A stretch of DNA of 64,000 nt from a virus. Both the position numbers and the translations under genes were made by a program. The notes under the pieces were generated by a model, which was given only the letters and a program-made list of their open reading frames with translations, was not told where the DNA came from and searched no databases. Positions 1-64,000 of this stretch are shown piece after piece; within the stretch, counting starts at the first letter, position 1, and the number at the start of each line of letters is the position of its first letter. The DNA is taken from positions 32,001 to 96,000 of the IMG/VR virus record IMGVR_UViG_3300037483_001670, one strand, 5' to 3'.

Positions 1-291
1 CCTCGCGGCGGCGCTTCCGGTAGTGGGCAAGCGCAGCGTCGCCGAAGGCCACATAGGCATCCTCCCGTTCGGTGTAGAGCTCGCTGTAGGGTTTGGACCC
101 AGGCGGTGCGAAATCGGCCGCATCGCACGCCAGGCAGAGCATCGCCACTCGGTGGAGCGGCTCACGCAGCGCCCGGGGCACGCGTCCGCTGTTTGCGATG
201 TCGGTGACCACCATGTACGCCAGGCGCCGCCCGGACGACACGTCGTCGCCGCCAGCGTGGGCGTCGAGGGCCTTGCGGAGATCGCGCTTGT

Positions 292-522
292 TCATTCGGC
301 CGGCGCGATCGATTGCAGGAGACCCTGGTCGTCGACGATGTACCGCACGCGCACTTTGTCGACGGGACCTTTCGGGTACTCCGACGGGGGAAAGAGCGCG
401 ACCAGCGCGCGCACGGTGGCGTTGCGGTCGCACGGGACTTGTCGGCGGCCGACGTGAAAGGTCGCGACACCGCTGGCCGGGAGGCCGCTGATGCCGTGAA
501 AGATGGCCGTACCTTTGGTCAT
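292..522 (-). CDS. hypothetical protein
   Basis: 76-aa ORF, ATGA-coupled to the upstream minus-strand ORF. Confidence 0.5.
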   Translation of the reverse strand: MTKGTAIFHGISGLPASGVATFHVGRRQVPCDRNATVRALVALFPPSEYPKGPVDKVRVRYIVDDQGLLQSIAPAE

Positions 523-1193
523 GCGTCGGTGCTCCGGTCGTGAAGAGTGGGGTGGCGAGCGCGCAAGACAGCGCGCTCCTCGTCGCTGAGCTCGATGGGC
601 GTGCCGTGAAGCACGATGGCGTTTCCGACGGACCAGGCCTCAATGACGTCCTCGACGATGTGCCGGACGTGTACGTAGATCATGGGCGAGCGAAGGACAG
701 GCGTCGACATCGGGTTGCCGGCGGGCACAGGCAGATCTGGGTTGGGGATCCAGCCCGTGGGAGTGGAGTAACCGTCCTCCGAGAGGATGAGCCCGACGAT
801 GGCGTAGGCGTCGAGCGTGTCGAGAGAAATGGCATCGACGTCCGCGGGCCGAACGTTGGCCCAGCCGTTTTGCAGGAAGTACTCGAGCATCGCGCGCACC
901 TGGGTGTCCGGCTCGATCTCTCGCTCTTCGCGGAGCGCCAGGCACTTCTGGGCCACGATGGTGCCGAGTGCGGTCGGCTCGAGCGTGAGCTTGTCCGCGA
1001 TCTTGCGCAGCGTGAGAAACAGGCTCCGCTGGACGCAGCGCTCGCAACCGATCTCGGCGATGTAGAGGGCGCCGTCGGAGTTGCGCGCGATGCGTTCGCA
1101 GCCCCACCAGCCGCCGCCCACCGGGACGAGCGTGATGCTGCCCGGCTTCCGGGGAACGGCCTGGCCGCAATATTCGCAGGTGACGACGGCCAC
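519..1193 (-). CDS. hypothetical protein with N-terminal CxxC pairs
   Basis: 224-aa ORF; CEYC, CERI..CERC; part of a tight minus-strand run. Confidence 0.65.
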   Translation of the reverse strand: MAVVTCEYCGQAVPRKPGSITLVPVGGGWWGCERIARNSDGALYIAEIGCERCVQRSLFLTLRKIADKLTLEPTALGTIVAQKCLALREEREIEPDTQVRAMLEYFLQNGWANVRPADVDAISLDTLDAYAIVGLILSEDGYSTPTGWIPNPDLPVPAGNPMSTPVLRSPMIYVHVRHIVEDVIEAWSVGNAIVLHGTPIELSDEERAVLRARHPTLHDRSTDA

Positions 1194-1195
1194 GA

Positions 1196-1402
1196 CTAGT
1201 CTTCCTCGATTCTTTCTTCTACGACTTCTTCGTACCCGCGGCCCGATAACACTTCCGGCTTGTACCGCGACAAAGCCACTTCCCTACAATCTTCGCAGAC
1301 GCGGCAAAGTGGAATGCCACGTGCGTCGTTCTCCCACCACGAATTGGACTTGTCGTGCGTCAGCTGGTGGTCAGGCAGATTGGCTTGCGTGACTTTCTCC
1401 AT
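1196..1402 (-). CDS. small hypothetical phage-type protein
   Basis: 68 aa, W(W)ENDARGIPLCRVC..C motif, tight spacing. Confidence 0.6.
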   Translation of the reverse strand: MEKVTQANLPDHQLTHDKSNSWWENDARGIPLCRVCEDCREVALSRYKPEVLSGRGYEEVVEERIEED

Positions 1403-1406
1403 TGGC

Positions 1407-1766
1407 TTATCCGCCGATCAGCTTGTCGAGCATGAGCCGCGAGAACTCGAGATTGTCCATGTTGCCGGTGGTCTTGACGCGGCGCAGGGTGAGGGCGCCA
1501 TCCGCCAAGGTGAGCTCTGTTTTGTACGGCGCATCGGGCGAGGCGCGCATCAGCAGCGAAATGGCCGCGCGCTTCAGCTCGGCGAGGTCGATCTCGACGG
1601 CGAAGTGCACGGGCGTTGTGTCCTGGCGATTCAAGTGCGAGAGCTCGCCGAGCTCGAACTCGACTGTCTCCTTCACGATGTGCGGTGTGCCGATGCTGCT
1701 TTTCATTGGGGTCCCCTTTCGTTGGCGCGGTCTACGTCGGGAAAATGCAGTGGAAGAGATCGCCAC
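1407..1766 (-). CDS. hypothetical protein (true start may be the downstream Met MKSSIG)
   Basis: ORF fits the gap in the minus-strand run. Confidence 0.5.
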   Translation of the reverse strand: MAISSTAFSRRRPRQRKGTPMKSSIGTPHIVKETVEFELGELSHLNRQDTTPVHFAVEIDLAELKRAAISLLMRASPDAPYKTELTLADGALTLRRVKTTGNMDNLEFSRLMLDKLIGG

Positions 1767-1769
1767 GGC

Positions 1770-2480
1770 TTACCCATTGTCGACTTCCACCATCTCCTTG
1801 TAACGTCGTTCCGCCTCGTCCAGCGTCCACCCGGGGCTCGGTTCTTTGGCGGCGTGTTCGAATGAGGCGACGAGCGCCAAAACCTTGGAGGCCTGACACG
1901 GTGTCAGGCAGCGAACGTCGAGGCGCACGGTGCACTCTTCGTCGGAACCGTCTTGATCCTCGCGCGGATCGCACCACACGTGGACGTCGTACTCCTTGCC
2001 GTTGCGCTCCTCGTGGAACGACGCACCATCGCCGGGGACGCTGTGCTGATGATGTTCGGTGATGCCCGCATGGCCGAGCATGCGCGCGAGTCCGGAGGCC
2101 ACCCGAATCCGCGCGACGCGGCGGAGCTCCTTGCTGGCCTTGTCAGCGCGGTCGTCGCGCAGCGCGGGCAGGTACTCGGGTAAGAGCCGGCGCCGGATTT
2201 CGGCAGAGACCTGTTCGGGGGTGGCGCTCGACCGAACGGTGATCTTGCTTTGCGTATGATGGCGATGCGCGTCGAGCTTGCCGACGAGGTAGATGCGGTT
2301 CGGTCCGGCCCATGCATTGTGGGCGTGGAGCACGCTGCCGTTCGGGCCGATGAGGGTGCCCCAGTCCTTTGCGTCGCTGCACGATGCTTCGTCGCCCGAC
2401 GGCGGTTCGTAGCGGTAGTCGCCGAGCGCGGCGGCGACGGCGGTCAGGTACTTGCCGAAGGTGGTGAGCGCGGGCTTCAC
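1770..2480 (-). CDS. hypothetical protein
   Basis: GTG start at 2480 overlaps the stop of the DUF3560 gene (GTGA coupling); 3' part of listed ORF 1770..2894. Confidence 0.6.
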   Translation of the reverse strand: MKPALTTFGKYLTAVAAALGDYRYEPPSGDEASCSDAKDWGTLIGPNGSVLHAHNAWAGPNRIYLVGKLDAHRHHTQSKITVRSSATPEQVSAEIRRRLLPEYLPALRDDRADKASKELRRVARIRVASGLARMLGHAGITEHHQHSVPGDGASFHEERNGKEYDVHVWCDPREDQDGSDEECTVRLDVRCLTPCQASKVLALVASFEHAAKEPSPGWTLDEAERRYKEMVEVDNG

Positions 2481-3307
2481 GACGACGGTACCGTGGTGCC
2501 CGCGACCTTCTTCGCGATCTCGCGGGCGTAGTACAGTGCCCCGGCGCTGGTGTGTCGCTGCCAGGCGCCTTCGGTCGGGGACCAACGAAAGCCGCTTGAC
2601 TTGAGCTCGCGACGGATGGGTTCGGCGGGCTTGCCGGGGAAATAGATGCGGATCCGGTTTTCGCTCTCTTCGATGCGGATGTCGCCGAAGTGTTCCGGCG
2701 CGATGGCGGGCCTCGCGGCGGCCGCCTCGAGCTGCGTGATCCGCTGCTGGACGCGCCGGATATTGGCGCTGAGGTTCGAGAACTCGTAGTCCGCGATCCC
2801 GATGCGCCCGCAAATGTCGGGCTTGACTTGGCTCGTGGCGTTCGGCTCGGAGAGGCCCATGTCGACGAGGCCCTTGATCGCGATCGGCTCCCACGGCTCG
2901 CCTGAGTTCTTGGCGTGCCGCTGGGCCGTACGGATGGTGACGTTGATCTCCTTGTACCGTGCGCGAATCTCCTCGAGCTCGGTAACCTTCGTCTTCAGCT
3001 TCACGACCGCTTCGGGATCGTCGCTCGAGATGGCGTCGTTGGTTGCGGCGGCCTCGGCGCGCCGCTCGAGCTCGTCGGCTGCCTTCAGCGCGGCGAAGCC
3101 CTTGCCGAGGTTCGTGTGGATGCGCTCGATGTCGCGTCGGTGGCGGCGCTCGCTGTGGTGCCCGACCAAGATCGGCTGGCCCAGCGGGATCACGTTGGAG
3201 ATGGCGTCGGCGGCCCCGATGCGTCGTTCCCCCTCGGCGCGCACTTTGACGGCACGGGTCTGGAGTCGCACAACCCTGTCGGCTTTGCGTTCAGCGTACG
3301 GTTTCAT
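2477..3307 (-). CDS. DUF3560 domain protein
   Basis: Signature IPLGQPILVGHHSERRHRRDIER; C-terminal RIRIYFPGKP..RRELKSSGFRWSPTEGAWQR; AAGGAG SD upstream. Confidence 0.85.
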   Translation of the reverse strand: MKPYAERKADRVVRLQTRAVKVRAEGERRIGAADAISNVIPLGQPILVGHHSERRHRRDIERIHTNLGKGFAALKAADELERRAEAAATNDAISSDDPEAVVKLKTKVTELEEIRARYKEINVTIRTAQRHAKNSGEPWEPIAIKGLVDMGLSEPNATSQVKPDICGRIGIADYEFSNLSANIRRVQQRITQLEAAAARPAIAPEHFGDIRIEESENRIRIYFPGKPAEPIRRELKSSGFRWSPTEGAWQRHTSAGALYYAREIAKKVAGTTVPSS

Positions 3308-3339
3308 TGTCTGGCCTGATCTCCTTCACTTTAGACGAT

Positions 3340-3353
3340 GTTACGTTCGTAAC
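3340..3353. promoter_or_regulatory. palindromic operator-like motif (site 1)
   Basis: GTTACG-TT-CGTAAC in an AT-rich gap upstream of the DUF3560 gene. Confidence 0.6.
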
Positions 3354-3364
3354 GGTACAATTTT

Positions 3365-3607
3365 TTACCTGGCCCGATTGCTGAGCTCTTCCAGTACCAT
3401 CGGTGTGACTTGGTACTCGTAGGCGGCGTTCGCTTCTCCCTCGGCGCCGCGACGGGCTCTACGTTGCAGGAGGCCTCTCGTGTGCAAGCTGGCGAGCGTG
3501 ACCCGTTCGCCGGAGCTGGCGGCCCGGTGCCATGTCGCGCGGCGAGTGGCGCCGTAGACCGTGGCGAGCGCGCCGAGCTGGAGCTTGGTTAGGGTCGGTC
3601 GGCTCAT
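3365..3607 (-). CDS. small wHTH-like hypothetical protein
   Basis: 80 aa; ..VTLASLHTRGLLQRR..YEYQVT resembles a wHTH helix plus wing. Confidence 0.5.
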   Translation of the reverse strand: MSRPTLTKLQLGALATVYGATRRATWHRAASSGERVTLASLHTRGLLQRRARRGAEGEANAAYEYQVTPMVLEELSNRAR

Positions 3608-3948
3608 TCGCTGACCTCGTAGCTTTCGACCCGCCCGACGTACGTGAAAGCCTCACCTGACTTGTTAGTGCATCGCTCTTTGGCCGTTCCGTCGGCATAC
3701 GCTCGGGCTGCCGCCTCGGTCGTGAAGGCCTTGGACCAGTTCCAGACTCCCGTTGCCTGATCGACAACGAAGCCGACGTGAATTACGTCAGCTCGCGAGA
3801 GCGCCGACGTCACGCAGAGCTTTCCTGCATCGTCGAGAGCATGATCGTTGATCGCTTCCTGAAGGACGCCGGTATCGAGCACGTGATCGACGACGTCGAA
3901 AGCCGCTTCGTCGTCTCCTTCGATCTCCAATTGGACCAGGACTTTCAT
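3604..3948 (-). CDS. hypothetical protein
   Basis: ATG at 3948 (MKVLVQLEIEG), coupled to both neighbours. Confidence 0.55.
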   Translation of the reverse strand: MKVLVQLEIEGDDEAAFDVVDHVLDTGVLQEAINDHALDDAGKLCVTSALSRADVIHVGFVVDQATGVWNWSKAFTTEAAARAYADGTAKERCTNKSGEAFTYVGRVESYEVSE

Positions 3949-4229
3949 GGGCGGCCTCCGTTGAGCGTGTAGACGAGCGTGTCGCGTAAGAGCTTCAGGA
4001 CGCGCGACCAGTCCGCGCGGGGAACCGGATCGCCGCGCACGGGCAACCAGCGGCGAATCTCGAACTCTCCGCCGGTCCGAGGCCATTGACCGCGCGCCAG
4101 GGCGTAGCGAGCCTCGCCGGTCTCGTCGGTCGGAGTGGCCGTGCGGAGCAGGGTGACCACGCGCGTCGTCGGGTCGTAGTCGACCTCCCAGATGTAGCCG
4201 GAGATCTGTGCGTAGGCTTGTTGGCTCAT
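3945..4229 (-). CDS. hypothetical protein
   Basis: 94-aa ORF with overlapping start/stop coupling. Confidence 0.55.
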   Translation of the reverse strand: MSQQAYAQISGYIWEVDYDPTTRVVTLLRTATPTDETGEARYALARGQWPRTGGEFEIRRWLPVRGDPVPRADWSRVLKLLRDTLVYTLNGGRP

Positions 4230-4804
4230 TCTTGCTTTTCCCTGTAACTAGCGCCCGAGATGACCCTGCGGACGCACCGTCTCGAAATGTCGAATAGTCG
4301 CGCAAGTTGAGAAACGCTTTCGCCGTCGGCAGCGAGATCGCGCACGCGTCGCGCCGATCGGGTTGTAAGTTTGGCGTTGTGGTTGCGGGCTCCACCGTCA
4401 GATCGTTGGCGGCGATTGGCTGCCTGTTCGCGCGGGGTGGCCCATCGGCAATTAGCAGGCGAATATCCACGATCGTTCTTTTCCCGTTCAAGTGTCTTGC
4501 CGTGTGGGCGTGATCCCATGTCACTCAGAAAGCGCGGGAAGCCGCCTGGACGACGCCATCGAACACAGACGGTGATGCCTCGCGCACCGTATCGGCGATA
4601 CTCTGGAAAGCGCTCGTTAAAGCACCTGGCTAGCATCATGTGCCAAGAGTTCCATTCGCGCGGGTGCGTCGTTCTTGTGGCGATCAGCGAGGAGTCTCCA
4701 CGATTTGGCCGGACACCACGTCTACGAAGCCGACAAGCAGGTACCGCCAATTGATTCTTGTTCGCGTGTCGGGTAGTCGATCGGGTGGTGTTTTGATGGT
4801 GCAA
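4226..4804 (-). CDS. HNH homing-endonuclease-like protein with C-terminal HTH (start uncertain)
   Basis: W..M..RC....YRRYGARGITVCVRW..F..F..DMG.RP.G.TLER..NDRGYSP.NCRWAT..EQ..N; C-terminal NAKLT..LARLFDIS. Confidence 0.8.
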   Translation of the reverse strand: MHHQNTTRSTTRHANKNQLAVPACRLRRRGVRPNRGDSSLIATRTTHPREWNSWHMMLARCFNERFPEYRRYGARGITVCVRWRRPGGFPRFLSDMGSRPHGKTLEREKNDRGYSPANCRWATPREQAANRRQRSDGGARNHNAKLTTRSARRVRDLAADGESVSQLARLFDISRRCVRRVISGASYREKQE

Positions 4805-4950
4805 AGCGCGCCGTACTTGAGAAATTGCAATTGCCCCATGTCAGCGTGGCCGAGGTCGTGGCACTGGTACGCGGCCCACGTTCCACCTCGTTCGCGCATC
4901 TTGGCGAGCGACTCCGGGTGAACGGCGCTGTCGCCGAGGAGCTGGTTCAT
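4684..4950 (-). CDS. hypothetical protein
   Basis: 88 aa; overlaps the 5' part of the HNH ORF. Confidence 0.5.
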   Translation of the reverse strand: MNQLLGDSAVHPESLAKMRERGGTWAAYQCHDLGHADMGQLQFLKYGALCTIKTPPDRLPDTRTRINWRYLLVGFVDVVSGQIVETPR

Positions 4951-5378
4951 GGCTTGACCTTTCGTCCGATGGCGACCGCGCCGTAGAGCTTGGCGAGCCG
5001 GCCGCCCTTGGTGGTGCGGGCCTCGACGCAGAGCGCGCCTAGTTTCTGGAGTACGATCACGATGTCGAAGGTTTCGGCCTCGACCTGGTCGCGGCCGAGC
5101 TCGCCGGGCGCGAACTGGTATTCGAGCCGGATGTGGCTGCCAGGGGCAGCGGGGCCCGGGTACGGTTCACCGTTGAGCAGCACGACCATGGGAAAGTCCT
5201 TTCTCGTCTTGGATGTTGCGGTGCCATCGGCGGAGCGCGCGGTAGCGGGAACGGATCGCAAAGTCGTTGTCGTTTTGAGGCGCTGCCACGACGAGGCGGC
5301 GCGCTGGTCGCTGGCCTATGCGCAGCGCTGTCGGCCAGCAATACGACCAACAGAGGAGCTTGCCGGCAACGAGGCGTT

Positions 5379-5771
5379 TCACGGCTTGTCCAGATCGGGC
5401 GAGCTGTCGCGCGCTTTCAGCTGCGCGGTGTGGTGCGGGCAAAGCCATTGAGGGCTCTTGCGCTCGTCGCGCACCGGACGGCCCTCCTTGTCGCGTAGCT
5501 GGGTGAACCCCGCGCGCTGTGCGTTGCGGTAGGCCTCGGATTTGCGCGGTGCCGGGTCGCTGCTCGTCCCGCATAGCGTGCACCGAACCTGATGGTTCTC
5601 CGGTTCCTCGAGCGGTGCGGAGGGTTCGGCGCGCTGGGTTCGACCGCTCGACGGGAACTTGGTCGCGAGCTGGTTGTTCCACTTGTGGTAGCGGGTCGCG
5701 AAGCCCTCGAGCGTTTCGCCGTCGCGACGCGGGCCGACCAGGTTGGTGTCGGGGGGAATGCTTTTCGTCAT
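5379..5771 (-). CDS. hypothetical protein with Zn-binding motifs
   Basis: 130 aa; CTLC ... WLCPHH. Confidence 0.55.
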   Translation of the reverse strand: MTKSIPPDTNLVGPRRDGETLEGFATRYHKWNNQLATKFPSSGRTQRAEPSAPLEEPENHQVRCTLCGTSSDPAPRKSEAYRNAQRAGFTQLRDKEGRPVRDERKSPQWLCPHHTAQLKARDSSPDLDKP

Positions 5772-6265
5772 GAGTCGTCCTTCATCAGGCCAGCGTTGAG
5801 AAATGATGTGTGGCGCCCGTTCGCGCTGACGATGACGTGGTCAACGAGCGGGGTGCCGAGCGCTCCGGCGAGCTTGCGCACGAGGCTCGTCAATTCCTTG
5901 TCTTCCTCGCTCGGGGTCGGATCGCCGGACAGGTGGTTGTGGCCCATGATGAACGCGCTGGCGTTGGCGAGCAGTAGACCTTTCAAGATGTCGCGCGGCG
6001 CGAGGCCGCACGAATGCATGCCTCCGATGGCGACGATCTCGGCGCCGATGAGCACGTTCTGGCCGTTGAGGTAGAGGCACACGACCTTTTCTCGGTCGGC
6101 GTCGTCGAGCAGGGCGTGGAGCACGCGAGCCGCGATCTCGGCCGCCTCGACACGGTAGGGTGGCGATTCGGTTTCACCGGCGCGCACCGGGTAGCTGATT
6201 GTCCGCTCGCGGACGAGCTTGACGCGGTACTGCGGGATCTTCCAGACGGGACCCTTGGGTTTCAT
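5768..6265 (-). CDS. radC: RadC-like JAB-domain protein
   Basis: DREKVVCLYLNGQN..PRDILKGLLLANASAFIMGHNHLSGDPTPSEED..PLVDHVIV; ATG at 6265. Confidence 0.92.
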   Translation of the reverse strand: MKPKGPVWKIPQYRVKLVRERTISYPVRAGETESPPYRVEAAEIAARVLHALLDDADREKVVCLYLNGQNVLIGAEIVAIGGMHSCGLAPRDILKGLLLANASAFIMGHNHLSGDPTPSEEDKELTSLVRKLAGALGTPLVDHVIVSANGRHTSFLNAGLMKDDS

Positions 6266-6549
6266 TTGCTGGGCTCCGGCGCGGGGGCCGCGCAGTTGTT
6301 CGGCGACCAGGTGGGCGCGAGCGTGCGCGGCAGGACGATGACGTGGCCGACCGGGTAGCCGGCTCCACCGATCTGACTGGGCACGGCGGCGACGAGGCGC
6401 ACGCGCATCGACTTGCGGTTCAACTTCACGACCACGGCGCTGGCCCGGTAGTAGCAGTGGGAATTGGTCCACCGCGCCTCGACGACGGCGCCCTCGGCGA
6501 GCTTTTCGTCGAGGCGCACAAGGTCGGAGATCTGGGGTTGAAATTTCAT
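6262..6549 (-). CDS. hypothetical protein (SH3-like beta fold suspected)
   Basis: 95 aa, beta-rich, AVVVKLNRKSMRVRL. Confidence 0.5.
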   Translation of the reverse strand: MKFQPQISDLVRLDEKLAEGAVVEARWTNSHCYYRASAVVVKLNRKSMRVRLVAAVPSQIGGAGYPVGHVIVLPRTLAPTWSPNNCAAPAPEPSK

Positions 6550-6554
6550 GGTGG

Positions 6555-6857
6555 TTATCCGCAGTTGATGGAGCGAGCGTCCTGGGCGAGCTCGGCGACG
6601 AGATCGCCGTCACGGTCGACGTGCGTGCGGTGAGGCACGCCGCTGAAAAACGCTTCGAAGGCGACGTGCTGGTACTTGCGCGCGGCCGGGTGAGACACCG
6701 AGCCGTTGCCGTCCGGGTAAAACGGGCGGAGCGCGTACCACCGGCGCATGCCGCTCGCTGCGTGCAGGTTCAGGCTGACGCCGTCGGCGAACGATGCTTC
6801 GAGCACGCCGTGCTTGTCACGGAAACCAACGAGAGGCGCGACCTTGTTGCTAGCCAT
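6555..6857 (-). CDS. hypothetical protein
   Basis: 100 aa, GGAG SD upstream. Confidence 0.55.
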   Translation of the reverse strand: MASNKVAPLVGFRDKHGVLEASFADGVSLNLHAASGMRRWYALRPFYPDGNGSVSHPAARKYQHVAFEAFFSGVPHRTHVDRDGDLVAELAQDARSINCG

Positions 6858-6870
6858 GGGAGACTCCTTT

Positions 6871-7293
6871 CTACCGTTTGAGACCGCGGAGGGCGTCGAG
6901 CACGCGCAGGACGAGCTGGTAGCGCCGCCACGGGCGCCCGGTGTGGTTCGCCTGAGACGAGATGTTGCGGAGACGCACGACGATTCGCTGAAGTCGAGCG
7001 CGGCGCGCCTTGGTCATCATGTTCGGCACGCGGAGCCGAAACCGGCGTAGCCAGCTCGGCCCGAACTCGTTGCGGACTTGTTGGAGCTCGGCGCTGATCT
7101 CGCCGTCGACTCGAGCGCGCGCGTACGACCAGTCGACCGACAGCTTCGACTTCCACGTGCGCCCGTTGGCGCGCGCGTACGCGATGAGCGCCGCCAGCTG
7201 CGCCGGGTTCGGTTGCTTTGCCACGCCCGCCTTGGCGGCGGCGGGTTTCGGCTCGGTCTTGACGTTGCGCATGCGGGGCCAGCTCATGATCAC
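6871..7293 (-). CDS. hypothetical protein
   Basis: GTG at 7293 coupled to the upstream stop; ALIAYARANGRTWKSKL..W...LQQVRNEFGPSWL. Confidence 0.55.
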   Translation of the reverse strand: MIMSWPRMRNVKTEPKPAAAKAGVAKQPNPAQLAALIAYARANGRTWKSKLSVDWSYARARVDGEISAELQQVRNEFGPSWLRRFRLRVPNMMTKARRARLQRIVVRLRNISSQANHTGRPWRRYQLVLRVLDALRGLKR

Positions 7294-7655
7294 CGTGCCC
7301 GGGCGGCGCCGTACGGAGTCACGCCCTTGACTGCGTCGCTCTCGTAGATGTTGCCGCGGGCACCCTTGGCGGGCCCCTTCCAGCTGGCGGGCTTCAGGAT
7401 GTTGCCGTTCGTCGTGTCGACGAAACAGTAGCAGCACCCGCGGCCGTGCTCCTTGAGTCCTTGCTCCGTGTTTTTCCACACGCGCACGTAGCGCTTGCCC
7501 ATCTCGGGCTTCAGCACCTCGCGCGGAATGTTTGGGAAGTTGCGGGTGCGGTGCGCGTCGATCATGGCTTGCGCCTGCTCGAGGAACTTGGCGAGGGCCG
7601 CCTCGAAGTCTTGGGTCGGGGCGGTCGAGACGGTCGGCTCGGTCGCGTCGTTCAT
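7290..7655 (-). CDS. conserved small phage protein
   Basis: FVDTTNGNILKPASWKGPAKGARGNI, a motif I recall from an uncharacterised phage family. Confidence 0.7.
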   Translation of the reverse strand: MNDATEPTVSTAPTQDFEAALAKFLEQAQAMIDAHRTRNFPNIPREVLKPEMGKRYVRVWKNTEQGLKEHGRGCCYCFVDTTNGNILKPASWKGPAKGARGNIYESDAVKGVTPYGAARAR

Positions 7656-8164
7656 GGTTGGGTCACCTCCGGTTCGGGTTGATCGTTGGCTTGCGGCACG
7701 TCGAGGCCGGCCGCGATGGCGAGCATTTGCAACCCGACGAGAGCGCCCCAGCTTGGGGCCCAGATCATGTCGGGCGTGGTCGGCGGGTGCTTGTCGCGCC
7801 ACGCGTAGAACTCGCCGAGGAGAACCGCGGCAGCGTGGGTCGATACCCACAGACTCTCGGCGTTGCCCCACGTGCCTTTACGGGAGGAGAGATCGCCGCC
7901 TTCGGTGAGCTCGCCGGCCGCGTTGAATGCGTGCGTGCGGATGAGCGCGGGGAGGGCGAAGGGTTGCGCGATCGGTGCGAGCCTTCGGTCGTAGTCGCCC
8001 GCGTAGTTCGTCATCCGCGAGATCTGCGAGCGCGTGTCTTCCGACAGCAGCACGTAGCGGCGCACCTTCACGGTGTCGCGCGGAACGCGAATCTCGGCGA
8101 CGAGTACCGGGGCCGGCACGGTGCACGAGTCAATGATCGCAATGCAATGCACTTTGATCTTCAT
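7652..8164 (-). CDS. hypothetical protein
   Basis: 170-aa ORF coupled to the downstream gene. Confidence 0.55.
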   Translation of the reverse strand: MKIKVHCIAIIDSCTVPAPVLVAEIRVPRDTVKVRRYVLLSEDTRSQISRMTNYAGDYDRRLAPIAQPFALPALIRTHAFNAAGELTEGGDLSSRKGTWGNAESLWVSTHAAAVLLGEFYAWRDKHPPTTPDMIWAPSWGALVGLQMLAIAAGLDVPQANDQPEPEVTQP

Positions 8165-8249
8165 GAGTTGTCCTCCGTGTAGACGGTCGGTTCGGGAGCG
8201 ACGTACGAGGCCACGGAGAACGTGCCATCGACGCGGTCAGTGCAATATC

Positions 8250-8810
8250 TCACGGGTGGTTCTCCCAGACCTTGGCGGTCGCCAGGTCGATCACGAAGCC
8301 GAACTCCGCACGCGTTTCGTACTGCGCGGCGGTGAGGAGAAAGTAGCGTTCGGTGTCGCGCTTGGTGCGGTCGCCACCGAGGCAGGCGACGACGCCGACG
8401 TGGTCCTTGGGCACCGCGCCGTGCCAATCGCCCCACGCCGAGGTGACGACGTGGTCGTTCGCATGCGTGGTGTGGAACTCTCGTTCGCGCAGCACGCGGC
8501 TTTCGGCCAGCGTGACCGGGTTCCCGGTGGCCGCGGTGTAGGTGTCGGGGTAGTACTGTTTTGCCGTGTGGTGCGCCTGCTCGACCTCGGCGCTTGTGTA
8601 GAGCGCGTGGAAATTCAGGACGACCTTCGCATACTCGCAATCTTCCTCATACCAGCCGCCTTTCCTGCGGAGCGCGGGGTGCACCGCGGCGTTGCGCGCG
8701 CGGTCGAGTTTGTAGCCGCCGTGGCCCGGCGTGCTGTATTGCCAGATCCCGGGCGCTTTCAGCGTCACGTGGTCGGCTTTGCCGTGGGGTGTGCTTGATC
8801 CGATTTTCAT
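8250..8810 (-). CDS. conserved MGE hypothetical protein (DUF7007-like)
   Basis: STPHGKAD..APGIWQYSTPGHGGYKL..GWYEEDCE; ATG at 8810. Confidence 0.7.
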   Translation of the reverse strand: MKIGSSTPHGKADHVTLKAPGIWQYSTPGHGGYKLDRARNAAVHPALRRKGGWYEEDCEYAKVVLNFHALYTSAEVEQAHHTAKQYYPDTYTAATGNPVTLAESRVLREREFHTTHANDHVVTSAWGDWHGAVPKDHVGVVACLGGDRTKRDTERYFLLTAAQYETRAEFGFVIDLATAKVWENHP

Positions 8811-9150
8811 CTTGATCTCTCCGGAAAAAAGTAGAGCGGAGCCGCTGGCGGTTCTTGCCAGTAGAAAAACGTTTGGCCGTTTTGACGCTCGCCAAGCGCG
8901 AAGCGCGGCGGGGTCGACGGGAGGGGAGCGGACTTCCTGACGCGAACGGGCAGGCCCAAGACGGGGCACGGTTTCGGTTCCTCGGGCAGCCAAGTGCCGA
9001 GGTGTGATGCCAACGTTTGGGCGAGGCCCGCGGCGTAGGATCGGCGGCCCTCGTTGACGCGCGCGTCGGCGCTTCGGAGCTCCGGGCGGTACTGTCGCAA
9101 GTAGATGGCGCCGTCGAGTAGGATGCGCCGGTGGAGCATGGCGGCCTTGT

Positions 9151-9372
9151 TCACGCGGCCCTTCCGCCGCGCATCGGCTGATCGAGCGCTGCCCAGATCA
9201 GGGCAGGATTCCCGCAGAGCGCGCTGCCCTTGCGGTGAGGGTATTTGTACGCGCCGCACCAGCATGGTTTGCCACGCTTGGCGCGCATCCAGCGACACAG
9301 GGGGCGGCCGAGCCGGCACCCTTTCTTGTGCTGGCAGGCGTCGGGTCCGAAGCAAATGGTGGGCCGTTTCAT
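9151..9372 (-). CDS. small Cys-rich protein
   Basis: CWCGAYKYPHRKGSALC; ATG at 9372. Confidence 0.5.
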   Translation of the reverse strand: MKRPTICFGPDACQHKKGCRLGRPLCRWMRAKRGKPCWCGAYKYPHRKGSALCGNPALIWAALDQPMRGGRAA

Positions 9373-9668
9373 CCGCCGACCTGTAGCTCTCGGGAGGGCA
9401 CCACCTCGCCCGTGACGAGGCGCGAGGCCCAGTCCCATGCGCGTGAAAATTCGGTCGTGCTTTCGGAGTAGGTGAGACTTGCGATCTTGCTCGAGAAAAG
9501 AAGCGCGATCGGGTGTCGGTTCAGGGCGTCCGTGCCCTCCCAGCCTTCGGCGCGCGCGATCTCGCGGAGATCGGTCATGACCTGCGAAAACGAGTGGACG
9601 ACGCCGGAGAGGTTGCACGCGTCCTGGACGTCGAGGGCGAGCTGTGCGAGCTGCGTGATCGTTTTCAT
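9369..9668 (-). CDS. conserved phage-type hypothetical protein
   Basis: ALDVQDACNLSGVVHSF..NRHPIALLFSSKIASL; ATG at 9668. Confidence 0.65.
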   Translation of the reverse strand: MKTITQLAQLALDVQDACNLSGVVHSFSQVMTDLREIARAEGWEGTDALNRHPIALLFSSKIASLTYSESTTEFSRAWDWASRLVTGEVVPSRELQVGG

Positions 9669-10003
9669 GAATCGTCCTCCGCGGCGAGCGCCGGCAGATT
9701 GACCCCGAAGAGTCGGAGAATGTTGGCTTCTTCGTTGCTGAGAAGAAGCGCCACCGCGGCGAGCGCGGACTTCGAAGCGTTGAGCCGGCCGTCCGAATCG
9801 ATGATTTCGACGTCGCCGGACTCGAACTGGAGCACCATGCGCGGGCCTCGCCCGATGCCGGCGCCGATGAAAGCGGCGACACTTTGCGGGGTGGCGAATG
9901 TGCGGACCCGCCACCCGTACGCGTACCTGCTGACTTTGGGCGGAGGGACGGCCTCGTACGAGTACCCGCCCGACCTGATGCCCTTGAATCCCGTGTGAGC
10001 CAT
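9665..10003 (-). CDS. hypothetical protein
   Basis: ATG at 10003, coupled to the downstream gene. Confidence 0.5.
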   Translation of the reverse strand: MAHTGFKGIRSGGYSYEAVPPPKVSRYAYGWRVRTFATPQSVAAFIGAGIGRGPRMVLQFESGDVEIIDSDGRLNASKSALAAVALLLSNEEANILRLFGVNLPALAAEDDS

Positions 10004-10031
10004 GAGTGCCCTCCGTTGGGCCGCGGCGAGC

Positions 10032-10505
10032 CTAGGCCGCCGCGGATCCGTACCAAGAGCGCGACGCGCGAACCTTGGCACCGTTGTACGAGGCGCGGGT
10101 GTCGCGCCAGACCGGGTGATGGGTCACCCCGTTGCACTCTTCGATGGCGCGCCCGCCGTCGATCGTCTCGACCCGACCGTCGGGCCCGAGGACTTCGCCC
10201 CGGCGGATCCCGCCTGTTTTGGCGATGACGCGCACCGCGGCGCCGCGTGATCCGACCTCGCGCACTTCCGAGAGCACGCCCTGGAACGTGTAGAGGCGAA
10301 CGAGAAACTTGGGGCGCGGGGTTCGCGCCGGCGCGGCGACGGGCTCGGGTTGCGAGCGGAGCACGAGCTCCGCGTCGACGCGCACGACGTCGCCGTCCGA
10401 GTCACGAAGCGAGACCACCCGCGGGCCGACCGCTTCGACGATGCCGCGGATAACGCCCGCGTCCGTCTGCACTTCCACCGGCTCGCCTACTTTGATCTCG
10501 CTCAT
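10032..10505 (-). CDS. hypothetical protein, first gene of the minus-strand run
   Basis: 157 aa, GAGGA SD upstream. Confidence 0.55.
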   Translation of the reverse strand: MSEIKVGEPVEVQTDAGVIRGIVEAVGPRVVSLRDSDGDVVRVDAELVLRSQPEPVAAPARTPRPKFLVRLYTFQGVLSEVREVGSRGAAVRVIAKTGGIRRGEVLGPDGRVETIDGGRAIEECNGVTHHPVWRDTRASYNGAKVRASRSWYGSAAA

Positions 10506-10600
10506 TGTCTCATCCTCCTGCCGGCCCGCGGCGAGCCCCTTTTGGGTCCCGACCGCTCCGGCTTACGTCCCTAGTTCGGCCGCGGCGAGCTCGAGGTGTC

Positions 10601-10671
10601 GCGGGCTCATAGCATCGGGTACATGACCGTGGTATGGTGCCGCGGGCTCATAGCGGACGTTATGAGCCCGC
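10601..10671. repeat. direct plus inverted repeat cluster GCGGGCTCATA
   Basis: GCGGGCTCATAGC at 10601-10613 and 10642-10654; inverted copy TATGAGCCCGC at 10661-10671 gives an 11-bp stem. Confidence 0.75.
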
Positions 10672-10917
10672 TGCCTGCCGGGCCCCGCCGCGGCCGAACT
10701 AGACTCGGAAGCAGGCAGTAACCGGGGGGCCGCGGGGCTCGCCGCAGTCGAACAAGGGTCACGAAACGAGAGCAAGAAAGGGAGGTGCAACGACAACGAC
10801 GGGCAGGGCGAGAACGGACGGACGAACGGCGCGTGACAAGACACGCGACGCTTCCCAGGGAGACCTGGCCAGTCCCCGGCCCTGCTGAGTGAAACGCAAG
10901 GGGCGGCATGGGCCGCT

Positions 10918-11280
10918 CGCTTTGCAGAGTGCCCGAACGGTTCGGGGACTCCGTCAAGCGGGAAGGAGACAAAGTGGCAGGACCGACGCGAAACGCTGAA
11001 TACAATGCGGTACTCGCGAGCTGGAAAGAGCAGGGGGCGCCAAGCGATCCGCAGTGCGAGGAATGCGGGTGCGATCTCACCGGCAAGGAAGTCGTCGAGA
11101 TCACGATCGGTTGGTACTGCGAAACGTGCGCGGAAACGTACGACGGTGACGTCACTGGGGGCGAGTGGCCCCACGACAGGGAGGACTTCCACTCGGACGG
11201 TTGAAAGTAGTGCGCGGGCAATGTGGTCCGCGCGCTTTGCAGAGTGCCCGAACGGTTCGGGCGCTCCGTCAAGCGAAAGG
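10918..11280 (+). repeat. two copies of a ~45-nt palindromic repeat
   Basis: CGCTTTGCAGAGTGCCCGAACGGTTCGGG(GA/CG)CTCCGTCAAGCG at 10918-10960 and 11233-11275; core CCCGAA-CGG-TTCGGG. Confidence 0.85.
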
Positions 11281-11284
11281 ATGG

Positions 11285-11432
11285 TTTGAATCGGTTTCAC
11301 GCAACCCGCCGGGGAAGAGGTTCAATTCCTCCGGTGGCAGCGCCCGGCCGGGCTCTGACTGCGACGACTTGGGGACGCCCGAATCGCGCGCCTTGGTGGT
11401 TGACCCTGGCGGGTTGCGTGAAGTCGAATCAA
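11285..11432 (+). ncRNA. candidate structured RNA (long stem enclosing a T-loop-like hairpin)
   Basis: TTCACGCAACCCGCCGGGG (11296-11314) pairs with CCCTGGCGGGTTGCGTGAA (11404-11422); internal GAGG-TTCAATT-CCTC. Confidence 0.45.
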
Positions 11433-11611
11433 GCGAAGGGAAGGAGGTTGAACGTGCCGAACAAGAATGTAGTGGAGCGTCCGACCATTCGGGTCCCTCG
11501 CTCGGAAACGACGGACGCGGCGCTCCTCGGTGAGTGGCGCAAGGTGCAAGCGGTGCGCGACGCGCGACGGGTCAACCCCTCGCTGAGTGAGCTCGCCGCG
11601 GAGGTGCAGTC

Positions 11612-11929
11612 ATGAAACGGTGGGCAATTCTTCTGGCGGTTTCTGCGGTCGGTTGTGCTGGCCGCCTCGTTCCCGATTCGACCGATGGCGCTGTCGTGGC
11701 GCTCCCCGATGTCTGCCACGCGCCCGAGTTCACTCCCGCGGAGTGCAAGCCCGACGTCCTCAACGACGGCAAGGGCAGCGACGATCACCGCGTGGTCTGT
11801 GTCCGCGGCAACGATCAATGGATCTTCTACCCCTCGGGCGAGTTCTTTCGCCTGGCGATTCAACCCCCGGACGTGCTCTGTCGCGTCCTCCCCACGGGCG
11901 AGGTGGCTTGGCCCCTCGCGGATCGGTGA
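11612..11929 (+). CDS. putative lipoprotein
   Basis: MKRWAILLAVSAVGC lipobox-like signal. Confidence 0.65.
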   Translation: MKRWAILLAVSAVGCAGRLVPDSTDGAVVALPDVCHAPEFTPAECKPDVLNDGKGSDDHRVVCVRGNDQWIFYPSGEFFRLAIQPPDVLCRVLPTGEVAWPLADR

Positions 11930-11933
11930 CCCG

Positions 11934-12230
11934 ATGAAACGCTTCGCTGCCATTCTCCTGCTCGCCCTGCCGGGTTGCTCTGCGAGCTTCCTCGGCGACT
12001 CGGAAGCCGCCTGCGAGATCATCGTCAACGCGATTCACGAGTTCGAAGCGCGGTGCAATACGCACCTGCTCGGTCACGTGCAAGTCTGCGATGAGGTGCT
12101 GTTTTCATCGAACACAACGGCGAGCGTCGCCTACGACTGCGAGCGGGAGCTACGCGCTACCGCCTGCAATCCGGAGTTCGTAGCGATTCCGGAAAGCTGC
12201 AAACCCATCTACTTCGCGCCGGGGCTCTAA
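11934..12230 (+). CDS. putative Cys-rich lipoprotein
   Basis: MKRFAAILLLALPGC lipobox-like signal; several further Cys. Confidence 0.65.
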   Translation: MKRFAAILLLALPGCSASFLGDSEAACEIIVNAIHEFEARCNTHLLGHVQVCDEVLFSSNTTASVAYDCERELRATACNPEFVAIPESCKPIYFAPGL

Positions 12231-12610
12231 TGCTCAACACAGAAGCGTTCGTGGTGCTCGCTGGAAACTCGGCGCCGTGGGATGGCGAGATACGCGCGAG
12301 GTGCGCGCCGGGCATCCACGAGGGAACGTTCGAGTCGGAGGGCCTGTGCAAGGTCCAGGAAGATCAGTGGGCGCGCGGCCGTCGCGGTGCGCGCCTCCAT
12401 CGCACGATGTACGGGTGGAGCGTGCGCCACGACTCCGGTCTCGAAAACTGGGGCATCCTCTACTCGCAACGGCACCTACCCGAGAGCGAGCGCACCCTTG
12501 CCGCCGCGGTGGCCTTCGGTACCGCGTGGGTGAACGAAGATCCGGAACACCGCGAGTTCTACGCGTACCGCAAGGACGTCGAGGGACTCCTTCCGACGGC
12601 GGGGCTGTGA
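12230..12610 (+). CDS. hypothetical protein
   Basis: 126 aa, TAATG coupling. Confidence 0.55.
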   Translation: MLNTEAFVVLAGNSAPWDGEIRARCAPGIHEGTFESEGLCKVQEDQWARGRRGARLHRTMYGWSVRHDSGLENWGILYSQRHLPESERTLAAAVAFGTAWVNEDPEHREFYAYRKDVEGLLPTAGL

Positions 12611-12618
12611 GGTCACCA

Positions 12619-12930
12619 ATGGCTCTCAACAACTACGGATACATGGGATCAATCGAGCTGGGGCCGGCCGCTGGCCCGCTCGGCAAGTACTTTGCGCAGG
12701 GCGCTCGGTGTGGCGCCATCGAAGGCAAGGGGCGCGCTGGCCAGTACGTCATCGGCGAAGAGACCGAGCTTTCGTGGGAAGCGGCCGATGCGAACACGGC
12801 TGGCAAGGATCGCGTTTTTAACTGCGCGTGGTCGGCGGGGTACCGGTACGGGTACCTGCGCGCCGCGGAAGGTTCGACCGTTCACCCCGACGTCTACACA
12901 ACCGAATTGCCGCCGACGGCGGGCGCGTGA
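12619..12930 (+). CDS. hypothetical protein
   Basis: ATG at 12619 after GAGG. Confidence 0.5.
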   Translation: MALNNYGYMGSIELGPAAGPLGKYFAQGARCGAIEGKGRAGQYVIGEETELSWEAADANTAGKDRVFNCAWSAGYRYGYLRAAEGSTVHPDVYTTELPPTAGA

Positions 12931-13186
12931 ACCGCGCCACGGCCCTCGCGATTGCGGTCAACTTGATCGCGGAACAATTGTGCGGGGGCGACCCCCCGAA
13001 CGTCGTGCGCTGTATGTGCACGTACTGCCTCGAAGAGATCGATCCACGGGCGGAGCTGTCAGTGCAACGCGCCCCCGACAACGGGGAATGCTTGCGCTGC
13101 GGCGACCCGGTGCGTGAACGAATGGGCGGCCTCGTCTTCGTGACGACGCCCCGCAATTGGCTCGCCGCGGGCGAGTAGGGACTACC

Positions 13187-14491
13187 ATGACGAACGAAAC
13201 GACCGAAACACACGGCGCGCTCGCCGCCTACCAGATCCCGGACGCGCGGCTCGCCACGCTCCAGACCAAGGTCTCGCGGCTCGCGCGACGGTGCGCCAAG
13301 CTCAAGATGCCGGCCCTCGTGCTCCGTGAGGTGCGCAAGGACGCACGGATCAAGCGCCTTCCGAGAGAGAGCGGCGGCCCGCCGCGCATTCTCGAATTGC
13401 CGTGCACGTGGTGCGAGCTCGAGGGCCCTAGCCCGAAGCTCTCGGGCTACGACTTTCTCGCGCGGCTGGAACATACCGAAACGGGGAACCTCGTTTCGAA
13501 AACGCCCGCCGCTGGCGAGGTCGACCTGATTGCGTACCGGTCGGCCGGCCCGAACTGCGATCACTGCAAGTCGAAACGCAAGCGTGCCGACACGTTCGTG
13601 CTCCGCGCCCCCGATGGGACGCTCAAACAGATCGGCCGCAATTGCCTGGCCGACTATCTGCGCTCCGCGAACGTCGAGGTGGTTGTTGCCATCCTGGAAT
13701 TGACTCACGAACTGTCGATCTCGACGGACGGCGAAGAAGCCGACGACTACGATGGCGAGGGCGGCGGCGGTGGGTGGCGTTCGATTCTGCCCGTCGATCG
13801 GTTCCTGGCGGCGGCCGTTGCGGCCGTGCGTCAAAAGGGTTGGACGTCGCGCGGCGCGGCCAGCGCCTACCTCGAAGCGACCGGCGGCCAAGCGGCCAAG
13901 CAGTCGACCGCGGACTTTGCGTCGTTCATATCGGGCCGTGCCCCGACCTCGGCGCGTGAGCTCGAGTACTGGCGTTCGGCCCAGCCGACGCCGGGCGACG
14001 TCGAGCGCGCGGGCGTCGTTCTCGCGTGGCTGCTCGCCACGACGGACGCGAGCGATTACATGTACAACCTCCGCACGGCGGCGCAGCAGTCCAGCGTCAC
14101 GCACCGCACGGTTGGGTTGCTCGCGTCGGCGGTGCAAGCCTACGCGCGGGAGATCGAGAAAGTCGAGGCCGCCAGGCGCGCGCCCGCGACTTCGACCGAG
14201 TATTTCGGCGAGATCAAAAAGCGGTACGACCTCACGGGCACCGTGACGTTCGTTCGCGAGATCGCCGGTTGGCGTGACAGCGTCAAGACCGTGGTCGGGA
14301 TCGAGTCGCCCGAGGGGCACCGGTTCACTTGGTTCGCTACCGGCTGGAAGGACTACGCGCCAGGCGACACCCTCGAGTTTCGCGGGACCGTCGTCAAGCA
14401 CGAGATCTTCCGCGACCGCAAGCAGACGGTGCTTTCGCGCTGCGAGATCTCGAAGGTCAGCAAAAAAAAGGATAAGGAGCTCGCCTCGTGA
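13187..14491 (+). CDS. conserved phage protein with Zn ribbon and C-terminal OB-fold-like domain
   Basis: FLARLEH..GNLV; CDHCKSKRKR..KQIGRNCLADYL; C-terminal FGEIKKR..FTWFA..GTVVKH..FRDRKQTVLSRC. Confidence 0.7.
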   Translation: MTNETTETHGALAAYQIPDARLATLQTKVSRLARRCAKLKMPALVLREVRKDARIKRLPRESGGPPRILELPCTWCELEGPSPKLSGYDFLARLEHTETGNLVSKTPAAGEVDLIAYRSAGPNCDHCKSKRKRADTFVLRAPDGTLKQIGRNCLADYLRSANVEVVVAILELTHELSISTDGEEADDYDGEGGGGGWRSILPVDRFLAAAVAAVRQKGWTSRGAASAYLEATGGQAAKQSTADFASFISGRAPTSARELEYWRSAQPTPGDVERAGVVLAWLLATTDASDYMYNLRTAAQQSSVTHRTVGLLASAVQAYAREIEKVEAARRAPATSTEYFGEIKKRYDLTGTVTFVREIAGWRDSVKTVVGIESPEGHRFTWFATGWKDYAPGDTLEFRGTVVKHEIFRDRKQTVLSRCEISKVSKKKDKELAS

Positions 14492-14922
14492 AAACGGAAC
14501 GAATCAAGTCGCCCGAAGAACGGGCGCAAGAAACCGAGTACCAGCGACGGCGCTCGCTGCCGGGTGTCGAGGTGCGGCGCATGCACACCGCTCGGTCGAG
14601 TGACCAAGTGCTTTCGCATAACGGGTGCGAGCTCGGATCGCGATCCGAGCTGATGACGCGCGGCAAGGTGGTGAGCGTTCACTACGCGCTGCCCCCGCTG
14701 CCGGCGGACTTGACCAAGCCCTCCCGTGCGAAGCTGGAACGGCTCGTCTGGCAGCATACGCCCAGCGCCTATCGAGGGACGCTCGCGGACGGCCAGAAGT
14801 CGATCCTGATGCTCGAGAAGTCCACCGGGGCCACCGTGCTCGCGCCGCTATCGACCCTGACCGAGGCGCAACTGCTCGACAAGCTGCCGAGCGCCGTGCG
14901 CGCCGAACTGGAGTCCCAATGA
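14488..14922 (+). CDS. hypothetical protein
   Basis: GTG start with AAGGAG SD. Confidence 0.55.
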   Translation: MKTERIKSPEERAQETEYQRRRSLPGVEVRRMHTARSSDQVLSHNGCELGSRSELMTRGKVVSVHYALPPLPADLTKPSRAKLERLVWQHTPSAYRGTLADGQKSILMLEKSTGATVLAPLSTLTEAQLLDKLPSAVRAELESQ

Positions 14923-15422
14923 CGGCTCGATCGGGTTACGGAGGATGGCCGCTCGTTCCGTCGAAAAACTTCCCCGGTGAGACGACGATCGCGTGCAAGG
15001 CGTGCGGCTCGACGGACGTCAAGTTGACAGGCTGCTACGGCTACCCCGGTACGGGTCCGGGTGGCAGGGGCCGGCTCGGCGACCCGGGCGGGCTCGATTG
15101 GGCGGAGTGCAGTGCGTGCAAGGCGCGCGGCTACGCCAGCCAGAAGCTCCGTTTCGTGGTCAAGCTCGAGAACCTGGACGACCGCGAAGGATCCGTGATG
15201 GCGGAGGTTCGCGGGGATGGCGCGCTCGCGTGGGCGCTTTCCGATCAGGCGATTGGCGGGGCGCGCTGGGAGGGCGTCGATCGCGACCCTGACTACGCGC
15301 TTGCGTTTCCGGCCGACTGGTCGGGCCTCGTCGAGCAGTTGCAAAAAGAGGGCTACGAGCTCGACCTGGACGACTACTGCCCGCCCACCCCCAATAACCG
15401 GGGGACCGATGCAAGCGGGTGA
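14919..15422 (+). CDS. hypothetical protein with Zn ribbon
   Basis: CKACG ... CSAC; ATG at 14919. Confidence 0.5.
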   Translation: MTARSGYGGWPLVPSKNFPGETTIACKACGSTDVKLTGCYGYPGTGPGGRGRLGDPGGLDWAECSACKARGYASQKLRFVVKLENLDDREGSVMAEVRGDGALAWALSDQAIGGARWEGVDRDPDYALAFPADWSGLVEQLQKEGYELDLDDYCPPTPNNRGTDASG

Positions 15423-15648
15423 TTGTTTCTACGTCGCCTTCCCCGATGGGGTCGAGATCGTGGAGTTCGTGACCGAGGGGACGGGCAACCACAACGTCAA
15501 GTCAGGGCACTTCCACGATCCCGTGGTCGTGCGTATGCGTGTTCCGGAGGGCGGCGATTACGTCGTCAGCCGCGCTGAATTGTACACGTCGCCGCTCGCA
15601 GCGGCGATTCGATCGGCCGAACTGGCCAAGGAGATCGACACCGAATGA
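15409..15648 (+). CDS. hypothetical protein
   Basis: ATG at 15409, coupled to the ComM-like gene. Confidence 0.5.
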   Translation: MQAGDCFYVAFPDGVEIVEFVTEGTGNHNVKSGHFHDPVVVRMRVPEGGDYVVSRAELYTSPLAAAIRSAELAKEIDTE

Positions 15649-17033
15649 AACCGGACATGAAAGCAACGCTCTACTCGAGCGCCCTCGTGGGCCTGGTCGC
15701 GCACCGCGTTCGGGTGGACGTCGAGGTCGTCGCTTCGGGCGGCGTTTCGCGTGGCCTCGTTCTTCCCGACCTGCCCGAGATCGCCGCGAAGGAATCGCGC
15801 ATCCGCGTGATGGCGGCGCTCGCCCAGCTCGGCGTCGAGCTCGACGGCGTGAGCCTCAAGGTCAAGTTGACGTCTGATGCCTCGCTTCAGCATGCGAGCG
15901 GAGCGCTCGATCTCGCCATCGCCGTCGGCGCCATGGCGGCCATCGGCAAGGTGCCCGCGTCGCGGTGCGACGAGGCGACGCTCTTTCTCGGCGAGCTTGC
16001 CATGGACGGCGGCGTGCGGGCCATTCGCGGCGCGTATGCGCACTTGGCCGGCGCTGCCGACAACGGCTTTCGTCGCGCGATTCTGTCCGTCGGCAACCAC
16101 GGCGAGGCAGCAGGCTACACCGTCGGAACGGCGGAGCACCTGCGCGACGTCCGCGCGTGGCTTTGCGGCGAGGAGACCTTGCCGAAGGCGCTGCCAATCG
16201 CTCCGGCGCGTAACGCGTCGACGCCGTTCGACATGTCGGACATCGTCGGTCAGGCCCTAGCGTGTCGGGCCCTCGAGATAGCGGCCGTCGGCGGCCACAG
16301 CGTCCTCCTCCTCGGCGCGGCGGGCACCGGCAAAACGATGCTAGCGCGCCGGCTCACCTCGATCCTGCCGGAGCTGAACGCCGCCGAGCGCGACGAGGCG
16401 AGCAAGATTCATAGCGTCGCCGGCCTCTTGGGGCACGGCGCCGGACCGTTGCAAACGCGGCCGTTCCGCGCGCCGCACCACACCGTCAGCTCGACCGGTC
16501 TCGTGGGAGGTGGCACCCCGGCGCGGCCCGGCGAGGTGTCGCTCGCGCACGCGGGCGTCCTCTTCCTCGACGAGGTGCACGAGTTTCGCAAGAGCACGAT
16601 CGAAGCACTCAACGGCTCCCTGACGCAAGGCGCGACCCGCGTCGTCTCGGATGCGGGTCGGCAGACGGCGACGTTTCCGGCGCGCCCGTGGCTCGTTGGG
16701 TCGGCGCCCCTTTGCTCGTGCGGTTGGTCGCGCGTGCCCAATGCGCGACAGTGCAAGTGCTCACCCGAGCAAATCGCGGTCTTCACGCGACGGCTCCCGA
16801 CGTACTTGTTCGACCTGGTCGTGCATGTTGACCCGGTGGTCGTGGCAGCGATGAAGGACCACATCCCCGGCGAGTCGTCGGCGGAAGTGCGGGAGCGCGT
16901 CGTACGTGCTCGCGAGTTTGCGCGTCGCGAAGGTGGTACGGGCGACGTTGCCCGTACGATCGCCGACCTCGACGGTTCGTCGAACGTCATGGCGCGTCAC
17001 ATGGAGGAAGCGCAGAGCTTTCGCGCGCAGTGA
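15645..17033 (+). CDS. comM: ComM/YifB (Mg-chelatase-like AAA+) homologue, degenerate in sensor and Arg-finger motifs
   Basis: LPEIAAKESRIRV; FLGELAMDG; GAAGTGKTMLARRL; RPFRAPHH; RPGEVSLAHAGVLFLDE; VARTIADL. Confidence 0.88.
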   Translation: MKPDMKATLYSSALVGLVAHRVRVDVEVVASGGVSRGLVLPDLPEIAAKESRIRVMAALAQLGVELDGVSLKVKLTSDASLQHASGALDLAIAVGAMAAIGKVPASRCDEATLFLGELAMDGGVRAIRGAYAHLAGAADNGFRRAILSVGNHGEAAGYTVGTAEHLRDVRAWLCGEETLPKALPIAPARNASTPFDMSDIVGQALACRALEIAAVGGHSVLLLGAAGTGKTMLARRLTSILPELNAAERDEASKIHSVAGLLGHGAGPLQTRPFRAPHHTVSSTGLVGGGTPARPGEVSLAHAGVLFLDEVHEFRKSTIEALNGSLTQGATRVVSDAGRQTATFPARPWLVGSAPLCSCGWSRVPNARQCKCSPEQIAVFTRRLPTYLFDLVVHVDPVVVAAMKDHIPGESSAEVRERVVRAREFARREGGTGDVARTIADLDGSSNVMARHMEEAQSFRAQ

Positions 17034-17251
17034 GGCCGTACGTCGGCAAGCACGTTGCGACGGGCGGGCGACGCGTCTTCTGGAGCGCCCGCAAGCCGAC
17101 GCAAGAATCGCACGGGCGACTCTATCGCTACGCGATTGGACCCTTTCGAATGGTGGCCGGCGCGCGCTACATGGCGCGCTACGGCGCGAACAATCCACAG
17201 CTGCGAACCGTCGACGATGCCGAGCGGGCCGCGGCAAAGGCTGAAGAATGA
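17030..17251 (+). CDS. hypothetical protein
   Basis: GTGA coupling on both sides. Confidence 0.45.
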   Translation: MRPYVGKHVATGGRRVFWSARKPTQESHGRLYRYAIGPFRMVAGARYMARYGANNPQLRTVDDAERAAAKAEE

Positions 17252-17871
17252 GCGAAACCATCGTAGGCACTTGCATCGTTTGCAGCCGCGAGATTGCGGT
17301 GACCAAGCCGGGCCGGTTGCGCGTGCCCGCCGACCAGCCCGTCTTCCAGCTCGTGCACCACGGATATCGGAGACCGGGCGACGGCTTCATTGTGGGCGAC
17401 TGCTTTGCGGTCAAGCTTCCGCCCCACGAGCAGGCGAGCCACGCCGCCGAGAAGTACAAGGGTGCGGCGATCGGTTGGCGCATCGGTGCCGAGCTCCACT
17501 TGGAAGCCCTGCGTACGGGCAAGGTACGCGTGCTCCACCGCCCGCTCAAGGTCCCCGTGCCGACTACGGCGAGGCGACCGTTCGACATGTGGGGCGGGGG
17601 TCATTGGCGCAACCGCGCGAATGACGATCCGGGCTGGACCGAATGGGCGGAGCCCTTCACGGCCGATGAGACCGATCTAGCGCGACAAGAGGTTTGGGCG
17701 AAGCTTCTGGACGGCAACATTCGAACGACCGAGCGAGGCGTCGAGTTTTACAAGGAGGAGATCGCCCGCATGGAGGTCGCGATCAAGACCTGGGAAAAGA
17801 AACCGCTGCGGGACCGGCTGAAGGTCGAGCCCGATCCGAAGCGGCGGCGCCGACGACGCCGAGCGTTCTGA
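17248..17871 (+). CDS. hypothetical protein with Zn-binding motifs
   Basis: GTCIVCSREI..LVHHGY..GDC.AVKLPPHE. Confidence 0.6.
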   Translation: MSETIVGTCIVCSREIAVTKPGRLRVPADQPVFQLVHHGYRRPGDGFIVGDCFAVKLPPHEQASHAAEKYKGAAIGWRIGAELHLEALRTGKVRVLHRPLKVPVPTTARRPFDMWGGGHWRNRANDDPGWTEWAEPFTADETDLARQEVWAKLLDGNIRTTERGVEFYKEEIARMEVAIKTWEKKPLRDRLKVEPDPKRRRRRRRAF

Positions 17872-18079
17872 TGCAAACAGGAGGAGACAATGAACGATCT
17901 GGGAGACGTGCCAATCGATGTACTCCTGGGATGGATCGAGCGAGGTCGCGCCGGCACGGTGCTCCTGGGTCGCTGTCGAGACGGCCACCGTCGCCGATCT
18001 CGCGCCCAGGTGTCGCGTCGGGGGCCGGATTCGCTCCGGCCTCCCTCGCGGCATCAGAGCCGCGGAAAGAACAACCACC

Positions 18080-18499
18080 ATGACCACCGAAAAAAAGTAC
18101 CTCACGATCACGATGTCCGAGCGCAGCCCGATCAAAATCGACAAGGCCGAATGGCCCACGATCGCAGATGTCTCCGAGCACGACGGGGTGGTCCGGTCCC
18201 AGGCCAATACGGAGTGGTACATTCGGGTGCGTGAGCATGCCGATGGTCGTCGCATCGTCTATGGCGCGCGTGTTGCGGGCGGCGGCGGGCAGCACGTCGG
18301 GTTTCGCGAGGACCGCGCTGGATTTCTCGTCGATGTACCGCGTAATTTTGCGGGCTCTCCCGTCGACATGACGAGCGATGGCGTGCGACATTCGATCGCG
18401 GATGAAACGATCCGCGCGATCCGTCGCGTGGCCGGAATCGTCGGTGACGACAAGATGGGCGACGAGTGCATCGGGAGTCTGCCTGCCGAGAGTATCTGA
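18080..18499 (+). CDS. hypothetical protein
   Basis: ITMSERSPIKI..EWP..YIRVREHADGRRIVYG; ATG at 18080. Confidence 0.6.
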   Translation: MTTEKKYLTITMSERSPIKIDKAEWPTIADVSEHDGVVRSQANTEWYIRVREHADGRRIVYGARVAGGGGQHVGFREDRAGFLVDVPRNFAGSPVDMTSDGVRHSIADETIRAIRRVAGIVGDDKMGDECIGSLPAESI

Positions 18500-18979
18500 G
18501 TGTTGCACGCTGGGCCGCAGTATGCGGCTCGGCATGGAGGACTCATGATCGACGAGAAAAATGGCCAGCACAGTACCACCCCGCAACCGACCGAAGAGGT
18601 GGTCAGCGAGAGGCGCATCGAGCTCTACGAGCACGGGAGCCTCGTGGCCGTGTATACGCTGGACGAGGCGAGGCAGCACGCGAGGGCGCACGTAGGAGCT
18701 CCGCTCGCTCCGGCGAGCTACCGCGACAAGCAGACAGGGGAGTGGCTCCACGGCTCTAGCTGGTACGCGTGACAGCCCCCACGGAGTCGCCCCGGCGACG
18801 CAGACACGTCCAGGGGCCGTGGGCCCAACCTAGATACGAAGTGTACATGGCGGCCCTCCGCAAGCTGAGACCCCCGGTTCGCGTCTCGTCGACGCCGCCG
18901 ACGCCGCCGGTGGGCGTCTCGTCGATGTCGCGAATGTACCGCGCCGTGCTGCGCAGACTGCGACCGAAATAGTTCACTC

Positions 18980-19010
18980 TTGCACTAGTACGATCGTACT
19001 AGTACGATTC
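18980..19010 (+). promoter_or_regulatory. sigma70-like promoter with palindromic operator (site 2)
   Basis: TTGCAC (18980) N17 TACGAT (19003); perfect 18-bp palindrome CTAGTACGATCGTACTAG at 18985-19002. Confidence 0.75.
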
Positions 19011-19035
19011 TAACCTCAAGCGGCGGAGATCAAAC

Positions 19036-19722
19036 ATGGTGGACGTGGTCATATCGGAGGAGTCGGCCCGTGGATGCGGGTACCGCAAGCCGGCGAAGGA
19101 CGGCGTGGGCGTGTACCTTGTTGGCCCGAGCGAAGGTGTTGGCTGCGGGCGCCTCCCGTTCAAGCTCCACGCGTGCCCCGTCTGCGGCGGCGGGATCAGG
19201 GCGAGCCGTGGGTGGAACTGGATCGAGCCGTCGAAGCTCTTCGTCATGCCGGAGGACGGTCGGCTGCCCAGCGCGCCGTGTCAGCTCGGCCGGCGGATTT
19301 GCGAGTCGTGTCCGCTCGGTCTCGGCATTCCCGAGGGCAGGCATGGCCTGCTCTGGATCGGCGAGTCGTTCTACAAGACGCCGGACGACTTCTCGAAAGA
19401 GTCGAACCGCATGGGGGTCAGCCGCAAGATCAAGACGGTGCCCAAGGGGTTCGAGATCGGCAAGACGTGGGTCTACCTCGCGCACCGGTTGACGCCCGTC
19501 GGACCGTTTGACGCCGAGAAGGGCGAGGTTCCGAAGGAGCCCGCGATCTTTTCGACGTTCAAACCGACCGGCATCGATCTCGTGATCGCCGACGAGAACA
19601 AGGTGCCGGACCGAGCGGTGAAGCTCGCCGAGGAGCACGGGGCGCGCATCGTGCGCGTCGTGCCGAAGGTGCCGCCGGCCGCGGAGCCGGAGCAGCACAA
19701 CCTCCCGATGGTGCCAGGCTGA
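19036..19722 (+). CDS. conserved phage-type hypothetical protein
   Basis: RGCGYRK..GVYL; CPVCG; LLWIGESFY.TP.DF..E..RMGVSRKI. Confidence 0.7.
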   Translation: MVDVVISEESARGCGYRKPAKDGVGVYLVGPSEGVGCGRLPFKLHACPVCGGGIRASRGWNWIEPSKLFVMPEDGRLPSAPCQLGRRICESCPLGLGIPEGRHGLLWIGESFYKTPDDFSKESNRMGVSRKIKTVPKGFEIGKTWVYLAHRLTPVGPFDAEKGEVPKEPAIFSTFKPTGIDLVIADENKVPDRAVKLAEEHGARIVRVVPKVPPAAEPEQHNLPMVPG

Positions 19723-19943
19723 TGCCCGCAGCAGCCGCAAGCGAGAGCGCATGGGGAACCGACAAGCCGCTGGCGGTCGCTGGCCTAACCAGCTACCGCT
19801 ACCGCGGTAGATTCGGGTGGGTAATGATCGGCGCGCGTGACAACGCGGATGCCTTGCGCGAGGCGGCGCGCAGCGTCGACAACGAGCCCGTGATCGACCA
19901 CCTCGAAGTTTGGAACGGCACGGCATACGAAGCCGCACGCTAA
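19722..19943 (+). CDS. small conserved MGE protein
   Basis: SYRYRGRFGWVMIGARDNADALREAARS. Confidence 0.6.
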   Translation: MPAAAASESAWGTDKPLAVAGLTSYRYRGRFGWVMIGARDNADALREAARSVDNEPVIDHLEVWNGTAYEAAR

Positions 19944-20756
19944 GACCACCGGTGGGAGCCAAACGGACAAGCATGGGTGTTTCTATTGCCAGGAGGGCAT
20001 ACCGGGAGCGCCTCTTTGCCGGGCTGTCGCCAAGCGGGAGGCGTGTGCACCTTGCGCGCGCCGATGGGTCGCCCGTCTGCGGCTCGAACGTCATTGCTGG
20101 GTGTCGCGTTCGAGCGCGCATCACGTGCCCCCAGTGTCGCGCCAAGCGCCCGCGGAAGGCGGCGCGCTGCGAAGGTCGCCCCCACATCGTCGGCGTGGAT
20201 TGGTCGCCGTACTATGCGGCGCTCGGCCGCGCGCTCGCCAACGGAGCGACACGCGAGCCGCCGGTCAAGGTCCGTTTTTGGCCGGTGCTGGCGAAGTTGG
20301 AGAGAACCGGATGAAGAACCCACGCGACCTGACCTCGGCGGAGCTCCTCGTGTCCCTGGCTGACTGGTGGCGCCGGGACCGCAAGTCCGAGGCCGTGCGG
20401 CGGAATATGGAGCCGCCGATGGTGGCGCTGCTCGACGAGGTTGTTCGTCGCGATCGGACCTGCACCTGCCTCAACAAGACGGGTCAGCATCCGATATCGT
20501 GTCCAGCAAGGGAGTCGTCGTGATCGGCGTTGGGGGTGCGTATGGCAAAGCTCTATCGCGTGAAGGTGCGGGCAATGGCCGAGACGACCGTAGTCGTGCG
20601 GGCTGAATCTATCACTGACGCGCAGAACGCAGCGCACGTGCTGGCACCATCGCGCCCGTGGATCGTGCGGGCGGGTCCGCGCGACATCGTGTCGATCGAC
20701 TACGACGAGGTGCAAGAGGTGTTGAGCGAGGTCGAGTGCGATGAGGCTCAAGCGAG

Positions 20757-21125
20757 GTGACGGCTGCGCGTACGCCCACCGATGCCGAGGTTCGCATTCT
20801 GGCGGTCCTCGCACGCATGCCCTACCTGGCGCTGCCCGAGGTAGCGGAGCCGACGCGGTCGCTGCGCGACGCGGTGAAGCTCGAGGGAGGCATGTCGCTC
20901 CGGCTCGAGCTCGTGGCCGACTACCTCGAGCGGCTCTGCGTCGTGCTCGAGGAGTTCAGCTTGCGCTACCAGGACAAGGAAATGCAGCTCGGCGATCTCT
21001 TGGCGGACATGCGATCGGTCGGGCGGGTCGTCCGGCTCGTCTGGGAGGAGCACAGCTGGGATCGTGAACGCAGGACGAAAGAGCGCGACGAGCGCAAAGG
21101 CAAAGGAGGCGGCGGACGTGGGTGA
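20757..21125 (+). CDS. hypothetical helical protein
   Basis: GTG start coupled to the upstream stop. Confidence 0.5.
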   Translation: MTAARTPTDAEVRILAVLARMPYLALPEVAEPTRSLRDAVKLEGGMSLRLELVADYLERLCVVLEEFSLRYQDKEMQLGDLLADMRSVGRVVRLVWEEHSWDRERRTKERDERKGKGGGGRG

Positions 21126-21459
21126 AACCAATCAGACGCAACTCGCGAAGGGTAAGGCAACGGCGGCGAAGATCGTGAAGCTCTTCGCGACGCGCCGCTT
21201 CTGTTACTACATCCCGCCCGACGGACTCGTCGAGGGCGATGGCTACCGGGTGTCGATCGTGTTCGAGCACGAGCCGGGACACTATCCGACTGGCGACTGG
21301 CCGTACGAGGCGAAGCTCGACCAGAAGATGCCCTGGTTTTGGGGGCACGACTACGCCGCCGCCGTCGCGATTGCGGACGAGTCGAACGACCGGATCGGCA
21401 TCGACAAGAAGACTTCCGTCGAGATCATCGCCTCGTCGATGGGCAAGGCGCGCAACTGA
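21118..21459 (+). CDS. hypothetical protein
   Basis: GTG at 21118 with AGGAGG SD. Confidence 0.55.
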   Translation: MGETNQTQLAKGKATAAKIVKLFATRRFCYYIPPDGLVEGDGYRVSIVFEHEPGHYPTGDWPYEAKLDQKMPWFWGHDYAAAVAIADESNDRIGIDKKTSVEIIASSMGKARN

Positions 21460-21980
21460 TGGCGACCCAGTTCAAGGTCAAACGTCGCATTGAGTCGGTG
21501 CGGTTCGTTGTGAGCGGATCGGGCGAGTTCCCGTTCGACCTGCTCCGCAAGCAGTGCTGCTTTCCGATCGTCGAGCACGATGCACGGCTGCTCGAGTCGA
21601 GCGGAGAGAGGCGGCTCGTTCTCGAGCATCGGGACAACGGGCAGGCTCCCGCCATGTCCGTGTGGCGCGACGCGCGCTGGCCCGTTGTGGAAATTCTCGA
21701 CGATTGGGCGCCCGGGCTCAAGAACTACAAGCTGAAGCGGGCCGTCGAAGCGGTGCGATTCGTCGTGCAGGGCGGCGGGGACTTCCCCTTCGACATGCTG
21801 CGCTACGACTGCTGTTTCCCGGTCCACGAGGCCGAAGCGAAGGATCTCGGCAATCGCGGGCCGAAGCTGGTGACGCTCGAGCATCGCGGCAACGGGATGG
21901 CGCCCACGGCTGGCAGGTGGAGCTCGTTCCTGTGGAAAGTGGTCGACATCGTCGCGACGCGCGATTGGGTGACGCCGTGA
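21459..21980 (+). CDS. hypothetical protein made of two tandem homologous domains
   Basis: RFVVSGSGEFPFDLLRKQCCFP and RFVVQGGGDFPFDMLRYDCCFP. Confidence 0.7.
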   Translation: MATQFKVKRRIESVRFVVSGSGEFPFDLLRKQCCFPIVEHDARLLESSGERRLVLEHRDNGQAPAMSVWRDARWPVVEILDDWAPGLKNYKLKRAVEAVRFVVQGGGDFPFDMLRYDCCFPVHEAEAKDLGNRGPKLVTLEHRGNGMAPTAGRWSSFLWKVVDIVATRDWVTP

Positions 21981-22270
21981 GCATGCGCCGACGCGACCGC
22001 GCGGCGCGCCTCCGCGCCGAGCTGAAGAAGCTCGAGGCCTTTCGTGGCGACGCGCGCATCTTCGTCGACGCGCTGGAGAACCGCATGCCGTCCACGTTCG
22101 CGTCGATCGTGTGCGAGGACATTGACGACGCGCCGGCAACGCCGGATGAAGAGGTGCGCCAGCTCGCCGACTCCGTTCTCCGTGAATCGCTCTTGGGCGC
22201 GCTCGTGCAGTACGAGCAAGCGCTGAAGGCCAGGCTCGAAGAAGTCTCTCGGAAGAAGCTGGTGGTCTGA
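21977..22270 (+). CDS. hypothetical protein
   Basis: GTGA coupling. Confidence 0.5.
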   Translation: MSMRRRDRAARLRAELKKLEAFRGDARIFVDALENRMPSTFASIVCEDIDDAPATPDEEVRQLADSVLRESLLGALVQYEQALKARLEEVSRKKLVV

Positions 22271-22301
22271 TGGTGCTCGGCAAGCCGTGGTGGAGGTGGG
22301 C

Positions 22302-22913
22302 ATGAAAGTTCGCAACGCAACGGCGTACAACACGAGAGACCTGCGCCGCTTCTTTGCGGCCGGCCTCCGCGCCATGAACGCGAAGCCCGACAAGGTCATC
22401 GAGGTGAAGTACATCACCGGCGGCCGGCACATCTGCTGGGCCTCTCTCGGCAGCGTGACCCGGACGACCGTGGTGCACGAGGGCGATGTGGTGACGCGGC
22501 CATTTCGAACGGTCGAAGGCCGGTGGATTCGGATGCTTTTGCCGAAGCCTGGCCTCCCGATCGATTACCGCTGGTTCGCCCGCGTGTTCGAACATGAAGT
22601 TCATCACAATAAGGGCGCCACGCATCGCGAGATGACCCAGCATCAGAAGGACTGCGATCTCCCGCTCCCCGAGTGGGCCGCGGGTCTCGAGATCCGTGAG
22701 GTGCAGGTGTTGGAGTTGAGCGTGGGCGAGCGCAAGGCGCTGCGGGCGCAGAAGCGCGAGGAGCACGCCCGGGCGAAGCTCGCGGCGGCGCTCCGCAAAA
22801 AGAAGTTGATCGAGACCCTTATCAAACGCTGGCGCAAACGCGTGTATTACTACGACCGCAAGATGGCGGCGAAACGAGGAGCCCATGCCGAAAAGCCAAG
22901 CAGCGAAGAGTGA
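22302..22913 (+). CDS. putative zincin-like metalloprotease
   Basis: FARVFEHEVHHNKG, an HExxH motif; GGAGG SD. Confidence 0.5.
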   Translation: MKVRNATAYNTRDLRRFFAAGLRAMNAKPDKVIEVKYITGGRHICWASLGSVTRTTVVHEGDVVTRPFRTVEGRWIRMLLPKPGLPIDYRWFARVFEHEVHHNKGATHREMTQHQKDCDLPLPEWAAGLEIREVQVLELSVGERKALRAQKREEHARAKLAAALRKKKLIETLIKRWRKRVYYYDRKMAAKRGAHAEKPSSEE

Positions 22914-23259
22914 GAAGAAGAAGCCTCCGATGCGCAGGTTTTGGGTGCAGATGGAGGTCGAGGTCATGGTCTCGCAGGCGTTGCTCGATTCGGTGCTGAC
23001 CGAAGAGTGGCGCTCGATCATGTACCCGACCGTCAACACGCCGGCTCTCGTGGCGGAGCATATCGCGTTCAACTTGGTGCAGGGTCGAGGCCTGACCAAC
23101 TTGGACGGGTTTGCGGACCAGAAGGAGGATGCCGCTACGTGCACCGATCCGGAAGTCGTCGACTCGCACGAGCTCGAGCTGTTCAAGAGAGGCGTGCGCC
23201 CTCGGATCAAAAAAGCAAAAAAGTCTGCACGAGGAAGGCCCGTCGCGCGCACAAGGTGA
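22885..23259 (+). CDS. hypothetical protein
   Basis: 124-aa ORF with SD. Confidence 0.5.
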   Translation: MPKSQAAKSEKKKPPMRRFWVQMEVEVMVSQALLDSVLTEEWRSIMYPTVNTPALVAEHIAFNLVQGRGLTNLDGFADQKEDAATCTDPEVVDSHELELFKRGVRPRIKKAKKSARGRPVARTR

Positions 23260-23273
23260 CGGGAGGCCACCAA

Positions 23274-25265
23274 ATGCGAGAAGAATATCGGTCCAAGAAA
23301 TTCACGACGGAGTCGCTCGATCGTATCGGGCAGTGCAACGAGATCATCGACGACTACGCGGCGCAAGGTCTGCGGCTGACCTTGCGGCAGCTCTTCTACC
23401 AGCTCGTCTCGCGGGCGCTTCTCTCGAACGAGCAGCGGAGCTACAAGAATTTGTCGACGCTCGTTAGCGACGCCCGGCTGGCGGGCCTGATGGACTGGGA
23501 TGCCATCGAGGACCGCGGAAGGCAACCGCGGGCCGCGTCGGAGTTCAAAGACCTGGCCGAGCTCGCCGAGGCGGCGATTCAGAGCTACCGCCTGCCTCGC
23601 TGGCACAACCAGGACTCCTATGCGGAATTGTGGTGTTTTCCACCAACGACGCTGGTTACCACGCCGGATGGCGTTGCGCCCATTGCGGCACTCGAAGTCG
23701 GAGATCTGGTCATCGACGCTCAGGGCGTTGCTCGACGGGTGCGCAGCCTGTTTCGGCGCCGCTATGTTGGTCGCTTGGTCGAGGTGCGAGCGCGGGGGCT
23801 ATTGCCATTTTGTCTTACGCCGAACCACCCGGTACGGGTGGAGCAGTGGACCGGGACAGGAGTGGGCAGCTCTCGTGGTTATTCGCCGCGCGAATTTGTG
23901 CGAGCCGATCGTTTGCGGAAGCATGATCTTGTCATCGTGCCACGCGTCGGTCTGGTGCGTGACCGGCGGACGCTGCGCATGGCTGGAGGACCAAGGACGG
24001 TCAATACACCAACGGTGAAGGTCGATAGCGCGTTCTGCTCCGTAGCTGGGCTGTATCTGGCCGAAGGCAGTGTGCGCGGCGATGGGCGGACTTTGCAGTT
24101 CACGTTTCATCGGAAAGAAACGGCGTACGCCGAGGTGGTCAAGGCCTGGGCCACCGTTGCCGGATTTAAGTGGAGCGAAGCTTTCGGCGCAGGGACAAGA
24201 ATCGTGTACGTCTTCGGTAAAGCTGCGGCCAAGTTCTTCGGAGACGCTTTCGGCTCTGGGTCGTGGAACAAGCGGTTCCCGTTGTGGGCGATGACGCTGC
24301 CGCACGCCAAACAGATGAAAATGTTGGAATACTATTTTCGTGGCGATGGCTCGCTCTGGGACGTTAGTCGTTCAGCATTGTCCGTGGGTACCCGTAGTGA
24401 AACATTGGCAAGGCAGGTGCAACTCGTATTGATGCGATGCGGCCACGCTGCGTCGCTCTGCGTTGTTCAAGATCATGGGCAACCGTTTTTTCGCGTGACG
24501 ATCGGCGGTGTCAACGCGGCTGCGGTTGGCAAAAAATGGAGCCTACCTTTGCCAGTTCGTAAGTACAGATTCTCGCACATGAAAGTGCGTGTCGACGGCG
24601 TGGCGTGTCCGATTGGTACCCTTCGTGAGGTGCCGTACGAAGGGGACGTCTACAATATCGAGGTCGAGAAGACGAACTCCTATTGTGTTCCGTGTGCCGT
24701 GCATAACTGTGAAAAAGACGCTCTGGCCGGCATCTTGTGGCCGCTCGCACGTCAGTTTCACGTGTCCCTGCAAGTGAATAAGGGTTACTCGTCCCAATCG
24801 GCAATGTACGAGGCGGCCGCCCGCTTTAAGGCGAAGGAGTACTACGAGAACACGTCGACCGAGCCTGCGCATTCCGTTCAGCGCCGACTCGTGCTGCTCT
24901 ACCTCGGCGACCACGACCCGTCCGGCGAGGACATGGTGCGCGACATCCGGGAGCGGCTCAGCATGTTCGGGGTCGAGGTCGACGTGCGCAAGATCGCACT
25001 GACGATTCGGCAGGTGCGTCAGTACAACCCGCCGCCGAACCCCGCCAAGATTACGGACCCGCGCGCGGTCGATTACATCCGCAAGCACGGCGAGAAGTCG
25101 TGGGAGGTCGACGCGCTGCCGCCCGAGGTGCTGTCGCAGTTGATCCGCGCGGCGTTCGCCGAGCTTGTCGACGAGAGCGAGCTCCGGCGGGTGCTCAAGC
25201 TGGAGGAGCGTGACAAGAAGCGACTACGCAAGGCCGTCGAGAAGCTCACGGATCAGGCCAAATGA
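23274..25265 (+). CDS. TopoVI-A/Spo11/JetD-like TOPRIM protein interrupted by an intein
   Basis: LTLRQLFYQL (Tyr motif), W|CEKDAL, NKGYSS, LYLGDHDPSG (DxD), WEVDAL; exteins total about 305 aa. Confidence 0.8.
   Translation: MREEYRSKKFTTESLDRIGQCNEIIDDYAAQGLRLTLRQLFYQLVSRALLSNEQRSYKNLSTLVSDARLAGLMDWDAIEDRGRQPRAASEFKDLAELAEAAIQSYRLPRWHNQDSYAELWCFPPTTLVTTPDGVAPIAALEVGDLVIDAQGVARRVRSLFRRRYVGRLVEVRARGLLPFCLTPNHPVRVEQWTGTGVGSSRGYSPREFVRADRLRKHDLVIVPRVGLVRDRRTLRMAGGPRTVNTPTVKVDSAFCSVAGLYLAEGSVRGDGRTLQFTFHRKETAYAEVVKAWATVAGFKWSEAFGAGTRIVYVFGKAAAKFFGDAFGSGSWNKRFPLWAMTLPHAKQMKMLEYYFRGDGSLWDVSRSALSVGTRSETLARQVQLVLMRCGHAASLCVVQDHGQPFFRVTIGGVNAAAVGKKWSLPLPVRKYRFSHMKVRVDGVACPIGTLREVPYEGDVYNIEVEKTNSYCVPCAVHNCEKDALAGILWPLARQFHVSLQVNKGYSSQSAMYEAAARFKAKEYYENTSTEPAHSVQRRLVLLYLGDHDPSGEDMVRDIRERLSMFGVEVDVRKIALTIRQVRQYNPPPNPAKITDPRAVDYIRKHGEKSWEVDALPPEVLSQLIRAAFAELVDESELRRVLKLEERDKKRLRKAVEKLTDQAK
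23634..24707 (+). mobile_element. intein with LAGLIDADG homing endonuclease (358 aa)
   Basis: Starts CFPPTTLV, ends VHN followed by Cys +1; blocks AGLYLAEGS and EYYFRGDGS; VYNIEVE block F; visibly lower GC. Confidence 0.9.
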
Positions 25266-25350
25266 ACGTTCTGTTTTGGCTGGCTATTGTGGCTTTCATT
25301 GCGTTCATCGTCTTCGAGATGGTGAGGGGGCACGACGACGGAGGAAGCCC

Positions 25351-25641
25351 ATGAAAACGAAGAAGAAGGCGGCCAAGCTCAAGCGTCATCGGTTGACGAC
25401 GGCTCTCGATCGCCACGAGCTTCGCCAGTTCAAGAAAGTCGCGAAGTTCGTGCGGGGGCACTGCGGTCCGGTCTCGGACGCCGAGGTGCTCCGCTACCTC
25501 GTGCGGAATTGGAGCGAGTCGTCCACGACGACCTGGTTTGTCGACACGGTGAACGGCAACGACACGAACGACGGACTCACCTCGAAGACGCCGCTCCGCA
25601 CGCCAGGGGAGCTGCGGCGGCGCATGGGAGTGGACCGGTGA
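25351..25641 (+). CDS. small protein: RHH-like N-terminus plus VD..NGNDTNDG motif
   Basis: SDAEVLRYLV; WFVDTVNGNDTNDGLTSKTPLRT. Confidence 0.5.
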   Translation: MKTKKKAAKLKRHRLTTALDRHELRQFKKVAKFVRGHCGPVSDAEVLRYLVRNWSESSTTTWFVDTVNGNDTNDGLTSKTPLRTPGELRRRMGVDR

Positions 25642-26111
25642 GCGACCCTACGTCACCGCGGTGCTTTTACTTCGGTTGCTGGAACCAGGCGGGGCACTAC
25701 CTGCGCGCGCCCGGTGGCCGTTCGTCCAAAGACGCTTACTCCATCGAGTACTACGGGGAGGGTGTGCACCTCGACGGGACGCTCGCGCCGAGAAAGATGC
25801 ACCGCACGGGAGAGCTGTGCTGGGCCGGCATGGGCTCGTCGGTTACCAAACGGCAGCGTATCTCGTACGACTCGGACGAGTACAAGCAGGGCCTGTTCTT
25901 GCGGCACGAGCTCAGCACCGGGTTTACGGCCATCCAGTGGTGGGATCGCTGTCAGGGCGACAGCCGCGGGGCGTGCAACAGCACGATCCTGCTCGAGGGC
26001 AAGCGCCCGACCGCCGAGATGTTGGCCGCGTTGGAGACGCATTTTCCCCACGTGCTCGCGAACCTGACCCGCGCCGGGGTGGTCCTCGTCGAGGTCATCC
26101 CGCCAGCGTGA
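25638..26111 (+). CDS. conserved hypothetical protein
   Basis: YFGCWNQAGHYL; LDGTLAP; GFTAIQWWDRCQGDSRGACNS. Confidence 0.6.
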   Translation: MSDPTSPRCFYFGCWNQAGHYLRAPGGRSSKDAYSIEYYGEGVHLDGTLAPRKMHRTGELCWAGMGSSVTKRQRISYDSDEYKQGLFLRHELSTGFTAIQWWDRCQGDSRGACNSTILLEGKRPTAEMLAALETHFPHVLANLTRAGVVLVEVIPPA

Positions 26112-26282
26112 GCCTTTTCTCTGGCTGCTACTCCGGCTCGGTGTCGTGCATCGAGTGCGCCGGCACCGGCGCCGAGCATTTCTGCGACATGGATCCCGAC
26201 AGCCCGACGTACCTGTGGTGCGTACAGTGTCGGTGTCCCGACGACCCAAAAAAGCCGAACGGCACGGGCGCGAATCCGGGTA

Positions 26283-26861
26283 ATGTGGAAAGTCATGAAA
26301 GCCGCGTGCCTGCTCCTGCTCCTGAGCCTTTTGATGTTGACGAGTTCATGTGAGCCGTCGTGCCGTGCGGCGCGGTGGGGCTACAGCATTTCGAACGGCG
26401 TGACCTACGAGGTCGCGCCGACGTCGACCACGCCGGGCGGTATCAAGTACGACGCGACGGGCCAGAACGTGCCGCCCGAGCTCATCGACCGGTTGACGCG
26501 CGAGGTCGGCGACTGCCTGAAGATGTCGATCGATCCCGCGTCGTTCGTCGTGAAGATTCCGGCGGGCTGGTCGAAGTCGTGCGACGGCTCGCAGGAGATG
26601 CTTCCGTCAGGCGCCCCTGAGATCGGGTGCATGGCGAAGGGTCTCGGTGACCCAGATCCGAAGTGTCCGTGCCGCTGGCGCGCGCTCATCCAGTGCCCGA
26701 ACACGATCGTTGCGACGCCGAGCCTCTATTTGTTCAAGGACGCGCTCACGCGGTTCGTGACCGGTTCGGTCAACCCGTGGGCCGATCCAAAGCTCGTCGC
26801 GTGCGCGTCGCCGAGCACGCCTCCTCTCAGTTCGTATCCACCGCTCACCTCGGGAACGTAA
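26283..26861 (+). CDS. putative Cys-rich lipoprotein or secreted protein
   Basis: Hydrophobic signal ending LTSSC; many Cys. Confidence 0.6.
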   Translation: MWKVMKAACLLLLLSLLMLTSSCEPSCRAARWGYSISNGVTYEVAPTSTTPGGIKYDATGQNVPPELIDRLTREVGDCLKMSIDPASFVVKIPAGWSKSCDGSQEMLPSGAPEIGCMAKGLGDPDPKCPCRWRALIQCPNTIVATPSLYLFKDALTRFVTGSVNPWADPKLVACASPSTPPLSSYPPLTSGT

Positions 26862-26862
26862 G

Positions 26863-27156
26863 ATGCCGAAGCTTCCGTACGTCGCGCCGAAACTGCGCGA
26901 GCTCGACCTGCACGAAGAAATCGCGAAGCAGATAAGCCGTGAGCTCCATGGACCGGACTCCGGTCGGTGGACGAGTGAACGGCCAGGCGATGCAGCGGTG
27001 CAGCATCTGAAGCACTACATCGAAGGCTACCGCTCTCGCATCTTCGGCCTCAGCGACTGCCCCTACTCGCCGGGCAGCGCGCGCGGTCTCTCGTGGCTGC
27101 GTGGGTGGACGATCGCCGGCATCGATTTGCCGAGGCCGAACGCCGCGACGGGGTAA
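26863..27156 (+). CDS. hypothetical protein
   Basis: 97 aa; CPYS..WLRGW. Confidence 0.5.
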   Translation: MPKLPYVAPKLRELDLHEEIAKQISRELHGPDSGRWTSERPGDAAVQHLKHYIEGYRSRIFGLSDCPYSPGSARGLSWLRGWTIAGIDLPRPNAATG

Positions 27157-27158
27157 GC

Positions 27159-27201
27159 TTGCAGCCGCTAGTACGAACGTGATAGTACGATCGTCACGAT
27201 G
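27159..27201 (+). promoter_or_regulatory. promoter/operator (site 3)
   Basis: TTGCAG (27159) N18 TAGTAC; tandem TAGTACGAACGTGA/TAGTACGATCGTCA, then CGATG with ATG at 27199. Confidence 0.7.
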
Positions 27202-27612
27202 ACGTTCGACCCCGCGGTGCACTTCCAGATCGCCGACGACCCGCGCAAGGTGGCGCTCCTCTTGGACCCGGTCGCGACCGATCCGAAACCGACAACGATT
27301 GCGGAGCTGCTCGAGTTCGGGGAAGACACGATCGTCGTGGGCACGCATTTCTCCGACGACATCTTTCGCACCACGTTCGATCGGTTTACCGGGCTCGCGC
27401 TCGACAATGGGCGACTGAAGACCAACACGATTCCGCCGAAGGAGCTCGCTCGCCTCGAGCGCTTTGCGGCCGAAGGGGCGTACAAGACGAGGCCAGCCGA
27501 GTGGGGCCAAGTGACTCCGGCAGCAGCGACACCGGCCCAGGTCCCGGTTCACGCGTCTGCTCCTGCTCCGGTGGCAGCCGAGGCAGCGTTCGATCCCGAT
27601 GCGTTCCTGTGA
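27199..27612 (+). CDS. hypothetical protein, possibly leaderless
   Basis: ATG 16 nt after the motif start, no SD. Confidence 0.6.
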   Translation: MTFDPAVHFQIADDPRKVALLLDPVATDPKPTTIAELLEFGEDTIVVGTHFSDDIFRTTFDRFTGLALDNGRLKTNTIPPKELARLERFAAEGAYKTRPAEWGQVTPAAATPAQVPVHASAPAPVAAEAAFDPDAFL

Positions 27613-28034
27613 GTGAGAGCGGGGAGGCGCTCGCGGTAGCGTTCGAGCCGCCACCGGCCGATGGGCCACCGCTTGCGTCGACCGCTCTGGTCTGCGATCA
27701 CTGCGGTGCGCCTTGCAACATGGCCGAGTACGTGACCGAGCACGTGACGCGCGTCGTGGACGGGTGGGCGGCGCCCGGCGGCCTCGGACCGGAGAAGCTG
27801 ACGCGCAAGGAGCTCCTGGTCACGCATCTTTTGCTGCGAGGCTACATGGTCGACGAGCTCGCGACCGTGTTGGGTAACACGACGAAAACGGTGAAGTGCC
27901 ACATCACGTCGATCTATCGGAAGCTCGGCATTCAGGCTCGCCATGAGCTCTTCGCGCGAGTCTTCGGGTTCGACGACATGCCGATGCCGGAGAGCGCGTG
28001 GCAGAACCAAAACCCGCGCTGTCCGCAGGTCTGA
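27609..28034 (+). CDS. LuxR/GerE-type HTH regulator with N-terminal CxxC
   Basis: LTRKELLVTHLLLRGYMVDELATVLGNTTKTVKCHITSIYRKLGI; CDHCG; GTG at 27609. Confidence 0.85.
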   Translation: MSESGEALAVAFEPPPADGPPLASTALVCDHCGAPCNMAEYVTEHVTRVVDGWAAPGGLGPEKLTRKELLVTHLLLRGYMVDELATVLGNTTKTVKCHITSIYRKLGIQARHELFARVFGFDDMPMPESAWQNQNPRCPQV

Positions 28035-28042
28035 TCGAAAAC

Positions 28043-28085
28043 TTGCCGTGCAAGTTACGATCGTGCTAGTACGATCGTAACGATG
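28043..28085 (+). promoter_or_regulatory. promoter/operator upstream of the cas12-like gene (site 4)
   Basis: TTGCCG (28043) N18 TAGTAC (28067); 28-bp near-palindrome GTTACGATCGT-GCTAGT-ACGATCGTAAC at 28054-28081. Confidence 0.75.
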
Positions 28086-29873
28086 TCAAATCGTCGAACA
28101 GCGGTAGCAAGGTCCGCGTCTCTGCCGTACGGGTCGACTCCACGACCCTTAGGCGACGAAGCTGGGGAACATGACGGCCCTCGGGCCGAGGAAGCAAGCT
28201 CGCCAGCGCTCGCTATAAAGTCGCACGTTGGTGCATCTGTCCCAACCTTCCCCCTCGTGATTGATTCGAAAGAACTGATCGTCGGTCTTGGGGACAACCG
28301 TGGCCAGGTGCTCGAGGGCCCCACGCTCTCGAATCAACCAACAAGTGACACTCCCACGCACCCTCCCGCAAGGGAGGAGGGCGGAGATGCGGACCTTGCT
28401 GCTGCTGTTCCGGGCGCCGAGCCGGCGCCTGAGTTTCGGGTCACGCGCAACACGACGCGGTTCGAGATCGATCTGCGCGCGATGTCCGATCGTCTCAACG
28501 CGAAGCGAGAGAAGGGCCAGAAGCGCGTCATGGGGCCCGAAGAGAAGGAGCTCCGCGGTGCGCTCGAGAACGTGGCGCGGCTTGCGACGACGGCGCGCAA
28601 CGTGGCGATGCGCGCGAACGAGCGACGGGACGCCGAGGCGCTCGATCGCTACTTGCTCGAGCATGGGGCGATGCCGCGGAAGATGGCCGGCATCTTTGCC
28701 CCGGTCCGGAAGTCGGGCGTCGACACCGGCGGGCACGAGGTTTACTCCTACCCGCTGATGCGCCGGGCGTGCCCCGAGCTCTCGACCAACATGGTGGCCA
28801 CGCTCCAGAAGGACGTGGACGGCAAGTGGGTGCAGGAGCGCTACGACGTGCTCGTGCGGCAGACGCGCAGCCGGCCGCACTTCAAGATGGGGCAGCCGTT
28901 CCCGATCCCGGCGGCCTCGCTCAATCTCAAGGCGGCGGGCGATTCCCTGCTCTTGTCGATGGCGTTCTACTCGCAGTCGCACGAGGGGACTCGTCGGTTC
29001 ACGGTGCCGATGCGTCCGCGGGACGACCACCAGACGAACATCCTGGCGCGCATCGCGTCGGGCGAGTGGAAGCACGGCCAGGCCGTCTTCGAGCAGGACC
29101 GACTCCGTCCGTGGAAATGGTACGTGCGGCTCGCGTACAAGCGGCTCATCCCGAAGGCCCGGCAAGGGATCGCGGCCGGCATCAACCGCGGCTGCCGGGC
29201 GATGATCGCGGCGTGGACCGAGACCGGCGAGGCGTGGATCTACGACGGCCAGGACATCGAGGCCTACCTGAAGCAGATGCAGGCGAGGCGTCGTCGGTTC
29301 CAGAACGCGTCGAAGGCGTCGGGCCGGCACGGCCATGGTCGAGCTCGCATGCTCCGGCCGACGGAGGCGCTCGAGGGCAAGGCGCAGCGCTACCGGCAGA
29401 CGCGCTGCCAGGTCATCGCCCGCCGCCTCGCGCGCTGGCTTTTCGAGCGGCACGTCAACATCGTCTACATCGAGGACTTCGGCGGCATCCGCGACGGCTT
29501 GCCCGAGAACCTCGAAGGCGGCAAGTACGTTTGGGACCGCATCCAGGAGTGGCCGTATTCCCAGCTCCAGATGCGTCTCGTGGCGTGTCTCGAGGAGCTC
29601 GGCATCGAGGCCACGTCGGTCAGCGCGTCGTACATTTCGCAGACGTGTCCCGCGTGCGGACACACCGCGGAAGCGAACCGCGATTGGAAGTTCTGGCGGT
29701 TCAAGTGTACCGCGCCGGGCTGCAAGTATCGGCGGCACCTCGACGTGGCGGCCGCGCAAAACGTTTGCGCGAGAGGCAAGGCAACGACGGCGGAAGGGGT
29801 CAGCGAAAACGCGGCGTTGCCGAACGGCCCGAAGGGCTCGAAGCGAACCGCTCGCAAACCTAGGCGTAAGTAG
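28083..29873 (+). CDS. cas12: TnpB/Cas12f-like type V effector, predicted nuclease-dead (true start uncertain)
   Basis: RuvC-I AGINRG (N368 where Asp is expected), RuvC-II IVYIEDF (E464), Zn finger SQTCPACG..CTAPGC, RuvC-III HLDVAAAQNV (D554); 28 nt from a CRISPR array. Confidence 0.85.
   Translation: MSNRRTAVARSASLPYGSTPRPLGDEAGEHDGPRAEEASSPALAIKSHVGASVPTFPLVIDSKELIVGLGDNRGQVLEGPTLSNQPTSDTPTHPPAREEGGDADLAAAVPGAEPAPEFRVTRNTTRFEIDLRAMSDRLNAKREKGQKRVMGPEEKELRGALENVARLATTARNVAMRANERRDAEALDRYLLEHGAMPRKMAGIFAPVRKSGVDTGGHEVYSYPLMRRACPELSTNMVATLQKDVDGKWVQERYDVLVRQTRSRPHFKMGQPFPIPAASLNLKAAGDSLLLSMAFYSQSHEGTRRFTVPMRPRDDHQTNILARIASGEWKHGQAVFEQDRLRPWKWYVRLAYKRLIPKARQGIAAGINRGCRAMIAAWTETGEAWIYDGQDIEAYLKQMQARRRRFQNASKASGRHGHGRARMLRPTEALEGKAQRYRQTRCQVIARRLARWLFERHVNIVYIEDFGGIRDGLPENLEGGKYVWDRIQEWPYSQLQMRLVACLEELGIEATSVSASYISQTCPACGHTAEANRDWKFWRFKCTAPGCKYRRHLDVAAAQNVCARGKATTAEGVSENAALPNGPKGSKRTARKPRRK
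28350..28380 (+). ncRNA. candidate tracrRNA element (anti-repeat plus GNRA hairpin)
   Basis: ACTCCCACGCA pairs with repeat nt 19-30 (11 bp, one bulge); followed by CCTCCC-GCAA-GGGAGG. Confidence 0.4.
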
Positions 29874-29901
29874 TGGAAAGTGTTGCTGTGCGGAACGAGC
29901 C

Positions 29902-31191
29902 GTCGGAACGAGTGAAGAATGCAGTGGGAGTTGGAGGAGCATCATCCAAAGCGCCAAGATCGATTGGGCCGATCTGTCGGAACGAGTGAAGAATGCAGTG
30001 GGAGTTGGAGGTTAATCCGCACTTACGCCCGTCGACGACCGATGGGCCGCGTCGGAACGAGTGAAGAATGCAGTGGGAGTTGGAGGTTGGAAGTCGGCGC
30101 TCTTCACGTCGATTCCAGCGGTAGGTCGGAACGAGTGAAGAATGCAGTGGGAGTTGGAGGAACCACCCCAACGACGACGTCGACTTTTCGATCAAGGTCG
30201 GAACGAGTGAAGAATGCAGTGGGAGTTGGAGGGTGCACGCGGTCTCGAAACATATGAATCGCACTTCGGCGGTCGGAACGAGTGAAGAATGCAGTGGGAG
30301 TTGGAGGGCGTCCCGATACGTCACCACGATCGAACTCTGCGCCGTCGGAACGAGTGAAGAATGCAGTGGGAGTTGGAGGAACATAGCGACGCGCGCAAAC
30401 TACGGTTGCATGCTCGCGTGTCGGAACGAGTGAAGAATGCAGTGGGAGTTGGAGGCAGATCCAGCAGTCGAAGACTAAGACACCTGTTGAGATGGTCGGA
30501 ACGAGTGAAGAATGCAGTGGGAGTTGGAGGGACGTTGCTCGGGGCTGCTCTCGACGCACAGGGCGTCGGAACGAGTGAAGAATGCAGTGGGAGTTGGAGG
30601 CCGGTGATGCGTGAGCGGCCGCTCGGCTCGTGCGAGGTCGGAACGAGTGAAGAATGCAGTGGGAGTTGGAGGCGTATGAGAGAAATACAACCGCACCGCG
30701 CCAAACCCAGGTTCGTCGGAACGAGTGAAGAATGCAGTGGGAGTTGGAGGTTGGCACGGGGCTTATCGTCGTCCGACGCTTCGCGGCGGTCGGAACGAGT
30801 GAAGAATGCAGTGGGAGTTGGAGGCTAGAAGGCCAAGTGGATCCCCGCCCGTAGCGCGCGTAGGGTCGGAGCGAAGCGCAGTGGAAGTTTGGAGGAACGC
30901 TGGTAACCATCTCGCTGTTGTTACCAACTTTGCCGGAGCGAGCGCAAAAACGCAGTGGAAGTTGGAGGATGGGCTGCCTGCCGTGAGCTGATTAGCTGGC
31001 CCGCGGGCCCGGAACGAGTGAAGAATGCAGTGGGAGTTGGAGGCGGCAGCATTCACCCTATTGACGACGTGAGTGCCCGACGGAAATGAGCGAAGATGTT
31101 GTGGGAGTTTGGAGGTCCGGTTCGATACGTGTCGTTCGATGGAGCTGGAGGTCAAACGGAGGTCGCGAAAAGAGGCAGTGGGAGTTGGAGG
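29902..31191 (+). CRISPR. CRISPR array: 13 identical 36-nt repeats plus 5 degenerate, 17 spacers
   Basis: Repeat GTCGGAACGAGTGAAGAATGCAGTGGGAGTTGGAGG at 29902, 29976, 30051, 30125, 30197, 30272, 30344, 30420, 30495, 30565, 30637, 30715, 30789; degenerate at about 30865, 30932, 31008, 31080, 31155; unique 34-42-nt spacers. Confidence 0.97.
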
Positions 31192-31222
31192 ACCGTGTCC
31201 ATGGATTTCTCAGGTGCAGTCG

Positions 31223-31642
31223 ATGAAAAAGTCAACCAAGAGACGTGAAGCGCGGCCGTCGCGCGTGGAGCTGATCGACGTCGTGCGCGAACTGCTCCTG
31301 GGCGTGCGCCTCACGCGTCAGACGGTCATGCGCATGGGCGTGTCGTCAGCAACCGCGGACCGCTGGCTCGAGATTATCCTCAGCAAGATCCCGCGGGTCG
31401 TGAAGATGCGCAGCGGCAACACGTCGGCGTACGAGTGGCGTGGGCACCTGGTCGTTCCGAAGCCGACGGAGTTTCATGTGGATCCCGAGAACGGGAGCGA
31501 CGACAACTCAGGCACGAGCATCGCGCCGTTCAAGACGTTCGCGAAGTTGAACAGCGTGCTTCGGCAGGGCCCAATGGTGTACCCAGGCGGGCTGACGATC
31601 AACCTGCCGAGCGTCAACGTATCGAAGCGGAAGCGTCGGTAG
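31223..31642 (+). CDS. HTH-like protein immediately downstream of the array
   Basis: LTRQTVMRMGVSSATADRWLEII resembles an HTH recognition helix; ATG at 31223. Confidence 0.55.
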   Translation: MKKSTKRREARPSRVELIDVVRELLLGVRLTRQTVMRMGVSSATADRWLEIILSKIPRVVKMRSGNTSAYEWRGHLVVPKPTEFHVDPENGSDDNSGTSIAPFKTFAKLNSVLRQGPMVYPGGLTINLPSVNVSKRKRR

Positions 31643-31657
31643 TGGAATTGGTGGCTG

Positions 31658-32231
31658 GCAGCGTGGGAGTTTTGGAGGCGCATGATGGCGAACCCGTAGC
31701 AGTTGCGTCGGCTGTGAAGAATGGAAGCGTGGAAGCTGGAGGTCGGGACTTTCTCGAGGGTTTGGGAGTTGGAGGCATGTAGTCGTCGATTACCGCGTGG
31801 GAAGTTGGAGGCATATACTCTCGCGTGCCGGCGGGAGCGGAGGAACCGTGGACCATTGGTGGTTCCGCCAGGGTGCGTGAAGCTGGAGGCAATGAGGTCG
31901 AAATCGGAAGGCTGGGAGCCATGGAGGAACGAGGGCGTCCGGCTGCGTGTTGCGTCTGCCAACGTACGCAGCACGACGACGGGTCGAGCGTGACGTGGAA
32001 ATGCCAGGTGTGCGAGCGGACCGTGTGCCGCGGCTGCACGCTCGTCATTCCCGGGTCAACCCCGCCCGAGTATTACTCGATGACGCTCTGTTCGACGGCG
32101 TGCAGGGAGCAGGCCGGTCGTGATCGTTTGGGAGCTGGAGGTTCAATCAGGTCGAAATCGGGAGCTGGAGGTTGACCATGTCGTGGCAGCGTGGGAGCGC
32201 TGGAAGCGAGCAATTCGTGGGGAGCTGGAGG
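31658..32231 (+). repeat. degenerate CRISPR-repeat remnants
   Basis: GTGGGAG(T/C)TGGAGG-like 3' halves ending at 31678, 31742, 31775, 31811, 31889, 32141, 32171, 32231; near-full copy at 31707-31742. Confidence 0.7.
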
Positions 32232-32249
32232 AACGTCCCGTGAGAGGAG

Positions 32250-33227
32250 TCAGGCGGCCGGGAGGAGGTTGAGCCACACACGGTGCTCGGCCCCCTTCCC
32301 GCCGACGGCTTCCCAGCTCGTCCATTGGCACCGTGCGCGGCCGATCGGATCGCGCTTGTCGTAGTGTGGGTTGTCGGCCAAGAACGCGTCCTCGGCCTCC
32401 TCGTAGGCGGCGATGGCCTTTTCGTTGAACTTGCCGTCCCGCTTCGAGATCGTCTTCTCGAACCGCGTTCGGTGGTCCGCCCGCGGGAACATGACGCCGA
32501 GCAGCCGCGCGTCGAGGCAGATCGTGTCCTGGCCGAGCAGCGCGAGCGTAAACGACAGCTTCGCCAGGCCGAGCCCCTCGGGCGGCGGCGCCTGGAGGGC
32601 TAGCACGCGCCGGAGCTCGCGGTCCCGGTAGCCCGTGCCCATCGCCTCGCGGATGACGGGCACGTATTTGGCGACGGCATCGAAAACGGCCGTCTTCGTG
32701 TTTTGAAGCCCGACGAAGCACCGTTTGAGCTTCGAGAGATCGGGCATCTGCCGGCCGCGCGCGCGGTAGAGCTCGGCGAAGCAGTTGAACGCGATCTCCG
32801 CCTGGTCGATGCGCGTACGCACCGTCGAGACGGCAAAGAGCGCCGACACCCGAATCGCGTCCTCGCTCGGTACACGCATGCGGTGCCTGCGGAGGTAAAC
32901 CTCGGCTGCCGGAAAGCCCGACAAGGCTTCTTCGGGCAGGAGCGGGAACTGGTCGCCTTTCGGCGCGTAGCGCGGCCGGCGGTTCGCGACCAGGCGCTCG
33001 ACCCACTTTTCGGACACGCCGAGCTCGACCCCGTAGTACACAGCGGCCGGGTCGACGCTGACGAGCGTGATGATGTCCTCGGGTCGAAACTCGACGAGCT
33101 GAATGCGCACCGGATCGAAGCCGATCAGGGCCGGGCTGCCGTCGGTTTCGGTGCCGACGAGCACGATCGACACGGAGTCCTCGTTGCGAACGATGGCGAA
33201 CGGGAGGGCCGGCATGGCGCCCTCCAT
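32250..33227 (-). CDS. HhH-GPD DNA-glycosylase-fold-like protein
   Basis: PEGLGLAKLSFTLALLG..ICLDARLL resembles the HhH hairpin plus downstream Asp. Confidence 0.45.
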   Translation of the reverse strand: MEGAMPALPFAIVRNEDSVSIVLVGTETDGSPALIGFDPVRIQLVEFRPEDIITLVSVDPAAVYYGVELGVSEKWVERLVANRRPRYAPKGDQFPLLPEEALSGFPAAEVYLRRHRMRVPSEDAIRVSALFAVSTVRTRIDQAEIAFNCFAELYRARGRQMPDLSKLKRCFVGLQNTKTAVFDAVAKYVPVIREAMGTGYRDRELRRVLALQAPPPEGLGLAKLSFTLALLGQDTICLDARLLGVMFPRADHRTRFEKTISKRDGKFNEKAIAAYEEAEDAFLADNPHYDKRDPIGRARCQWTSWEAVGGKGAEHRVWLNLLPAA

Positions 33228-33525
33228 GGTACCCCAAAAAAACTTGACCTACCAAATCCCCCGTGCGGGGTGATAAAGACGATCGGTATTGTGAGTGCTC
33301 GCCTCTTCTACGCCGCTTGTGCGCAGGCGCTCCAGGCCGCCAGCGAACGAAATAGCGTCGCCGTCCAAAGGGCGCTCGGCGATGCATGGCGGCAGCTGAA
33401 CGAGGCGTCTCCGCTGCTGAAGGCGCGCGGCGAGCTCGGGGCGATCGATTCGTTGAAGGAAGAGCTGCGCCAGACGGCCGAAAGCTGCCGGCGCAGCCTC
33501 CGGCCACGCAAAAAGGGAGAGAGCC

Positions 33526-34032
33526 ATGGGTACAGCGAAAGCACAACGAATCGCTCGCACGTCACCATCCGTCAGCACACGCAAGGTGCACCTCAGGCGC
33601 CAGTTTCGAGCGGTCAAGTTCCTGACGACGGTCAGCACGGTGGCAGGGTGGTTCGCGATGTGGGCCGTGCGGCAGAGCCCCTACGGCTACCCGGACAAGC
33701 TCGACAAGGTGGTGCACCGCCTGCGGCGCGAGCTCCTTCACCACGCCCGGAGCGTGCCGAAAGCCAATCGCCTCATGAAGGCGGCCGGGATGTTCACGAT
33801 CGATCAGAACGCGCTCGAGGATCTCATCCTGAGCGTGCTCAAGCCGTGCCGCGAGTTTCAAAAGTGGAACCAGCGCAAGAACGGCAACAAAGCACCGTTC
33901 GGTATCAGCACCCGCTACGACGATCCGTCGAAGCGCGATCCCGATGATGATTTCATCGATCTCGACGCGCTCGCGCGCAACGTGGCGCACGGTGTAGCCG
34001 CCGAAGAGATCGAAGCGAGCAAGCACGACTGA
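33526..34032 (+). CDS. hypothetical protein
   Basis: 168 aa with SD. Confidence 0.5.
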   Translation: MGTAKAQRIARTSPSVSTRKVHLRRQFRAVKFLTTVSTVAGWFAMWAVRQSPYGYPDKLDKVVHRLRRELLHHARSVPKANRLMKAAGMFTIDQNALEDLILSVLKPCREFQKWNQRKNGNKAPFGISTRYDDPSKRDPDDDFIDLDALARNVAHGVAAEEIEASKHD

Positions 34033-34218
34033 GAGGTCGGGGCCCCACGCGCATCGGCGGGTCGCTAGCCCCGCGTCGAAGACTGGTCGATGGTCCGCCC
34101 GCTTTTTCCCGAGTCCCTCTTGCCGGAGGTGGCAGGGCGCTGCGGCTCTACGTCTTCCGAGACCTTCCGAATCGTGCTTGCTCGGGTAGACGACGCGTGG
34201 CGAGCCGGTTTCTGACAA

Positions 34219-34956
34219 CTAGATCGACGCGAGGATGCTTTGCGCGGCCGCCGCCGGGTCAAAGGCATCGCGGATGGGCGAGCCGACCACGATCATGGAC
34301 GCTCCGTCGGCCATGGCCTGCTTTGGCGTGCCGATGCGTTGTTGGTCGTCCGGCATGACGACCCCCGCCGCGCGCAGCACGGCGGACGCCTGGCGAAGGG
34401 TTCCGGTGTCCAACGGCCGAATCCCGGGAACGAGCAGAAACCGGTCTGGCGCGCCCCGGCGCAGGGTCGCTACCTCCCGCGGCGAGCACACGAAGTCGTT
34501 CACCCCGAGCGCGGCGGCATAGCCCGAGAGAAACCCGACGCGCGCCGACACGCTCGTCGAGGGTCCCATCGACAGATCTTCCAAGTCCTCCCCCTGCATC
34601 GAGGTCAGCACGGTGACGCCCAAGAGCCGGATGCCGAACGGCTCCGCGGCGCGCGCGGCCGCTTCCATGGTGGCGCGCTGCTGGATGTGCATCGTCACGA
34701 ACTTCACGCCGAGGTCCCCGGCCGCTGCGACCGCGCGGGCCACGGTCCGCGGGATGTCGTGCAACTTGAGATCGAGGATGATCGGCCGCGCGGTTTGCTG
34801 CGGCGTCGGCAGCTTGCCGCTCGCGATGAAGAGCTCGAGGCCGACCTTGAACGCTCCGACGTGGTCCTCGAGCAGGTGGATGTAGCGATCGGCGTCGTCC
34901 TTGGACGGCAGGTCGAGAGCGAAGCAGATCGGGTTCGTAATTGTTTCCGAGCTCAT
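34219..34956 (-). CDS. pyrF: orotidine-5'-phosphate decarboxylase
   Basis: FALD; FKVGLEL; DLKLHDIPRTV; VTVLTS; VPGIRP; DDQQRIGTP; IVVG.PI. Confidence 0.95.
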   Translation of the reverse strand: MSSETITNPICFALDLPSKDDADRYIHLLEDHVGAFKVGLELFIASGKLPTPQQTARPIILDLKLHDIPRTVARAVAAAGDLGVKFVTMHIQQRATMEAAARAAEPFGIRLLGVTVLTSMQGEDLEDLSMGPSTSVSARVGFLSGYAAALGVNDFVCSPREVATLRRGAPDRFLLVPGIRPLDTGTLRQASAVLRAAGVVMPDDQQRIGTPKQAMADGASMIVVGSPIRDAFDPAAAAQSILASI

Positions 34957-35191
34957 TCGTATTCCTTTACGAGGTCAAGTGGAGCAGGTGGGACAGCGGG
35001 GACCGACCGGCACGAGTTTGCTGCACGTCTTGCAATAGTAAAATGGGTCGCCGCCTGGCATGACCTTCTTCAATCCTTCGCCGTTGTTGAGCCGCGAACG
35101 GAGCTCGCAGAGCTCGGCGGCGGTCATCTCGCACGCGAGGTCCGTGATGAGATCGGAGACGCTGCCCCGCCACGCGACACGGACAGTCACC

Positions 35192-35518
35192 TCAGGCCTC
35201 CGCCGCGGGCGTCTCGGTCACCTTGCCGGCGGCGTGCGCCAGCGCCCGAGCGAGCCACAAGATTTCCACGGCCGCGTCGTAGGCCGTCGTGAGGTTGCCG
35301 GATTGCATCGCCTTGACGAAGATCGCGCCCGCGCCGACCGTGGCCTGGCCGAGGTCGTCCGGCAGCACCTCATCGGTCCCCAGCGCTTCGACGAGGCCGC
35401 GCCGAATGGTCGGACCTCGATCGGCCATGGCAGCGACGAGCGCCGCCATCACCTCTTGCTTCGTGGGCAGCTGTTTGCGGCTTTGCGCGGCGAGGCCGCG
35501 TCGTTCGTGTCGGCTCAT
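35192..35518 (-). CDS. hypothetical protein
   Basis: ATG at 35518, coupled. Confidence 0.5.
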   Translation of the reverse strand: MSRHERRGLAAQSRKQLPTKQEVMAALVAAMADRGPTIRRGLVEALGTDEVLPDDLGQATVGAGAIFVKAMQSGNLTTAYDAAVEILWLARALAHAAGKVTETPAAEA

Positions 35519-35934
35519 CGGGGGAAGAGTCCTTTCTCGCGGCCAGCGGCGAGAATCGCCGCGATGGCTGCCTGGGTCAGCACCGGGATGTGGATGTAGT
35601 CGCACCAGCGGCACGAGGGCACTTCTGCGTACCAGCCTTGGCGCTTGTCCGACCAGCGCCAGGTGTGCTGCTGGAGCGTGAACTTGGGCGCGGCCGCGTC
35701 GCAGCACCTCTCCTGCGTCGCGCGCTCGAGCGTCAGAAGGTCCGCGTGGGCGATCTCGACCGTGACGACGTGGCCCTCGCACTCGTCGTTCAGCTCGACT
35801 ACGTCGTCCGGCATGAAGTCGACGTTTTCCTCGACCTCGACCACGAACCACCCCTCCTCCGCGTCCGAGCGCAGAATCGCTTCGAGGTACCGTCGGTCCT
35901 CGCGGTTCAGCTGGATCAACTGCGGCGCGGGCAT
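35515..35934 (-). CDS. hypothetical acidic protein
   Basis: 139 aa, coupled. Confidence 0.55.
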   Translation of the reverse strand: MPAPQLIQLNREDRRYLEAILRSDAEEGWFVVEVEENVDFMPDDVVELNDECEGHVVTVEIAHADLLTLERATQERCCDAAAPKFTLQQHTWRWSDKRQGWYAEVPSCRWCDYIHIPVLTQAAIAAILAAGREKGLFPR

Positions 35935-36344
35935 CAGATCGCTGCGTCAGCGTCGAAGACGTCGTCAGTCGCTTGCTGCGGAGCGTTCGGGAGCCAGAAC
36001 GCATCGAAGTGCATCTGTCGTTCGTCGGCCGGCACCTGCCGCTTCGGTCGCTCGAACACGGCTGCGAACTTCCCCTGCGACACCTCGCGCAGCCACGCGA
36101 GCTCGGCCGGTCGGAGCCATGCGTGCGGCGGAATCGAAGTCAGCGCCTCCAGGGCAAACATGATGGCCATGCTGCTCGGGCGCGCGGGGTCCTCGGCGCG
36201 GCACCAGTAGGACACGGTGGCCGGCGTCAAGTTCAGCACCCGCGCCATGCCGGCGAAGGTGCGGGACTTGTCGGCCTCGAACCAAATGCGGAGCGCTTCG
36301 TGCCCCGGAGCTTCGTTCACCACAGCAGATTCTGGCGACGTCAT
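35934..36344 (-). CDS. Cro/XRE-like HTH protein, possibly leaderless
   Basis: TFAGMARVLNLTPATVSYW; ATG at 36344 directly after the motif. Confidence 0.7.
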   Translation of the reverse strand: MTSPESAVVNEAPGHEALRIWFEADKSRTFAGMARVLNLTPATVSYWCRAEDPARPSSMAIMFALEALTSIPPHAWLRPAELAWLREVSQGKFAAVFERPKRQVPADERQMHFDAFWLPNAPQQATDDVFDADAAI

Positions 36345-36383
36345 CGTTACGATCGTACTACCCGGCGCGCGCGTAGCTGTCAA
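36342..36383 (-). promoter_or_regulatory. promoter/operator (site 5)
   Basis: Minus strand TTGACA (36383-36378) N17 TAGTACGATCGTAACGATG. Confidence 0.8.
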
Positions 36384-38100
36384 TCAACGCGTCGGTCTGC
36401 CCGAGCGCCTCTTCGAGAACCGCGGCCTCGTCGACCGCGAGCGGGTCGTCGAGCGTGTGAGCGATGAGGATTTCCTTGTCGGCGCTGAGGCCGGCGATGT
36501 ACTCGTCGACCGTGCCGGCGGCGTCGAGAAACGTCGCCATGACCGGCCTGCGCTGTCCGATGCGGTGGCAGCGCGCGATGGCCTGCCGCATCATGGTCGG
36601 CTCCCAGAGCCGCTCGGTGAAAAGGAGATCCGATGCGCGTTCTTGCAAGTTGAGCCCGACGCCGGCGCATTTGATCGGCGCGATGAACACGTCCGTGTAC
36701 CCGGCGTTGAACATGTCGACCGCGCGCTGGCGCTTCACGGCCGGGTCGGCGCTCCCCACGATGGAGACGCGCCCTTGCCGGAGGCGCATGCACTCGTTGT
36801 AGATGGCGATCAGGATGTCCTTGTGGAACCCAAACACCACCAGCGGCTCGACGGTCTCCCGATCGAACCACTGCTCGAGGTACTCTGGAATCGCGCGCCG
36901 CATCTTGCCCTGGGCCGCCAGGTGCCGGAGCGTTGTCAGCTTCACGATGGCCTGCGCGCGCGACGCCGCCCGGGCCCGGACGTCCCCGAACTGTTGCGAC
37001 CGCATCCAGGCGATGATGTCTCCCTCGGCTTGCTTGTAGGCCCGCATGTCCCACTCGTCGATCTCGACCAAGATCTGACGCGCGGACTGCGGCGGCAAAT
37101 CCTGCGCGACCTCGTGCTTGCGGCGGCGGAGGAGAATCGGTTCGACGCGCGTCTTCAGCTCTTCGAGGTGCTCGACGCGGCCGGCGCTGTTGATGACGCT
37201 CGTTTGCTCGTCGGCCAGGTGGTCGTCGTCCGGCGGCGCCCGGCAGTAGCGTTGGTCGAACTCTTCGAAGCTCCGCCACTCGCTCGGGTCCGCGTTGTGC
37301 AGTAGGCGCCAGAGGTCCCGGAGCTTGTTGTAGACCGGCGTACCGGTGAGCTCGACGGTGCGGCCGATCCAGCTCGAGAGCCGGGTCGCCGCCGCGGCGC
37401 GGTGCTTCGTCGACGGCTTCGGGTGCTTGTAGTCCTGCGCCTCGTCGAGCACGAAGCAGCGCGCGTGGAGGTTGCCGAGCTGCTCCTCGCGCGCCGTCAG
37501 GAGGTCCCGGTTCAGGATGATGACGTCGGCGCCGCGGATCTCGCCCCGTTTGGTGTTGAGGATCTCGATGGTCGGCGGGTTGACCGTCCAGCTGAACTCG
37601 CGCGCCCAGTTGATCTTGACACCGGTCGGACAAACAACGACCGCGGGGTACATGTTCGTGGCGACGATGGCCGCGATTGCCTGGGCGCTCTTGCCGAGGC
37701 CCATGTCGTCGCCGAGAATGGCGCCCTTCGCAGCGGCCAATTGGGAGGCGATCCAGGCGGCGCCCTCGACCTGATAGCGGTAAAGCGGCCGGCGCATCAC
37801 CTGCGCGACTCGCTTTTTCCACTCGGGGTCAACGACCCGGATGTCGTAGGGCGGGGGAACGGCCTGCACGGCCACCTTGCCGAGCTCGGTCACGCGGCCG
37901 TGTTTGCCGATTGGCGTGACGCGCACCGCTTCCGCGATGAGCGTCACCTCAGTCCCGAGCTTCGGAGGTTCGCGCGTCGTGTACCAATACATCTCCGGGC
38001 CGGGGCCGACGGTGACCGCAAAACTGCCGTCGATCCGCGGTCGGACTGCCACGACGATGCCGCTGGCGTGCACCTCGGCGGCGGAGCCGCCCGCCGTCAT
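36358..38100 (-). CDS. SNF2-family helicase/ATPase (HARP-like)
   Basis: LYRYQVEG; ILGDDMGLGKS; VLDEAQ; LTGTP.YN; LRRRK..V; VVF..H; GVGLNLQ; QAIARCHRIGQ. Confidence 0.92.
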   Translation of the reverse strand: MTAGGSAAEVHASGIVVAVRPRIDGSFAVTVGPGPEMYWYTTREPPKLGTEVTLIAEAVRVTPIGKHGRVTELGKVAVQAVPPPYDIRVVDPEWKKRVAQVMRRPLYRYQVEGAAWIASQLAAAKGAILGDDMGLGKSAQAIAAIVATNMYPAVVVCPTGVKINWAREFSWTVNPPTIEILNTKRGEIRGADVIILNRDLLTAREEQLGNLHARCFVLDEAQDYKHPKPSTKHRAAAATRLSSWIGRTVELTGTPVYNKLRDLWRLLHNADPSEWRSFEEFDQRYCRAPPDDDHLADEQTSVINSAGRVEHLEELKTRVEPILLRRRKHEVAQDLPPQSARQILVEIDEWDMRAYKQAEGDIIAWMRSQQFGDVRARAASRAQAIVKLTTLRHLAAQGKMRRAIPEYLEQWFDRETVEPLVVFGFHKDILIAIYNECMRLRQGRVSIVGSADPAVKRQRAVDMFNAGYTDVFIAPIKCAGVGLNLQERASDLLFTERLWEPTMMRQAIARCHRIGQRRPVMATFLDAAGTVDEYIAGLSADKEILIAHTLDDPLAVDEAAVLEEALGQTDALIDSYARAG

Positions 38101-38399
38101 TGCAGCTTCGAGCGGGCCTTCGGCCGCTTCGTCGACCTCTTCGAGTGACCATTGGTGACCCGACGCCGGGGGCGAAGCTCGTTCTGCACTTCCAGGATCT
38201 GCGGAAGGAGGCCGGGTTTGACCCGTTCGAACTCGAAAAGCATCAGCACCTTCAGGTCACGGCCGAGCTCAAGATTTCGGATCGTGGAGACGCAGCATCC
38301 CATCTTGCTTGCGAGCTCATCGCGGGTGAGCGACTCCGGGTCGCTCTTGCGCCAACGTTTGATGATGTCGCCGATCTGGACGTTCGCAGCAGTTGCCAT
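38097..38399 (-). CDS. XRE-family HTH regulator
   Basis: IGDIIKRWRK..LTRDELASKMGCCVSTIRNLELG. Confidence 0.85.
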   Translation of the reverse strand: MATAANVQIGDIIKRWRKSDPESLTRDELASKMGCCVSTIRNLELGRDLKVLMLFEFERVKPGLLPQILEVQNELRPRRRVTNGHSKRSTKRPKARSKLQ

Positions 38400-38438
38400 G
38401 AGTTGAAACCCTATGTTCTCTCGATCCGAAATGCACTC

Positions 38439-38489
38439 GTACGATCGTACTAGTACGTTCTTGACACTCCAGATTGTAGCATTTACGGT
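38439..38489. promoter_or_regulatory. divergent switch region with operator (site 6) and plus-strand promoter
   Basis: GTACGATCGTAC-TAGTACGTTC (38439-38460) abuts TTGACA (38461) N17 TACGGT (38484). Confidence 0.75.
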
Positions 38490-38512
38490 GGCTGCTCACT
38501 TCGGGAGGCGAA

Positions 38513-39619
38513 ATGGTCGAGGCGCAGAGTACAGAACTAGCACGAACCGGAGCGTCCACACTGGCGCCCGGGGTCCGGCTGCCGGTAGCGTTGGTCGAGC
38601 GCGAGAAGGCGGGCCGCCTCTACCCGACAGAGATCGAGTGGTCGGCCATTTTGCAAGCCGCCTCCTCAATGTGGAAGAGCGGCATCGCGAAGGCGATGAA
38701 TTTCGAGACCGAGACCGCCATCGTGACGGTGGCCCTGAAAGGGTGGGAGCTCGGAGTCCCGCTCATGGCTTCGCTCGAGGGTATGCCGGTCATCAAAGGC
38801 AAGCCGAAGCCGACCGGAGGGTTTCTCGAATTTTTGGGCGCGCGCATCGGTGGCCGGGTCGAGTGGATCAAGGACGGTCGTGACGGTACCGCGGAGGTGA
38901 TTGCGCACCGGCCGGGCAAGAAGCCGGTGCGCGGCATCTTCACCATGGAGGACGCGAAGCGCGCCGGCCTCATGGTCAAGGACACGTACCAGCAGTACCC
39001 GTCCGACATGCTTTGTAAGCGGGCGCTCTCGCGGGCGACGTGGAAGCAGTACAGCGATCTCTATTTCGGTCACGTGCCGAGCGTCAACGAGGTCGCTGAC
39101 GACGATTACGTCGACGAGGACGCTGAGACGGTTGCGACTGACGGCGGGGTCGAGACGGCGCCCAATGGAAGCGCGGAGCCGGCAGCCGGTGGCAAGACCC
39201 GGCGGACCAAGACGACCCCGGCAACGACGACTACGGCCGCGCCGGCCGGCGGTTCGGTGGCACCGGCGGCTGCGCCGGTCAATGGGCAGCCTGCGAGCCC
39301 GGCGCCGGCTGCCCAGCCAGCTAGCGCCGCCGCTGCCGCACCGGCTGCGTCGGAGCCAGCGCAGGCGCCGGCCGCGACCGGAGCGGCCCCAGTGCCGGCA
39401 GGGGCACCCCCGGACATGGTGCTTCACTTTTCCAAGGGCGACTATGCCGGCAAAAAGTTGTCCGATCTGACCGAACCCGACTTCCGCAAGATCATTCCCG
39501 GCACGCGGAGCGCCTTGGCGAACCCGAACCTGCCGCCGGATCGCAAGCAGATTCACGTCGACTGGCTTCCGCGCTTCGAGGCATGGGCCGCGTTTCGCGG
39601 CATCCTGATCCCGGCTTGA
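38513..39619 (+). CDS. RecT/Red-beta-like ssDNA annealing protein with Ala/Pro-rich linker
   Basis: KGWELGVP.MASLEG..VIKGKP; FTMEDAKRAGL..YQQYPSDML.KRALSR. Confidence 0.8.
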   Translation: MVEAQSTELARTGASTLAPGVRLPVALVEREKAGRLYPTEIEWSAILQAASSMWKSGIAKAMNFETETAIVTVALKGWELGVPLMASLEGMPVIKGKPKPTGGFLEFLGARIGGRVEWIKDGRDGTAEVIAHRPGKKPVRGIFTMEDAKRAGLMVKDTYQQYPSDMLCKRALSRATWKQYSDLYFGHVPSVNEVADDDYVDEDAETVATDGGVETAPNGSAEPAAGGKTRRTKTTPATTTTAAPAGGSVAPAAAPVNGQPASPAPAAQPASAAAAAPAASEPAQAPAATGAAPVPAGAPPDMVLHFSKGDYAGKKLSDLTEPDFRKIIPGTRSALANPNLPPDRKQIHVDWLPRFEAWAAFRGILIPA

Positions 39620-39811
39620 GCGTGGCATCGCCCAGACGATCGAAGACGACTCGTGTTCGCCGGCCGCGCGCCCGGCCTCTCGCTTGGATGTTCGACCAGC
39701 GCGCAGACGGGTCACTTCACGTCGAGATCGACATAACCAAGAAACGCGCAAGCACCTGCTCGCTCTCATTCGTGAAATCGACCTGCGCCTCAAAAGGAAA
39801 TCAGTCCGACC

Positions 39812-40144
39812 ATGAAGCTCATCCCGCTCTACCAGAAAGTCATCGTGCGACCCCTCGTCGAACCGGACCGCACGAAAGGCGGCATCATCGTGCCCGAGAC
39901 GGCAAGGAAGACCGAGCGGGCGTACACCGCGAAGGTGGTCGCCGTCGGCCCCGGCCGCATCCTCCAAGACGGCCAGCTCTTGCCCTGCACCGTCAAGGTT
40001 GGCGACACCGTCATTTGCCCGCACTACGTCTACCGGGACAACAACGGCACCGAGCAGACGAGCGACATCGAGATCAAGGGACCCGAGGGGGAAATGCTCC
40101 GCGTCGTGCTCGAGCCCGACCTGCACGCGATCGTGGAGGAGTAG
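39812..40144 (+). CDS. groES: co-chaperonin GroES
   Basis: MKLIPLYQKVIVRP..TKGGIIVP..VVAVGPGR..VKVGD.V. Confidence 0.92.
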   Translation: MKLIPLYQKVIVRPLVEPDRTKGGIIVPETARKTERAYTAKVVAVGPGRILQDGQLLPCTVKVGDTVICPHYVYRDNNGTEQTSDIEIKGPEGEMLRVVLEPDLHAIVEE

Positions 40145-41149
40145 ATGAAACAGTACTTAGACGCCGTGCGTGAGGTGCTCCAGCAGGGGACCCGCAAAGA
40201 GAATCGCACAGGGGTCGACACCCTCTCCACGTTCAATATCACCTACGAGATCGATCTGCGCGACGGGTTCCCGCTGCTGACCACGAAGCAGATCTCGTGG
40301 AAGAATATCGTCGTCGAGAACCTCTGGTTTCTGTCGGGCGATCCGCAAATTGGCCTCCTGCGCAAACACGGCTGCAAGTTCTGGGACGCTTGGGCGAACG
40401 AGGACGGTAGCGTGCCGAGCGCGTACGGCAACTTCTGGCGGCGCTTTCCGGTGCCGGGTCCGAGCATTCCGATACGCACTATGTCAACGATCCCCGAAGA
40501 GACAACCGGTGAGGCTAGCGTCGTCGAGTACAACGATCAACTCGCGTGGGTGCTAGCCGAGCTGAAGCGCAACCCGATGAGTCGGCGCCTAGTCGTGTCG
40601 GCGTGGGCTCCCGGCAACGCGCAGACGTCGAAACTGCCACCGTGCCACCTCCTCTTCACGTTCAACGTGCAGAGCATGCGCAAGGGTCCAAACCGCGACC
40701 TCTTGCTCACGCCCGAGCAGGAACGAAACCTGACGCCCGAAGAGCGCGCCTTCAACTTCGAGCAGGTGCTTTGCCTGCACCTCACGCAGCGCAGCTGCGA
40801 CATTGCGATCGGCGTGCCGTACAACATCGCCGGCTACGCATTTCTCCTCGAGCTGTTCGCCCGGTTCAGCGGCATTCGCGCCGGCATCTTCGCTCACACG
40901 CTCATCGACGCTCATGCGTACACGTCGAAACCGGACGGCTCGATGACCGAGTACGACCACGTTCCTGGTCTCGAGCTCCAGCTGACGCGCGCGCCGCGCC
41001 GGCTGCCGCGTCTTGTGATCGACGATGGCATTCGCGATCTCGCCGACATTCGCCCGCTGCTCGAGGCACCGACCGATGATCTCCTGAAGCACTTCGCGCT
41101 CGAAGGCTACGATCCGCACCCGGCCATCTCCTTCAAAGTAGCGGTATGA
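40145..41149 (+). CDS. thyA: thymidylate synthase
   Basis: NRTGVDT; GFPLLTTK; FWDAWA; SRRLVVSAW; LPPCH; QRSCD..GVPYNIA; DAHAY. Confidence 0.96.
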   Translation: MKQYLDAVREVLQQGTRKENRTGVDTLSTFNITYEIDLRDGFPLLTTKQISWKNIVVENLWFLSGDPQIGLLRKHGCKFWDAWANEDGSVPSAYGNFWRRFPVPGPSIPIRTMSTIPEETTGEASVVEYNDQLAWVLAELKRNPMSRRLVVSAWAPGNAQTSKLPPCHLLFTFNVQSMRKGPNRDLLLTPEQERNLTPEERAFNFEQVLCLHLTQRSCDIAIGVPYNIAGYAFLLELFARFSGIRAGIFAHTLIDAHAYTSKPDGSMTEYDHVPGLELQLTRAPRRLPRLVIDDGIRDLADIRPLLEAPTDDLLKHFALEGYDPHPAISFKVAV

Positions 41150-41787
41150 TTTTCCCGATCACGCGCGCCGAGTGGGAGATGAAATTGGTGCAGCGCGCCG
41201 GCGGCACGTATTCGAATCACGCGCTCGTGGCGTCGTCCGATTTGATGATCTCGAAGCGGGACGGCGAGTTCATGGACTCGGTACGCCGTTGGGACGTTCG
41301 TCGGGCCGGGTCGTCGGCTTACAGTTTCGAGGCCGTGTGTCTGGCCCGTGGACGTCTTCTCGTGCACGGTGACATCGCGGCCGTGATCTTCGCTCCGAGC
41401 GAAAGCATGTCGCCGATCGACCTGGTTCGGTTCGTCGCAAAGACCGCTGAGCTCGACTACATCCGCAGCAAGGTCATCACGACCAACACGTACGGATGGG
41501 TGGCCGACGTTGCCATCCGCGATCTCGAAGAGCACATGGAGCAAACCCAGTGCGCGCTCTCCCGCGCTAGCCAGGCGAGGTACGATGGTTTTTGCGCGAT
41601 CGTCGACAACCTTCGCAGGGAGGAGTTGACCAACGAGATCGACTTTCGGAAACGTCTGTTTGAATGCACCGACGACTACGAGCTCACCTGCGGGCAGGTC
41701 GTGCATCCCGACGTCATCTGGGCACAGCAGGCCGTCGCTTGCCTCTACCGTTTGATCGGCGGCACCGCTAAGGACGTCCAGTCTTGA
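41146..41787 (+). CDS. hypothetical protein
   Basis: 213 aa; LLVHGDI..DYIRSKV; coupled to thyA. Confidence 0.6.
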   Translation: MIFPITRAEWEMKLVQRAGGTYSNHALVASSDLMISKRDGEFMDSVRRWDVRRAGSSAYSFEAVCLARGRLLVHGDIAAVIFAPSESMSPIDLVRFVAKTAELDYIRSKVITTNTYGWVADVAIRDLEEHMEQTQCALSRASQARYDGFCAIVDNLRREELTNEIDFRKRLFECTDDYELTCGQVVHPDVIWAQQAVACLYRLIGGTAKDVQS

Positions 41788-42239
41788 GCCAATACACGCG
41801 CACGTTTCAGGTGATGGCCTACCGGGAGCTCGTTCCCGGCGCGGATCGCTTTTCCGTCAACACCACGTCGCCGGTGTCGCGACGGGTGGTGCCGAAAAGG
41901 CCCACCTTCGTGGCCGGCGCCACGGCGCGCGTCGCGGCCGAGCCCGCAGCAACGCGCTTCGGCGTCCACGTCTCCGATCTCGAGCTGAAACCGATCGATG
42001 TGCCGCCGGGCTGGACCCCGCCCGAGGGCGGTGAGCTCTTGACCGAAATCCCGATCGGCGCGACGGCGGACGCCGGCGAGCTCAGCGAGGCCGATATGGA
42101 GCGAATCCGCGAAGAGGCCTACAAGAAGCTGCAACCCAAGGAGACGGCAGAGGAGAGCGTCCCGTCCGATCCGAGCGAGGTACCTGGCTTTATCACTCGA
42201 CGAACAGCGAACGGCGCTCCAAAGGGCAAGAAACGATGA
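41784..42239 (+). CDS. hypothetical protein
   Basis: 151 aa, coupled. Confidence 0.5.
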   Translation: MSQYTRTFQVMAYRELVPGADRFSVNTTSPVSRRVVPKRPTFVAGATARVAAEPAATRFGVHVSDLELKPIDVPPGWTPPEGGELLTEIPIGATADAGELSEADMERIREEAYKKLQPKETAEESVPSDPSEVPGFITRRTANGAPKGKKR

Positions 42240-42484
42240 TTGCGTACCATCCCGATCCCGACATCAACGCGGGCGTGGCTGCGGACGTGCTCGCCGCCGA
42301 GCTCGTCGACCTCCGCACCGGCTACCCGCCGCGTCGCTGGGCGTGCCCGTGCGGCGCGAGCCACTCGAGGGGCCATTTCCAGGCCATCGGGCAGCACCGC
42401 TGCCTTCACTGCGGCTACGTCGGCGAGGGCGGCGTCATGTGGGACTCCGAGAGCGAAGCCGCTCCGACGGGGAGCGCCGCATGA
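42236..42484 (+). CDS. small Zn-finger protein
   Basis: CPCG..H ... HRCLHCG. Confidence 0.5.
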   Translation: MIAYHPDPDINAGVAADVLAAELVDLRTGYPPRRWACPCGASHSRGHFQAIGQHRCLHCGYVGEGGVMWDSESEAAPTGSAA

Positions 42485-43119
42485 ACATCGCCATTCTCTA
42501 CGGTCACCTCGGTGCCGATCCGGAGCTGCGCTACACGCAGGCCGGTCAAGCCGTGCTCAACATGCGCCTCGCGACGTCCGAGAAGTTCAAGTCCCGCAAC
42601 AGCGACCAGCGGGAGGAGCGCACCGACTGGCACAACATCGTCGTCTGGGGCAAACGCGCCGAAGGGCTCGCCAAGCATCTCAGCAAGGGCTCGGCGATCA
42701 TTGTGCGTGGCGCGATCCGGACCTCGAGCTACGAGGACAAGGAAGGCGTCAAGAAGTACAAAACGGACATCGTCGTTACCAGGCCCGGCGATGACATTCA
42801 GTTCGCCGGCAAGCGGCAGGGCGGCGGGGGCGGCGACCGAGACGACGATCGGCGCAGCAACAACAGCGGGGGGAACCGCAGCGGTGGCAACAGCGGCTCG
42901 GGAGGTGGCGGGGACAGGCGGCAGCAGGCGAAAGACAGCCCACCTTCCGACTACGACCCTGAAGCCGACCTGGGAGGTGGAGACGACGACGATATCCCTT
43001 TTGACCTTCCCCATGATGCGGTAGCCTCCGCGTCATGGGGAAAGACAAGAGGCCGAGAAAGCGGTGCTTCAAATGTGGCAAACGTCGGCTGCTCAAGTAT
43101 TTCTACAAGCATCCAATGA
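42481..43119 (+). CDS. ssb: single-stranded DNA-binding protein
   Basis: GHLGADPELRYT; TDWHNIVVWGKRAE; KGS.I.V.G.IRT; Gly-rich linker; DDDDIPF tail without an immediate stop. Confidence 0.93.
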   Translation: MNIAILYGHLGADPELRYTQAGQAVLNMRLATSEKFKSRNSDQREERTDWHNIVVWGKRAEGLAKHLSKGSAIIVRGAIRTSSYEDKEGVKKYKTDIVVTRPGDDIQFAGKRQGGGGGDRDDDRRSNNSGGNRSGGNSGSGGGGDRRQQAKDSPPSDYDPEADLGGGDDDDIPFDLPHDAVASASWGKTRGRESGASNVANVGCSSISTSIQ

Positions 43120-43478
43120 TGGCCGATCGCCATCTCAACAAGTGCGTCGACTGTGCCAAGCGCGACGTAAGACAGAACTACCGTGACAAGATCGAAGAGA
43201 AGCACGCCTACGACAAGAAACGTTCGCGACGTCCGGAGCGTCGAGCGTACGCGCGCGAGGCGCTCCGGCGACATCGACAGCGCAATCCGCTCAAATACAA
43301 GGCACGCAACGCGGTCAACAACGCTCTTCGCGACGGACGATTGCGCCGGCAGGGTTGCGAAATCAAAGGCTGTGGCAAGCGGGCACAGGCGCGTCACGAG
43401 GATTACCATCGACCCCTCGATGTCAGGTGGCGCTGCTTTCAGCATCACCGCGAACTGCACGGACAGGAGCCGTCGTGA
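43035..43478 (+). CDS. phage HNH-like endonuclease
   Basis: CFKC..FYKH..HLNKCVDC; KARNAVNNALRDGRL; C..C; HEDYHRPLDVRWRC..HH..LH. Confidence 0.75.
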   Translation: MGKDKRPRKRCFKCGKRRLLKYFYKHPMMADRHLNKCVDCAKRDVRQNYRDKIEEKHAYDKKRSRRPERRAYAREALRRHRQRNPLKYKARNAVNNALRDGRLRRQGCEIKGCGKRAQARHEDYHRPLDVRWRCFQHHRELHGQEPS

Positions 43479-45499
43479 GGCTGGTTAGCGTAACCATTGA
43501 CGGCATGCGCGGCATCGCGCACGAACGCATCGCGCTCGGGCCGGTGACGCTCTTCACGGGGTACAACGGCACGGGCAAGACCGCAGCTGTCGGCGCCGTC
43601 GCGTACGCGCTCACGGGCCGCTTCCCTGGCCTCCTCGCGGTGCACCCGGGCGACCTCCTCGCGCTCGCCAACGACCCGCGGCGCGGCTTTCGCGTCCGAA
43701 TCGAGGCCGACGACGGAACCGAGGTCGAGCGCGGCGTGGACGTCACTTTCGAAGCCAGCACGGGCACCGACAAGCCCGAGCACCGGTTCCTCGTCGGCCG
43801 CCCGGGCGGCCATCCGGCCAAGAGCAAGGCCGCGGAAGGACTCCTCCGCACGCTGTTTGGCGACGTCGCGTGGTTCGTGGAGGCGTTCGACCCCGAGCGC
43901 TCGATCTGGCGGCTCTCCGGCGAGAAGCGCAAGGAGTGGGCGTTGAACCTGTGCGCGGGCTCGAGCGGTTGGTCGCGCGAGCGGCTTCTGGGCGAAATTG
44001 GGAAAAAGTCCGACGACTGGAATCCGGAGCTCGGGCGCGACGCGGGAACCTGCCTCGAGCTCAATTTGGACAATCTGTCCGAGCGGTTAAAAGATCTCCA
44101 GCGGCTCGTACGCGAAGCGAACACGGTCGCCGAGGGGGTTACGGTCGGGGAAGGTCTGGGGATAATTACGCAGCGCGTCACAAGCTGCGAGACCGACTAC
44201 GAAAACGCGCGTCAAAAGCTCCAGGTGCTCGGGAAGAGCCTCAGTGACGCCAAGGCCGAGCAGACCTCGATCGACCATGTCCGCAAGGAACGCGCCCGCC
44301 TCACGCAAGCGGCGGCCGACGCGCGCGCCGAGCTCGCGAAGCTCCTGCCGCCCAAGTCGCCCAACCAAACCGAGATGCTCATGCTGGTGATGCAGCTCGA
44401 GGCCGCCGAAATACGGCTCTTCAGCTTGCAGGTCGAGCTCGAGGACTACGACGCGGTGGCCGAGTCGGCTCGTGCCGCCCGCGGGGCCGCGGAGGCGGAG
44501 CTCGACTCGCTGAAGAAGCTCGCGACCGAGCACGCGTGTCCGACCTGCGGCGCGCCGGCCCCGAGTCCTCTGGCGCTCGGTGCGATGATCGGGGCAGCGG
44601 AAGCACGCGTCGCCGCGACTGAGCAGATCTGGGCACCCGCGGAAAAGAACCGCGTCGCCGCACAGGCGAGCTACGACGCGCTTGAGCAGGAAATCCAGGG
44701 CTTTCGGACGGCCAGGGCGGTCCATGAGCACGCGGCCGCTTCGTTCGTCGAGCGCGAGGTGCAATTCGCCTCCACGTGGCAAACCGTGCTGCGCAACGTT
44801 CAATCGATCGAGGACCAGCTCGGCAAACTGCCCGCCGACCGCGCGGACATGCCAAGTCTGGTCCTTCTCGCCACCGACGTGACCACGCAAGAGGACAAAC
44901 TCGGCCCTCTGAAAACGGCCCTCGCCAAGGCCCGCGCCGAGCTCGGGGTAGCCCAGGAACGCGCCGGCCAGCTCAAGTCGGCCGAGGACGCCACAGCGCG
45001 CATCGAAACCGTCAAGGCGCTCCTAGCAAAGCTCCGCACTGTGCGCGACCGCATGCTCGACGACGCCACCCGCCCGCTGTCCGACGCCCTCGATCAGCTC
45101 CGCGATCTCGCGCCGCAAAATGGCCGCTGGACCCTCCACCGCAAGGACAAAACCATCGACGTCTGTCTGGCCAGTAGCCGCAACCAGTACCTCATGGAGG
45201 TGCCGGTCACCGCCCTCTCGGCCGGCGAGCGGATGCGCGGCACGATCGCCCTTCTCGTTGCCCGATCAATGGTCAAGCGCGAGCCGTGCTGTCTCCTCTT
45301 CATCGACAATTTCGAGCAGATTCACCCCGATTCCGAGCGGGTCAAGGTGCTCCAAGCGCTGGCGCGAACCGTCCGCATGGGGTTCGTTGACAACGTGCTC
45401 GTGGCTGCCGCCTGCGACACCATCGACAGTCAGGAGATCGACGGCGTGGCGGTCTACGAGCGCACCCGCGACGAGCCGAGCGCGAGGACCGGAACGTGA
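43475..45499 (+). CDS. SbcC/Rad50-like ABC ATPase
   Basis: GYNGTGKT (Walker A); coiled coil; CPTCG Zn hook; LSAGE signature; LFID (Walker B); GTG at 43475. Confidence 0.85.
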   Translation: MRLVSVTIDGMRGIAHERIALGPVTLFTGYNGTGKTAAVGAVAYALTGRFPGLLAVHPGDLLALANDPRRGFRVRIEADDGTEVERGVDVTFEASTGTDKPEHRFLVGRPGGHPAKSKAAEGLLRTLFGDVAWFVEAFDPERSIWRLSGEKRKEWALNLCAGSSGWSRERLLGEIGKKSDDWNPELGRDAGTCLELNLDNLSERLKDLQRLVREANTVAEGVTVGEGLGIITQRVTSCETDYENARQKLQVLGKSLSDAKAEQTSIDHVRKERARLTQAAADARAELAKLLPPKSPNQTEMLMLVMQLEAAEIRLFSLQVELEDYDAVAESARAARGAAEAELDSLKKLATEHACPTCGAPAPSPLALGAMIGAAEARVAATEQIWAPAEKNRVAAQASYDALEQEIQGFRTARAVHEHAAASFVEREVQFASTWQTVLRNVQSIEDQLGKLPADRADMPSLVLLATDVTTQEDKLGPLKTALAKARAELGVAQERAGQLKSAEDATARIETVKALLAKLRTVRDRMLDDATRPLSDALDQLRDLAPQNGRWTLHRKDKTIDVCLASSRNQYLMEVPVTALSAGERMRGTIALLVARSMVKREPCCLLFIDNFEQIHPDSERVKVLQALARTVRMGFVDNVLVAAACDTIDSQEIDGVAVYERTRDEPSARTGT

Positions 45500-45530
45500 G
45501 CCGGGCCCTCATTTGTGGGACATTTCGGAC

Positions 45531-45794
45531 ATGACCACCGAACACACCTTCCCTCCCCTGTCGCACGACCCGCTGAACGACGCCGGCATTAAGCTCGCGC
45601 AGTCGATCGAGCAGGCCTGCACGAAGGACGGTATCCGGTTCGAGGGCATCTGGTGCAGCTGCTCCGACTGCCAGCACCGCATGGCCCTCGTGCGCTCGAG
45701 CGTGCCGACCGCTGCCAACGACTCGATCGAGACCCTTCAGCGCGTCTGCTTCATCTATTGGCGCACCTTCCGCCGCAAGGCCGCACTCGCGTGA
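45531..45794 (+). CDS. hypothetical protein
   Basis: ATG at 45531; CSCSDC. Confidence 0.45.
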   Translation: MTTEHTFPPLSHDPLNDAGIKLAQSIEQACTKDGIRFEGIWCSCSDCQHRMALVRSSVPTAANDSIETLQRVCFIYWRTFRRKAALA

Positions 45795-45798
45795 CCCC

Positions 45799-46428
45799 AT
45801 GCAATTCACTCTCCCTACTGGCGAGGTCGCGTTCGTTTGCAAGAGCGCCGAGACGGACCCCGCTCAAGGCCTTGTCGTCGAGGAGACCGATATGACGCAG
45901 CCGACGCCGTTGCACGAAAAGACCTGGCTCGAAGAAAACCCGGACCGAGCGCAGATCTTTGAGGCGCTCCGAAGTCAGCTGCGCAGGCTCGTCGATGCCA
46001 TGGACGTGGGACCGCGTGCCCTCACCCAAATCGAACAGACTGCACGCCTTGGGCGCGAGCTCCTCGCCGTCGGAAAAGACCCGAATAGCATCGGCGCGAT
46101 CATGATGGCCAGCCAGGGCTACAACACGATGCAGGGCGCTGAGACCATCGGCATCGGAGACGGTTACGCGGCTACCGCGACGAGCGCGCCGGCCGAGACG
46201 TTCGGCACGTCGCTGATTCGCGAGCTCGTGGGTGCCATCGGCACCATCATGGCGCCGCGCGACCCCTCTCCGCCCACCGCGTACCCGCCGATGCTCTCCG
46301 AGCTTGTGCTCGCGATCGACGTCGCTCGCGCGAAGGGAATGACCGAGCTGGTCGAAAAGCTCGAGGCGCAGCTCCTGGCGCGGGCAGCGCCAGAGGAAGA
46401 CGAACCGAAAGGAGAGGTAGCGGCATGA
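45799..46428 (+). CDS. hypothetical protein
   Basis: 209 aa, coupled to the next gene. Confidence 0.55.
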   Translation: MQFTLPTGEVAFVCKSAETDPAQGLVVEETDMTQPTPLHEKTWLEENPDRAQIFEALRSQLRRLVDAMDVGPRALTQIEQTARLGRELLAVGKDPNSIGAIMMASQGYNTMQGAETIGIGDGYAATATSAPAETFGTSLIRELVGAIGTIMAPRDPSPPTAYPPMLSELVLAIDVARAKGMTELVEKLEAQLLARAAPEEDEPKGEVAA

Positions 46429-47399
46429 AGTGGTACATCCCCAGCTGGAACGGCGATCTCCGGCTCACGCCGAGCGCCAAGAACGATGACCACACGACGC
46501 TGACGATTCACCAGCCGACGCTCGCCGAGCGCCAGCTACTCGTGCAAATGGGCCGGGCGTTCGAAAAGCGAGGTTGGGTGCCGAGCTGGAAAGACCCGAA
46601 ACCGCAAAAGCTCTTCGGTCGTCCGACCAAGATCGAGCTCCGCGCGCCCCTCGACGAAGTCGGTCCGGTCGTGTCGAAGATCATGCGGCCCGGCAAAGCC
46701 GTGCTGACGGCGATCACGTTCATCGACGGACGCGTCGAAACGTGCAGCGGCTCGGAAGCCGATCTCGCGGAGCTCGCGAAGGGGGCGACCGCGGCACCCG
46801 AGGACAGCGCGCCCCGGGCGGCCGCGACCATAAAACGACCCACCCCCTCTTGCCCGCAGTGCATCCCGGGCGCCATCCTCCCTGCGTCGGAGGTGCTCCT
46901 CACATTCTTGTCACCTGAGCAGCACGCAAGCTGGGCACGTACGCGCTCGATCGTCGTCACCGGCGGCCTTTCCAAGCACCGCTACATCATCGCGCACCGG
47001 CACTCGCCGATCGCTCGGCGCTTCGGCCGCATCTGCTACGACTTCGATTCCAACATGGTCGTGCATTTTCACGACTGGACCGTGCCTCCCGAAGAAGAAG
47101 TGCTTGCCGCCAAGCTCATTTTGGAGCACCGCGAACCGTGGCTTCGCAACGAGGCCACGATGCTCTTGGACTTCGGCATCCTCGACACCTGCGGCGTCCA
47201 ACGGATCGTCCAGCGCGACCTGCGCGACCGGCAGCCAGTGTACAAAAACCCTTTCGGCGACGTGATGGACGGCGTCGCCGATGCCAACATGGCCCGCCGC
47301 GTCGGCGAGGCGGCGCTGCGACTCTTCGGGTCCGGTATCCAAGGGCCACCGGAGCAAAAGGCGACTCCGTCGACCGTTGCCCCGAAGGAGGTCCCGTGA
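46425..47399 (+). CDS. conserved phage-type hypothetical protein
   Basis: 324 aa; LLTFLSPEQ..W; VTGGLS..RY; PPEEEVLAAKLILE; GGAGAGG SD. Confidence 0.65.
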   Translation: MKWYIPSWNGDLRLTPSAKNDDHTTLTIHQPTLAERQLLVQMGRAFEKRGWVPSWKDPKPQKLFGRPTKIELRAPLDEVGPVVSKIMRPGKAVLTAITFIDGRVETCSGSEADLAELAKGATAAPEDSAPRAAATIKRPTPSCPQCIPGAILPASEVLLTFLSPEQHASWARTRSIVVTGGLSKHRYIIAHRHSPIARRFGRICYDFDSNMVVHFHDWTVPPEEEVLAAKLILEHREPWLRNEATMLLDFGILDTCGVQRIVQRDLRDRQPVYKNPFGDVMDGVADANMARRVGEAALRLFGSGIQGPPEQKATPSTVAPKEVP

Positions 47400-49225
47400 G
47401 CCTGTACATCGCGAAAAAGAAGGACTCGCTCGTCCTCCCGGATTCGACGGTCACCGAAAAGTTCGGAATCGTCGGGGCGAGCGGCTACGGCAAAACGCAC
47501 CTCGCCACCGTGCTGCTCGAGGAGATGCTCGAACAGCGGTTGCCGGTGGCCGTCATCGATCCCGAGGGCGTCTTCTGGGGCCTCGGGTCAAGCATCGACG
47601 GCAAGTCCCCCGGCTACAAGGTCATCGTTTTAGGAGGCAGCCACGGCAACCTCGACCTGAAACCGACCTCCGGGACCGCCATGGCCGAGCTCGTCGTCCG
47701 TACCCGGCAGCCGATGATCTTCGATCTCTCCAACTTCGACGACGAAGACGATGAAGCGCTGTTCGTGGCCGCCTTCGCGCAGACGCTCTACCAACGCAAC
47801 GGGATCGAGCGCCGTCCGATTCATCTCTACTGTGACGAGATCGACAAGTTCGCGCCCGAGCAGCCCATGTCGAAGGCCCAAATCGCTTCGACCAAAGCGC
47901 TCAAGAACGTCTTTCAGCGCGGCCGCGGGCGCGGCATCGGAGCCACCGCCATCACGCAGCGCCCGGCCGTCGTCAAGAAGGACATCCTCTACCAGGTACG
48001 TTGCCTCGTGACGTTCAATTTGCCTGGCCCGCTCGATCAGGACGCGATCTCGCGCTGGATGATCAAGCCGGCCAACATCGACAAGAAGGAGCGCGATCAC
48101 TTCTTGAGCACGCTCCCCAAGCTTCAGCGCGGGCATGCGTGGCTCTGGAGTCCGGCGTGGCTCAACGTGATGCAGCAAGTGGTCGTGCGCGAGCGCCGCA
48201 CGTTCGACTCGAGCAAGACCCCCGAGGTCGGCGCCAGCATGCTCACGCCGGTTCGGCAGGAAATCGATCTCGAAGCCATTCGCAGCATCATGGCCGAGCT
48301 CGTCGACCGCAACGAGCAAGACGATCCGACGACGCTCCGCGCGCGCGTTCGCGAGCTCGAGACCAAGCTAGCGACTCAGCCGAGCGCCCCCGCGCCGGCG
48401 CCCATCGTGAACAACGAGGACATGCGGTCGCTGTATGAGGCGCACACCGACGTCGTCAACATCGGAAACGTGGTGAGCAAGTTGGCCGGTGAGCTAGCGG
48501 TCTTGCACGACAAAATCGGCACGCTGCACCAGACCATTTCCGGCCGGATGGGAGGACAACCGATCGCAAAGATTCACTACCTCAACGAGGCCCACGAGCT
48601 TCCCCGTACGACCAAGGCGGCCGCGCGCCGCGAGCGGCGCGTCACGGCTGCGCCGACTGACAACAGCGGAGCTCGCGAAAAGTCGACGTCGAAGGTTGCT
48701 GCCGTTCCCGAGGAGCTCAAGGTGTTCCGCAAGGGCGAGCGCGACATGCTCATCACGCTCTACGACTTCGGCGGCCACCTTTCCCGCAGGCAGCTTGGCA
48801 CGATGGTCGGCATCAAACCGAAGGGCTCCACGATGGGCACGTACCTGACGACCCTGAAAAGCAACGCGGTCGCCACCTACACCATGGTCGACGTAACTTT
48901 GACGGACACCGGCAAGACGCTCCTCGCGAGGGTCTTGAACCGCAAACCGATGCCGCACAAACAGGACCAGCTCCTCGAAATCTGGCGCAAGAAGCTCCGG
49001 AAGGGCGAGCGCGACATCCTCGACACCGTCGTGCAAGCGCCGAACGGCATCACACGCAAAGACATGGCCGAAAAGCTCGACATCGCTCCGGACGGCTCCA
49101 CGATCGGCACGTACCTCTCCACGCTGCGTTCGAACGCTCTCATCAACGACGACGGCGAGCTGCTCACGATCGGCGACGCCCTGGCCATCTCTCGGGCGCC
49201 TCGGCGGCGCGCCAGCAACGCGTAA
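47396..49225 (+). CDS. HerA/FtsK-superfamily (DUF87-like) ATPase with two C-terminal wHTH repeats
   Basis: GASGYGKT; VIDPEG; DEIDKFAP; RGRGRGIG..ITQRP; repeated RKGERD.L..G.T.GTYL.TL.SN. Confidence 0.85.
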   Translation: MSLYIAKKKDSLVLPDSTVTEKFGIVGASGYGKTHLATVLLEEMLEQRLPVAVIDPEGVFWGLGSSIDGKSPGYKVIVLGGSHGNLDLKPTSGTAMAELVVRTRQPMIFDLSNFDDEDDEALFVAAFAQTLYQRNGIERRPIHLYCDEIDKFAPEQPMSKAQIASTKALKNVFQRGRGRGIGATAITQRPAVVKKDILYQVRCLVTFNLPGPLDQDAISRWMIKPANIDKKERDHFLSTLPKLQRGHAWLWSPAWLNVMQQVVVRERRTFDSSKTPEVGASMLTPVRQEIDLEAIRSIMAELVDRNEQDDPTTLRARVRELETKLATQPSAPAPAPIVNNEDMRSLYEAHTDVVNIGNVVSKLAGELAVLHDKIGTLHQTISGRMGGQPIAKIHYLNEAHELPRTTKAAARRERRVTAAPTDNSGAREKSTSKVAAVPEELKVFRKGERDMLITLYDFGGHLSRRQLGTMVGIKPKGSTMGTYLTTLKSNAVATYTMVDVTLTDTGKTLLARVLNRKPMPHKQDQLLEIWRKKLRKGERDILDTVVQAPNGITRKDMAEKLDIAPDGSTIGTYLSTLRSNALINDDGELLTIGDALAISRAPRRRASNA

Positions 49226-49235
49226 AGGAGACGGC

Positions 49236-49931
49236 ATGACAACACCGGAAGAAGAGCAAGCGCCGCAGGAGGATCGACAGCGGTCCGTCTCCGACAGAGA
49301 TCTCACGCTCTTGCGGGCCAAGTACCCTGGCTATTCGGCGTTCAAAGTAGCCTCTGGCGACCAAGTCCACCCCGACACGAACTGGCACGCATGGGTGGTG
49401 CTCGACGTCTTCGCGGAAGACGAGCTCTTGGTCGTCATCGACGAGGCTCCGGTCTCGAAAAGCTTGTCCCCGCATCGGCTCGCCATCGATTCCACGAGCA
49501 CGCAGAGCAACTATACCCCCGACAACAACTGGGGAGGGCCCAACAACAACAGCAAAGACATGGGCGTCCGTCGGCACCTGGTGGTGCGGCGCCAGCGGTA
49601 CCTGCTGGGCCAGCTCACGGGGACGGTCGTCGCGCGCCTGACCGAGCAAGTGGAAGCCGACAAGCGCAAGCTCGAGCAAGCCGGAAATGACCGAGTCGCC
49701 GCAGACGCCGCGCTGCGCAAGGCAAACGACGATCTGGGCGCCGCCGAGCGCAAGCTCGAGAAGGAGCAGGACGAACGCACCAAGCAGCAGCACTCGCTTG
49801 ACCAACTCAACGCCGATCTGCGCGGTCGTAGCGTCGAAGTCGCGCTACTGCGTGCCCAAGTGAAAAAATTGAGAGAGCACATCGGGCAACGCGAGTTCGA
49901 CAAACTGTTGGCGGAGGCCTCCAAAAAGTGA
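49236..49931 (+). CDS. hypothetical protein with C-terminal coiled coil
   Basis: 231 aa, AAGGAG SD. Confidence 0.55.
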   Translation: MTTPEEEQAPQEDRQRSVSDRDLTLLRAKYPGYSAFKVASGDQVHPDTNWHAWVVLDVFAEDELLVVIDEAPVSKSLSPHRLAIDSTSTQSNYTPDNNWGGPNNNSKDMGVRRHLVVRRQRYLLGQLTGTVVARLTEQVEADKRKLEQAGNDRVAADAALRKANDDLGAAERKLEKEQDERTKQQHSLDQLNADLRGRSVEVALLRAQVKKLREHIGQREFDKLLAEASKK

Positions 49932-50088
49932 AACGTACCCCATCGAAGCCGCCGCCCGGCGTCGAAGTCTTGACGCTCGGTCCGCGGCGCAGCGTTCGCT
50001 ACGTGCCCGCGCCACCCGGGCCGAAGACGAAGCAGCACCGACCGCGACCGCCGGGCAACCGGGATCGCCGGTTCCACGGACCGCCCGA

Positions 50089-50985
50089 GTGACCGCAGCC
50101 GCACCGACCGATCCGTCGCCGACCAGCGCTCCGCACCCTTTCCTTAAGTGGGCAGGGAGCAAACGAGCGTCGGCCGCTGCGATCCTCGACGTGCTCCCCG
50201 AGCGCATCGTGAACTATTACGAACCGATGCTCGGCGGGGGAGCCGTCTTCTTTGCCCTCCGCGCCGCGGGGCGCATCGACGGCACCCCGCACCTCACCGA
50301 CATCAACGCCGAGCTCGTCACCACGTTTCGGATCGTGCGCGACGAAATCACGCCGCTGATCCGCGAGCTGTCGCAGCACGCCTACAGCCGCGACGTCTTC
50401 GAGGCCTGGAAAGCGAAGGATCCCACTCTTTTGACCCCGCTCGCCTGCGCCACACGTATGATCTACCTGAACCGGACGTGCTTCAACGGGCTCTACCGGC
50501 TGAACATGGCCGGGCGCTTCAACGTGCCGTTCGGGCGCTACACCAATCCGACCATTTGCCAGTCCGGACCGCTCCAGGAGGCTTCGAACGCGCTCCGCGG
50601 CGCCGCGCTCGCCGTGGGCGACTACCGGGGCACGTACGTTATCCTCGAGCCAACCGAGCCGTGGCTCTTCCAAGAGCCCGCCACCGGCGACGCGGTCTAC
50701 TTCGATCCGCCCTACGTCCCCCTGTCGCACACATCGAACTTCACCAGTTACACCCAAGGGCGGTTCGGTAGGAAGGCACACGAGGCTCTGGCGACGCGGT
50801 TCGCCGAGCTCGCCCAACGGGGCGTCGCCGTGGCCTTGAGCAATTCCGACACCCCATTCACGCGTGAACTGTACCGCGGCTTCCAGGTGCGCAGCATCAT
50901 GGTGCGGCGGGCCATCAACAGCCGAGCCGCCAAGCGTGGCGCCGTCGGTGAAATTCTCGTGACAGCCAACTGTCGCGGCGACTAG
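50089..50985 (+). CDS. dam: Dam-family DNA adenine methyltransferase
   Basis: PFLKWAGSK; EPMLGGGAV; DIN; YLNRTCFNGLYR..FNVPFG; YFDPPY. Confidence 0.92.
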   Translation: MTAAAPTDPSPTSAPHPFLKWAGSKRASAAAILDVLPERIVNYYEPMLGGGAVFFALRAAGRIDGTPHLTDINAELVTTFRIVRDEITPLIRELSQHAYSRDVFEAWKAKDPTLLTPLACATRMIYLNRTCFNGLYRLNMAGRFNVPFGRYTNPTICQSGPLQEASNALRGAALAVGDYRGTYVILEPTEPWLFQEPATGDAVYFDPPYVPLSHTSNFTSYTQGRFGRKAHEALATRFAELAQRGVAVALSNSDTPFTRELYRGFQVRSIMVRRAINSRAAKRGAVGEILVTANCRGD

Positions 50986-50997
50986 CCAAACTTATGC

Positions 50998-51012
50998 TAG
51001 TACGTTCGTAAC
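50998..51012 (+). promoter_or_regulatory. operator-like motif (site 7)
   Basis: TAGTACGTTCGTAAC upstream of ORF 51032. Confidence 0.7.
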
Positions 51013-51031
51013 AAAAAAAGGGAGAACAGCC

Positions 51032-51739
51032 ATGACCGAGACAGAGCCGCAGCCCATCTTTTCGGCCGTACGCATGGAGATCGATGTCAGTCCGACCTGG
51101 TGGCCCAAAATCCATCACCGGCGGGGCGGCGCGTTCAGCGTCACGCTCTCCGCGCTCATCCAGATTCTCGACCGTCGAAAGCTCGAGCCGCTCGAGCTCC
51201 GTGCCAACGAAGACAGGATCGTCGTGGTCCTCGCCGTCGGACTCGACGTCGAGCCGGGCGAATACCAGAGCCACGCCGTGCAAATCCGCGCCGCACTCAC
51301 ACTCGCAGTCACGATCGAGCCAGAAGACGACTTTCACATGGATCTCCAGTTTGTAGAGGTGGGCGAGTCCGAGGCCGCTCGGCAGTCGACGACCCGCCGC
51401 GAGCTCGAGGAAGTGCTCCGCAAATGCGGCTTCGTGCAGGGAGCTTCGGCGGCGCTCACCGCTCACAAGTACAAAGAGATCGGCGACAATGACATTTGGA
51501 CACTGCCCACGGGCAGCCGCTGCGTGCAGTTCGACGAGGACACGACGATCGACATGGTCGGCACGGCGCGCTGGATGGACGCGACCGGCGAAAAAATCTA
51601 CACGTTCGACACGATCGTCCAAAATCTCGCCGCGTTGCTTCGAAAGGCCGAAGAGACAAATCCGGTGACCCCGGACGAAAAGTCGGCGGCCGGCATCCTA
51701 CCTGGCAAGGGTAGCGTGAAGGGCGGCATCTTCGCCTAA
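51032..51739 (+). CDS. hypothetical protein
   Basis: 235 aa, GGAG SD. Confidence 0.55.
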   Translation: MTETEPQPIFSAVRMEIDVSPTWWPKIHHRRGGAFSVTLSALIQILDRRKLEPLELRANEDRIVVVLAVGLDVEPGEYQSHAVQIRAALTLAVTIEPEDDFHMDLQFVEVGESEAARQSTTRRELEEVLRKCGFVQGASAALTAHKYKEIGDNDIWTLPTGSRCVQFDEDTTIDMVGTARWMDATGEKIYTFDTIVQNLAALLRKAEETNPVTPDEKSAAGILPGKGSVKGGIFA

Positions 51740-52449
51740 TGGCCACGCTCGACGCCGAGATGCCGGTCACCCGCGCGGAGCTCGAAGAGACGCTCCGCGC
51801 GGAGGGCTTTCAGCAGACGTCGCCGCACGTTTGGTGCAGCCAGGACCGCACGAAGTTCGTGTCGTTTCCCGAGGACACGTCGGGCGAGGCCATCTACGGC
51901 GACTCGGAGATCGGCGAGCCGGGCCGAACCATACCCATCGCTGCGGCCCACCGCGTCGTGCGAGGCGAGCTCCTCTTGGACTCGCCGCTCGGCGTCTCGC
52001 CGATGCAGCATCCAGCGGAGCGTGCCCTGAGCGGCCGGGCGCACCGCGAACTGCCGCCAATCATCGAACGGCCGCTTTTGCGATCGAGCCACGTCCGCGT
52101 GCTCTCGTCGTCGAACCCGCCGCCCAACGTCCACGATGCCGAGTTCGTCGAAACTGTCCCCGCGCCCAAGCCCGAGCCAAATCCCGTGGTGGAGGGCATG
52201 ACCTTCGAGCGCGCGGTACAGAGCGAGATGCGCGCACGCATCAGCGAGCTCCAAGCGAGCAAGGGGCGCGTGCACGGCTTTCTCATCGGGATTGTCGCGG
52301 GCGCCCTCGCGCTGACGGCTGCCATTTGGATCGCGTACGGGATCGTCGTCCATCGAACGCCGGAGCGTGACCACGACGTCCTTCTGAGCGGAGCCGTCGT
52401 CGCGACGATCGCGATCATCCTCTACGCTCGCCACTTCCACGATCTCTGA
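51739..52449 (+). CDS. putative membrane protein (two C-terminal TM helices)
   Basis: FLIGIVAGALALTAAIWIAYGIVV and VLLSGAVVATIAIILYA. Confidence 0.6.
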   Translation: MATLDAEMPVTRAELEETLRAEGFQQTSPHVWCSQDRTKFVSFPEDTSGEAIYGDSEIGEPGRTIPIAAAHRVVRGELLLDSPLGVSPMQHPAERALSGRAHRELPPIIERPLLRSSHVRVLSSSNPPPNVHDAEFVETVPAPKPEPNPVVEGMTFERAVQSEMRARISELQASKGRVHGFLIGIVAGALALTAAIWIAYGIVVHRTPERDHDVLLSGAVVATIAIILYARHFHDL

Positions 52450-52450
52450 C

Positions 52451-53032
52451 ATGGCGCTCAACGACATCCCTACGCCGATCGCATCGGACACGTCCATTTG
52501 CGTCGACGACGACTGCCCGCTCCCTGAGCACAGCGGCGAGTGCCCGACCGAGCGCACGCTCGAGATGTGGCGCACCGAGGCCCAGCGCTGTCGGGCGATG
52601 ATCGGCCGGCTCCTCAACGATCTCCGCCGCCGGGACGAAATCATCGAAGCGTACCGTCAGAAGACCGACTGTCAGAAGACCGATGCTCCGCGCCTCGGCG
52701 AACTCTGGACCGGTGGCCCCAACAGCTGCAACGCCGGCGCCGAGGTCGTGTTCATCTACATGAACCACAATCCTTACTCGGTCCATGCGGTCGTGAAGCG
52801 CATCAACGGCCCGTGGTCCATGAACCGCGTCGCCTTCTGCGGGTGCGAACCGTACATCGGTCCGATCGGCTGGTCCGGTGCGCCTCCCCCCGACGTGACA
52901 CTCTGTCGCGTTTGCGCCACCCAGGTCGATCTCTGCGCAGATGGAACGTGGCGCGTCAGGACGAACGCACCGTCCCGCATCAACCGACGTTGGACGTACA
53001 CCCCTTCGAGCTCCTTTTACAGGGACGACTGA
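52451..53032 (+). CDS. hypothetical Cys-rich protein
   Basis: 193 aa; several Cys/His clusters. Confidence 0.5.
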   Translation: MALNDIPTPIASDTSICVDDDCPLPEHSGECPTERTLEMWRTEAQRCRAMIGRLLNDLRRRDEIIEAYRQKTDCQKTDAPRLGELWTGGPNSCNAGAEVVFIYMNHNPYSVHAVVKRINGPWSMNRVAFCGCEPYIGPIGWSGAPPPDVTLCRVCATQVDLCADGTWRVRTNAPSRINRRWTYTPSSSFYRDD

Positions 53033-53304
53033 TGCCGAAGAAGACCGACGTCACCAATGAGCTGCTCCAGCTGCGGCACGCCGCCAGGGCCGTGCTCCGC
53101 TACCTCGACGGACCCGACAATGGTCATTGCCGCGCGTGCCAAGCGTTCATCGGAGAATGCCGGCCGTCGTGCGTGCTGTGGAAGATCCGCGTAGCCACCG
53201 GTCGACTCAAGTGCAAGCACGAGAACGGCACGTACCGCGGCGACATGTTGATGCACTGCTCCGATTGCGGGGCGCGCGACTTGAGAGGAAGCAATACCCC
53301 ATGA
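53032..53304 (+). CDS. small Zn-ribbon protein
   Basis: CRAC; CKHE..HCSDCG. Confidence 0.45.
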   Translation: MPKKTDVTNELLQLRHAARAVLRYLDGPDNGHCRACQAFIGECRPSCVLWKIRVATGRLKCKHENGTYRGDMLMHCSDCGARDLRGSNTP

Positions 53305-54692
53305 AACGGCTTGAGCCTCGCGACTACCAACATACCGGCGTTGTCAGCACCATAGCCTACCTAAAAAAACGCAAGAACGTCTTGCTTGTCTCGCCTGGCG
53401 GAAGCGGCAAAACGGTGATGATCGCCATGCTCGCCGCGAGGTTGCGCAAGATGCACCTCCGCGTCCTCATCTTGGCCCAGCGCCGCGAGCTCATCCAACA
53501 GGCCTACCGCCACCTGCAAGGCATCGGACTACCTGACAACACGTTTGGGGTCATCATGACCAGCCCGGACGAAGACCACATCCGACCGGGTGCTCCTATT
53601 CAGATCGGAAGCAAGCAGCTTTTCGACTGCCGCACCGATCTGCCGACGTACGACGTTGTCCTCGTCGACGAAGGCCACCACGTCACCGCTCCAGGCTACC
53701 AGCGCATCGTTATGCGCAAGGGCGTCCTCCGCGTTGGCTTCACTGCCACGCCCGAGCGATACGACGGCGCCGGGCTCAGCGCCTTTTACGATGTGATGAT
53801 CGAAACCGCCAAACCACGCGAACTCGTCGATCGTGGCTACTTGGCTCGCCCGCGCATTTTCACAACGCTCGACGAGCTCCTACCGGATCTCTCCGAGCTG
53901 CGCCCCACGGTCAACGGTGATTACGCCGTCTACCGGCTCGGCCACCTGGTCGACAAGGGCGTCCTCCTGGGCAACATCGTGGACAACTACGCGCTACACG
54001 CCAGCGGCCTCTCCATGAGCGTCCACGCCACAAACGTCGCGCATTCGCGCCATCTAGTCGATCGCTTTGTTGGGAGTGGCGTAACCGCAGCTCACATCGA
54101 TGGCGACACGTCGGTCACCGATCGAGATCGCATCGTGCGACTTGCTCGGCAACGCCGCATTCTAATTCTGTCGAGCTGCATGGTGTTCAGCGAAGGAATC
54201 TCGCTTCGCGAGTTTCAAGGAACCATCATGGCCCGGCCAACGCGCAGTCTGACGCTCTACATGCAGCAAGCCAATCGCGCGATGCACCACAAGGGCAAAG
54301 ACCGGCCCATTATTCTGGACCACGCTCGCAACGTGCTGTACCACGGCCGCCCCGATGCCGACCGCGAGTTCACCCTCGAAGATGGACAGGTGAAACCGCA
54401 AAGCAAGGCAAAACACCCACCCGTGAAGGTCTGCGGTGAGTGTAACGCCGTCAACCTGCCCAGCGCCACCGCGTGCGAAGAGTGTGAACATCCATTTCAT
54501 GCGTCGACCATCCCCCAGGAAACGGACGCCGTCCTGAGGGAGATGACGTTGGCGGAGGTTCGGAAACTGAAGAAGCGTCTCGCTGCTTACGGCAAAAAGC
54601 AGGGATGGTCTGCCACGCACGTCGCGACGTGGGTCAACAAAGTCCTGAAACAATGGTGGTCCGAGCGAGGGCTCACCCCCATGCAGACGTAA
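53301..54692 (+). CDS. SF2 DEAD/DEAH helicase (YejH/RadD-like) with C-terminal Zn ribbon
   Basis: PRDYQ; PGGSGKT; VDEGHH; GFTATPER; FSEG; LYMQQANR; KVCGEC..CEEC. Confidence 0.9.
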   Translation: MKRLEPRDYQHTGVVSTIAYLKKRKNVLLVSPGGSGKTVMIAMLAARLRKMHLRVLILAQRRELIQQAYRHLQGIGLPDNTFGVIMTSPDEDHIRPGAPIQIGSKQLFDCRTDLPTYDVVLVDEGHHVTAPGYQRIVMRKGVLRVGFTATPERYDGAGLSAFYDVMIETAKPRELVDRGYLARPRIFTTLDELLPDLSELRPTVNGDYAVYRLGHLVDKGVLLGNIVDNYALHASGLSMSVHATNVAHSRHLVDRFVGSGVTAAHIDGDTSVTDRDRIVRLARQRRILILSSCMVFSEGISLREFQGTIMARPTRSLTLYMQQANRAMHHKGKDRPIILDHARNVLYHGRPDADREFTLEDGQVKPQSKAKHPPVKVCGECNAVNLPSATACEECEHPFHASTIPQETDAVLREMTLAEVRKLKKRLAAYGKKQGWSATHVATWVNKVLKQWWSERGLTPMQT

Positions 54693-54694
54693 AC

Positions 54695-56026
54695 GTGGCC
54701 GCCGCCAAGTCGCTCGGCTATGGACCTAGGCCCATTTGCAAGGTTAAGCATTGGCGTTTGGTGAGCCCAGTACCATCAGGCCGCCGATATGGAAGCCAGT
54801 GTACGTACACCTGGCGATGCTCGCGATGCGACGCAACGCATGAGCTGACCCTCGGCGCTGCGCGTGGCAATCGCTGCCCAACCTGCGTCCGTCGTCAGAT
54901 CGACAACAAAGTACCGAAACGAATTGGCACATTCGTATTAATCGACCGCGCAAGCGTTCCGCGAACGCTACCGAACGGCCGACGCCAACGCGTGTGGAAA
55001 TGGCGTTGCGACCAATGTCACCGCATCAGCCTTAGCACCGTCACTTACAGGAAACTCCGCAGGTGTGCTTGCACCGTCGGGCCTCCTCGGCCACCGTCGC
55101 GCATCGGCACCTACGCATTGGACAGCACCACACCAGCCAACAGGAAGCATGGAGCTGCCCTTTACCGGTGGACGTGCACCGTTTGCAATTCCACAATCGT
55201 CTGCAACACGAGCCGCGCCAGAGAAGGATGCACACTCTGTCGATCGCGCCAGCGTATCAAGGCGCAGCTGTCAGATGCCTCCGGCTCGTCTTTACTGCGG
55301 CTCGTATCGGACGTTCCTGAGCGCACCACTTCGCGTTTGGTGGTTTTCACCTATCAATGCAAGGCTTGCGGTAGGTATAAGAAACAAACACCACGCGACA
55401 CGCGCGCAGGTGTAGGCTGCCGGTCGTGCAGGGGCGCGCACAGAGTAACCATCGCCGACCACGCGACGCCGCTCCCGTTGGCCGCTAAACTATTCGGCCT
55501 CGCACGTGGTGTTGTGTCGTGCCGTGCACGCAAGGGCCTACTTGGAATGAGCTTACTAATGCCGCTGACTCGCTCGAAAACTATCGTGCATGCTCCGCGC
55601 ACCGGCAGCTACAACATCGCAGGCCACAACCTAACCATCAATGCCATCGGCAACCTGTTCGACGTTCGTCCAGAAACCATGGCCAGTAGAGTCCGCCGAG
55701 GCATGTCGCCGCTGCAAGCTGCTACTGCGGTTCACCACAAAATGTTTAGAGGTGAGCGGCCCAAGCTTTCCGCCACGCCCGATGCAACGCTGGCAGGTGC
55801 GATCACGAAACGCCTAACCAAGTTTGCGCTCACTGTTGGGCTGTCTCAGAATTGGGTACGGACGACCATGGAGCAGTGGTGGACCGAACGACGTCGGCGG
55901 ACCGCCCTGGCCAGGCGCGCCAAGGAGGACAAGAGGAACGCTGCACGACGTGCTCGAGCTGCTCGCCGCCGAGCGCAACGGACGGCAGCGCGACTCGTGA
56001 TCTACAAGTCGGAGCGCCACACTTGA
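54695..56026 (+). CDS. multi-Zn-ribbon, HTH-repeat DNA-binding protein (start uncertain)
   Basis: Four (W/Y)xCxxC..Cx(x)C units; two HTH-like modules; no HNH core recognised. Confidence 0.6.
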   Translation: MAAAKSLGYGPRPICKVKHWRLVSPVPSGRRYGSQCTYTWRCSRCDATHELTLGAARGNRCPTCVRRQIDNKVPKRIGTFVLIDRASVPRTLPNGRRQRVWKWRCDQCHRISLSTVTYRKLRRCACTVGPPRPPSRIGTYALDSTTPANRKHGAALYRWTCTVCNSTIVCNTSRAREGCTLCRSRQRIKAQLSDASGSSLLRLVSDVPERTTSRLVVFTYQCKACGRYKKQTPRDTRAGVGCRSCRGAHRVTIADHATPLPLAAKLFGLARGVVSCRARKGLLGMSLLMPLTRSKTIVHAPRTGSYNIAGHNLTINAIGNLFDVRPETMASRVRRGMSPLQAATAVHHKMFRGERPKLSATPDATLAGAITKRLTKFALTVGLSQNWVRTTMEQWWTERRRRTALARRAKEDKRNAARRARAARRRAQRTAARLVIYKSERHT

Positions 56027-56084
56027 GCCGCAATAACGGCCACCTTTTCCCTTAGGCCTCACTTCGACTAGACTGTCAGAACGG

Positions 56085-59000
56085 ATGACCGCTGCCCTCG
56101 CCACCGTTCCCGCCGAGCTCCACGGCCGCGCGCAGTTCGCACTGACGCAGATCGCCGAGGCGTGGCGCCGCGACACCCACGGGACGCAGTACGTCGAGGC
56201 CCTGAAGACGTTCCTCTTCGGCCTGCCGAGCCGCAACACACGCGCGCAATACAGCCGATCGATCAACGAGTTTTTCGAGTGGTACGAGCGCGAGAAGGGG
56301 CGCATTCCGGTCCCGGGCGAGGTCCGGCGAGAGGACGCGATCAAGTACGCCGATTGGCTCCGCACCCGCACCGTCGGGCTCGAGGAGCATCGTCTCAAGA
56401 AGGACACGACCCGCCGGCTCGATCTCGCGATCTACCGCCTCGTGAAAGCGTCGCCCGGCATCCGCGTTGACACGATCCGCGGCCACCTCCTCGCCAGCCC
56501 CGAGTTCACGGTGCTCGCCAAGATGCGGCCGAACGCGGCGGCCGCGTCGCTCGATCGCGTGCTCAAGATCGAAGAAGCCAGCCCCGACGGGCTCGATCGG
56601 CACCTCGGCTGCCTCGTCTCCATGCGCGTGCTCGAGCGCTCGCCGTCGATCGACGACATCCGAATGGGCCGCTTCATCGTGCCCGGGCTCGACATACCGA
56701 GCCGGGCGCAGATCGAGTTCCGCGTGCCCGAGATGACGTTCGCATACCGCGTCGCGGCCCACGATGAGCCGACGGGTGCAGGGCGCGCGAGCACGATCAA
56801 GATCCGCCTCACGGCGCTGAAAAGCTTCTGGAGCTACCTCATTCGGTCCGGCGAAAACGTGCGCGGGATGACCGATCCGCTCCTGAAATACAACATCTGG
56901 GAAGCCGGCACGGCGCAAGCCTCCAGGGAAGCGAAGGCGCAGCAAGCCGTGAGCCGGTCGCTGAAAACGCCGGACATGGAGATCTTCAATCGCCTGCTCG
57001 GCACGACGTACCGAACGAGCAGCGAAGATGGAATGGTGCTGCCGTCGCGCGATCTCGAGGACATCCGCGACCGCGCGATCCTGCTCTTTCTCCTCTACAT
57101 CGCGAGCCGGGCCGAGGAGCTCGTCACGATCCAGCGAACGGACGTCGTGTGGGGTCCCGAGCCGCTCGTGTCGATCCTCGGCAAGGGGCAAAAGAAGCGC
57201 CTCGTGCGCATCCCGGACCCGGCCTACCAAGCGGTGCTCGATCTCACCGCCAAGCTCGAGGAGCTAGCCGACCAGGCCGAGCGCTCGCGCCCGACCGAGA
57301 TCGCTCCCGCGCGGCGCCTACTCGCCCCCGACGCGCCTCTCTTTCCGCCGACGTCGCGCTGGGGATGCAACGCCGACATCAACCGAAGGAAAGAGCTGCC
57401 TCCGATCCTGCCGGCGCTCGATCGCACGGCCATCTACAAGATGCTGCACCGGCGCGCGGAAGAGACCGGTTTTGCGCGCGGATCGCACGAGTTCACGCGG
57501 TCGCACCCGCACGGCTTCCGGCATCTCGCCGCCCAGCTCGCGCGCGACGCCGGCACCCCCCTTCCCATCATCCAGGCCGTGCTCGGCCATTCCTCCCTTT
57601 CGACCACCGGCACCTACACCGAAGCGCGCGACCCGAACAGCGTGATCCTCTTCGGTTGGAGCCCCCCCCAGATCGTCGGCGGGTCGCCCGCTGCTCCACC
57701 CGGCGCGCCCATTCCGCCGCCCACGGCGCGCCCAATTGTCACTCCGGCACCTCCGACACCCGAGCGCCCGCGCCCCCCCGTGAAGGTCGTTCAGACGGTC
57801 GGAACGCCGGTTCCGGAGCCCATCCCCGCCGCGCGTCCGCCGGCTCCCCATGACTGGCCCGTCGCGCTGCCGCCGCCTCCTCCGCTGCCTCCGGATCCGG
57901 AGCCCATGCCCGACGTCGCGCCACCGCCGGAGGAGCGCCTGGTCGCCGTCGGAGCCACGCCTGAATCGCTCTTCGAGGAGGACCAGCGCCGCACCGCGGC
58001 CGAGCTCGATCGCATCTACGAGACCAACTGGGGCGAGGCCCGTGGCGGCGAGCAACTGCGCACCGGCAAGAAAGTCCCGGGCGACGAGGCCTACGACACG
58101 CTCATCCGCACGACGGCGGGGCGGCGCTCGGGGCTCGTGTGGTGGGCGGGCCCGACGGGACGCCTTCAGCTCAGCATGCCGGTGATGTCGCCCGGCCAGG
58201 TTATCGGCGAGGAGACCGTGTACGGCTCGGTTCGGGAGCGGCTCGGCGAGCTCTGGACGCATTGGATGGATCTCGACGACGACGCCCGCGGGCCGACGGC
58301 CGCGTTCGCGCTCCTCGCATGGGTGCGCGATGCGCTCGAGGTCTCCTACGACGTCGCGAGCGAAGTCGAGGTCCGCCAGGGCGAGTGGATCGGCTACCTT
58401 GCCCCCATCGAAGCGACCGCGCGCACCACCGGCAAACGGCGCATCTTTCGGGAGCACCGCGACGATCGCATTGCTGACTGGTTCGGAACGACGGCGTGGC
58501 AGCATCGGATCTCCCGAGGCCGAACGGCCACCGGGGGGCGCCCTCCGCGCGTCGTTGACACCGTGCTCGACGTCCCAGCGTGGTACCAGCTCGCCGATCC
58601 GCTCGCCGAGCTCAGCGACGCCGACCGACGCGATCTGTTCGACTGGATCCGCGTGCTCACCGGCCGGCCCCCCGTCGATCCGACCGTCCGCTACAAGGGC
58701 GCATCTCGCAAGGACATCGGAGGCCTCATCGGCCTCATGTGCACCTACGACGCGAATCGCGCCGAGCTCCGCCGCGCGCAGCACGCCGGCGAGCGCGAGG
58801 CCCTGCGCGATCTGAAGCACAGCGTCGAGCAGGATCGCGAGGCCGTGAACCTGGTCGTGCAGAGCATGCGCAACCTGAAGTTCGACATCCGCGCGGCCGT
58901 CGACGAACGCGTGCAAGGCACCCGTCAACGGATGGAATCCGAGTCCATCCGCAAGGCGGCCGGCGAAGAGGACGACGACGAGAGCTCACCGCGGGAGCGC

Positions 59001-59717
59001 CGTGAGGGCAACCGCAAGTTCTACCTGCGGGTCATCGGTGATCTGTTCGGGCCCGAGGCGGCCGCGGACGACATCCTCGCCCTCTTCGCGTACTGCAACC
59101 AGGAGGATGCCCCCCTTTCCGGCTGGCTGTATCCCCAACTTTTTCACATCCAGGGGAAAACGATCGTGCACTCGCCCGAGTTCGCGAAACAGTTCGCGCG
59201 CGAAACCGGCGGGGCGCACAGCGAGTGCGTGGCCCGCCGGATGGCCCGCGAGCTCTGGGAGCTCCGGCAGAAGCAGCGCGAGGCCGAGATCGCCGGCAGC
59301 ACCGCGCCGCGCCTCATCCAGCGCCCGGACGAGCTCCTCGAGTGGCTCCACGCGATGGCGTTCTTCAAGATCCCGTGTCCCCGCGAGCTCGAGACGGAGC
59401 TCCGCGAGCGCATCGCCGATCGCACGCCGGTGCCGGTCTACGAGGAATGGCAGCGCTGGCGCCAGCAGATCGAAGAGCGGTTCAGCAAGGAACGCTCGGC
59501 CGTGCGCGCCGCACGCGCGCAGGAGCAGACCCGCCACGTCGGCATCCTGGAAGAGTTTGGTGAGGCGGCCGAGAAGTACCGCGAGGCCGTCCAGCGCGAC
59601 GCCCGCGCCACCGAGTTCGAGCCGAATGCGCGCGCGAAGGAGTACCGCTACCAGCCCAACATGCGCCGGTTCGTGCCGAGCCCCGTCGCGCTCCTCTTCT
59701 GCGTCTACGCGAGATAA
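56085..59717 (+). CDS. giant tyrosine recombinase (XerC/D-like core plus ~700-aa C-terminal extension)
   Basis: RDRAILLFL..SRAEE (R); GKGQKKR (K); HPHGFRH (HxxR); LGHSSLSTTGTY (H, Y); Pro-rich linker; 1210 aa. Confidence 0.88.
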   Translation: MTAALATVPAELHGRAQFALTQIAEAWRRDTHGTQYVEALKTFLFGLPSRNTRAQYSRSINEFFEWYEREKGRIPVPGEVRREDAIKYADWLRTRTVGLEEHRLKKDTTRRLDLAIYRLVKASPGIRVDTIRGHLLASPEFTVLAKMRPNAAAASLDRVLKIEEASPDGLDRHLGCLVSMRVLERSPSIDDIRMGRFIVPGLDIPSRAQIEFRVPEMTFAYRVAAHDEPTGAGRASTIKIRLTALKSFWSYLIRSGENVRGMTDPLLKYNIWEAGTAQASREAKAQQAVSRSLKTPDMEIFNRLLGTTYRTSSEDGMVLPSRDLEDIRDRAILLFLLYIASRAEELVTIQRTDVVWGPEPLVSILGKGQKKRLVRIPDPAYQAVLDLTAKLEELADQAERSRPTEIAPARRLLAPDAPLFPPTSRWGCNADINRRKELPPILPALDRTAIYKMLHRRAEETGFARGSHEFTRSHPHGFRHLAAQLARDAGTPLPIIQAVLGHSSLSTTGTYTEARDPNSVILFGWSPPQIVGGSPAAPPGAPIPPPTARPIVTPAPPTPERPRPPVKVVQTVGTPVPEPIPAARPPAPHDWPVALPPPPPLPPDPEPMPDVAPPPEERLVAVGATPESLFEEDQRRTAAELDRIYETNWGEARGGEQLRTGKKVPGDEAYDTLIRTTAGRRSGLVWWAGPTGRLQLSMPVMSPGQVIGEETVYGSVRERLGELWTHWMDLDDDARGPTAAFALLAWVRDALEVSYDVASEVEVRQGEWIGYLAPIEATARTTGKRRIFREHRDDRIADWFGTTAWQHRISRGRTATGGRPPRVVDTVLDVPAWYQLADPLAELSDADRRDLFDWIRVLTGRPPVDPTVRYKGASRKDIGGLIGLMCTYDANRAELRRAQHAGEREALRDLKHSVEQDREAVNLVVQSMRNLKFDIRAAVDERVQGTRQRMESESIRKAAGEEDDDESSPRERREGNRKFYLRVIGDLFGPEAAADDILALFAYCNQEDAPLSGWLYPQLFHIQGKTIVHSPEFAKQFARETGGAHSECVARRMARELWELRQKQREAEIAGSTAPRLIQRPDELLEWLHAMAFFKIPCPRELETELRERIADRTPVPVYEEWQRWRQQIEERFSKERSAVRAARAQEQTRHVGILEEFGEAAEKYREAVQRDARATEFEPNARAKEYRYQPNMRRFVPSPVALLFCVYAR

Positions 59718-59725
59718 CCCCCGCC

Positions 59726-60160
59726 ATGTCTGCTGTGTTCATTAAGCCGTTCAAGGAACTCACGCCAAGTGAAGTTGTGCAACTGAAGCGGTTGACACGC
59801 ACAAAAGGCTCGATGAGGGCCGAACTTTCGATCGGCAGAAAACCTCACGAGAAACAGGAATTTACCGCTGTTTTTTACAAAGTACGCAACCAGATCGTTG
59901 CTTGGTGGAGCGTCGCTAAGGCACCCAAAGGAACGGTCTTCGTCAATGCCTTCACGCACCACATGTATCGAGGCAAAGGGATCGCGCAGGATCTCGGACG
60001 ATGTGTGATCACTTGGGTAGCTCGACAATACGGCAAGGGAACCCAATTGGTGGCGTACCCGTACGACGACGCCGGCGCGAACCTCTACAAACGTCTCGGG
60101 TACACCCCCGATCCGAACGGAAGGACTTGGTCTCGTTTGACCAGTGGGGCACACACGTGA
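59726..60160 (+). CDS. GNAT-family acetyltransferase
   Basis: FTHHMYRGKGIAQDL (motif A); ANLYKRLGY (motif B); lower GC. Confidence 0.8.
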   Translation: MSAVFIKPFKELTPSEVVQLKRLTRTKGSMRAELSIGRKPHEKQEFTAVFYKVRNQIVAWWSVAKAPKGTVFVNAFTHHMYRGKGIAQDLGRCVITWVARQYGKGTQLVAYPYDDAGANLYKRLGYTPDPNGRTWSRLTSGAHT

Positions 60161-60395
60161 GAGCGCTCACCCTCATCGCCGCCATGGTCCCCGCTGCCAC
60201 GCCGGCCGCCGCCGTCACGCAACCGAACGTGAAAGACCCGATGGCGCCCGAGCTCCCGACGCTGGTCAAGAAAAACAAGATGCGCGTCGGCTGGGTCACT
60301 GGCGGCACTGGGCCGAAGCACCGGTCGAAGCAGGAACGCAACCAGCGCAAGGCCGTGCGCCGCGCCCGTGCCCGCAACACGAAACGGTAGCAGCG

Positions 60396-60887
60396 ATGCA
60401 CGCGAGCAAACGGCACCTGCGTATCTACCAGTTCGATGACTACGGCACCGAGATCGATCCGGCGCCGTTCAGCACGGCGTACATGCCGGCCACCCGCATG
60501 CCCTTCAACCGACGGCTCCGCGCGAGCGATTACTGTTCGCTCACGCACCAGCTCCGCCAGCAGCTCGCCGTCCACCTCGCCCTCCGCGAAGCGAAGCGCA
60601 AAAAGCCGCTCTACTGGGGCGTATTCGTGGTGGTCTGCCCCGATCGCAGCCGGGCCGCGTACCGCTCGAAGCGAGCCAAAACGCCGGGGCTCCAAGCGCG
60701 ACTCGTTCCTGGCAACGCCTACCTCGGTTCGTACGCCGCGATTTCGCCGCTCGGTAAGATCGTCGCCGGTGACGTCATGGCCCCCCGTCTGCGGCAGGCC
60801 GTCGCCGAGGCCGAGGGGATGATCCGCGAGGTCATGATGCGCAAGCCCGGCGAGCACGACAAGCGCTTCTTGCTCAGCCGTCGCTGA
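60396..60887 (+). CDS. hypothetical basic protein
   Basis: ATG at 60396. Confidence 0.45.
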   Translation: MHASKRHLRIYQFDDYGTEIDPAPFSTAYMPATRMPFNRRLRASDYCSLTHQLRQQLAVHLALREAKRKKPLYWGVFVVVCPDRSRAAYRSKRAKTPGLQARLVPGNAYLGSYAAISPLGKIVAGDVMAPRLRQAVAEAEGMIREVMMRKPGEHDKRFLLSRR

Positions 60888-61177
60888 TTCAGCCCGGCGT
60901 CATCGAGCAATCGTCGTCGACGTCTAGCGCTGCGGCTGTGGCAAGAACCCGGGCAGCGTCGGCTGATCGATCGACGCGCCCGTGGTCGCAAATTCGCAGC
61001 CGGCCTTGTGGAACGCCTGTTTTTTGCACCGATTCCAGAACCGCTTGTACGTCGTCGGGCAGATGCTGATCTTCATGCGCGGGCAGAAGCCATCGTCAAA
61101 AATCGCCTCCGGCGGCGCCGGATCGGCCACGACCGGCGGTGGATCGTCGATGTAGTCGTCCGGGTTCCACGGCTCTT

Positions 61178-62536
61178 CTAGAGGAATTTCTCCGGATCCC
61201 ACGGCTCTGTCTCCGGCTCGGGGGCCTGCTTCGAGTTGATGATGCTCCCGAGCATCGCATGGAGCCGCAGAACGTCGCCACCACCTTTCAGACCCACGAA
61301 AAGGGTATGCCCGTCCGCCATCCGAAACTCGACGGCCCACTCGATCTCCGTCTTGTCGCGCATCCGCCGCCGCGTCACGCGGGCCGGCTCCACAAGGCGG
61401 ATCACGTGGTCGCCTGGCTTCACGGAGACTGCTGCTTCATCTGCTTGGCTCGCTCGACAGCAGCGCGCTGCGTCTCCGCAGACTCGGCAAACTTCGCGAT
61501 GAGCTTCGGGAGCACCTCAGCTCCGTAGGCCTTCAGGTCCGCCGCCAGCGCCGCCTGCTCGAGCGGCGTAAAGCGGGAGGCCAGTTGCGTGTACAGCTCG
61601 AGCGCTCGCTGGTTCATTTGCAGCCCTTTCCTTTTCCACTACTCGATGGGATCGCCGAAGACGAAACGTTGCTTCTTCCGCCTTTTCTTGGCCGGCGCCC
61701 AGCTGAGCAACCGATTCGCTGCCTTCCATAGCTTTCGATCTTTCTCCGTCACGATGATCGACGTTCCCTCGGGCGGCAGCTTCTCGTCGTGGAACGACAT
61801 TGTTTCGATCGCCACCGCTTTTGCCGCGGCGATCACATCGTCCCGCAAGGTCTTCAACGTCACTTTCGGCATGGTCAGCCTTTCTCCACGGGCGCGTCCT
61901 CGATGGTCCAGTCGATGATAGGCGAGCACGTCGGCACAGCCACGAAACGATTCGCCTCGTCTCGCGTCATTTGCTTGGCCCGCCGGGGTGCAGACACGAG
62001 CCCGTTCTCGGACAACCACCGCTTCATCCCAAATGTGTTCGTCCCCACGACGTAGAGCTTTGGCTTCGCAAAGAGGCGCTGCCACCATTGCCTCAGCATC
62101 ACGGTTTCGGACTCCAGTTCGAGCACTTCGCCACGGCGACGCGCAGTTCGTGCCCAGCATCACGCGCAAAGTCGCGCGTGAGACAAATGTCACCGAGGCG
62201 CGACGCGAAGTTGACCCGGTAGCGCTTTCCTTCGTGGTCGCAAAACAGCTTGAAACGCTCGGTCCACGGGCGAAAGTCCACCTGGAGCACCGCCGGCATC
62301 CGAAAAAAATTGAGCACGAACCGCGCGTACGGATCGCCGCCGTGCCGGTCGATGAAGTCGTCGACGTCGATCCCGTCCGGATTGCGCTTGTTGACGATCT
62401 CCCGCTCGGCCGTCGTGAGCTGCCTCCAAAGCCGGTCCATCGCATCGCGCACCATGCCGGCGGTCGTATCGTCCTGGTCGTCCAGAAGGCGCGCCGCCTC
62501 GTCGAGGCTCAGGTAGGCCGCAAGGTAGACGTACAT
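61178..62536 (-). other. run of small minus-strand hypothetical CDSs (61178-61423, 61420-61617, 61639-61872, 61875-62126, 62099-62536)
   Basis: Closely packed or overlapping ORFs, co-oriented downstream of the UvrD gene. Confidence 0.5.
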
Positions 62537-62539
62537 CGA

Positions 62540-63001
62540 TCAGGCTTCCTCGCGCTCTCGCGAAGCCACCGGCTCCGGCGGGTCCGAAAAGACGGGTCTC
62601 CGCCCGGTGGCCCACACAGGCTCCATGCTGATCTCGAAGCTCCACCCGGAATAGTGCGAGCTCACGTAGGCGACGACCTTAACGTGCTGGCTTTTCTCCA
62701 ACATCGCCTTCAGCTTGTCATCGAAACAGCCCATACCGCCCGCCTCGACCGACGCGCGAACCTCTTCCGATGCCCCCTCGATCGCCGCTGCGCGCGTCGT
62801 GAAAAGGTGCACGTATTCGTGGCGCGAGGTGTGCCCCATCGAAACGATGTTGCGCGTCGTCTTGAGCTCCCACACGTGGAGCGCCGACTCGTCAGGCTCG
62901 AACATCAAATCGCCCGCTTTGCGCTTCGCCACCAGCTGGGCATGCCGTTTGGCCGATTCCTCGGCCACCACCGCCAACGTCGCACCTCGCGCCGTCTTCA
63001 C
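62540..63001 (-). CDS. hypothetical protein
   Basis: GTG at 63001 coupled to the UvrD stop. Confidence 0.5.
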   Translation of the reverse strand: MKTARGATLAVVAEESAKRHAQLVAKRKAGDLMFEPDESALHVWELKTTRNIVSMGHTSRHEYVHLFTTRAAAIEGASEEVRASVEAGGMGCFDDKLKAMLEKSQHVKVVAYVSSHYSGWSFEISMEPVWATGRRPVFSDPPEPVASREREEA

Positions 63002-64000
63002 GGCAGCGCCCGATCGTTTCGCACGTTGAGCCGCATCGCCGCTCGTTCCTTCTGCTCGTACTCGTACTGCGTGATCCACACCCGGTGCTGCTCCGGCAGA
63101 TCGTCGAGAAACACGCTCGGGTCGCTCGTGACGATCTGCCCGTACCGCAGGCGCCGGGCGCAGTACGTCAGCCAAAGCTGCCGGCGCGCGCGGGTGATGG
63201 CCACGTACGCGAGGCGCCGTTCCTCGTTCTTGTCGGGCGCGAGGACCGCGTTCTGGTGCGGGAACACACCCTTTTCCATGCCCACGATGAAAACGTAGTC
63301 GAACTCGAGCCCCTTCGCCGCGTGCACGGTCATCAGCACCATCTTCGCTTCCGCGTCGGCCGAGTCCTGATCGGTCAGCAGCGCCACCTCCTCCAGGTAC
63401 CCGAGCACCGTCGGGGTTTCCCCAACATTTCCCATGCGCTTTTCGTAGTACGCGATCGATTCCACAACTTGGTCACAGTTTTTCGCCCGCTCCTCCGCGT
63501 CCTCCATCGCGCGGGTCGATTTCGCACCGATCGCCTCCTCGAGCCACATGGCCTTGTACCGAGTCTCCTCGATGAGCATCGCGGCCATGTCGCTCGGCCG
63601 CATGTTCATCGTCCTGCCACAGAGCCCTGACATGATCTCCTTGAACTTCGTCAGCTGTTCACGTTCCTTCAGGCGGATGTCGGGCGACCACGCCGCGTGA
63701 TCGAGAGCTTCCCACATGGAGACCTTCTTACGCTTCGCAACTTCCCTCAGTTTCTTCACAGTGCCGGCGCCGATGCCGCGGACCGGTCGGTTGATGACGC
63801 GGATGAGGTCGACGTCGGAGTTCGGCTTGGTCGCGAGGCGCAGGTACGCGAGCACGTCGCGCACCTCCTTGCGCTCGTAGAACGAATGCCCGCCGACGAC
63901 CACGTACGGGATCGCCGCCAGGCGGAGCTCGTCCTCGATCGGCCGCGAGAGCGAATGCGACCGGTAGAGCACCGCCATGTCGCCCGGCGCCGCGCCGGCC
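62998..64000 (-). CDS. uvrD: UvrD/PcrA/Rep helicase, C-terminal part (5' end lies beyond the window)
   Basis: AVLYR; FYERKEVRDVLAYL; INRPVRGIG; MTVHAAKGLEF; EERRLAYVAITRAR. Confidence 0.93.
   Translation of the reverse strand, partial: AGAAPGDMAVLYRSHSLSRPIEDELRLAAIPYVVVGGHSFYERKEVRDVLAYLRLATKPNSDVDLIRVINRPVRGIGAGTVKKLREVAKRKKVSMWEALDHAAWSPDIRLKEREQLTKFKEIMSGLCGRTMNMRPSDMAAMLIEETRYKAMWLEEAIGAKSTRAMEDAEERAKNCDQVVESIAYYEKRMGNVGETPTVLGYLEEVALLTDQDSADAEAKMVLMTVHAAKGLEFDYVFIVGMEKGVFPHQNAVLAPDKNEERRLAYVAITRARRQLWLTYCARRLRYGQIVTSDPSVFLDDLPEQHRVWITQYEYEQKERAAMRLNVRNDRALP

Follow-up and report, generated by a model that had tools for sequence, protein, structure and literature searches.

A virus-borne Cas12f1-like effector, predicted to bind DNA without cutting it, with a predicted tracrRNA inside its own reading frame

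The window analysed in this study is a stretch of 64,000 nucleotides (positions 32,001 to 96,000) of a 182-kb virus record, IMGVR_UViG_3300037483_001670. It contains a Cas12f1-like effector gene (28083-29873), an ORF of 596 aa, and a CRISPR array (29902-31191), the first repeat of which starts 28 nt after the effector stop codon; these and all stranded features below lie on the plus strand. The array is composed of 13 identical 36-nt repeats (29902-30824) followed by 5 degenerate ones ending at 31191, and its 17 spacers, each different from the others, are 34-42 nt long. The initial annotation had given the same repeat count and the same distance from the gene, and had noted the diversity of the spacers. 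The 36-nt repeat does not fold. Because the array has no separate leader, it is probably co-transcribed with the effector gene. At the promoter an operator-like 28-bp palindrome (28054-28081, strandless) ends just before the ATG at 28083; nine related sites were found across the virus, one of them before ORF 27199. A -10-like hexamer is located 7 nt upstream of the ATG, which suggests a leaderless transcript.

The effector comprises a low-complexity N-terminal extension of ~115 aa, a folded core (~117-565) and a basic tail. Its structure was predicted with a pLDDT of 89.6, and a Foldseek search of the model gave Cas12f proteins as the best folds, with AsCas12f1 matched at E 1e-27, TM 0.70/0.78 and ~21% structure-aligned identity. 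Cas12u3 and Cas12f were the best profile matches. The compact Cas12f1 arrangement with WED, REC, RuvC and zinc finger domains is present, and on the predicted model we assign the effector the AsCas12f1 (V-F1/V-U3) fold. In the RuvC-I motif, GINRG beginning at residue 366, the HMMER alignment places Asn368 (codon AAC, 29184-29186) opposite the catalytic Asp of the AsCas12f1 GIDLG motif (D225). The RuvC-II Glu464 (29472-29474) is present here, and the segment 29646-29744 encodes the C4 zinc finger (C522/C525/C542/C547), Arg533 (R383 in AsCas12f1) and the RuvC-III Asp554, with its codon at 29742. The triad thus reads N-E-D and not the intact D-E-D of Cas12f1 nucleases. The initial annotation had reported the Asn codon together with the retention of E464, D554 and the zinc finger, and the sequence agrees in each of these. 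An assembly error at AAC was rejected, because the protein was recovered unchanged from two Logan assemblies and none of 141 relatives has Asp at this position.

The RuvC-I Asp is missing from all 141 clade proteins and present in 36 of the 47 next-nearest matches. Asn predominates in its place (101 proteins), followed by His (19), Thr (10), Arg (6), Cys (2), Gln (2) and Ser (1). In a tree from an IQ-TREE quick search, midpoint-rooted and covering 80 sampled rows, the proteins without Asp grouped together on one side of a branch supported at SH-aLRT 100. The clade comprises more than 130 clusters at 50% identity with the ORF intact, and fold, ORF, tracrRNA and arrays are kept across 35-57% identity. 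We concluded from these alignments that the loss of Asp is lineage-wide and that the effector is no lone mutant. It had been proposed earlier that the locus represents a separately inactivated Cas12f-type lineage linked to a CRISPR array; homologues that all carried Asp would have spoken against this proposal, and the tree placement and the shared loss of Asp beside arrays, which directly follow the gene at nearly all homologous loci, support it.

Further positions are relaxed as well. The RuvC-II Glu is found in 102 of 142 clade proteins (72%), against 98% of the comparison proteins, with Ser, Ala, Gly and Pro also admitted, and the equivalent of AsCas12f1 R383 in 49 of 144, against 37 of 47 outside the clade. 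Together with the loss of the RuvC-I Asp this supports binding without cutting. The single substitutions D225A in AsCas12f1 (10.1101/2023.07.03.547593) and D228A in SpCas12f1 (PMC12255294) abolish cleavage, and Cas12m proteins with N-D-D or H-D-D triads bind DNA and still interfere without cutting it (PMC11013384). Against a dead site count the conservation of the RuvC-III Asp (D554, 94%) and of a clade-specific acid, E489 (83%), since conserved rearrangements of a catalytic site can mean that activity is kept (PMC10691335). N368, E464 and D554 together with an acid such as E489 might then still cut, nick or process RNA, and the system would serve ordinary interviral defence. D465 is also conserved (91%), TnpB proteins with rearranged sites are considered active (PMC10691335), and long arrays with quick turnover are as expected for immunity. 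We nevertheless consider a rearranged active site unlikely: the range of residues at RuvC-I and RuvC-II resembles relaxation and not the fixation of a new catalyst, in the passages of PMC10691335 consulted compensation is described for RuvC-II and RuvC-III, and Cas12m retains its RuvC-III Asp without cutting (PMC11013384).

A tracrRNA is predicted within the 5' end of the effector ORF (28096-28410, z -8.3). This element was missed in the initial annotation, and its picture of the system was incomplete in that respect. The predicted RNA, which had no match in Rfam and has an insertion of ~110 nt compared with most relatives, is closed by a stem of 31 bp (28096-28126 with 28380-28410). Inside it, the loop (28137-28142) of a hairpin at 28131-28148 pairs with nt 31-35 of the repeat in a pseudoknot-type repeat:anti-repeat helix. 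Both sides of the hairpin stem change in 4 of 6 pairs, and the loop matches the repeat end of its own locus in 65 of 65 pairs over 13 loci (permutation p<1e-5). It is followed by a conserved core helix (28152-28156 with 28210-28214) with an enclosed stem (28152-28214); the RNA model built on this helix also matched RNAs beside Asp-retaining Cas12f loci. A second anti-repeat (28350-28360), which pairs with nt 19-30 of the repeat with one bulge, precedes a GNRA hairpin (both within 28350-28376), and relatives carry equivalent locus-specific anti-repeats.

The tracrRNA lies in frame within the N-terminal extension at 16 of 20 loci, and the overlap is lost in the other 4; the extension is absent from Asp-retaining relatives. 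Conserved residues of this N-terminal arm coincide with conserved RNA motifs. The reading frame is maintained. We discarded a purely RNA interpretation of the 5' region and prefer a dual role: by computational prediction the first ~115 effector codons double as tracrRNA. Neither this layout nor the Asp-less clade was found in the literature searched.

Cas12f1 systems (AsCas12f1, SpCas12f1, OsCas12f) are the closest in fold, best profile, zinc finger and adjacent array. Their long tracrRNA pairs with the repeat through two segments and contains a pseudoknot and a head-to-toe stem (PMC12255294), and the RNA predicted here is alike. In As- and SpCas12f1, however, the tracrRNA is encoded between gene and array (PMC8548392) and not within the 5' end of the ORF, and Cas12f1 has the RuvC-I Asp that is lost clade-wide here; in addition, the present system is virus-borne and its arrays erode to mini-units. 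Cas12m shares an altered RuvC-I (N or H) and a kept RuvC-III Asp, and it acts by binding and silencing in place of cutting (PMC11013384), but is a different lineage (Foldseek rank 27-35, TM 0.43-0.52) that works without a tracrRNA and whose repeats form hairpins, whereas a tracrRNA is predicted here and the repeat is unfolded. A myxophage Cas12m (10.64898/2026.09.14.751636) has its D-E-D triad intact, unlike our effector. The dCas12f proteins of Hoffmann et al. 2026 are likewise Cas12f1-derived and nuclease-dead and use short guides (PMC13472631). Those linked to sigmaE are C-terminally truncated, occur in Bacteroidota and use single guide RNAs, and the array-linked protein illustrated there comes from Chitinophagaceae (PMC13472631); in contrast, the clade described here retains both zinc finger and RuvC-III, its predicted tracrRNA is a separate RNA, and there is no sigma factor or rpoE neighbour. 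Altae-Tran et al. 2023 reported Cas12 candidates from metagenomes whose catalytic sites are noncanonical (V-U24, also V-U43 and V-U44; PMC10691335). By description V-U24 resembles our effector in its altered RuvC-I, and it has an HTH neighbour, which here is found at one locus only. Our clade may have been listed among these candidates.

TldR and Cas12k/CAST are also dead TnpB/Cas12 derivatives that act by binding. TldR uses an omegaRNA and has no array, and Cas12k needs TnsB/TnsC/TniQ; here we found long arrays, a predicted tracrRNA and no transposase. In TnpB and TldR the omegaRNA is at the 3' end of the gene without an array, and TnpB resides in IS200/605 elements, whereas at our locus the array follows the stop codon, the RNA scaffold is 5' and no Y1 transposase was found. 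Against the NF040570 profile the effector scored 77.5 bits, below the cut-off of 100. The earlier view that the locus fits neither TldR nor CAST is supported, as no transposase or common partner gene was found and the array adjoins the gene.

The absence of cas1, cas4 and tnpA from the window, reported before, extends to the whole 182-kb record, in which no Cas1, Cas4 or Y1 transposase was found. Tn7-like tnsB, tnsC and tniQ were not seen as a conserved flanking gene or among the large ORFs scanned. No flanking gene was common to the homologous loci, which led us to dismiss the idea of a partner gene, whether HTH or other. A LuxR HTH gene lies just upstream of the effector, and its homologue is absent from the other loci. 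The clade is almost absent from the cellular genomes searched; a member of its sister group, accompanied by an array, was found in a Polyangiaceae genome on a contig of 7 kb, and the host of our virus is, as a weakly indicated assignment, probably Polyangiaceae. The effector might provide the targeting for a partner whose gene lies elsewhere (the viral integrase, a LuxR-type regulator, a sigma factor or host RNA polymerase) and guide integration or activation, possibly via the N-terminal arm. Cas12k and dCas12f-sigmaE are precedents, the virus carries an integrase family match as well as the LuxR HTH gene, and the arm stays in frame. With no neighbour shared between loci, no LuxR homologue at the others, the conserved residues of the arm falling on RNA motifs and the overlap lost in 4 loci, such a role appears distinctly unlikely to us.

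Downstream of the array, shortened units (31663-31843) combine the 3'-terminal ~14 nt of the repeat, with which the tracrRNA is predicted to pair, with a ~15-20-nt spacer, at a period of mostly 32-36 nt; a second cluster of shortened repeat-spacer units follows (32128-32231, period 25-35 nt). Mini-units of ~25-36 nt recur among loci, and one locus (L002) has only such units in the 16 kb examined. We concluded that arrays erode to ~30-nt mini-guides; the unit length fits the 14-16-nt guides of binding-only dCas12f (PMC13472631). Two related viruses with cas genes 97% identical differ by extra gene-proximal spacers, in line with the polarity ascribed to the array before. The degenerate distal repeats and scattered units could also be the remains of an active V-F system in decay. 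This is scarcely credible and already contradicted by the more than 130 clusters with intact ORF, the covariation of the RNA and the continued gain of spacers.

A comparison of the spacers with phage, plasmid and host databases, from which a PAM might be derived, had been proposed earlier; it gave neither a target nor a PAM. No target was found in INPHARED phages, PLSDB plasmids, 383 Polyangiaceae genomes (likewise none for the L003 array) or 550 kb of related viral DNA, nor for spacers 1-4 in IMG/VR with exact 20-22-nt patterns. In 401 Polyangiales genomes there was again no spacer target, and the matches lay in the downstream ORF, outside the spacers. A repeat similar to the viral one was not found in the 383 Polyangiaceae genomes, nor an exact match to it in IMG/VR. 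The lack of a target, a PAM and a similar host repeat in these searches counts against the DNA-binder reading set out below. Spacers showed no sense/antisense bias (59/110) and no clear enrichment of promoter hexamers. Their coding-likeness was -0.26 +/- 0.11, against 0.48-0.98 for random host and most viral windows (-0.05 in one virus), which is compatible with promoter targets; foreign elements with other codon usage would give the same signal. Over its first 16 nt, spacer 3 matches a gene of the virus itself that encodes 897 aa (genome 159264-159249). Such matches might serve mainly to regulate the virus's own genes through short seeds, for example in a lysis-lysogeny switch, and the locus has its operator in common with nine viral sites. 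The chance probability of one such match is up to ~0.03, however, and the other spacers and mini-units gave no convincing 5'-anchored self-match in this and two related viruses. The spacer-3 match is probably due to chance, and we regard self-regulation as very unlikely.

The reading we favour, and hold to be probable, is that of a virus-borne, dual-RNA-guided, predicted non-cutting Cas12f1-type DNA binder and repressor, supported by the kept fold, ORF, tracrRNA and arrays and by the lack of a conserved partner gene. A single transcript would run from just before 28083 through the tracrRNA, the effector ORF and the array. Translated, it would yield the effector with a disordered N-terminal arm, the in-frame overlap resting on comparison between loci; folded, its 5' part would form the tracrRNA, which RNase III or another host nuclease acting on dsRNA could release by cutting the closing stem of ~30 bp. 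Excision would take that copy out of translation and could couple the supply of protein and RNA. The tracrRNA would pair with the 3' 18 nt of each repeat, in keeping with the covariation observed. The effector, probably dimeric like AsCas12f1, would bind DNA that is flanked by a PAM and matches a spacer over its first ~15-20 nt and, by the precedent of Cas12f1 D225A and Cas12m, block promoters, transcription or replication, be it of host genes or of co-infecting elements, leaving the DNA uncut. New spacers, which in relatives join at the gene-proximal end, would be inserted by Cas1-Cas2 from outside the virus.

The novelty first attributed to the locus was overstated, as the literature already contains Cas12 effectors that do not cut, as well as one phage 'dCas14'. 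Al-Shayeb et al. 2020 described the latter as a single case with a spacer against the host glycyl-tRNA synthetase and proposed repression (PMC7162821); by description it is similar in being a phage-borne Cas12f-like effector with one catalytic residue lost and no adaptation genes. An array-linked dead Cas12f cluster, also with repression proposed (PMC13472631, Extended Data Fig. 1), and Cas12m with N-D-D or H-D-D triads (PMC11013384) precede our finding too. With defined RNA parts the 2020 repressor suggestion becomes testable. The naturally dead core of ~450 aa, which may accept ~15-nt guides, is a candidate compact chassis for CRISPRi or base editors.

A tracrRNA in frame in the effector's own gene hints at a simple feedback that would link mRNA and guide scaffold. 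More speculatively, and with considerable doubt on our side, this may be a widespread class of viral repressors in which the transcript serves as mRNA or, after excision at the 30-bp stem, as tracrRNA, a built-in dosage switch; viruses of predatory myxobacteria would keep gaining spacers against host or competitor promoters, trimmed to ~15-nt mini-guides, and rewire transcription during infection. CRISPR systems of viruses are commonly interpreted as a means of cutting the DNA of rivals. If a deep clade of more than 130 clusters has dropped cutting and kept arrays and spacer turnover, this would establish adaptive, multiplexed silencing as a stable viral strategy.

Re-examination of the window bore out every sequence statement of the initial annotation, which had described a nuclease-dead miniature type V CRISPR system at 28043-31191. 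The 596-aa effector ORF at 28083-29873 (+) contained Asn368 at RuvC-I (codon AAC), Glu464, Asp554 and a C4 zinc finger, and 28 nt past the ORF an array began with 36-nt repeats, 13 identical and 5 degenerate, and 17 different spacers. Both by sequence and by fold (structure model pLDDT 89.6) the closest solved relatives were AsCas12f1, OsCas12f and SpCas12f1, and the top defence profile was Cas12u3/V-F. N368 aligned with D225 of AsCas12f1, mutation of which abolishes cleavage (10.1101/2023.07.03.547593).

The loss of the RuvC-I Asp was found to be shared by close homologues, a check that the initial annotation had proposed. The Asp was present in 0/57 close homologues and in 0/141 proteins of the clade of Asp-lacking relatives with a residue at this column (N in 101, H in 19, T in 10, R in 6, and others), while it was found in 36 of the 47 next matches beyond the clade. 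In a quick maximum-likelihood tree one side of a single branch (support 100) united all Asp-lacking rows but one, and this side divided into several deep subgroups. RuvC-II and the equivalent of R383 were relaxed in the clade and the RuvC-III Asp was retained. The same pattern of changes is seen in Cas12m, whose N-D-D and H-D-D forms bind DNA without cutting it (PMC11013384). From the clade-wide absence of Asp, the tree, the relaxed sites, the D225 mutant and the Cas12m parallel we concluded that the loss of cleavage is well supported by inference. The main caveat is that conserved rearranged RuvC sites can retain activity (PMC10691335). The effector descends from Cas12f1 but lacks the D-E-D triad, so it does not belong among the V-F nucleases. 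The identities Cas12m, dCas12f-sigmaE and TldR were rejected, and nothing pointed to a CAST among the flanking genes or the large ORFs scanned; the initial annotation had likewise noted that a multi-spacer array with no transposase fits neither the TldR nor the CAST arrangement.

Alignment of the DNA upstream of homologous effectors revealed a conserved RNA, the predicted tracrRNA, located in the window at 28096-28410 (+) with a fold z of -8.3. Compensatory changes were found in 4/6 pairs of its hairpin, and the covariation score was unmatched by any shuffle and much lower in slid controls. Between the hairpin loop and the last bases of the repeat of the same locus all 65 positions paired in 13 loci, 64 of them Watson-Crick; when repeats were permuted among loci this was reached in 0/100,000 trials, which is not a strict probability as the loci are related. 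A second anti-repeat paired with repeat nt 19-30, so that the two helices together span the part of the repeat that is kept in shortened units. A covariance model recovered the RNA in six held-out loci (E below 1e-13) and matched weakly beside Asp-retaining Cas12f genes, once in the canonical position between gene and array; no Rfam match was found for the tracrRNA. A closing stem of approx. 30-35 bp with locus-specific sequence was present in 14/15 loci tested (two near-duplicates), at -52 to -67 kcal/mol versus a median of -32 and a best of -53 for random controls. At one locus (L008:815-935) the tracrRNA had moved to 1.7 kb upstream of the gene. In a sister group with Arg at RuvC-I (L166:285-427) a shortened core within the ORF was directly continuous with two copies of the repeat, 30 nt apart, possibly a natural single-guide fusion.

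In As/SpCas12f1 the tracrRNA is encoded between gene and array (PMC8548392), whereas in the window it lies inside the 5' end of the effector ORF. The conserved motif was in the effector frame, with no stop ahead of the core, in 16/20 distinct loci, and the hairpin-to-core distance in these was 81-417 nt and always a multiple of three. Most of them had an in-frame start just upstream of the RNA with a Shine-Dalgarno or a leaderless -10 motif. The overlap was broken at two loci, by a stop in L007 and a frame change in L009, both of which had a Shine-Dalgarno start downstream of the RNA instead. The N-terminal extension had a median of 64 aa in clade proteins and was absent from Asp-retaining relatives. 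In the window, the stretch from the RNA end to the first conserved strand contained no in-frame ATG, GTG or TTG, so the translation start must lie inside the RNA or ahead of it. A single transcript may serve either as effector mRNA or as tracrRNA, the latter putatively excised by RNase III at the long closing stem.

Approx. 25 homologous loci were examined; the genes around them were small, of unknown function and virus-like. Where sufficient downstream sequence was available, a 36-nt-repeat array in most cases started at or shortly past the stop codon. Repeats were highly divergent among loci, only their ends being alike, and no flanking gene common to the whole clade was found in this comparison. 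A perfect Shine-Dalgarno-like GGAGG closed the window repeat (29902-31191) and those of several relatives. Distal spacers and one proximal spacer were common to two viruses whose effector genes were 97% identical, and one of these viruses carried two additional units at the gene-proximal end; thus spacers are still being gained. L012 (~10.5-11.0 kb) and L019 (~12.5-13.3 kb) each had a second array, at a distance of 2.7-4.7 kb from the effector. In two Logan assemblies the effector gene of the window was followed by a gap of only 244 nt or by the contig end, probably due to array collapse.

Many loci also contained shortened units of ~25-36 nt, each made up of the final 13-15 nt at the 3' end of the repeat and a 12-20-nt spacer. 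One homologous locus, L002, had shortened units only, dispersed between genes (16 kb examined). In the window they occurred at 31663-31843 and 32128-32231, and outside it, in the whole virus record (G000), also at ~10.1 kb, as an orphan cluster (10057-10104, -) 52 kb from the array. This cluster sat upstream of an 81-aa zinc-ribbon ORF, and the spacer in one of its units began with the same six bases as spacer 15. Between array and mini-units, a 139-aa ORF (31223-31642, +) appeared chimeric, joining an unannotated N-terminal part to a short segment from a Pel9A-like beta-helix N-terminus, a segment that also occurs in a Polyangiales gene.

The virus record that contains the window (182,423 bases) had ends overlapping by ~130 nt. 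It coded for replication, methylase, endolysin and integrase functions, gave a match to a HerA-like family, and shared some large conserved genes with L012, L016 and L019; Cas1, Cas4, Y1 transposase and Terminase_6N were not found in the whole record. Host-like genes in the window encoded a YifB ATPase (15645-17033), orotidine decarboxylase (34219-34956), GroES (39812-40144), thymidylate synthase (40145-41149) and an intein/LAGLIDADG-containing protein (23274-25265). A gene for the Thoeris anti-defence protein Tad5 was close to the CRISPR locus here (33586-34032, +) and in L002 (6816-7241). Every named top match of the YifB protein was from Polyangiaceae or Myxococcales, and a Polyangiaceae genome contig carries a sister-group effector with an array, which makes a Polyangiaceae host plausible, if indirectly so. 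The virus carried a 28-bp palindrome at nine sites, most of them intergenic (window 18987, 27170, 28054, 36373, 38438 and 50985; G000 99960, 111048 and 129507). It probably serves as operator for a viral regulon to which the CRISPR locus belongs. Immediately upstream of the operator site at 28054 was a stand-alone LuxR-family HTH gene (27720-28034, +), private to the window locus, whose product is a candidate binder of the palindrome.

No spacer targets were found in the collections searched (INPHARED phages, PLSDB plasmids, IMG/VR with exact 20-22-nt patterns from spacers 1-4, 383 Polyangiaceae and 401 Polyangiales genomes, and 550 kb of related viral DNA), and one 16-nt match to the virus itself was probably due to chance. 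In coding character the spacers scored below random host DNA and most viral DNA, and near viral intergenic DNA, a composition that fits promoter targeting as well as foreign elements of other composition. By analogy, the mode of action of the system is most probably that of Cas12m, or of the 'dCas14' that PMC7162821 proposed for a phage. What is new here is the size and coherence of the clade, its defined RNA parts, the layout with the tracrRNA inside the ORF, and the mini-guides.
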